This document shows positions 1 to 32,000 of a stretch of DNA of 32,000 bases, piece by piece. Source of the stretch: an uncultured Alphaproteobacteria bacterium (GTDB lineage Bacteria > Pseudomonadota > Alphaproteobacteria > Rs-D84); NCBI GenBank assembly GCA_963931495.1, contig OZ007020.1, positions 690,001 to 722,000 on the forward strand. The letters are read 5' to 3'. Below the pieces are notes generated by a model that was not told the origin of the DNA, ran no database searches, and saw only the letters and a list, made by a program, of their open reading frames with translations. The first letter of the stretch is position 1, and each line of letters begins with the position of its first letter. The translations under genes were made by a program, and so were the position numbers.

Positions 1-17
1 TAACAAGGGGTTTAAGA

Positions 18-932
18 ATGCAAGAAATTATATTCATCGCATCTGATGGCCAAAAGTTGGTATGCACCATGTGGGACAAGGTTAAACGGCCAATTGGGGT
101 TGTGCAAATTATACATGGTATGGACGAACATGTTCGCAGATATGCACGATTTGCAAAATTCTTGAACAGCCATGGGTACATCGTGTTCGGTGATGATCAC
201 CGCGCGCATGGAAAAACCGCTGAACATCCATCAAAAATTGGTCAACCAAACGGGGCATACGATTTATTCGCGCAAACCGCCCAAGACGAAATGGAAATTG
301 CAAAATACTTAAAACAAAAATACAAAAAATTACCGCTGATGCTGTTCGGGCACAGTTATGGCAGTTTTATTACACAAAAAATTATGGAAAATCCTGATTT
401 ATGCGCCGCCGGTGTATGTTTGTCTGGGTCGGCAAAATACCCCGCCGCACTGGTGATGATTGCACGCGCCATGGCATTTGTTGGTATGCGATTATTTGGT
501 CCAGATGCCCCAGCCAGATTTTTAGAATTAATGTCCCCTATTCGCGGCAAACGCAAGGGAACCAGCAAACTGACGCGCGATGCAAAACAGGCTGCGAAAC
601 ACGACGCGGACCCATTACGTGCAAAATATTTTTCATATGGTTTTTATTATTCTTTGTTCAAAAACTTATCAAAATTAACCGGAAACATTAATCCGCAAAT
701 GCCGTTGTTAATAATCAGTGGCAGCCAAGATTTAGTCAGTTTTAACAGCCGATTTGCCACAAAATTGTACAGCATGTATAAATCACATAATATGAATAAC
801 CTGACGCTGATTATATATCCAAATGCACGACATGAACTGTTGATGGAAATAAACTATGCCCAGGTTCAAAATGATATATTAAAGTTCTTTAATTCTGTGG
901 CACGCAAACGTCCGCAAATGAAACAGAAATAA
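18..932 (+). CDS. alpha/beta hydrolase, lysophospholipase/monoacylglycerol-lipase-like
   Basis: 304-aa ORF. It has the nucleophile elbow GHSYG (GxSxG), an N-terminal 'IIHGMDEH...YIVFGDDHRAHGKT' region typical of the lysophospholipase-like subfamily, and a C-terminal 'ARHELLME' histidine region. Confidence 0.8.
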   Translation: MQEIIFIASDGQKLVCTMWDKVKRPIGVVQIIHGMDEHVRRYARFAKFLNSHGYIVFGDDHRAHGKTAEHPSKIGQPNGAYDLFAQTAQDEMEIAKYLKQKYKKLPLMLFGHSYGSFITQKIMENPDLCAAGVCLSGSAKYPAALVMIARAMAFVGMRLFGPDAPARFLELMSPIRGKRKGTSKLTRDAKQAAKHDADPLRAKYFSYGFYYSLFKNLSKLTGNINPQMPLLIISGSQDLVSFNSRFATKLYSMYKSHNMNNLTLIIYPNARHELLMEINYAQVQNDILKFFNSVARKRPQMKQK

Positions 933-1368
933 TTTTTGCCAAATCTGATACAGCAACCTGTACCTGGTATCCGATGCGACCGGCACTGAATATAATCGTA
1001 TCAAAGTTTTGGGCGGATGAATCAATAACCGTTGTAAAAAACTTTTTCATGCCAATCGGACTGCATCCGCCATGCACGTATCCTGTTAATCCCAACAATT
1101 CGCGTGATTTTAACATATCAATTGACTTTTCACCAACCGCGGTGGCGGCGCGCTTTAAGTCCAGTTCCATACACACAGGCAACATAAAAACATAGTTACG
1201 ACCAGAACGCGCAACAGTTACCAATGTCTTGAAAACCTGGGCCGGATTCTGCCCCAGTGCGGCGGCAACTTCGCCACCGTTTATTGCCCCTGTGCCAACA
1301 TATGAATACGATTTATATGGCACGCGATGCGCATCAAGAATTCGCATAACATTCGTTTTTGTTTCCAT
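889..1368 (-). CDS. ybaK: Cys-tRNA(Pro)/Cys-tRNA(Cys) deacylase, YbaK/EbsC family
   Basis: 'TNVMRILDAHRVPYKSYSY' and 'HGGCSPIGMKK' are typical of YbaK. The ATG at 1368 (METKTN) is preferred over the upstream ATG at 1398. The 3' end overlaps the convergent hydrolase gene by 44 nt. Confidence 0.75.
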   Translation of the reverse strand: METKTNVMRILDAHRVPYKSYSYVGTGAINGGEVAAALGQNPAQVFKTLVTVARSGRNYVFMLPVCMELDLKRAATAVGEKSIDMLKSRELLGLTGYVHGGCSPIGMKKFFTTVIDSSAQNFDTIIFSAGRIGYQVQVAVSDLAKIISVSFADVCVPQN

Positions 1369-1440
1369 AATATGACAGTATATAAAACACTTTATCACAC
1401 GTCAATCTTTGGATTATAATTTATATAACAAGGATACAAA

Positions 1441-1836
1441 ATGACAAATCAAAAATCATACCGTAACAAAATTATTGAATATGCCAACAAAACGTATGGC
1501 ACATCACCAGAATATTTATGGCGTGAACACCCGGGATATGCCGTGCTGCGTCGTGACGATAATAAAAAATGGTATGGAATTATTATGAACATTCCACGCA
1601 ATCGTATCGGAATGCCCAGCAGTGATATTATTGACGTATTAAATGTAAAATGCGATCCGGCATTATATGATTTTCTGTGTGGCGATGGCGGTTTTCGGCG
1701 CGGATATCATATGGGCGGAACGTGGATTTCAATTGTACTGGATGGATCGGTATCAATGCAACAGATTATCCCGCTGATTAACCGCAGTTATGAACTGGTC
1801 GCCAACAAAATTCCCCGGGCAAAGCGCAAAATATAG
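1441..1836 (+). CDS. MmcQ/YjbR family DNA-binding protein
   Basis: 131 aa. 'PEYLWREHPGYAVLRRDDNKKWYGIIMNIPRNRIG' matches the characteristic YjbR-family core. Confidence 0.7.
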   Translation: MTNQKSYRNKIIEYANKTYGTSPEYLWREHPGYAVLRRDDNKKWYGIIMNIPRNRIGMPSSDIIDVLNVKCDPALYDFLCGDGGFRRGYHMGGTWISIVLDGSVSMQQIIPLINRSYELVANKIPRAKRKI

Positions 1837-1839
1837 ATA

Positions 1840-2952
1840 TCACGCACGCGACGCGCCGGCGCCAAACGTCGGCACAGGACGACTGTAAACACGGATATTA
1901 TTGAATACAAAATATACTTTTTTATTGTCGCGAATTCGTGTTTTGTATACTGGTTGAATCACCGAATAAAATGCGCGCACTAAACGATACCACGGATTGT
2001 GCGGATGCGCGATTATTTGTAATTTCATCCACGCACGGTCATCAAAACTGTTACGTGACAAATCCCCAGATTTCAAAATCCCCCTGAATTCATCAGAAAA
2101 ACGTTTCAGAAATTGATTATATGCATCGCCACCCAACCGGTGCAAGTTCCATACATATGTTGTATAGCGACCGTATGCAAGCAATTTTCGCATACCATCA
2201 TCCATCATATTGTGCGCCATCAAATAATCATACACAGAATCATATTCATCACAGACGCAAAATATTTTGCCTGTTGATTTAACCGAAGAATTCGCATTGT
2301 CACAACGATAATGTAAATATGCCTTATCCGTTAAATACGAACGCCGAGCCATTGCCCATACCTTGAAATTAAATCCGGTATCTTGGTAACTGGCCCCGGG
2401 TGATTCCAAAAACCGAATATTATTTCTGACTAAAAAATCACGGCGATATATTGCCGACCATATTGCCGGAAAATGGAAAAACAATGTCGGATTTGCACGG
2501 CCAACAATTAAACGCCCACAATCATCTGGGGGTAACGCCCCCAAGAATTTATTAACGACGGCACCTGTTGGTGTGTATTCGTAAAAATTGCTTTTTACAA
2601 CGTCGCAATCGTTTTCTTTGGCAATTGTATACAACGATTCAAACATATCGGGTTCGGCCCAATCATCTGATTCCACAATCCCAACGTATTCCCCCGTTGC
2701 CGCATCCAATCCGCGGTTCATAGATTTGCCGTATCCTTCATTTTCTTTATCTATTATCTTGATTCTTTTATCTTTGGCGGCGTATTCTTTTATGATACCC
2801 AGCGTACCATCTGTGGACCCGTCATTAATACATATGATTTCAATGTCAGTTAATGTTTGATTCACAATGCTGTCCAGGCATTCACGCAAATACGCTTCAA
2901 CGTTATAGCATGGGACCAGAATTGATACACTTGGTTGGTGTTTTTTTGGCAT
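1840..2952 (-). CDS. family 2 glycosyltransferase
   Basis: The N-terminus 'VSILVPCYNVEAYLRECLDSIVNQTLTDIEIICINDGSTDGT' and the 'ESDD' DxD-like motif are GT2 features. The start overlaps the glf stop by 1 nt (TAATG), suggesting translational coupling. Confidence 0.85.
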   Translation of the reverse strand: MPKKHQPSVSILVPCYNVEAYLRECLDSIVNQTLTDIEIICINDGSTDGTLGIIKEYAAKDKRIKIIDKENEGYGKSMNRGLDAATGEYVGIVESDDWAEPDMFESLYTIAKENDCDVVKSNFYEYTPTGAVVNKFLGALPPDDCGRLIVGRANPTLFFHFPAIWSAIYRRDFLVRNNIRFLESPGASYQDTGFNFKVWAMARRSYLTDKAYLHYRCDNANSSVKSTGKIFCVCDEYDSVYDYLMAHNMMDDGMRKLLAYGRYTTYVWNLHRLGGDAYNQFLKRFSDEFRGILKSGDLSRNSFDDRAWMKLQIIAHPHNPWYRLVRAFYSVIQPVYKTRIRDNKKVYFVFNNIRVYSRPVPTFGAGASRA

Positions 2953-4043
2953 TATTTTATCCCTTTGATTAATTCCAAACAGCGTGCAACCGCCTTGTCC
3001 ATATCATAGTACTTATAATCGCCCAACCGACCAAAGAAATATACATTCGGCATATCTTTGGCCAAAGACAAATAATGGTGATACAATTCCGCATTCACAT
3101 CGTTCGCGATTGGGTAATACCGGTCGTTCTTGCCGTTTTCAAACGCTTCGGGGTATTCATACGACACAATCGTTTTGTCTGATTGATCGTTCAAGAAATG
3201 TTTATATTCGCCGATACGCGTAAAATCATAGTTACATGGATAATTCACAACCGCAACATCTTGGAACCGGGAATACGGAAAGGTAATAAATTCAAAACGT
3301 TCACTGCGATACGGTAATTGACCATACCGATAATCAAAAAATTCATCAATGCTGCCCGTCCAGAACAAACGATCGTATTTCATGTTTTTTGAAAACGGGG
3401 TCTTTAACTTTACAGTAATATTTTTATGATTCAGCATATTTTTTATCATCGCGGTGTATCCACCAATCGGAATGCCTTGGTATTTGTCTTGGAAATAGCG
3501 ATCGTCGCGTGAAATATATACCGGCACGCGCCCAGATACAGACGGATCAATTTCATCCGGCGTCTGGCCCCACTGTTTTAACGTATATTCCAGAAATATT
3601 TTTTCATAAATGTACTGGGCCAAAAATTGCAAATCTTTGTCATCTTTCTTGCGTAATTCCAAAATTGGCACCTTTACATTCATGCCAAAATTATCCAGCA
3701 ATTTTTGTTCTATTTTGTTTGCAATGCTGGCCGGGAATAATGCATGCAATGAATTCAGATTAAATGGTATCGGAACAATTTGCCCATCAATCAATCCACG
3801 AACCCGATGCTGGTACGGATACCATTGGCAAAAACGGCTGATAAAATCCCACACATCCTTGTTTGATGTATGAAAAATATGCGTACCATATTTGTGTACG
3901 CATATCCCATCACTGTAATAATCATAAATGTTACCGGCAATATGATTTTTTGAATCTATGATAACAACCTGTTCACCCTGGTCGGCCAGCAATCGTGCCA
4001 TCGTCGCCCCGGATATTCCACATCCCACAATTAAATTTTTCAT
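2952..4043 (-). CDS. glf: UDP-galactopyranose mutase
   Basis: The FAD-binding N-terminus 'KNLIVGCGISGATMARLLADQGEQVVIIDSKNHIAGN', 'HKYGTHIFHT' and 'FFGRLGDYKYYDMD' fit Glf. The ATG at 4043 is preferred over the TTG at 4049. Confidence 0.9.
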   Translation of the reverse strand: MKNLIVGCGISGATMARLLADQGEQVVIIDSKNHIAGNIYDYYSDGICVHKYGTHIFHTSNKDVWDFISRFCQWYPYQHRVRGLIDGQIVPIPFNLNSLHALFPASIANKIEQKLLDNFGMNVKVPILELRKKDDKDLQFLAQYIYEKIFLEYTLKQWGQTPDEIDPSVSGRVPVYISRDDRYFQDKYQGIPIGGYTAMIKNMLNHKNITVKLKTPFSKNMKYDRLFWTGSIDEFFDYRYGQLPYRSERFEFITFPYSRFQDVAVVNYPCNYDFTRIGEYKHFLNDQSDKTIVSYEYPEAFENGKNDRYYPIANDVNAELYHHYLSLAKDMPNVYFFGRLGDYKYYDMDKAVARCLELIKGIK

Positions 4044-4243
4044 ATGCAACCACTTTTTCTTGTTCAGATTACCATATGATTCTAGAAAAAAATTATATAA
4101 AAGTCAATTATACTTGTTTGTGCGCGCCCGCATAAAAGCACATGGACAGATATGTACAAAATGGTTTTGTTAATCTGGTCATTATTTAGAATTAAATTTT
4201 TCATATCTTGATTTTTGTAATAGCAAAAGCGAGGCTGATATGA

Positions 4244-4522
4244 ATAAATTACTTTTTGTTTTACCGCTATTACTTGTCGGCTGATGATAATGTAAATGAC
4301 ACCATCGTCAATTTATTCCACGCAGTGCAACATATATCGGATAATTTCATAAAAAGTTCGGAAGTTGCCACAAAACGCACCATCTTAAAATCAATCTTCC
4401 GAACTTTACAATTAAAAGACACAACCCTTTGTTATGACTTAAATTTTCCGTTTAATGTACTATACAAAAACACTGAAAATAACAAGTGGCGGTGCAAGAA
4501 ACATTTTACCTTTGGCTTATGA
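4244..4522 (+). pseudogene. possible C-terminal remnant of a recombinase-type gene
   Basis: The open frame has no ATG start and is an isolated 90-codon fragment. 'KRTILKSIFRTLQLKDTTLCYDLNFPFNVL' resembles, from memory only, the C-terminal tail of some large serine recombinases. Confidence 0.2.
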
Positions 4523-4554
4523 AAGACCTGCGCCCGACAATACGAACGAAAGGG

Positions 4555-4745
4555 TTAAAAACAGGGAAAAACAGGGAATTTTTGCAAAAAACGGTATTTT
4601 TTTGGCAATTTTACACAACTCAGACTAGAACGCGCCCGCAGATTTTCGGTGTTTTTACCCTATTCCACACAAAAATTCCCTACAAAAATAACAGGGAATT
4701 TTTTGAAACATAACAGGGAATTATCAGCGAATAACAGGGACTATT
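4555..4745 (+). repeat. ACAGGGAAT-rich repeat element, copy A
   Basis: ACAGGGAA(T/A) occurs at 4561, 4571, 4691 and 4713, and ACAGGGA at 4734. A palindrome AAAATTCCCT-N11-AGGGAATTTT spans 4672-4702. Motif order matches copy B. Confidence 0.8.
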
Positions 4746-4746
4746 T

Positions 4747-5217
4747 TTAATTATTATGAACAACCACATCTAGGCCCTCAGAATCAGATATAGGCTTATA
4801 TCTAGGTAGATTTTCATCAAAAAAGCGTTCATCAACAGACAACTGTTCTGCGTCTTTACTACGAGCTAGGGTTCTTTGTTTTGCTAAATCTATATCACAA
4901 TTTACTTGGTGCCATAAAGCTTTAGCGCCTAGCTTTTTAAGTCTTTGCCTAACATATTTTCTGTCATCAGCAGACCAAGAACCAGCATCATATATAACAT
5001 CTTGGTCATTTTTTATGGCTAAAGCTATTTGTTCCCATATATATTCGTCTACTTTATTGGCTTTATCCATAAAATCGTCACCAACTTCTGTACCAAAAAG
5101 TTCTATCATAACCTCATCTGGCGTAAATCTTCGTGCGCCAAGTTGTTTTTCCAGTTGCTTTGCAATTGTTGTTTTACCAAAACCTATATACCCACACATT
5201 AAATGAACTGTTGACAT
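4747..5217 (-). CDS. P-loop kinase-like ATP-binding protein (AAA_33-like)
   Basis: A Walker A motif 'GYIGFGKTT' sits near the N-terminus, and the ~156-aa size fits small predicted kinases. A GGAGGA Shine-Dalgarno sequence lies just upstream of the ATG at 5217, so the ORF-track start at 5253 is rejected. Confidence 0.65.
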   Translation of the reverse strand: MSTVHLMCGYIGFGKTTIAKQLEKQLGARRFTPDEVMIELFGTEVGDDFMDKANKVDEYIWEQIALAIKNDQDVIYDAGSWSADDRKYVRQRLKKLGAKALWHQVNCDIDLAKQRTLARSKDAEQLSVDERFFDENLPRYKPISDSEGLDVVVHNN

Positions 5218-5370
5218 AATATCCTCCACACGAGTTTTTACGCCTAAAAACAAACTTTATGATACTCATGATTTTATAAAGTGTAAACATCAAAAACAAT
5301 AAAACTTATCTAAGATTTTACCTTGTTTTTTGGGTAGCATGTGATACTTTTCAAAAAAAGGACCGCAAAC

Positions 5371-5595
5371 ATGCCGCAACAAGCAAAATCTTCTGACTAT
5401 CTGAATAAAATTGTATCTGTTGTTATGGACAGACCATTGGGCACAAAGCACCCAAAACATGGCTTTGTATATGAAGTAAACTACGGCTATATTCCAAACA
5501 CAGTTTCTGGTGACGGCGAAGAGCTTGACGCATATGTTTTAGGCATAGATAAACCACTAAAAGAATTCACAGGACGCTGTGTGGCGGAGTTGTAA
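5371..5595 (+). pseudogene. 3'-truncated small inorganic-pyrophosphatase-like gene
   Basis: 'DRPLGTKHPKHGFVYEVNYGYIPNTVSGDGEELDAYVLGIDKPLKEFTGRCVA' matches the small PPase-like family. That family normally continues with an (I/V)IHR..D.DDKL segment; here the frame stops after 'CVAEL', where repeat copy B begins. Confidence 0.55.
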
Positions 5596-5616
5596 TAAAT
5601 GACGGTATTAGATATC

Positions 5617-5775
5617 CAATTTACAGGGTATTTACAGGGAATTTTTATGAAAAATACGTTATTTTACCGTAAATCATGCTACTGTAAGGCTTGTAACACG
5701 CCACTTTTATTCAAAATTCCCTATTCAAAAAGCAGGGAATTATTTTATATTAACAGGGAATTTGCCACTATTATA
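5617..5775 (+). repeat. ACAGGGAAT-rich repeat element, copy B
   Basis: ACAGGGTA occurs at 5623, ACAGGGAAT at 5634 and 5753, and a degenerate GCAGGGAAT at 5732. A palindrome AAAATTCCCT-N11-AGGGAATT spans 5713-5741. It is collinear with copy A and in the same orientation. Confidence 0.8.
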
Positions 5776-5832
5776 TTTGACTTTCACTTCCAATCCATCA
5801 TATTATGACATCTAAGCAAGGATGATACCAAA

Positions 5833-6606
5833 ATGGTGGGAATCTGTAAATTTTGCGGTAAAGAAAAAGAATTGGTACAATCGCATATTATACCAAAGTG
5901 TTTACATATAACAAATCAAGGTAGAATGGTTGGAATAAATGCAACCACAAAATTTGATACGAACCCTAATACACAAAATGGTTATAAAGAACGTCTTTTA
6001 TGTGCAGATTGTGATAACAAACTCGGTGTTTTTGATAATTATGCCAAAAAATTCTTTTACGATATTATACCAAATGCATCAACAGATGTAAGCGATGGAT
6101 TTAATATATATTATATTAGATCTGATAAATTTGATTATGAAAAACTTTATAAATTCTTTGTGTCTGTTTTATGGCGTTGTGGCATTTCTTCTAAAAGAGT
6201 CGATTTAAAAAAATATCAACAAATTGCGTTCGATATATTAACCGACAAAGCACCGATACAACCAGACTTATTTTTGCCAATAATTTGCAAAAAAGAAGTG
6301 GAACATCCATCAAATTATGCAACAGGTATGTCTCCCGGCAGATTTGCGGGTAAGTATGCATACTGTTTGAAAATACCGGGTTATGAAATAACGATTGTTG
6401 TAAATACAAAAGATTCATCTGATCCTAAAAGTATCGACACGTATAAAACATATTTTTGTAAAAACTGTATAAAAGTAATAAAGATGAACACATTATCAAC
6501 AGTTGATAAATTATTGTCACATAAAGTTGAACTTAATAAAAAACAATGCCAAATTAATAAAATATTAACAAATAAAAAGTCCCGGGTTCCTGGGATAAAA
6601 AATTAA
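5833..6606 (+). CDS. hypothetical protein with N-terminal HNH-like Cys4 zinc-ribbon module
   Basis: 'CKFCGKEKELVQSHIIPK' and, about 38 aa later, 'LLCADCDNKLGVFD' follow the CxxC...H(I/V)(I/V)P...CxxC(N/D)xxxG layout of HNH_5-type nucleases. The remaining ~185 aa show no recognisable motif. Confidence 0.35.
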   Translation: MVGICKFCGKEKELVQSHIIPKCLHITNQGRMVGINATTKFDTNPNTQNGYKERLLCADCDNKLGVFDNYAKKFFYDIIPNASTDVSDGFNIYYIRSDKFDYEKLYKFFVSVLWRCGISSKRVDLKKYQQIAFDILTDKAPIQPDLFLPIICKKEVEHPSNYATGMSPGRFAGKYAYCLKIPGYEITIVVNTKDSSDPKSIDTYKTYFCKNCIKVIKMNTLSTVDKLLSHKVELNKKQCQINKILTNKKSRVPGIKN

Positions 6607-6757
6607 CTTTCCCAGATTTCTGTGGCAAATCCGTTTTCAACTGAAAAATTAGCAAATTTCCGCATATTACGTTTGAAAATAAAACGAATCCCGTTATTAA
6701 TGAAAGTATAGGGGGAGAAAGGAGGCGCATAAATATAAGGAACAAAGGAGGTGTGCA

Positions 6758-8077
6758 ATGGGTGCACTAGTATTTGAAAATTTAAAAGTTGCGGATATTC
6801 ATGGTTATGAACATAACGCAAAAACGCATCCTGAATCTCAGGTGCAACAAATCATATCTTCCATAACCAAGTTTGGTTTTAATAATCCAATATTAATCGA
6901 TGAAAACAATGAAATTATCGCAGGCCACGGTCGTTTTATGGCCGCCCAAGCAATGAATCTGGAAACAGTTCCGACTGTAAAACTTTCCCACTTAACAGAT
7001 GCCCAAAAACGTGCATACAGGTTGGCCGATAACAAGATTGCCGAAAACGGTGGATGGAATAAAGAATTGTTAAGTCTGGAAATCAAAGATTTGGAAAAGA
7101 TATGCTTGAACGATAATTTTGTAATCCAAGACATTGGATTTAATGATGCGGAATTGGATTCTATCGTTAATTTTACAGATGCAAAAGTAATCAATCAGAA
7201 AACCAATGCTGTTCCATTTATACCAGAAGATGAAATCATATCCAAACCTGGTGATATATGGCAATTAGGCAAACATCGCATAATCTGTGGTAACAGTTTA
7301 AACCCAAAAACGTTTGCAAAACTGTTTGAAAATGATAAGGCAAACATGGTTCTACAAGATCCACCATATAATGTGAAAATTGATGGGCATGTCTGCGGTT
7401 CTGGGACGGTAAAGCATAAAGAATTTGCCATGGCATCTGGTGAAATGACCACAAATGAATTCACAAAGTTTTTGGAAACCAATTTCAATCTGTGTAAACA
7501 ATATTCCAAAGATGGTTCTTTGCACTATAACTTTATGGATTGGCGGCATATATTGGAAATAACAACTGCCGGGCAATCGGTGTTTGATAAATTCATCAAT
7601 ATGTGTGTATGGGGCAAAACATCTGGTGGTATGGGTAGTTTGTACAGAAGCCAACATGAACTATGTTTTATATTCCAAAACGGCAAAGAATCACATAATA
7701 ACAACGTCCAACTTGGTAAATATGGCAGATACAGAACCAATGTATGGCAATATGCAGGCGTGAATACTTTTGGCAAACATAAACAAGACGGCATCATGCA
7801 TCCAACGGTTAAGCCCGTAGAAATGCTAAAAGATGCAATGTTGGATGTATCAAAACGTGGTGATATTGTGTTGGACAGTTTTCTTGGCTCGGGTAGCACT
7901 TTAATTGCATGTCAACAATCTGGACGCATTTGTTATGGCATAGAATATGAACCGTTGTACATCGATACAACAATACGCAGGTTTCAGAATTTATTCGGGA
8001 TAGATGCGATAAATTTATCCATCGGTAAAACATACAATGAATTGTTGAAAGAACACAAAGGGAGCAATAATGTCTGA
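6758..8077 (+). CDS. ParB-like nuclease domain / DNA N6-adenine or N4-cytosine methyltransferase fusion (phage-type)
   Basis: The N-terminus 'NPILIDENNEIIAGHGRFMAA' is ParB/Srx-like. Motif IV 'LQDPPYN' precedes motif I 'LDSFLGSGSTLIA', which is the beta-class order. A GGAGG Shine-Dalgarno sequence lies upstream of the ATG. Confidence 0.85.
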   Translation: MGALVFENLKVADIHGYEHNAKTHPESQVQQIISSITKFGFNNPILIDENNEIIAGHGRFMAAQAMNLETVPTVKLSHLTDAQKRAYRLADNKIAENGGWNKELLSLEIKDLEKICLNDNFVIQDIGFNDAELDSIVNFTDAKVINQKTNAVPFIPEDEIISKPGDIWQLGKHRIICGNSLNPKTFAKLFENDKANMVLQDPPYNVKIDGHVCGSGTVKHKEFAMASGEMTTNEFTKFLETNFNLCKQYSKDGSLHYNFMDWRHILEITTAGQSVFDKFINMCVWGKTSGGMGSLYRSQHELCFIFQNGKESHNNNVQLGKYGRYRTNVWQYAGVNTFGKHKQDGIMHPTVKPVEMLKDAMLDVSKRGDIVLDSFLGSGSTLIACQQSGRICYGIEYEPLYIDTTIRRFQNLFGIDAINLSIGKTYNELLKEHKGSNNV

Positions 8078-8474
8078 TTATGAAATAGGATATGGCCGCC
8101 CACCAAAATCGACCAGATTTAAACCTGGTCAATCGGGCAACCCCAAAGGTCGTCCAAAGGGTTCAACTAACCTTGAAAATTTGTTAAATAAAGCGTTGGA
8201 TGCGAAAGTAACAATCGAAACCCCAAACGGCACCAAAAGAATAACAAAACGCGAAGCAATAATGTTGAAATGGGTAAACCAAGCTTTATCTGGTGACTCA
8301 AAATCAATACAAGCATTATTGCCATGGATTGCAAAGGCCGATGAACATAAAAACAAGATTGCACAAATGCTTGAAGACGTAAGTGAAGAAGATAAAGAAA
8401 TATTGAAAGGTTTTGCAAATGGGAATCAAACAAATAACACCACAACGCCGGTTGCAGGCGATATTGCGGAATGA
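8070..8474 (+). CDS. DUF5681-type phage protein (terminase-small-subunit-associated)
   Basis: The 'GRPPKSTRFKPGQSGNPKGRPKGS' N-terminal signature is typical of DUF5681 proteins found upstream of terminase large subunits in alphaproteobacterial phages. The gene overlaps the upstream gene by 8 nt. Confidence 0.7.
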   Translation: MSDYEIGYGRPPKSTRFKPGQSGNPKGRPKGSTNLENLLNKALDAKVTIETPNGTKRITKREAIMLKWVNQALSGDSKSIQALLPWIAKADEHKNKIAQMLEDVSEEDKEILKGFANGNQTNNTTTPVAGDIAE

Positions 8475-8763
8475 TTTCAAAAGTTTTGTTATCAAGGTGT
8501 TTCAGACGGTTTCGAATGACACATACCTTGATAATTGGCACGTGGATGTCGTTTGCAATGAAATAGAACAAATGATAGAGGGACAAAATACGCGACTAAT
8601 TGTGAATTTACCACCGCGTAATATGAAATCCATTATTTGTTCTGTGGCTTTGCCAGCATATCTATTGGGTAAGAATCCACGCGAACAAATTGTATGCGTT
8701 AGTTATTCGGATGATTTATCATCGCAATTGGCCAATCAATTTAAAATGGTTAATGATCTATGA
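8413..8763 (+). pseudogene. phage terminase large subunit, N-terminal fragment only
   Basis: 'DNWHVDVVCNEIEQMIEGQNTRLIVNLPPRNMKSIICSVALPAYLLGKNPREQIVCVSYSDDLS' is a TerL N-terminal/Walker A-like region (PPRxxKS). The frame ends after about 116 codons, whereas a full TerL is more than 400 aa. Confidence 0.7.
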
Positions 8764-8795
8764 TGGTGTAATTGCCACTAAACATTAGGTTTATT

Positions 8796-9428
8796 TTAAG
8801 CAATCCATTTTGACTGTTTATCCATATATAGTGGTTCAAGATTGCGCCTAAATTCTTCAACAATATTACGGATTTCTTTATTGATCTTATCATCAGGATT
8901 GATTTTATCAGCTTTCGTTTCGCAAAATATTAAATCATATAACGGTTTGTATTCAGGAGTGTCCTTACCATAATATAAATTTTTGGAAGCTTGCATAATC
9001 ACCGAGTTATAATTAGTCAATTTAAGCATAGCCGCCATGATTCCGTTACCCCAATACATATAAGCATTGTTTTGTAAAGAACGCAACCTATCTATAATAT
9101 CTTGCTGTGTTATCAATCGGTGATGCGGAACAAGATAGTTTATTCTTTCTGGATGTATATCTACCTTGCCAGGATTTGTAATTGCTTCTGATTTAATCCA
9201 CTCTAGAGTCTCATCATGCTCTGTTTGGGCTATCATGGGCATTCTAACATGTATGTATAAATCCTGGATATCGTAAACAGCGCGCATAATTTCAGCAGCA
9301 AGTTCAATTTTCTTTTTACCAATAAATTCCCGCTTCCAAGTATATAAAGCAACCACGGCGAGAATGGGTGTAATAACAGAAGCAATTGCAGAAATAATAC
9401 TATAAATATTGCAAGTCATCGATATCAC
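8796..9428 (-). CDS. hypothetical N-terminally membrane-anchored protein, last gene of the R-M operon
   Basis: One predicted TM helix 'IYSIISAIASVITPILAVVALYTW' is followed by a soluble region of about 175 aa with no recognised catalytic motif. The gene starts (GTG 9428 or ATG 9419) only 7-16 nt after the HNH gene stop. Confidence 0.5.
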   Translation of the reverse strand: MISMTCNIYSIISAIASVITPILAVVALYTWKREFIGKKKIELAAEIMRAVYDIQDLYIHVRMPMIAQTEHDETLEWIKSEAITNPGKVDIHPERINYLVPHHRLITQQDIIDRLRSLQNNAYMYWGNGIMAAMLKLTNYNSVIMQASKNLYYGKDTPEYKPLYDLIFCETKADKINPDDKINKEIRNIVEEFRRNLEPLYMDKQSKWIA

Positions 9429-9435
9429 CCGTTGT

Positions 9436-10611
9436 TTATTTTAAACGATCAAACACATAATCAACAGGAGATTGGTATTTATTCGGCATCATAGATAATA
9501 CAAATCTTCTAACTTCCGGACGAGAATTTAACATATTCTCTATGATATGACGTTGCAAATCAGGAAACGCCCTGTGTGGTGCTAAAGCTCTGTGACATAC
9601 TGGACATAATTTTACCAAATTATCCAGTACATCAACCGCATCAGAATCATTAGCATATGCAATAACATGATTTACTTCAAAATAATATCTATTGTTTCGT
9701 GGCATCAGGAATGAACGATCTTTGATATCATACCGATCACCACAACCAACGCATACATCCGCGAAAGTTTCTCTTGCGAATGCAACAATTTTTTGATTTC
9801 TGATAGAAAATTTATTTTCTGGCACCACATCAATTGGTTCACGAAATTCAAGATCTTGTCTTAAGGCGTTTATTTCATTTGGCGTCAACTCTCTGCCAAG
9901 AATCTTTTGACGATAAAAAATCAGACGTTCTTCAAACATGTGATACGCATGAACTTCGCCCAAATTTCTTATATTTACTCTTAAGACATCTGTTTTATAT
10001 TTATTTATATTCGGGTATCTAGTTATTACGTTTTCGTAAAACCATTTCAAATTTATTCTAATTTGAGTATTTCTCTCCCTTTCTCCTGTGGCAAACTGCG
10101 GTTGTAATTCTCTAAAGTTTAGGTTCAAACGTTCTATCAAATTATTTGAAGACAATAACAGTTTGAAAATATTGTCTACATATCGTGGAGTAGGATTTTT
10201 AAGATCCAACGCATATAAGCCACGATTAAAATCTGCGCTTCCACGCAACAAAAACATTGCCAGAGCAATTTCTTCATCTAGTGGGTAATTAACCGGCAAT
10301 TTATTCAATAATACGATGATTTTTTCATAAATAGCATTCAGAAAATCATCCAATGATATGCGTTTGTCATTGACGACAGTTGCAGCTATGGTTGTTGCGT
10401 TTATTTGAACAAAATCAATTCCATATTTACGAGTCAGCGCTTGAGCTGTTTTCTTATGTGAATCCGCTGGCAAAGGTAAAAACTTCGTTATTCTGTACCT
10501 GGATTGAATTTCAAAATTTCCGTCTTTTTCATCGGCAGCATTGAAAAACGCTACGAAAAGAGTTTCTATCGGCATTTGTAATAGTTGACCTATATTCATA
10601 ACAATCCCCAC
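9436..10611 (-). CDS. HNH-family restriction endonuclease (putative R subunit)
   Basis: The C-terminal 'CVGCGDRYD...FEVNHVIAYANDSDAVDVLDNLVKLCPVCHRAL' is a zinc-linked HNH (CxxC...NH...N...CxxCH) motif. The N-terminal ~290 aa are unassigned and presumably bind DNA. The start overlaps the methyltransferase stop by 1 nt (TAGTG). Confidence 0.7.
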   Translation of the reverse strand: MGIVMNIGQLLQMPIETLFVAFFNAADEKDGNFEIQSRYRITKFLPLPADSHKKTAQALTRKYGIDFVQINATTIAATVVNDKRISLDDFLNAIYEKIIVLLNKLPVNYPLDEEIALAMFLLRGSADFNRGLYALDLKNPTPRYVDNIFKLLLSSNNLIERLNLNFRELQPQFATGERERNTQIRINLKWFYENVITRYPNINKYKTDVLRVNIRNLGEVHAYHMFEERLIFYRQKILGRELTPNEINALRQDLEFREPIDVVPENKFSIRNQKIVAFARETFADVCVGCGDRYDIKDRSFLMPRNNRYYFEVNHVIAYANDSDAVDVLDNLVKLCPVCHRALAPHRAFPDLQRHIIENMLNSRPEVRRFVLSMMPNKYQSPVDYVFDRLK

Positions 10612-11351
10612 TAAATATCATTAAAAATTCTTTTATATGACATGTTGTAGAATTTTTCATCCAATTCTACACCTATAAAGTGTCTGTTTTGACGGACACA
10701 TGCAATACCTGTACTGCCACTACCCATAAATGGGTCTAACACCAAATCCCCGGGGTTTGTTAAGGTTTTTACAAGAAATTCCATCAAACATACAGGCTTC
10801 TGGGTTGGGTGCCCCAATCTTTCTTTTCCACTTGGCGATGGACATTTGATCTCTGGTCTTAAATATGAGCCACTAGTATTATTAAATGTCCATTTCTTTT
10901 TGCCTTTGACACACCATATTGCCAATTCATAATCAGCAACGAACCGACTGGACATATTACGTGGCATTGGATTTGGTTTAATCCACCTTATCAAGTCTTT
11001 TACAGAGTATCCATGTTGCTCTAACGTTTTTGCTATCGTTCCGATATTCAAAAAACTATTAAATATAACGATATTACCGCCTTCTTTTAATAATGTATCA
11101 GCAATATCTAACCAAGATAATAAGTCAAAGCCTTTATCCCATTCACCAAAATCCACCCCCTGTCTTTTAGCAGATTTCATTGTTCCAAAATTATTGCTCT
11201 TAGATATGTTATATGGTGGATCTGTAATAATAGCATCAACTTTTATACCTTTCTTAGCTAAATCGGTCATAGCAATCAAACAGTCTCCGTGTATAAGTTG
11301 AACGGATTCTTTGTTGAGTAAGCCATTAAAATCCATCTGACTATTATTCAT
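10611..11351 (-). CDS. beta-class DNA methyltransferase (N6-adenine or N4-cytosine)
   Basis: Motif IV 'IITDPPYN' lies near the N-terminus and motif I 'LDPFMGSGSTGIA' near the C-terminus. The gene overlaps the m5C methyltransferase gene by 8 nt. Confidence 0.9.
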   Translation of the reverse strand: MNNSQMDFNGLLNKESVQLIHGDCLIAMTDLAKKGIKVDAIITDPPYNISKSNNFGTMKSAKRQGVDFGEWDKGFDLLSWLDIADTLLKEGGNIVIFNSFLNIGTIAKTLEQHGYSVKDLIRWIKPNPMPRNMSSRFVADYELAIWCVKGKKKWTFNNTSGSYLRPEIKCPSPSGKERLGHPTQKPVCLMEFLVKTLTNPGDLVLDPFMGSGSTGIACVRQNRHFIGVELDEKFYNMSYKRIFNDI

Positions 11352-12411
11352 CTTCAGCTTTTATTATCTCTTGTGCTATTGCGTTGGCTAATCTAGGCGG
11401 CACAGCATTGCCAATCTGTTTTATTATAGACGATTTATTGCCATAAAAGACAAACTCATCTGGAAATGATTGGATACGCGCTGCCTCTCGCGGCGTTATA
11501 GACCTGTTCAAAAACGGGTGATTATTACGACCATTTGATGGCGTATCAAATCTGGTAACGATGGTAGGTGACGGTTTGTCTTTTTCAAGACGCCCCCATG
11601 TTCCACCAAATGTAGATTTAGTCAAATGCTCTTTTGGTAAAAACTCTTTGCCTTTTTCTGGTGGAATTAAAGATAACCTGTATATGGCTACATCTGAATG
11701 CTTTGTCGCCACATGATTATACAATTTCTTGCTGTTTTTGCGAAGCTCTTTTTGATAATCACTTTGTGCAGCATTTCTATATTCTGAAATAAAATCTCCT
11801 TCACCAGATTCTAGATAAGCTAAATCTGAAATGGCGTCCCAAACCGAAACCTGTCTTGCTTGTAAATTTTGAACAGGTAGTTTGATTTCGCCCCTTTTTG
11901 TACCTATAAATACAGCTCTTCTTCTGGTTTGTGGTACGCCAAAGTATCGGGCATCCAATACCCCATAATTAACAGTATAGCCTTGTCTGTGCGCTTCCTT
12001 CAAAATAAGTTTCAGGAAATAACCATTTTCTGTACCAAGTATACTTGCGACGTTTTCAATGACAAAATATTTTGGATTAAAGAACTTAGTATATCTAAAA
12101 AATTCTTTGAACAAAAAGTTTCTCTCATCTTCTCTGCCAAGACATTTACCACGTGTTGAAAAACCCTGACACGGGGGCCCACCAACGATGATATCAATTT
12201 TCGCGTCTATTTGTTTTGCGATATCTTTTATATCTAACTTACAAATATCGCCTATAAATACCTTTGCATTTGGATTGTTTTTAGCATATGAAGCCGCTAT
12301 CGTTGGGTCCCACTCCAACCCAGCGACAACATTAAAACGACCAGTCTGTTCAAAACCAAGACTCAAACCGCCAACACCGCAAAACAATTCAAACAAATTG
12401 AGTTTTTTCAT
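11344..12411 (-). CDS. dcm: DNA (cytosine-5)-methyltransferase
   Basis: The canonical m5C motifs are present: 'LFCGVGGLSLGF' (I), 'GGPPCQGFS' (IV), 'ENV' (VI), 'PQTRRR' (VIII) and 'QIGNAVPP' (X). Confidence 0.95.
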   Translation of the reverse strand: MKKLNLFELFCGVGGLSLGFEQTGRFNVVAGLEWDPTIAASYAKNNPNAKVFIGDICKLDIKDIAKQIDAKIDIIVGGPPCQGFSTRGKCLGREDERNFLFKEFFRYTKFFNPKYFVIENVASILGTENGYFLKLILKEAHRQGYTVNYGVLDARYFGVPQTRRRAVFIGTKRGEIKLPVQNLQARQVSVWDAISDLAYLESGEGDFISEYRNAAQSDYQKELRKNSKKLYNHVATKHSDVAIYRLSLIPPEKGKEFLPKEHLTKSTFGGTWGRLEKDKPSPTIVTRFDTPSNGRNNHPFLNRSITPREAARIQSFPDEFVFYGNKSSIIKQIGNAVPPRLANAIAQEIIKAEDE

Positions 12412-12676
12412 TATTCCTTCCGATAGAAAAACTATACAAGAATTTTACAAACAAAATCAAGGCGATTTACAACTTTCTATAAGCCCCATTTTTACCCAAT
12501 GTTACTATTCGGAACACTTTAAGGTACAATAAATCACAAAATCTGTGAATGTTATCCAAATAGGAGTGGATAGTCATTTCTTTATATATATCAGACATTT
12601 TGTGTAATAGAGTTTTATCAACTTGACTTTCTGCGCTTTGTAAGCAGTAATGGCACAACCTTAAAAGGATGTGATC

Positions 12677-13114
12677 ATGGCAAAAATTGAATTACCAACG
12701 ACATTGGATGAATTACGTGCGATGTCGTTCGCAGATCGGGTGGCATTATGGGCAAAATACTCACAATATCCGTTTAAACGGCAAATGCGGTCGCTTTGGT
12801 ATTATATTCAATGTGACCGCCTAAACCTGCGAATTGAGCATAAATATCTTGTGCAAATCCGCAAATACAAAGACGATCCAGAAAAATGCTTAACCAGTGT
12901 CCAAAAAAACAAATATAATTTTGTTCCTGGCACAATTCTGACCCGATATTTCAAGGGCATAAAACATGCTATCTTGGTCAATGATGACGGCAGTTTTTCT
13001 TATAACGGCGATAAATATTCAACATTGTCGGGGATAGCAACCAAGATTGCTGGTATGAAAATGTCTGGCAACTTCTTCTTTGGTATAAACAAAAGGTACA
13101 AACATGACAATTAA
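12677..13114 (+). CDS. DUF2924 domain protein (recombinase-associated)
   Basis: 'RSLWYYIQC..L' and the C-terminal 'YSTLSGIATKIAGMKMSGNFFFGI' are DUF2924-like. The gene overlaps the downstream serine recombinase by 11 nt. The ATG at 12677, with an AAAGGA Shine-Dalgarno sequence, is preferred over the GTG at 12671. Confidence 0.65.
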   Translation: MAKIELPTTLDELRAMSFADRVALWAKYSQYPFKRQMRSLWYYIQCDRLNLRIEHKYLVQIRKYKDDPEKCLTSVQKNKYNFVPGTILTRYFKGIKHAILVNDDGSFSYNGDKYSTLSGIATKIAGMKMSGNFFFGINKRYKHDN

Positions 13115-14693
13115 GTGTGCGATTTATACCCGCAAATCCACCGAACATGGCTTGGAACAGGAGTTCAATTCTCTGCAAAACCAGGAAGAATCCTGCAAGG
13201 CTTATATTGCTTCACAGGCTTTTAATGGGTGGCAATATTACAAAACCTATAGTGATGCAGCAATATCTGGCGGAACTATGGATAGACCAGCGTTAAAACA
13301 AATGTTGGACGATATGGCGCATGGATTGGTGAATACTGTGGTTGTTTACAAGGTCGACCGATTATCGCGTTCAATCCTGGATTTCCATAATATGATGAAG
13401 TATTTCGAAAAATACGGTGCGAATTTCGTGTCCATTACACAATCATTTGATACCAGCACATCAATGGGAAAGCTAACCTTGAATATGTTGCTATCTTTTG
13501 CCCAATTTGAACGCGAAGTGTCATCGGAACGTGTGCGTGATAAAATTCGCGCTAGCAAAGCCAAAGGTCTATGGATGGGCGGTAATCCGCCACTGGGGTA
13601 TGATGTGATAGATAAGAAACTGGTTCCGAACGCGGTTGAGGCCACAAATGTTCGGAAACTTTTTGAAAAGTATCTGGAACTGCAATCTGTAAATGCATTA
13701 ACAGAATATGCCGTGGCGCACAAAATATATGCCAAACAATGGGTAACCGCCAAAGGTATTATCAAAGGCGGTCGCCCCATTGCAAAAATGAGTATGCACC
13801 GTATCCTGCGGGATAAGATTTACATCGGTCAAATTGGAAACAAAAAAGAAGGCACTTTTGCCAAAGGTGAACACGAACCAATAATTCCCGAAGAACTGTT
13901 TAATCGTGTTCAGGTTGCGCTGGCTAATAATTCCAACAACAAATCATCCAGCACGCGTGCACCGAATATACTAACTGGCAAACTGTTTAATCATAATGGT
14001 GTTAAATTTATAAATCAAAGCACCTGTGGTAATGGCAAAAAGGCCGCGTATTATTATGCAACCAAAGGCTTCTATCTGACCGCGGCACGAGTAGATGAGA
14101 TTGTAGTCAAAACTATAACACGATTTCTAAACAGCGACATGTCAGAACTACCAATTAACTTGGTTGGCATACTAAAACGCATCAATATAACAGATATGTC
14201 ATATGCACAGAAACGTGATCTTATTCGGTCGTTGATTGAAAAGATTGTATATTCACAGGAACAACTTATTTACACACTGACCACAGATGCACAAAAACTA
14301 CAGCTATTTATAAATGAAAATTATGTTAATCAAACCGCTGAACCAATGGAATACATCATCGGTGACAACAACATAACGATCACAGAAAAAGTGTTTCTAC
14401 GAAAATACGTTAACACGGTGTACGACCACGGTAAAAATGGTGTTCTAAGTGTAACAGATAATAATCATCTAATCGTCAGAGCATTTGCAACCGCGTGGAA
14501 ATATAGGGGACTATATGAACGTGACGGTGGGGTTGATAATATCATCCGTAATCTGCACACATCCCCACGACAATTTTATCGATATTTAGACATCGCATAC
14601 ATGAATCCAAAAAAAGCGAACCAGATCCTGTCTGGTAGACTAAAAATCAACGTTAATGATTTGTTTCAGATTGCACGTGAGAATCATTTTTAA
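13104..14693 (+). CDS. large serine recombinase
   Basis: The resolvase-type catalytic N-terminus reads 'CAIYTRKSTEHGLEQEFNSLQNQ' and 'VVVYKVDRLSRS'. The 'GLWMGGNPPLGYD' recombinase domain and the 529-aa length fit a large serine recombinase. Confidence 0.9.
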   Translation: MTIKCAIYTRKSTEHGLEQEFNSLQNQEESCKAYIASQAFNGWQYYKTYSDAAISGGTMDRPALKQMLDDMAHGLVNTVVVYKVDRLSRSILDFHNMMKYFEKYGANFVSITQSFDTSTSMGKLTLNMLLSFAQFEREVSSERVRDKIRASKAKGLWMGGNPPLGYDVIDKKLVPNAVEATNVRKLFEKYLELQSVNALTEYAVAHKIYAKQWVTAKGIIKGGRPIAKMSMHRILRDKIYIGQIGNKKEGTFAKGEHEPIIPEELFNRVQVALANNSNNKSSSTRAPNILTGKLFNHNGVKFINQSTCGNGKKAAYYYATKGFYLTAARVDEIVVKTITRFLNSDMSELPINLVGILKRINITDMSYAQKRDLIRSLIEKIVYSQEQLIYTLTTDAQKLQLFINENYVNQTAEPMEYIIGDNNITITEKVFLRKYVNTVYDHGKNGVLSVTDNNHLIVRAFATAWKYRGLYERDGGVDNIIRNLHTSPRQFYRYLDIAYMNPKKANQILSGRLKINVNDLFQIARENHF

Positions 14694-14697
14694 AAAA

Positions 14698-16626
14698 TTA
14701 TTTTTTTAAAATATTGCAATATTGATCTTCAAGATATTTTATGCCGTCTTCTTTATCAACACGACTATTTAACATTTGTTTCATATTGAACAAAGATTGT
14801 TCATTGTCATTTAAAATATCCGCCCATGTTTTTATGTATAGTCTTTTATTCGGTGTGTCTTGTACACCGTAATTTATAAATCCGGTTTTCTTGTTTTCTA
14901 TTTCTTTTTTTGCCTCGGGTTTAATTTTAGAAGAAACCACAATTATATCCATCTCATATTTATCAAACTGAGCATTTGATGTAATGGTGTTGTAATATTT
15001 TTTAATTTGGGTGACCTCTTCAAATCCTATATCAACACTAGGCCTTTTTAATTCAACTATAAGTGCTTTTGGAGTGTCTCCAGAAAAACATTTTCTAGCA
15101 AAAAATAAGTCAGGTATATAATCACCACCGACAATATCATCGTGACCAACAAAATCTTTCAAGCCATCGCGTAATTCTTTTATAATCGTGCTAAAGGAAT
15201 TATCAGAAGCCAAAAAATTAAACTTTTCGCCAAAAATCCATGTTTCGTTTTCAATAATTTTATGTAATTGAGAACGTTCTTTTATATTTTTCAATTCGCC
15301 ATATGCTATTTGTCGTAATCCCTCTAAAAATTTTAATCTGTGCTGTATTGTTGATGATGTTTTTATTATCGAATTTAACGAAACTTCTTTCAATAAATCG
15401 GAAAAGTCTTGCATCTCTTCTGGTGTTAAATCCATTAACTTTTCTAATACATCTTTAAAATTTTCTGGATCACGTTGTATAACTAATTGGATTGTATTAA
15501 CGATACCCCTTTTTATGGACTGGGGAGTAGAGCTTTTAAACACTGAAGGACGAGTTGAGTTGAGTTTTATTAAAATTTTATCATATATGTGCTTGGTTTG
15601 TTCTTCTGATACAGATAACTTATCATCATCATCATATGGATAAATACCATCTTCCTTAAGAATTTGAATAATATCTTCAGATTTTTGTTTGTTGTGGTTA
15701 AAAATAAAACTATTTTTTAATTCAATAGCTTGACTTTTGATAGAAGATAATTCTGGATCTAAATTAGCGACACTTAGACGATTTTCTTTGTATGCATTTG
15801 CCACCCTGTCAGCTGCAATATAAACAGAATGATTTGATGTTTTTTTAAGGTCGTCTAATTGATCTTCTAATATCGTGTTCCAACTTGAATCGCACCAAAA
15901 CAAACGATTGTTTTCTGCTGTAGTGGTTTTCCAAACGATGGTTTTCATTTGTACATCCTCATTTGGATTAGGTAAAGTCTTTATGTCACTTGTTGCTTCA
16001 ATGTGGTCAGAAATATCTAAAGAGCTCCCGTTCAGAGTAATCGATACTCGTTTATCCTCAATAATTGTGAGGAAGAAACGTTCCAATATTTCTTTTAGCT
16101 CTTGTTGTGGTGGTATTTTTACAGTCTTACCATTTGCATATGCCGTAAAAATAGTTCCTGTTTTTGTTTTTATATCAGAGGCATCTACATCGTCTTCTAT
16201 CTCTGGTTTTAGTGGGTTATCAATATTTATTGTCACTCTTGTAGAATCTTTGTCGGTTTTTGTTTTCCATTCTACGATGTTGCCTAAAGCAAAGCTCTTG
16301 AAACGTCCTTGCCCATTTCTTCCGTGTACTAATCGATTAAAATCGTTTGTTTGGCCAATCCGTTTATTTGACATGCCAAAAGTCAAAAATGGGTCAACTT
16401 CTGTATTCTCGTTTGGTTTATAAAAACCTTTCCCATTATCCACAACCGTAATTTTATCTATAACCTTTAACTCATTTGTATAGATATTTATATCTATGCT
16501 ACTTGCTGAAGCATCTAATGAGTTATATACTATTTCCTCAAGTGCCCCAACAGGACTCGAGTTACTATAATTAGTGTTAATTAACTTGGGATTTGTTCGT
16601 ATATTAGCAGTTCGTATGTTTGGCAT
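14698..16626 (-). CDS. GHKL (MORC/MutL-like, HATPase_c_3-type) ATPase fused to a C-terminal PD-(D/E)xK nuclease (Shedu/DUF4263-like)
   Basis: N-terminal Bergerat-fold motifs are 'EEIVYNSLDA' (ExxxNxxDA), 'VVDNGKGF' (DxGxG) and 'GRNGQGRFKSFALG'. The C-terminal nuclease signature is 'ETWIFGEKF...YIPDLFF...ALIVELKRP...QIKKY' (D...ExK). The protein is 642 aa with no same-strand partner gene. Confidence 0.6.
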   Translation of the reverse strand: MPNIRTANIRTNPKLINTNYSNSSPVGALEEIVYNSLDASASSIDINIYTNELKVIDKITVVDNGKGFYKPNENTEVDPFLTFGMSNKRIGQTNDFNRLVHGRNGQGRFKSFALGNIVEWKTKTDKDSTRVTINIDNPLKPEIEDDVDASDIKTKTGTIFTAYANGKTVKIPPQQELKEILERFFLTIIEDKRVSITLNGSSLDISDHIEATSDIKTLPNPNEDVQMKTIVWKTTTAENNRLFWCDSSWNTILEDQLDDLKKTSNHSVYIAADRVANAYKENRLSVANLDPELSSIKSQAIELKNSFIFNHNKQKSEDIIQILKEDGIYPYDDDDKLSVSEEQTKHIYDKILIKLNSTRPSVFKSSTPQSIKRGIVNTIQLVIQRDPENFKDVLEKLMDLTPEEMQDFSDLLKEVSLNSIIKTSSTIQHRLKFLEGLRQIAYGELKNIKERSQLHKIIENETWIFGEKFNFLASDNSFSTIIKELRDGLKDFVGHDDIVGGDYIPDLFFARKCFSGDTPKALIVELKRPSVDIGFEEVTQIKKYYNTITSNAQFDKYEMDIIVVSSKIKPEAKKEIENKKTGFINYGVQDTPNKRLYIKTWADILNDNEQSLFNMKQMLNSRVDKEDGIKYLEDQYCNILKK

Positions 16627-16807
16627 ATAATTCCTTATAGTTTAGGCGTATTTTATTACTCAGATTAGATAAAATCAATTTATTTTATCGTAAACTGGCA
16701 TCAGACAATCAGGCAGGTTATATAGTTGGCGTGGATTTGGTCGAGTTGGCTATGAATAGTGATATACACCGGTAATATCGCCCACAAAAATCGCCAGAAA
16801 CGGGGCG

Positions 16808-16840
16808 AAAAAGAACATCCCGCGGAATTACCACGGGATG
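16808..16840 (-). terminator. putative rho-independent terminator downstream of tRNA-Ser
   Basis: A 7-bp stem pairs CATCCCG (16816-16822) with CGGGATG (16834-16840). On the minus strand it is followed by TTCTTTTT. Confidence 0.45.
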
Positions 16841-16851
16841 TCAGATATTAC

Positions 16852-16942
16852 TGGCGGAGACGAAGGGATTCGAACCCTTGATACCCTTGCGGGTATACTA
16901 CATTTCCAATGTAGCGCACTAGACCAACTATGCGACGTCTCC
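16852..16942 (-). tRNA. tRNA-Ser (anticodon GGA)
   Basis: The reverse complement folds as a cloverleaf. The acceptor stem is GGAGACG/CGTCTCC, followed by G and an encoded CCA. The anticodon stem is CTACA/TGTAG with loop TTGGAAA. There is a long variable arm (TATACCCGCAAGGGTATC) and a T-arm GGGTTCGAATCCC. Confidence 0.9.
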
Positions 16943-16962
16943 GTAATTCAAAGCAAAATCAA

Positions 16963-17340
16963 TTATTCTGCGGATAAATCGGCAATTTCTTCGGATTCTG
17001 ATGGTTCAACGGCATCACCAATCAATGTATTTTCCAATTCGGCGTCAATTTCACGTAACTTTGGATCTTCACTTGTGGCGATTTCCAATGATTCTTCATC
17101 ATCTGTGATTGTTGGGGTTTCTTTATATGATTGAACAAATTCATGGCGCAGATTGTCCATATCAACCTTGCCCGTGGCAATTTCGCGCAGTGCGACAACT
17201 GTCAATTTATCATTTTTCTTGTCAACCACCGGTTCAGCCCCGCCGTTCAAATCACGAACACGCTGCGTTGCCAACATCCCCAGTTCATAACGGCTTTCTA
17301 CATACGGTAAAGTGTCTGAATTTGTTGTACGTGCCATCAT
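16963..17340 (-). CDS. rpoZ: DNA-directed RNA polymerase subunit omega
   Basis: '[36 protein letters not shown]...[16 protein letters not shown]' matches omega, followed by an acidic C-terminal tail. The start is taken at the ATG-ATG at 17340/17337 rather than 17403. Confidence 0.85.
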
Positions 17341-17388
17341 AAAATCCTTTGTTGAAAACGTTTTTAACCACGTTATAATGCCCCAAGG

Positions 17389-18633
17389 ATGGTAAAAATG
17401 CAAGCAGAAAATAAAAAAAATAATATATACGCGATGTCATTCGGATGCCGTTTGAACGCACTGGAATCAGAAAAAATTCAAAAAATGTTACAAAGTATCG
17501 TTGATACCGCAATCGTTATTAATACATGTGCTGTCACCGGCGAAGCAGAACGTCAATCTGGGCAAGCGGTTCGCAGAATATCACGCGAAAATCATAATAT
17601 ACCAATTTTTGTAACTGGATGTGCCGCAACGCGCAACCCAGAATTATTTGACAGAATACCAAATGCGTTGGTAATTCATAATCGCGACAAAATGAACCCA
17701 AATGCATACACAGATGCAATCGCAAATGCCCCGTGCAATTTTGATACGCCCAAAATTGTAAAATTTAATCATCCGGTGCCACGAATGTCTAAACAATATA
17801 TCCAAGTACAAAATGGATGCAACCACAGTTGTACGTACTGTGTAACGCGATTGTTACGCGGAAAATCAACATCTGTGCCATATGATAAAATTCTGGGTGA
17901 TGCACGTTGCGCCGTCCAGAATGGTTTTGGCGAAATTATTTTAACAGGCGTTGATACCGCCAGTTATGCAAATGACGGCATGTTGATTTCTGATGTGTGT
18001 TCAGGGCTGTTGCGTGATGTACCAGAAATTAAACGTTTACGAATATCGTCTTTTGACCCGGCATCACCCCAAGTGTTCAAGATTATTGATTTGATACATT
18101 CTGAACCACGAATGATGCCGCATATGCACCTGTCTATGCAATCAGGATCTGACGCAATTCTGCGTGCGATGGGGCGCCGTCATACATCAGAAACGGTTCG
18201 TAAAATCACAGAATACGCCGGTCCCAATGTCACATTCAGTTGGGATATTATCTGTGGTTTTCCTGGTGAAACAGACGCCCTGTTCTGTGAAACATTGAAT
18301 CTGGTTCGCCAAACACGCCCAATAAAAATTCATGCATTTCCGTTTTCGCCGCGCCCGGGTACAGTCGCCGCCGATATGCCCAATCAAATAAATCGCAATA
18401 TTGCCAAGGCCCGCGTTCATGAAATTACCGCACTGGCCGATACAATACGTACAGAATTTATGAACACGCATATTGGGCAATGTGTTCCAGTATTGGTTGA
18501 AGAAAACAATATCGCCCGCACCCCACATGACATACCTGTAAAAATAAACGGATTGCGCATCGCCCCAAAGACAATATGTGACACAGAATTAACAGGAATT
18601 CTGGATGATATGTTTGTTGCAAATATTAAATAA
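17389..18633 (+). CDS. mtaB: radical SAM methylthiotransferase, MtaB-like (tRNA ms2t6A)
   Basis: It has the MTTase N-domain '[14 protein letters not shown]', the radical-SAM cluster 'CNHSCTYC' and a C-terminal TRAM-like region. The true start may be an internal ATG (17398 or 17434). Confidence 0.75.
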
Positions 18634-18679
18634 AAAATTTATTGGCAAGACGTTTTATACTTGCTAATATCCAGATGCC

Positions 18680-19855
18680 ATGAAAAAGAAAATATTTACA
18701 TTATTGTTGTTGCTGATAACAACCAGTGCACACGCGGATTTTTCTACGGGTGCAAAGTCTGCATTTTTAATTGACTATGATTCCGGGGCGGAAATCGTCG
18801 CCAAAAACGCCGATACATTGATGCCACCGTCTTCAATGCTGAAACTGATGACGTTGGCGGTGTTGTTTGATGAACTGAAATCCGGTGCAATAACACTGGA
18901 CGACCGATTGACCGTCAGTGAAAACGCAGACTATGAAAACCCAATATGGTACCCGGCCAGCAAGATTTGTTTGGTTGCCGGTCAAACTGTCAGTGTGCGC
19001 GACGCAATAATGGGACTGATTGTGATGTCGGGCGGCGACGCCAGTGTCGTTGTTGCCGAAGCGTTGGCGGGGTCGGAATCTGCGTTCACAGAAAAAATGC
19101 AGCAAAAGGCACGCGAAATTGGTATGCCACAATCAATATTTGGAAATGCCAGTGGATTGCCTAATCCAAATAATTTAATGACCAGTCGTGAATTAGCCAC
19201 GCTGGCACAACATATAATATCTGATTATCCGGAAATATATCCGTTGTTCGCAACCAAGCGTTTTGAATTCAAGGATTACCAGAGTGATTGGTGTCGCGAA
19301 TGGGGAAAAACACATACAAACAACTATAATAAACTGTTGTTCATTATGCCGGGTGCCGACGGATTAAAAACAGGACATACCGAAGATGGCGGATATGGCA
19401 TGGTCGCCAGTGCAAAAATCGGTGGTCGGCGCTTAATCGGTGTCATCAATGGATATAATGCAAAAAACCATGATGCATTGGCGGCTGAAATGAAACGAAT
19501 GCTGAATTATGGTTATACAAATACCACCAATAAAACATTTTATAATGCGGGTGACGCAATCACAGAAATTCCTGTATGGTATGGGCGTGATTCGCATGTC
19601 GTCGCCACCGTTGAAAAGCCGTTCGTTATAACAACGCCAAAATCAGACGGATTAAATGGCGTGCGTGTGTTGGCGCGATATGACGATCCGTTGCCGGCAC
19701 CAATTAATCAGGGCGATAAAGTTGGTGAAATTATTGCCGAAAAAGACGGGCAAATTATTGCGCGCGCACCACTGGTTGCCAAGGACACAGTGAAAAAGAC
19801 TATTCTGTTTGGACGTGCTGTACGCAATGTAATGGTTATGTTGGGGTTGGAATAA
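18680..19855 (+). CDS. D-alanyl-D-alanine carboxypeptidase (PBP5/6 class)
   Basis: It has a signal peptide, the SxxK motif 'SMLK', the KTG motif 'LKTGHT' and a PBP5-type C-terminal domain. The SxN box reads 'SGG'. Confidence 0.85.
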   Translation: MKKKIFTLLLLLITTSAHADFSTGAKSAFLIDYDSGAEIVAKNADTLMPPSSMLKLMTLAVLFDELKSGAITLDDRLTVSENADYENPIWYPASKICLVAGQTVSVRDAIMGLIVMSGGDASVVVAEALAGSESAFTEKMQQKAREIGMPQSIFGNASGLPNPNNLMTSRELATLAQHIISDYPEIYPLFATKRFEFKDYQSDWCREWGKTHTNNYNKLLFIMPGADGLKTGHTEDGGYGMVASAKIGGRRLIGVINGYNAKNHDALAAEMKRMLNYGYTNTTNKTFYNAGDAITEIPVWYGRDSHVVATVEKPFVITTPKSDGLNGVRVLARYDDPLPAPINQGDKVGEIIAEKDGQIIARAPLVAKDTVKKTILFGRAVRNVMVMLGLE

Positions 19856-19856
19856 A

Positions 19857-20777
19857 ATGGCAACAAAAAAATCAACAAATTGCTGTAATTTTCCAAAACC
19901 AATAGATAACGATTTTTTGGTCGGTCACGACGATATATTAAATGAATTTATGCGTGCATGGAACGCACGCGAAGAATATCCAATACACCCCGTGTGGATG
20001 TTGGTTGGTCCGCGTGGCATTGGCAAAGCAACACTGGCGTACAAAATTGCACGGCACGTATATGGCAATGTTGGTGATTTTTTTATACTGAATCTGGAAA
20101 ACAATATTGATAAAAATAATAATCCAAAGCCAGACGGAAAATCTATATCTATATACACTGTACGCGCGTTGATTGAACGCATGCATATGTCATCTATGTC
20201 TGGCAATTGGCGGGTTATATTAATAGATTCTGTGGACGATTTGAATACTGATTCATCAAATGCGCTGTTAAAGTTATTAGAAGAACCGCCCGAAAAAACA
20301 CTGTTTTTGTTGATTGTGCATCAATTGGCAAATGTTTTACCGACCATACGTTCGCGCGCACGCGTTGAAAAAATGCGTCCACTGACCATGGCGCAATTGC
20401 GCACATTGTGCGACCGATTTATTCCAAATGCCGATGTCAGTGATGAAATGTTACGTCTGGCGAATGGCAGTTTTGGTCAAATTGCGAATCTGAAAAGCAT
20501 GGGCGGCGATGTAATTTACGACGAATTAATGGAATGCCTGAATAATCCCCGGGCATCCAGTGCAGATGTTATGGCGATTGCAAAAAAATTGGCCCCAATG
20601 CCAGAATTATATAATATCTTGTTGGACGCAATTGCGTCACTGGGCATGGCCGAACTGTATCCTACAACGGTGCGGGCAATTGCCGATATTACGCGGGTAA
20701 ATTTAGAACCTGAAACAGGATTGTTCAAAATAATCATGGATATAAAAAAATGTTTGCAGACACACACTGTCATTTAA
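19857..20777 (+). CDS. holB: DNA polymerase III subunit delta'
   Basis: 'GHDDILNEFMRAW...MLVGPRGIGKATLAYKIARHV', 'NALLKLLEEPPEKTLFLLI' and 'LPTIRSR' match HolB. Confidence 0.85.
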   Translation: MATKKSTNCCNFPKPIDNDFLVGHDDILNEFMRAWNAREEYPIHPVWMLVGPRGIGKATLAYKIARHVYGNVGDFFILNLENNIDKNNNPKPDGKSISIYTVRALIERMHMSSMSGNWRVILIDSVDDLNTDSSNALLKLLEEPPEKTLFLLIVHQLANVLPTIRSRARVEKMRPLTMAQLRTLCDRFIPNADVSDEMLRLANGSFGQIANLKSMGGDVIYDELMECLNNPRASSADVMAIAKKLAPMPELYNILLDAIASLGMAELYPTTVRAIADITRVNLEPETGLFKIIMDIKKCLQTHTVI

Positions 20778-21505
20778 CAGACAGTTATATTTCTGATAAT
20801 CTTGATAATATTATTATGCGCGCGACGACGGCGGGTGTCGGATTGATAATATGTCCGACCGCGGATCCAGATGATATACCATCTGCGATAAGCATTTCGG
20901 AAAAATATAATAACATCTATGCAACCATTGGAATTCACCCAGAATACGCCGGGATTGATGCATCACAATATTTAACAGATAAAATTTTATCCCATCCACG
21001 TGTGGTCGGGGTTGGTGAAATCGGTCTGGATTATCATGAACGTAATGATAATCGTGCGGCACAAATTAAACTGTTTGAACAGCAACTGGAACTGGCGCGC
21101 ACGCACGCATTGCCCGTGGCAATACATACACGCGATGCCGAAGATGATACCGCTGCAATTTTACACGGTGATATACGTGGTGTTATGCACTGTTTTACCA
21201 GTTCATGGGAACTGGCACGTACAATGTTGGACCGCGGTTTCTATTTTTCCGCCAGTGGCATTTTGACATTCAAAAACGCAACAGAAATTCGTGATACGTT
21301 TGCAAAAATCCCAATTGACCGCATTGTTATTGAAACAGACAGTCCATATTGTGCCCCGGTGCCACATCGTGGCAAAGTGTGCGAACCGGCATTTGTAATT
21401 GAAACGGCGCGCGTATTGGCCGATATTCACAAAATTACACCGGATGAATTAGAACCTGTATTAATGGACAATACGCGACGTCTGTATCCGAAAATATCAA
21501 TATAA
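20750..21505 (+). CDS. tatD: TatD family metal-dependent hydrolase/DNase
   Basis: 'MFADTHCHL', 'GEIGLDY', 'LPVAIHTRDA', 'GVMHCF' and 'ETDSPY' are TatD motifs. Confidence 0.9.
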   Translation: MFADTHCHLTDSYISDNLDNIIMRATTAGVGLIICPTADPDDIPSAISISEKYNNIYATIGIHPEYAGIDASQYLTDKILSHPRVVGVGEIGLDYHERNDNRAAQIKLFEQQLELARTHALPVAIHTRDAEDDTAAILHGDIRGVMHCFTSSWELARTMLDRGFYFSASGILTFKNATEIRDTFAKIPIDRIVIETDSPYCAPVPHRGKVCEPAFVIETARVLADIHKITPDELEPVLMDNTRRLYPKISI

Positions 21506-21544
21506 TTTGATTTTATCGTAATTTTCATCTAGAATACCCATATT

Positions 21545-22012
21545 ATGCAACGCAGTATTATAAAATTTGGTCAAGTATCTGAAAATCGTAAAGCGCGATA
21601 TAACTATTCTGTTGAAGATACTATTGAGGCCGGGATTTCACTGACTGGCGCAGAATTAAAATCTGTGCGTTATGGATTGGTCACAATCGTGGACGGTTTT
21701 GTCCAACGGCGCGGACGTGATTTGTACTTGGCAGGAATAGAAATTCAAAAATTACCCACGGCAGCACGTATCGTTAATTTTGACGAACGGCGACCACGGC
21801 AATTGCTGTTGCATCGCGCGCAAATAAACAGACTGATTGGCAAGTTGCAAGAACGTGGCGCAACAATTGTTCCGTTAAAGTTATACTTTAACAATCGCGG
21901 AAAATTAAAGGTCTTGTTGGGCGTTGGATACGGAAAAAACAAGGCGGACAAACGCGAAACAATTAAACGCCGCGAATGGGAAAAGAATAAATCACGCATA
22001 TTAAAGGGCTAG
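21545..22012 (+). CDS. smpB: SsrA-binding protein
   Basis: 'NRKARYNYSVEDTIEAGISLTGAELKSVR' and 'RPRQLLLHRAQINRLIGKLQERGATIVPLKLYF' match SmpB. Confidence 0.95.
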   Translation: MQRSIIKFGQVSENRKARYNYSVEDTIEAGISLTGAELKSVRYGLVTIVDGFVQRRGRDLYLAGIEIQKLPTAARIVNFDERRPRQLLLHRAQINRLIGKLQERGATIVPLKLYFNNRGKLKVLLGVGYGKNKADKRETIKRREWEKNKSRILKG

Positions 22013-22021
22013 TGCGCAGTG

Positions 22022-22360
22022 ATGCAAATTCAGCAAGAACATTTTATAAAAAGTCAAATTACAGAATCTGATTATAACCGTGCACGATTTATATTACGTA
22101 ATACGCATTTTGTGCCACACATACGAAAAAACTGGTTACGCAATTATGATATGGGTGAAATTATGAATTGCGCGCATCATATCGTTGTGAATTATGAAAA
22201 TCCAAATTTTACATTTAATAAAATGTCTGAATATATCAGCACGCAAAAAACAATCAAATTGTTAAACAAATCAATCCCAGAATGGAAACGTGCGGTCAAT
22301 GCGTTTTGGCGTGAATATATCAAGGCGGCACGTAATATGAGAAAAATGCACAACAAATAA
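22022..22360 (+). CDS. hypothetical protein
   Basis: The ~112-aa ORF has backbone-like composition and ends at a strong terminator. No motif was recognised. Confidence 0.4.
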   Translation: MQIQQEHFIKSQITESDYNRARFILRNTHFVPHIRKNWLRNYDMGEIMNCAHHIVVNYENPNFTFNKMSEYISTQKTIKLLNKSIPEWKRAVNAFWREYIKAARNMRKMHNK

Positions 22361-22393
22361 AAAAAACACCCGTAAATTGCGGGTGTTTTTTTT
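22358..22393. terminator. bidirectional rho-independent terminator
   Basis: AAAAAA-ACACCCG-TAAATTG-CGGGTGT-TTTTTTT lies between two convergent genes. Confidence 0.8.
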
Positions 22394-22406
22394 ATACGCA
22401 GTCAAA

Positions 22407-22928
22407 TTAATTTGCCGCGCGGCGCAAATCGCGAACCACAGTGCGATATTCTTCGCGTGTGATGCAACCATCACCATTTGCATCCATCGCCGGTAACGCA
22501 TTCTGTAAACGCGGACATTTTACAGACGACACATCCAGACATCCATTATCAAAATCTGCACGTGGGCAACGCGCATTTTGGCAATCCAGTAATTTTGCCG
22601 CACCGAATCCCAATGCAAAAACGATTAAAATCATTATCAGTTTTAACATGAAACGACCAAAACGTGATCCACCACTGCGCACACACTTGCAATCCGCGCC
22701 GCATTCACAGTTGTGACCACATTTACATTCATTTGTTTCCGGTGTTGGGATATTATTTTGTACCACATCTGGCGAAACAACTTTTTTAACATCTGCTTTT
22801 TTGGGTGCAGTTTTTTTAACTGTCGCCTTGGCAGGTGCTTTTTTTGCAGCCGGCTTTTTCGCATTGGCCGCCACAGTCTTGTTCGCTGTTGTTTTAGTAG
22901 TTGGCTTTTTTACAGATTTTGATGGCAT
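22407..22928 (-). CDS. single-pass membrane protein with K/A/P-rich tail, Cys-rich cluster and C-terminal EF-hand
   Basis: The N-terminus has 'KKPAAKKAPAKATVKKTAPKK' repeats, followed by 'CKCGHNCECGADCKC' and the TM segment 'FMLKLIMILIVFALGFGAA'. A canonical EF-hand loop 'DANGDGCITREE' lies near the C-terminus. Confidence 0.6.
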   Translation of the reverse strand: MPSKSVKKPTTKTTANKTVAANAKKPAAKKAPAKATVKKTAPKKADVKKVVSPDVVQNNIPTPETNECKCGHNCECGADCKCVRSGGSRFGRFMLKLIMILIVFALGFGAAKLLDCQNARCPRADFDNGCLDVSSVKCPRLQNALPAMDANGDGCITREEYRTVVRDLRRAAN

Positions 22929-23076
22929 TTTTATTCCTTTTTTCTTTCAAGCATGTTGATTGTATTCAATATTAAAAATCAAGTAAAGTAAAAATTCTTA
23001 AAATACCAAAAAATTATAATAAAAAATCCCACCAATCGGCAGGACTTTTTATCACAATTTTTATAAAACTGTGGGT

Positions 23077-23349
23077 TTAGTTCAATGCATCTTTCAATGC
23101 TTTGCCCGGTTTGAACTTTGGCTGTGTTGACGCAGGAATCTTTATCGCAGCACCAGTTTGTGGGTTACGACCAGTTGTTGCCTTGCGCTTTGCGGTGGCA
23201 AATGTGCCAAAGCCGACCAAACGAACTTCGCCCTTCTTTTTCAAAACTTTTGTAACTGTGTTGATGAAAGCATCCAAGCATGCCGCCGCAGTTGCCTTGG
23301 TAACTTCAACTTCATTTGCGATTGCTTCAATCAATTGCTGTTTGTTCAT
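23077..23349 (-). CDS. hup: HU family nucleoid-associated DNA-binding protein
   Basis: 'MNKQQLIEAIA...VRLVGFGTFATAKRKATTGRNPQTGAAIKIPASTQPKFKPGKALKDALN' matches HU. The start is taken at the ATG at 23349 with an upstream GGAGAA. Confidence 0.9.
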   Translation of the reverse strand: MNKQQLIEAIANEVEVTKATAAACLDAFINTVTKVLKKKGEVRLVGFGTFATAKRKATTGRNPQTGAAIKIPASTQPKFKPGKALKDALN

Positions 23350-23587
23350 GTGTTTTCTCCTTTCATATAAATTTATACAAGGTGTCCGGCAGTCCCAAGG
23401 CAATGCCAATGAAATCAAAACCCAATATTTGCAGCATGTTTAACAATTCCACACCCGCAACGCTTTGCATTTCATAGACATTGCCCGTCCTGCTTATACG
23501 AATCGTAGAGAATTCGGGCGTTTAAGTCAAGAGCATATTTAATATTTTGGTATTTTTTGATTTGTTGACAAATTACATAAATATCGG

Positions 23588-24064
23588 TCAGTTATGAATC
23601 GCATCCGCCCGAACAGCACGCGCATTTGGCGACGAATCTTCGCATAATACCCATTCACCCGCCAATCCATCAACATGAACTGTTCTGAAATAATTCGGGG
23701 TCACCGCAAACATCAATACAATAACACATACCCAGAACAAAAACTTTGTCATTTGCCATGGTTTTGCAAAACTGTCGCGCTTGAACGAATCTTGCAATAA
23801 ATTTTGGTACAGCGCCCACCCCCAACTGAACAACAGCAATATAATTACAAAAAACAATCCAATCAGCATATACTGTGAAAACGGTCGCAACGCCGCGGCA
23901 AATCCGTCCCAAAACGAACTGGTCACCGGACAGATATACAATGTGTTTGCCGCGACATCGGGCGCAACCTGGATTGCGTCATTTGGCGCCAACTGTAACC
24001 CAAACGACGAAACAATTATTATTGCCGTCAATGCCACAATCGCAAACAACATTGTTGGTTTCAT
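23588..24064 (-). CDS. hypothetical multi-pass membrane protein
   Basis: There are three to four hydrophobic segments, for example 'MLFAIVALTAIIIVSSF', 'MLIGLFFVIILLLFSWGWALY' and 'FLFWVCVIVLMFAV'. Confidence 0.5.
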   Translation of the reverse strand: MKPTMLFAIVALTAIIIVSSFGLQLAPNDAIQVAPDVAANTLYICPVTSSFWDGFAAALRPFSQYMLIGLFFVIILLLFSWGWALYQNLLQDSFKRDSFAKPWQMTKFLFWVCVIVLMFAVTPNYFRTVHVDGLAGEWVLCEDSSPNARAVRADAIHN

Positions 24065-24117
24065 TTATTCCCCCATTGAATTGATGTCAATTTATTATAT
24101 CATAAACAACTAAATAA

Positions 24118-24969
24118 TTGCAATTTTATAAACTTTTATTTACAATCACCCACATGATACGCAAGAAAGCAAACTTGGTAATTGGACTGACAACATTTAA
24201 CAATGAAATGTTGCGTATTTCTGTGCCAGCACTGGGTAAATTTGCCCAGAAATTTACGCTGGTCATTCATAATGACAATCCAGTTACAACCGTATCACGG
24301 CGTCAAATTCGCCGAATGGGATACTGTGGCGATTTGCATATTATAAACAGTACCCAGAACGTTGGACCGATGCGTTCGCGAATGGCAATTGTCCAAGAAA
24401 TACGTAATATCGGCATCAATCCGGACTGGTTTATTTTCTGTGATGATGATGACATATTGGTTAATATTGATATGCCCGACGTATCAAATGAAAATTTCGC
24501 TGTCATTCAAAATGCAATTGCAATTCGTCATCGCATGGGCGACATGTTGCGCGCAATGGACAGTCCGACTGACATTGACCCAGATGGTGAAAATATTATA
24601 TTTATGCGACCAAATATCGGATTTGCCGGAAACATAATACGTGGGACGGTGATGTTCGGGCTGAATCGTATTTTACAGAATATATCTGATGCGATTTTGC
24701 AAATTGACGACAGTCTGGAATACATGCCACCAACAGATGCAATTATGTGGGCATTTGTAAATATATATGCCAAGCATGTTAATCAAAATTCTGCCCCAAT
24801 ATACATGGACAAGATTGGGTACATAAAAAACGAACTGGATACCGCACGCATGAAATATGGTCGTTTGGCGCGGCCGGTTCGTAATCCCGACGAACATTAT
24901 CGCCGTGCAATTGCAAAATATACCGCAATTTTGAATTCTGCACTGGATGCTGCGGCCCTGCGGGGCTGA
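24118..24969 (+). CDS. hypothetical protein, possibly GT-A-fold glycosyltransferase-like
   Basis: 'LVIGLTTFNNEMLRISVPAL', 'LVIHNDNP' and 'WFIFCDDDD' (DxD-like) suggest a GT-A fold. The start may be the ATG at 24154. Confidence 0.35.
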   Translation: MQFYKLLFTITHMIRKKANLVIGLTTFNNEMLRISVPALGKFAQKFTLVIHNDNPVTTVSRRQIRRMGYCGDLHIINSTQNVGPMRSRMAIVQEIRNIGINPDWFIFCDDDDILVNIDMPDVSNENFAVIQNAIAIRHRMGDMLRAMDSPTDIDPDGENIIFMRPNIGFAGNIIRGTVMFGLNRILQNISDAILQIDDSLEYMPPTDAIMWAFVNIYAKHVNQNSAPIYMDKIGYIKNELDTARMKYGRLARPVRNPDEHYRRAIAKYTAILNSALDAAALRG

Positions 24970-25020
24970 TGCGATAGATACTTAAACTTTTTTCATGTAA
25001 TTAAAAATATCTGATTGAAA

Positions 25021-25038
25021 ATACGCAGTGTTGCGTAT
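25021..25038. promoter_or_regulatory. perfect palindrome ATACGCA-N4-TGCGTAT upstream of alaS
   Basis: The palindrome is read directly from the sequence and lies about 33 nt upstream of the alaS ATG. Whether it acts as an operator or a hairpin is unknown. Confidence 0.25.
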
Positions 25039-25070
25039 AAAATTGCAACAATAATTAAAGGATTACAGCC

Positions 25071-27131
25071 ATGAAATATAACGACGTTCGCAAAACATTC
25101 TTGGATTTCTTCAAAGAAAAAAATCACGTAATTGTGCCGTCTGCGTCATTAATACCAAATGACCCGACGTTGCTGTTTACGGTTGCCGGCATGGTACCAT
25201 GGAAGGGTATTTTACAAGGTACAGAACCCGCATTCGCACCACGCGTTGCAGATGTTCAGAAATGCATACGCGCCGGTGGCAAGCATAACGATTTGGACGA
25301 AGTTGGATTTGATGGTCGGCATCATACGTTCTTTGAAATGCTGGGGAATTGGTCTTTTGGCGATTATTTCAAAGAAGGCGCCATAGAAATGTCGTGGGAA
25401 CTGTTAACCAAAGTATTAAAATTGGACCCAAAACGTATGCGTGTCACAACACACATCAGTGACGATGAATCAACAGAAATATGGCGGCGCGTCGCCGGTA
25501 AAGATGCCATTCGTTTGGGCGATAAAGATAATTGGTGGTCGGCGGGTGATACCGGGCCATGCGGACCATGTACCGAAATATTCTATGATTTTGGTGAAGA
25601 CTTTCAAAACGAAGATGACCGCTGGGTTGAAATATGGAACGATGTTTTCATGCAATACGACCGTGATGCAAACGGAAATCTGAGCCCGTTGCCAAAACAA
25701 AATGTTGATACGGGCGCTGGGCTGGAACGCTGGGTCGCCCTGTTACAGGAAAAAACAGATAACTATGACACAGATTTATTTCAAAATCTGATTCACGCAA
25801 CCGAAGATATCGTTGGCGTAAAAAAAACAGATGAAAATGTTTCTGCGTTCAAGGTAATTGTTGACCATATGCGTGCGGTTGGTTTCGCAATCGCCGACGG
25901 CGTTATCCCCAGCAATACAGATCGCGGATATGTAATTCGCCGTATACTGCGGCGCGCCATGCGATATGGGCAAATTTTGGGTCATCGTGGCGCATTGTTG
26001 TCAAAACTGTATCCGCAATTGGTAACAGAAATGGGTGATGCGTATCCAGAATTGGCACGTGAAGAAAAACGCGTTGTTGAAATAATCCAGAATGAAGAAA
26101 ACGCCTTTTCTGAAATGTTACAAAATGGAATAAAGTTACTGGATAACGAAATTCCAAATGTGCAAAACGGTATATTAAGTGGCGATGTCGCGTTCAAGTT
26201 ATTTGATACATACGGTTTTCCGTTGGATTTAACCCAAATTATTCTGCGCGAACATAATATTGATGTTGATGTGGCCGGATTTGAACGCGCGATGCAAGAA
26301 CAAAAAGAACGCAGCCGCGCCAACACCAAAGGAACAAGAACCCTGTGGGAATCACAAACAGAACTGGTGCCAACCGATGACAGTTATAAATATGCCCCAG
26401 ACGATAAACTGGAATCACGCGTATTGGCAATTTTACATAATGACGAATTTGTGTCGTCTGCAAATCCGGGTGACGATGTTGAAGTCGCATTGGATAAAAC
26501 AAACTTTTATGGAACCCAGGGTGGCCAGGTCGGCGATTCTGGTGAACTGGCAAATCCAAATGGCGCAACACTGATGAATGTAACAGAAGCAGCGCGTGTC
26601 GGAAATGTTGTTATTCATCGTGGGCAATTGACTGAAAAAATCAGTGTTGGTGATACAGTGGTTACACGCATCAATAAAAACACGCGCCAACAGACCGCAC
26701 GCGCGCATACGGCAACGCATTTGTTACAGGCCGCATTACAACATGTCTTGAACGAAGACGTTCATCAACGCGGGTCCAAGGTATCGCCGGATTCTGTGCG
26801 TTTTGACTTTTCGTTTGGTCGCGCAATGACAGATGATGAAAAACGCGCAACCGAAGATTTGATAAACAAATGGATTAACGCTGATATGCCGGTATCACAC
26901 GAAGAAATGTCGCTGGATGCGGCAAAGCAACGTGGCGCAACCGCACTGTTTGATGAAAAATATGGTGACACTGTCAAGGTCATTACCGCGGGCGATGTAT
27001 CGTGCGAATTGTGTGGCGGAACACATGTTTACCATACGGGCGAAATCATTCGGGCACGGATTAACAAAGAAAAATCTATCAGCAGTGGTATTCGCCGCAT
27101 CACAATGTCTGTGGGAACAATGGCAGAATAG
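25071..27131 (+). CDS. alaS: alanine--tRNA ligase, short form lacking the C-Ala domain
   Basis: The class II catalytic region reads 'RFDFKEKNH...FTVAGM', 'KCIRAGGKHNDLDEVG' and 'HHTFFEMLGNWSFGDYFK'. The editing-domain motifs 'HTATHLLQAAL' and 'CGGTHV' are present. The frame ends after 'GIRRITMSVGTMAE' at 686 aa. Confidence 0.9.
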   Translation: MKYNDVRKTFLDFFKEKNHVIVPSASLIPNDPTLLFTVAGMVPWKGILQGTEPAFAPRVADVQKCIRAGGKHNDLDEVGFDGRHHTFFEMLGNWSFGDYFKEGAIEMSWELLTKVLKLDPKRMRVTTHISDDESTEIWRRVAGKDAIRLGDKDNWWSAGDTGPCGPCTEIFYDFGEDFQNEDDRWVEIWNDVFMQYDRDANGNLSPLPKQNVDTGAGLERWVALLQEKTDNYDTDLFQNLIHATEDIVGVKKTDENVSAFKVIVDHMRAVGFAIADGVIPSNTDRGYVIRRILRRAMRYGQILGHRGALLSKLYPQLVTEMGDAYPELAREEKRVVEIIQNEENAFSEMLQNGIKLLDNEIPNVQNGILSGDVAFKLFDTYGFPLDLTQIILREHNIDVDVAGFERAMQEQKERSRANTKGTRTLWESQTELVPTDDSYKYAPDDKLESRVLAILHNDEFVSSANPGDDVEVALDKTNFYGTQGGQVGDSGELANPNGATLMNVTEAARVGNVVIHRGQLTEKISVGDTVVTRINKNTRQQTARAHTATHLLQAALQHVLNEDVHQRGSKVSPDSVRFDFSFGRAMTDDEKRATEDLINKWINADMPVSHEEMSLDAAKQRGATALFDEKYGDTVKVITAGDVSCELCGGTHVYHTGEIIRARINKEKSISSGIRRITMSVGTMAE

Positions 27132-27133
27132 CA

Positions 27134-27163
27134 AAATCCCCATTCACATGGGGATTTTTATTT
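27134..27163 (+). terminator. rho-independent terminator after alaS
   Basis: AAATCCCCA-TTCACA-TGGGGATTT is followed by a T-rich run. Confidence 0.75.
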
Positions 27164-27379
27164 ACTGCTTGCATTTACGACAAAATGTACTAACATTACA
27201 TGGGTCAGAGAGATGAACCTTTTCCCCCGGATTATTGTTACATATAAAATACGCGTATTCTGGGCATGGAAAGCAAACCGTATTGCCACCAAGATTCACT
27301 GCAAATAAAGAATTCGTCTTTATTGGTAATGAATTTTGTGGCAATGCACAATTGTATAACGTAAATAAAGGATTATTTT

Positions 27380-29179
27380 ATGGTAAAAGTAAAAGCAAAA
27401 AAAACAGCCACAGAAACAGACGTTTCAATGGATAATATCCCTGCACCTATTAAGGGCATGAACAAACACGAAAACGATAACAACGATGAAAAATTGTATT
27501 TTATGGCGTTGGGCGGGCTGGAACATGTCGGTCAAAATATGTATGTGTATAAATACAAAGGAAAATATTTAATCGTTGATTGCGGAATGGGTTTCTTGGA
27601 AGAAGAAATCGGCGCCGGTGATGTGCAGTATTGCGATACAACTTGGCTGGAAAAACGCAAAAAAGATGTCGTTGGGTTCGTTTTGACCCATGGACACGAA
27701 GATCATATTGGGGCATTAAAATTCGTATGGCCAAAATTCAGAAAGCCAATTTATTGTACCCGTTTCCCCGCAGAAATATTGCGTCAAACATTCACCGGGG
27801 TTGAAATAGATTTTAACCCAGAAACAGATATCGTTGTATTTGACCACCATGGCGCAACACTGGATTTATCACCGTTCCAGGTGGAAACATTTCATGTTTC
27901 GCATTCTGTACCCGAAGCGCAGATGCTGATTATAAAAACACCAGCGGGCAAAGTATTGCACACTGGGGATTGGACATTCAATGACGACAATCCAATAGAA
28001 GAACCAACAGATTACGCCCGTTTGCGCGAGATTGGTTCTGATCCAAAATTATTGGCATGCATGTGTGATTCAACATCTGCATCGCGCCAAGAACCACAAA
28101 CAACCGAAATCCAGGTTCGTGAAACATTAACCGAAATTATGAAAAATGCCCCGGGGCGCGTGCTGGTTACCGGATATTCACGCAGTATTGCACGTCTGAA
28201 AATGTTTGCCGAAGCCGCACATGCCGCGGGACGTGTTGCCGCAATCAAGGAACGCAGTAATCCAAACCCGGTGCCGTTTGTCGGATTACCAGAATTCCGT
28301 AAAATCGGCATAGAGTTTGGTTATCTGAATGAAGATGACGTATATCTGCACACAGATATCAAAGACTTGCCCGCGGAAAAACAGGCGATATTTTTAACCG
28401 GTTCCCAGGGTGAACAATATGCAATGCTGACCCGGTTGTGTCGTGGGCACGTGAAAGAAATGAAATTACAACCCACAGATACTGTTTTATTCAGTGCGAT
28501 TATCATCCCTGGGCGCGAACAAGATGTGTCGTATCTGTACAATAAATTGGCCAGAATGGGCATCAAAACACACACGATATATGACACGGACCACCTGCAC
28601 GCCAGTGGTCATGCCGGGCGCCCAGAATTTGAACGATTCTATGATATGGTTCACCCCCAGGTGTCTGTGCCAATGCACGGCGATTATATAAACGAAATGC
28701 TGAATGGTAAAATGGCAATGGAACGCGGTGGCGCAAAGTATATGATGGTCGTTCACAATGGCGAAATGATCGCATTAAGCGATGGCGAAGCACCATATGT
28801 TGCGGAAACAATTGAAACACGCTTTGTCGTTATGGAAGGCGAAACAGAACGCAGCGCTGATGACCAAGTGTACAAAAACCGCAAGAAAATTGCCACGAAT
28901 GGTGCAGTTTTTGTCACGTTGCCGGTGGACAAGCGCGGATTCTTGAAAGGAACACCCGAAGTATCCAGTGCCGGAATATTTGAAACCGATGAAACCGGAT
29001 TTATGAAACGCCAAATTCAAATTGAAATTACAAATGCGATAAATAATCTGACCAAAACAGAACGCAAGGATAAAAATAATTTGATTCGTGCGGTACAATC
29101 GGCATCTAATAGGGTTATTCGGGCGTCACTGGGGGCGGATAAAAAACCACAGTACAGTGTGCATTTTGTACAGAAATAA
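27380..29179 (+). CDS. rnj: ribonuclease J
   Basis: The metallo-beta-lactamase motif 'LTHGHEDHIG', a beta-CASP region and 'HASGHAG' are present, and the ~600-aa length fits RNase J. The exact start is uncertain because the N-terminal extension is low-complexity. Confidence 0.85.
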   Translation: MVKVKAKKTATETDVSMDNIPAPIKGMNKHENDNNDEKLYFMALGGLEHVGQNMYVYKYKGKYLIVDCGMGFLEEEIGAGDVQYCDTTWLEKRKKDVVGFVLTHGHEDHIGALKFVWPKFRKPIYCTRFPAEILRQTFTGVEIDFNPETDIVVFDHHGATLDLSPFQVETFHVSHSVPEAQMLIIKTPAGKVLHTGDWTFNDDNPIEEPTDYARLREIGSDPKLLACMCDSTSASRQEPQTTEIQVRETLTEIMKNAPGRVLVTGYSRSIARLKMFAEAAHAAGRVAAIKERSNPNPVPFVGLPEFRKIGIEFGYLNEDDVYLHTDIKDLPAEKQAIFLTGSQGEQYAMLTRLCRGHVKEMKLQPTDTVLFSAIIIPGREQDVSYLYNKLARMGIKTHTIYDTDHLHASGHAGRPEFERFYDMVHPQVSVPMHGDYINEMLNGKMAMERGGAKYMMVVHNGEMIALSDGEAPYVAETIETRFVVMEGETERSADDQVYKNRKKIATNGAVFVTLPVDKRGFLKGTPEVSSAGIFETDETGFMKRQIQIEITNAINNLTKTERKDKNNLIRAVQSASNRVIRASLGADKKPQYSVHFVQK

Positions 29180-29180
29180 A

Positions 29181-29206
29181 AATCGCCCATTTGGGCGATT
29201 TTTTTC
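29181..29206. terminator. bidirectional rho-independent terminator
   Basis: AAAA-AATCGCCC-ATTT-GGGCGATT-TTTTTT lies between the convergent rnj and xer genes. Confidence 0.8.
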
Positions 29207-29212
29207 GTTATC

Positions 29213-30148
29213 TTATTCAGACTGTTCCGGGGCGTCATCGTGGGCACGTGGATGCGCGTGTTCGTATATATTCATTATTTCCGACATGTTTACACGGGTA
29301 TACAATTGCGTCGTTGACAATGATGAATGTCCCAACAATTCTTGCAAACTGCGCAAATCAACACCACCCGATAACAGCGCCGTTGCAAACGTATGGCGCA
29401 ATGCATGCGGGGTTACATAATCCGGCAATTGCAAATAATTGCGCAATTTTTCAATAACTTTTTCCGCCATGCGTGACGACATCGGCAATCCGCGCACACT
29501 GCGAAACAGCGCATCATCTGGTCCGGCACCAAATGGGCGCAAGCGCACGTATTTTTCAATCGCATCCATTACCGATGGTAACACCGGAACAATACGTTCT
29601 TTGGCGCCCTTGCCCAATATTCGCAACGAATTCGGCCGCCCCATAACATCACGATTTTTTAATGCCAGCGCTTCGGATATACGCAATCCGCATCCAAACA
29701 TCAGCATAACCAACGCCCAATCACGCGCCGCAATCCACGGCGTGTCATTATCAATACTGCGAATTGCATCGTGCATATCTGCGACATCTGTTACATCAAT
29801 TGCCTTGGATAACTTTCGTGGTACCTTGGGCGAATAAATTAATCCAATTGCGTCATTATGTACATCATGCGTCTTGGATAAATAACGAAAAAAACCGCGC
29901 AGCGACGACAGCGCGCGCGCCGTTGATGTGTGTGACAGCCCACGGCGCTGGCGGTCGGCCAGCCACGCACGAAAGCACACTGTGTCCGCATTCGCCATAT
30001 CCGCCAACGAAATGTCGGAACCATTAAAGTTTTCATAAAATTTGATAAAATCATTAATGTCTGAATCGTACGCCGCCGCCGTATGCCCAGAATAATTTTT
30101 GGTTTTGGTTAAATATTCTGAAAATTCGGCGACGACGTCATTCATCAA
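29213..30148 (-). CDS. tyrosine recombinase, XerC/XerD family
   Basis: 'GHTAAAYDSDINDFIKF', 'ARDWALVMLMFGCGLRISEAL' and 'HALRHTFATALLSGGVDLRSLQELLGHSSLSTTQLYTRV' match the Xer family. Confidence 0.85.
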   Translation of the reverse strand: MMNDVVAEFSEYLTKTKNYSGHTAAAYDSDINDFIKFYENFNGSDISLADMANADTVCFRAWLADRQRRGLSHTSTARALSSLRGFFRYLSKTHDVHNDAIGLIYSPKVPRKLSKAIDVTDVADMHDAIRSIDNDTPWIAARDWALVMLMFGCGLRISEALALKNRDVMGRPNSLRILGKGAKERIVPVLPSVMDAIEKYVRLRPFGAGPDDALFRSVRGLPMSSRMAEKVIEKLRNYLQLPDYVTPHALRHTFATALLSGGVDLRSLQELLGHSSLSTTQLYTRVNMSEIMNIYEHAHPRAHDDAPEQSE

Positions 30149-30150
30149 GA

Positions 30151-30894
30151 CTACTTTATTTCAAATGTTGCATTTACCGTCACGGAAACTTCTGTATCCT
30201 TGGCAACAATACTGCCAGCGGCACTGAACGCTTCGGCATCCGCCACCGCCATTTTTGCGCCCGTGGTTAAAAAGTTTGACGCGCGTGGTTGGATTGTTCC
30301 TGTGCCACCAACGTTGTATGTCACGCGCAGTAATTTACCAGCGACATCACCGTCGCCCGCAACCAATGCATTCGCACGTTCACGCGCATTTTCAACCGCC
30401 GCCCCCAGGCAATCTTCCAGTATTGGTTTCATTGCTTCGGCACTGGTATACATACGCAGATTTTCAGAATAAACGTCATCTTGGCCGGCAAATTGAGTTA
30501 ATATTTTTTCAATTGTTTCAATATTATCAGCCGAAACTTCTATGGCAATGGTTGTTTCTGTGCCCAGAACAACAGACTTTTCCAATTCACGATTCCATTC
30601 ACTGCGTTCATATGAATTAAATTCAGTTGTCTGCATCTGGACATTTTGTGTTTTCAAGAAATTTGTAATTTCTGCAATCTTGGCGGTGGCCATTTTCATG
30701 GATGTGGCCGCTGATTTATCCAGTGTTGTTACGCGTAAAGTAATTGCTGTTCTGTCTTTGGGTGCGGATGTTAAACATTCACCGACAACCGCAACTTCGC
30801 GGATTTGCGATGGTTTATCCAATACACCAAACAACAGCGCCAACACGGCACCAACGCCAATTACACTGCCCGTCCAAATTAACGCATTTTTCAT
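30151..30894 (-). CDS. SIMPL domain (DUF541) periplasmic protein, BP26/Omp28-like
   Basis: It has a signal peptide/TM segment and SIMPL-like organisation. The C-terminus 'VSVTVNATFEIK' resembles the Brucella BP26 C-terminus '...VSVNVVFEIK'. Confidence 0.7.
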   Translation of the reverse strand: MKNALIWTGSVIGVGAVLALLFGVLDKPSQIREVAVVGECLTSAPKDRTAITLRVTTLDKSAATSMKMATAKIAEITNFLKTQNVQMQTTEFNSYERSEWNRELEKSVVLGTETTIAIEVSADNIETIEKILTQFAGQDDVYSENLRMYTSAEAMKPILEDCLGAAVENARERANALVAGDGDVAGKLLRVTYNVGGTGTIQPRASNFLTTGAKMAVADAEAFSAAGSIVAKDTEVSVTVNATFEIK

Positions 30895-30925
30895 TTTTGT
30901 TCTCCTTTCCCATTGGTTTTATATT

Positions 30926-31918
30926 TTATCCCAACATAGCGCGACGTACGCGTTCGTATGTTTTTTCAGCCACCGCACGCGCACGTGGCGCGCCATTGGC
31001 CAAAACCGCATCCAATTCATCTGTATTCGCCATCAAGCGTTCGTATTCCATCCGCGGCGCGGCCAATACTGAATTTATTTTTTCAAATAATATCTTTTTC
31101 GCATCACCGTATCCCATGCCGCCGTTTTCAAAGCGCGCACGCAAATCCGCGATTTCTTTTTCATCTGCAAAATGTTTATACAATTGGAATATCGTGGATT
31201 CATCCGGATTTTTCGGTTCTGCGGGCAATTTGCTGTCGGTGATTATGCGCATAATTTTCTTTTTCAATTCTGATTCAGGCGCAAATAATGGAATAACATT
31301 ATCATAAGATTTACTCATCTTTCGTCCATCTAATCCCGGGATAATGCCTGTATCCGCGCCAATCATTGGTTCTGGCAATTTGAACGTTTCGCCATATATA
31401 TGATTGAAATATCCCGCAATATCGCGCGCAAATTCAACATGCTGCTTTTGATCTGCGCCAACCGGCACAACATCAGAATTATACAGCAATATATCCGCCG
31501 CCATTAATATCGGATATGTGTACAAGCCCATATTAACGCCCGCATCAATATCAACACCCGCGGCAGTATTCTTGTCAACCGCCGCCTTGTACGAATGGGC
31601 GCGATTCATCAGCCCCTTTGGCGTGACATTCATCAACATGGTGGTTAATTGTGAAACTTGCACCACGTCAGATTGCCGGAACAGCACCGCGTTTTCCAGA
31701 TTTAACCCCAACGCCACCAAAATAGCGGCAATTTCATACGTGTGTTGCCGAATCAGTTTCGGGTCATGAATTATATTTAATGCGTGCAAATCGGCAATAA
31801 ACACAAATGTTTTGTTTGTTTTTGCCATTTCAATCAACGGTTTCAACGCGGCAACATAGTTCCCCAAATGCGGGGTGCCGGTTGGCTTTATGCCCGTTAA
31901 CACAATTTGTTCCGACAT
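30926..31918 (-). CDS. trpS: tryptophan--tRNA ligase
   Basis: The HIGH-type motif 'TGTPHLGNY' and the 'KMSKS' motif are present, with a class I TrpRS layout. The start is taken at the ATG at 31918 (MSEQIVLTG). Confidence 0.9.
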   Translation of the reverse strand: MSEQIVLTGIKPTGTPHLGNYVAALKPLIEMAKTNKTFVFIADLHALNIIHDPKLIRQHTYEIAAILVALGLNLENAVLFRQSDVVQVSQLTTMLMNVTPKGLMNRAHSYKAAVDKNTAAGVDIDAGVNMGLYTYPILMAADILLYNSDVVPVGADQKQHVEFARDIAGYFNHIYGETFKLPEPMIGADTGIIPGLDGRKMSKSYDNVIPLFAPESELKKKIMRIITDSKLPAEPKNPDESTIFQLYKHFADEKEIADLRARFENGGMGYGDAKKILFEKINSVLAAPRMEYERLMANTDELDAVLANGAPRARAVAEKTYERVRRAMLG

Positions 31919-31976
31919 TTTCAATCCTTTTGTGTGTAATAATATATTGTTTAATTTTCTTTTGCCAGTAAAAAGA

Positions 31977-32000
31977 AATCCCACCAGAACTGGTGGGATT
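31977..32000 (-). terminator. probable terminator of the gene upstream of trpS (outside the window)
   Basis: A hairpin pairs AATCCCACCA with TGGTGGGATT across a GAAC loop. On the minus strand it is followed by TCTTTTT. Confidence 0.45.

Follow-up and report, generated by a model that had tools for sequence, protein, structure and literature searches.

The window analysed here, a stretch of 32,000 nucleotides on contig OZ007020.1 (positions 690,001 to 722,000) of an uncultured alphaproteobacterium, contains a complete minus-strand gene for a protein of 642 aa, starting with ATG, in which a GHKL ATPase precedes a Shedu-type nuclease (Table 1). A first search recovered 119 full-length homologues and a deeper one 1,484 cluster representatives (50% identity) at E<=1e-30, so this open reading frame is not a chance one. 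The 150 matches listed of these 1,484 representatives are 630-828 aa long and are covered by the profile almost end to end.

Table 1 Features of the ATPase-nuclease gene and its surroundings in the window
Feature	Coordinates	Strand	Basis and remarks
Complete gene, GHKL-ATPase/Shedu-type nuclease (paraMORC3-like)	14698..16626	minus	ORF list and translation; 642 aa plus stop; ATG start
Bergerat-fold GHKL ATPase, residues 1-200	16027..16626	minus	Pfam PF13589
Beta-rich middle domain (S5/transducer-like), residues ~201-272	15811..16026	minus	AF2 strands 195-271
All-helical linker/arm, residues ~273-445, ~170 aa	15292..15810	minus	AF2 helices 273-442, pLDDT 58-94
RecB/NucS/SduA-like PD-(D/E)xK nuclease, residues ~446-642	14701..15291	minus	Conservation, fold, hhalign
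R-M operon (C5 cytosine methyltransferase, N6/N4 methyltransferase, 391-aa HNH endonuclease)	9436..12411	minus	Pfam
DUF2924 protein	12671-13114	plus	Pfam DUF2924 1.6e-19
Large serine recombinase	13104-14693	plus	Pfam Resolvase 6.9e-40, Recombinase 1.8e-11; convergent with the nuclease gene
Sigma-70-like promoter candidate	16650..16678	minus	Consensus scan, 9/12 matches; 24 nt 5' of the ATG
Intrinsic terminator hairpin 3' of tRNA-Ser	16814..16842	minus	12-bp stem, 7 GC pairs, T-run
tRNA-Ser(GGA)	16852-16942	minus	ARAGORN; upstream of the ATPase-nuclease gene

The gene stands alone, with no same-strand partner at the locus, and its stop lies 4 nt from the end of the convergent serine recombinase ORF at 14693. 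Both points had been made from the sequence alone, as had the placement on a mobile block beside a restriction-modification (R-M) operon and a recombinase, which Pfam matches of the surrounding genes and a comparison of neighbours now bear out. Over roughly 4 to 17 kb of the window, GC content drops to 0.31-0.37 against 0.41-0.47 elsewhere, and the ATPase-nuclease gene lies on this low-GC mobile block, adjoining the tRNA-Ser(GGA) gene that forms the border between a housekeeping block and the low-GC island. An att site in the form of a direct repeat of the tRNA-Ser was looked for and none was found. The terminator hairpin 3' of the tRNA shields the ATPase-nuclease gene from tRNA transcription. 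An AAGGA ribosome-binding site can be read 5 nt before the ATG; the promoter candidate upstream of it is suggestive only, since its score does not exceed the shuffle expectation.

The N-terminal region had been read as a GHKL/MORC-like ATPase from three sequence boxes, all of which are present (EEIVYNSLDA, residues 30-39; VVDNGKGF, 61-68; GRNGQGRFKSFALG, 102-115), and profile and fold comparisons agree with this assignment. HATPase_c_3 (PF13589; cut-off 25 bits) covers aa 26-136 with E=1.3e-13 and is matched by 44/44 homologues. The ATPase motifs comprise E31/N35/D38 (motif I), D63xGxG67 (motif II), G102xxGxG107-R108 (motif III), and G157 in the motif IV region, with N35, D38, D63, G65, G67, G102, G105, G107, R108, and G157 invariant across the 44 sequences. 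Position 31 is Glu in 39/44 homologues and Gln in the other five; this replacement of the catalytic Glu suggests that ATP hydrolysis may not be needed universally. The N-terminal profile matches MutL, PMS2, TopoVI-B, and MORC2 among PDB sequences, and in Foldseek the full AlphaFold2 model (pLDDT 84.6) reaches E values of about 1e-10 with MORC3/2/4, GyrB, and MutL. The N-terminal 270 aa thus share the fold and ATP-binding motifs of GHKL+S5 ATPases of the MutL/MORC/GyrB type, and by analogy an ATP-driven dimerisation clamp is likely.

The Foldseek alignments extend over 372-445 columns with the ATPase cassettes of MORC3, MORC4, and MORC2 and over 309-354 columns with N-terminal fragments of MutL, at modest TM scores (0.42-0.51). 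Since these lengths reach past the Bergerat fold, the beta-rich segment that follows it, which carries the invariant residues W232 and Y269, reads as an S5/transducer-like domain; a GHKL-associated middle domain (S5/transducer, 'N24') is thus indicated by both the AlphaFold2 model and Foldseek. Beyond it, helices modelled within residues 273-445 uphold the helical linker that had been proposed at about 200 aa, and in the hhalign comparison this arm pairs with the corresponding helices of the VcSduA family.

The C-terminal domain contains the four motifs from which a D...ExK restriction-endonuclease fold had been proposed (ETWIFGEKF, residues 461-469; YIPDLFF, 503-509; ALIVELKRP, 521-529; QIKKY, 540-544). 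The catalytic set consists of E450(xxQ453xH455), W463xxG466E, D506, E525-x-K527-R-P529, and Q540xxxY544. All of these residues, D506 and K527 included, are invariant among the 44 homologues except Q453 (41/44), H455 (42/44), and E525 (43/44). Structure prediction followed by Foldseek, a check suggested together with the proposal, returned a nuclease fold for this domain (pLDDT 91), with NucS (2vld, E=1e-3) as the top match, then FokI, MspJI, and Cap4. The proposed resemblance to Shedu was also recovered: the EcSduA structures 8ps4 and 8ps5 are among the matches, ranked below NucS (E=0.02, TMq 0.40-0.43), and hhalign detects homology to the VcSduA family. In PADLOC v2.0 the SduA profile matches the window protein marginally (E=0.04, aa 411-469 to profile positions 206-260) and 9/44 homologues, at best with 6.4e-6; it is the top C-terminal family (7/22 members) and the only recurrent C-terminal match.

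Of the Pfam families named for an hmmscan check, PF13589 was found and PF14082 and PF13020 were not. DUF4263 (PF14082) has no match in the window protein and does not figure among the Pfam families listed for its 44 homologues, and a search of PDB sequences with the C-terminal alignment profile gave nothing relevant. The C-terminal profile search returned 220 proteins, and a precomputed PF14082 assignment occurs in none among the 120 matches listed, so that a direct bridge to Pfam DUF4263 was not obtained. NOV_C/DUF3883 (PF13020), which had been offered as an alternative for the C-terminus, is unsupported because it has no Pfam match, either at E<=10 in the window protein or among the families shown for its 44 homologues.

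Members of the subfamily occur in at least 536 species genomes from many phyla and in at least 48 plasmid records. Relatives are also found on conjugative plasmids and inside prophages, and two Pasteurella phages carry a subfamily gene among their tail genes. The immediate neighbours at homologue loci include ResIII, type I/IIG R-M, GmrSD_N, KAP NTPase, and integrase genes, and the largest cluster of neighbour proteins is common to 6/80 loci; the subfamily is without a conserved or obligatory partner gene. Between hosts, the gene is 99.4% identical at the DNA level while the adjacent rSAM protein is 61% identical, and a 2.9-kb cassette containing the gene is the unit that moved recently from one host to another. 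The gene is exchanged horizontally, and its distribution is sporadic and mobile.

This distribution bears on the possibility of housekeeping DNA repair, in which a MutL-like ATPase would be fused to a NucS/EndoMS-like mismatch endonuclease, as the best sequence matches of the N-terminus (MutL/MLH1/PMS2) and the best fold match of the C-terminus (NucS/EndoMS) would allow. We regard this role as scarcely credible. With the MutL NCBIfam model TIGR00585 the protein reaches 29 bits, far short of the cut-off of 180, in a match confined to the N-terminal 50 aa, and the MutL C-terminal domain is missing, as are the CW and coiled-coil domains of MORC proteins and Toprim; in their place is a RecB/NucS-like nuclease. 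The NucS likeness (2vld; 5gke) spans only 133-152 columns and does not include the NucS N-terminal domain, and the genomic context is not one of repair. Unlike the MutL/MORC/GyrB-type ATPases, the window gene is not a housekeeping gene: its relatives are scattered over plasmids, phages, and the low-GC island in variable neighbourhoods, and near-identical copies reside in hosts whose flanking housekeeping gene product has diverged to 61% identity. A MutL-type repair role was rejected on the TIGR00585 score and the C-terminal PD-(D/E)xK domain.

The R-M operon lies 2.3 kb from the gene, and few kinds of gene adjoin its homologues as often as R-M genes do. Iyer et al. (PMC2292703), who saw paraMORCs in R-M neighbourhoods, proposed a role in DNA looping for MORC and paraMORC ATPases, which would make the protein an accessory subunit that loops DNA between the recognition and cleavage sites of the neighbouring HNH/methylase system. 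Consistent with such a link, gene and operon are both present at one homologue locus (L015), at about 91% DNA identity. However, an identical gene occurs without the operon at two further loci (L001 and L002), with different neighbours in L001, and no neighbour family is found in more than 6/80 loci; the R-M operon at 9436-12411 does not accompany the ATPase-nuclease gene as a conserved partner. The protein has its own nuclease, its gene is separated from the operon by the convergent recombinase and insulated upstream by the terminator, many paraMORC3 genes stand alone according to the description by Iyer et al. (PMC2292703), and VcSduA functions without a partner (PMC12137116). On balance, a subunit role is very improbable.

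The serine recombinase on the same island, the relatives on conjugative plasmids and in prophages, and the recently transferred cassette would also suit a mainly selfish function in conflicts between elements instead of anti-phage immunity, either as a nuclease that serves the island in exclusion or stabilisation, acting against competing plasmids or islands, or as an addiction module. EcSduA, moreover, also restricts transformation by linear-ended DNA, according to the canonical Shedu literature. Yet no antitoxin-like partner is found among the 80 loci, and the only tested relative, VcSduA, acts in phage defence without killing the host (PMC12137116). Such a function is improbable as the main role, and it overlaps with defence against invading DNA rather than excluding it.

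The domain arrangement has several precedents. The description of paraMORC3 by Iyer, Abhiman & Aravind (Biol Direct 2008, PMC2292703) specifies a GHKL + S5 module with an extra C-terminal globular domain that is related to RecB nucleases and carries E-D-ExK, in sporadic and laterally mobile genes that are prevalent among proteobacteria and bacteroidetes and frequently stand alone; matched by this family description, the window protein fits exactly. Shedu type 1D, as outlined by Gu et al. (bioRxiv 10.1101/2023.08.10.552793), combines HATPase_c_3, an N24 middle domain, and DUF4263, and the window protein corresponds to it by described architecture, not by accession list. The sequence-only reading had allowed that the architecture might already be a catalogued Shedu subtype, and type 1D, so described, is that subtype.

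Canonical SduA of B. cereus and E. coli (DUF4263/PF14082) is likewise the product of a single gene in which an N-terminal regulator controls a C-terminal PD-(D/E)xK nuclease. Its active site has the form E/Q...D...ExK...Q (Gu et al. 2025, Loeff et al. 2025), and the EcSduA residues E226/Q230/D269/E283/K285/Q314 parallel the residue set of the window nuclease. SduA has also been reported as distantly related to NucS in the canonical Shedu literature. The likeness in profile and fold is weak, however, and the window protein has no PF14082 match. Whereas the sensors of canonical SduA are non-enzymatic (sPC4/Whirly or a DNA-end clamp), the N-terminus of the window protein is a GHKL ATPase, and whereas canonical SduA is a tetramer, a dimer is predicted for the GHKL branch from VcSduA.

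VcSduA (A1552VC_00276) is an anti-phage protein of the Vibrio cholerae WASA lineage (Adams et al., Nat Microbiol 2025, PMC12137116). It works alone, protects at all MOIs by direct protection rather than abortive infection, so that the host is not killed, and loses defence with either E27A or K557A; multimer prediction gave a confident dimer and a poorly supported tetramer (PMC12137116). We compared the window protein with its family through full-length plasmid proteins listed as hits of the VcSduA model, and the family profile (A3) was seeded with the pTi Ach5 protein, which stands as hit #36 in the VcSduA table of Adams et al., and not with VcSduA itself. With hhalign, the window family profile (A1) aligns to this profile over 567 columns at 99.5% and E=1.6e-22, and the nuclease domain alone aligns to the VcSduA-family nuclease at 95.1% and E=3.3e-8. 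Pairwise BLASTP of the window protein with a member of the VcSduA family gives marginal values (E=0.04 and 0.08), and identity between the two groups is about 14-21%.

Both groups place GHKL ATPase, middle domain, helical region, and PD-(D/E)xK nuclease in the same order in one polypeptide, share the motifs ExxxN, W-h-h-x-E, D, hhVE[LF]KRP, and QxxxY, and are stand-alone and mobile; the essential Glu and Lys of VcSduA have counterparts in E31 and K527. They differ in that the window family is strong for HATPase_c_3 while the VcSduA family mostly matches HATPase_c, weakly, and in that the PADLOC SduA profile matches 9/44 members of the former and 0/13 of the latter. Four records and one species name of the window subfamily, and the motif 'ELIWNA', were all absent from Adams' 543 RefSeq VcSduA hits, an indirect comparison with the hit table and not with the model, and the spacing between E27 and K557 of VcSduA (530 residues) is matched by no homologue in the set. 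By these comparisons, the window protein belongs to a distinct sister subfamily that appears to fall outside the VcSduA orthologous group, is homologous to it over the whole length, and lies nearer to the canonical SduA profile than VcSduA does.

From these relationships, the gene product is very probably an innate-immunity nuclease that acts alone and belongs to the GHKL-ATPase branch of Shedu (paraMORC3; type 1D). By homology to VcSduA, MutL, MORC, and GyrB, ATP binding would dimerise the N-terminal gates, after which the middle domain and helical arms would clamp around DNA, and this ATP-dependent clamped state would license cleavage of invading DNA by the C-terminal nuclease. In the case of VcSduA the invading DNA would be that of phages, with direct protection and not abortive infection. 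From the VcSduA mutants, the motif I Glu (E31) and the ExK Lys (K527) are both expected to be required. An unlikely but conceivable extension is that the HATPase_c_3 subfamily forms a functionally distinct lineage of ATP-gated Shedu nucleases, possibly different from VcSduA in what triggers it, in its oligomeric state, or in the DNA it targets: given its position outside the VcSduA model, its greater closeness to canonical SduA, and the natural clade with Gln for Glu, the switch could lie in the binding of nucleotide and not in its hydrolysis.

From sequence, the gene had been put forward as the top candidate for a new type of single-gene defence, whose mechanism would differ from that of the characterised Shedu sensor domains. 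The claim of novelty fails, since the design was described in 2008 (paraMORC3, PMC2292703), catalogued in 2023-25 (Shedu type 1D, 10.1101/2023.08.10.552793), and in 2025 seen to protect Vibrio cholerae from phage (VcSduA, PMC12137116); the claim of a distinct mechanism is likewise unsupported, a GHKL-Shedu protein having already been demonstrated as VcSduA (PMC12137116). The window gene is a further example of the ATPase-controlled single-protein design already described, and it leaves the picture of how such systems work unchanged. With it, the ATPase-regulated branch of Shedu, in which VcSduA is the only protein tested, gains a well-supported member together with a broad sister subfamily (1,484 representatives). 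As the subfamily is without Pfam DUF4263, marginal in PADLOC v2.0, and absent from the VcSduA table, it is probably overlooked by current defence annotation. The cassette, 99.4% identical between hosts whose flanking genes share 61% identity, also provides a clean case of the recent exchange of a single-gene defence.

The open reading frame at 14698-16626 on the minus strand, which a sequence-only reading had put forward as a novel single-gene defence system, has an ATG start and a 642-aa product according to the ORF list and translation. All seven motifs quoted in that reading are present in the protein (residues 30-39, 61-68, 102-115, 461-469, 503-509, 521-529, and 540-544). Pfam HATPase_c_3 covers residues 26-136 (E = 1.3e-13), and NCBIfam and PDB sequence searches returned only weak matches to the MutL/MLH1 N-terminus. 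An AlphaFold2 model built with 44 homologues (pLDDT 84.6) was compared with the PDB using Foldseek, and the top matches were the ATPase cassettes of MORC3, MORC2, and MORC4, followed by GyrB, MutL, Topo II, and TRAP1 (E of about 1e-10 to 1e-9). The alignments span 372 to 445 columns for MORC proteins and 309 to 354 for the MutL N-terminus, so that both the GHKL fold and an S5/transducer-like domain are covered. A separate model of residues 395-642 (pLDDT 91.1) matched only PD-(D/E)xK nucleases in Foldseek, including NucS/EndoMS (2vld, E = 1e-3; 5gke), FokI, MspJI, Cap4, Escherichia coli SduA (8ps4/8ps5), and McrC. The E. coli SduA structures (E of about 0.02) gave the top query TM-score (0.40 to 0.43) and the longest coverage (268 columns). 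Together with residue conservation, the models and Foldseek matches bear out the proposed arrangement of ATPase, helical linker, and C-terminal nuclease.

Domains of the GHKL-nuclease protein (residues) and features of the surrounding DNA (window coordinates)
Feature	Position	Strand	Remark
Bergerat-fold ATPase	residues ~1-200		AlphaFold2 model
Beta-rich middle domain	residues ~201-272		AlphaFold2 model
All-helical region	residues 273-445		AlphaFold2 model
Alpha/beta domain	residues 446-642		AlphaFold2 model
Small AAA_33/zeta-toxin-like kinase	4747-5253	-	Far edge of low-GC block
ParB-N-terminal/N6_N4 DNA methyltransferase fusion, then DUF5681 protein	6758-8474	+
210-aa ORF	8796-9428	-	No Pfam match; after R-M operon
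R-M operon: C5 MTase, N6/N4 MTase, 391-aa HNH endonuclease	9436-12411	-	Pfam
Large serine recombinase	13104-14693	+	Ends 4 nt from GHKL-nuclease gene stop
tRNA-Ser(GGA)	16852-16942	-	Followed by terminator
173-aa ORF	22407-22928	-	Weak histone-H1-like HC2 N-terminus with EF-hand motif at C-terminus; unusual pairing

Across the 44 homologues, which are 22% to 74% identical to the window protein, the GHKL residues N35, D38, D63, G65, G67, G102, G105, G107, R108, and G157 are invariant. The same is true of E450, W463, G466, D506, K527, P529, Q540, and Y544 in the nuclease domain, where E525 (43/44), Q453 (41/44), and H455 (42/44) are nearly so. The experimentally defined active site of E. coli SduA (E226/Q230/D269/E283/K285/Q314; Loeff et al.) is paralleled by the E..Q..H, D, ExK, and QxxxY elements of the window family. 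The motif-I glutamate (E31) is present in 39 homologues and replaced by glutamine in the other five, all of which keep every nuclease residue. These five homologues (P0010, P0011, P0018, P0024, and P0026), with Gln at the column corresponding to nt 16534-16536, form a clade that is 44% to 45% identical to the window protein. They look like natural forms able to bind ATP without hydrolyzing it, which hints that nucleotide binding alone may suffice in some lineages.

No Pfam model accounts for the C-terminus of the window protein. DUF4263 (PF14082), the Shedu nuclease to which this region had been likened, and NOV_C/DUF3883 (PF13020), offered as an alternative and now set aside, gave no match to the window protein and are absent from the families listed for its 44 homologues. 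HSDR_N_2, another PD-(D/E)xK family in Pfam, matched 35 of the homologues weakly. SduA was the sole recurrent C-terminal match in PADLOC-DB, aligning residues 411-469 of the window protein with profile positions 206-260 (E = 0.04) and matching 9 of the 44 homologues (best E = 6.4e-6) and 7 of 22 C-termini searched alone. Matches to 'REase_II' fell on the GHKL part and were gone once the N-terminus was removed. A profile of the nuclease domain (residues 395-642) found 220 proteins, and the 120 listed (P0120-P0239) are 165 to 502 aa long. Among these 120, a GHKL domain is recorded in only two and DUF4263 in none, and some bear HSDR_N_2. Truncation on short contigs may explain many of these proteins, but some, such as a 434-aa Bacillus protein, come from long contigs. 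The nuclease domain may thus also exist alone or with other N-termini.

Proteins of this architecture have been described under several names. paraMORC3 proteins combine GHKL and S5 domains with an extra conserved C-terminal RecB-like E-D-ExK nuclease, and are sporadic, laterally mobile, often stand-alone, and common in proteobacteria and bacteroidetes (Iyer, Abhiman and Aravind 2008, PMC2292703). In the Vibrio cholerae WASA lineage, VcSduA, in which an N-terminal GHKL ATPase is joined to a PD-(D/E)xK 'DUF4263' domain at the C-terminus, is a single-gene defence against T1-like phages and vibriophage X29 (Adams et al. 2025, PMC12137116). Wild-type VcSduA protects at all MOIs, and protection is lost in the E27A and K557A mutants; according to the same authors, proteins of this type 'were previously annotated as paraMORC3' (Adams et al. 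2025, PMC12137116). A preprint by Gu et al. (bioRxiv 10.1101/2023.08.10.552793) includes in type 1D Shedu GHKL-fold (HATPase_c_3) homologues with a linked 'N24' middle domain, and this HATPase_c_3 signature suggests that their GHKL class is the window subfamily. By the refuting criterion set in the sequence-only reading itself, the claim of novelty therefore falls, since this architecture has already been catalogued as a Shedu subtype. With the class settled by the literature, the window gene is, as judged from sequence, a further member in a sister subfamily.

Matches to the VcSduA model of Adams et al. are given in Table 5 of their preprint, and we represented the family by model hit #36, a 700-aa 'ATP-binding protein' encoded on the Ti plasmid of A. 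tumefaciens Ach5 (pTi), aligned with nine diverse PLSDB plasmid homologues and three database homologues. The conserved C-terminal motifs of this alignment (E466..H470, W497xxD500E, D529, E552-x-K554-R-P, and Q570xxxY574) correspond one-to-one to those of the window family, and the published E27 and K557 of VcSduA adjoin its positions E30 and K554. BLASTP between the window and pTi proteins was marginal and collinear (N-terminus, E = 0.04; C-terminus, E = 0.08). Profile-profile comparison of the two families gave a probability of 99.5% (E = 1.6e-22), the 567 aligned columns starting at the N-box and reaching the nuclease's end; for the C-terminal domains alone it was 95.1% (E = 3.3e-8) in a 193-column alignment that keeps every catalytic motif in register. 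This homology places the window protein in the same architectural family as VcSduA. Four grounds make it, at the sequence level, a member of a separate subfamily: identity is low (about 14% in the profile alignment, 21% to 22% in BLASTP segments); the window-family accessions searched and the characteristic ELIWNA motif are absent from the 543-hit table of Adams et al.; Pfam HATPase_c_3 is strong in the window family, whereas VcSduA-family proteins mostly match HATPase_c, weakly; and the PADLOC SduA model recognizes 9/44 proteins of the window family versus 0/13 of the VcSduA family.

DUF4263 was also absent from the pTi protein, the one VcSduA-family member scanned with Pfam. Since none of the 13 aligned VcSduA-family proteins matched the PADLOC v2.0 SduA model, standard profile tools would leave the validated branch unlabelled as Shedu. 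The pTi gene, on an octopine Ti plasmid, lies in an apparent defence/TA cluster (NZ_CP011249.1 111070-124266) with genes for an integrase, VapC/Phd, and DUF1403, ScpB-like, PIN-domain, trypsin-like peptidase, and TIR-domain proteins.

Members of the window subfamily occur in no fewer than 536 species-representative genomes spread over many phyla, with 1,484 cluster representatives (50% identity) at E <= 1e-30; among the 150 matches listed (630 to 828 aa), the profile match is near end-to-end. The subfamily also has matches in 48 plasmid records and in two Pasteurella phages, Pmp14 and Pmp3. The Pmp14 member (OR544131.1 13752-15710, 30% identical, annotated 'hypothetical protein') has tail assembly genes on one side and the tape-measure gene on the other, as is typical of a moron. 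Immediate neighbours are heterogeneous and include ordinary metabolic genes; the most frequent are ResIII, SWI2/SNF2, integrases, type I/IIG R-M, GmrSD_N, KAP NTPase, DUF4917, and AAA_21. This distribution and neighbourhood fit a stand-alone mobile defence gene and do not fit a housekeeping enzyme.

In the window, the gene lies 226 nt on from tRNA-Ser(GGA), beyond the terminator, and has its own RBS; the large serine recombinase converges on it as proposed. Housekeeping genes (MiaB-like rSAM enzyme, DacA, holB, TatD, and SmpB) occupy the right-hand side of the tRNA. The block on its left is low in GC (0.31 to 0.37 versus 0.41 to 0.47) and contains the gene, DUF2924 and the recombinase, the R-M operon, the ParB-N6/N4 methylase, DUF5681, and the AAA_33/zeta-like kinase. 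A search for an att-like repeat of tRNA-Ser found none. The ParB-methylase/DUF5681 pair, which recurs in loci L001 and L015 on other contigs, resembles an orphan methylase module of phage or ICE origin.

A 100%-identical protein is encoded beside tRNA-Ser on two other metagenome contigs (L001 and L002), where the R-M operon is absent. An obligatory R-M subunit does not fit this absence, nor the lack of any neighbour gene family common to more than 6 of 80 loci. Window positions 14020-16901 share 2.9 kb at 99.4% DNA identity with L001 9726-12607, and with L002 as well, comprising the last 184 recombinase codons, the GHKL-nuclease gene with the region upstream of it, and a portion of tRNA-Ser. 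All that is left of the recombinase in L001 is this C-terminal 184-aa remnant, which adjoins the gene. The adjacent rSAM housekeeping proteins of the window and L001 are only 61% identical, which indicates that a 2.9-kb cassette with a single putative defence gene was recently exchanged horizontally at the syntenic tRNA-Ser site. In L015, a GTDB representative MAG of an uncultured Alphaproteobacteria bacterium, the R-M operon, DUF2924, recombinase, and GHKL-nuclease block is present at about 91% DNA identity. Similarity covers window 8752-16877 and 6774-8164 (including the ParB-methylase segment) and ends at the tRNA-proximal end of the block, with none detected beyond. The shared block behaves as a putative composite mobile element.

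On binding ATP, MutL, MORC, GyrB, and Hsp90 dimerize through their GHKL gates, and a clamp that includes the middle domain closes. Given this superfamily-wide dimerization, the window protein would most likely clamp on DNA in an ATP-dependent manner. The dimer model of VcSduA echoes such clamp behaviour (Adams et al. 2025, PMC12137116). The clamped state would then position or unlock the C-terminal SduA/NucS-like nuclease, allowing it to cut foreign DNA, and E31 and K527 would both be essential. The finding is of residual value mainly because this subfamily largely escapes the current profile libraries, and secondly because the locus provides an unusually clean case of recent cassette transfer.
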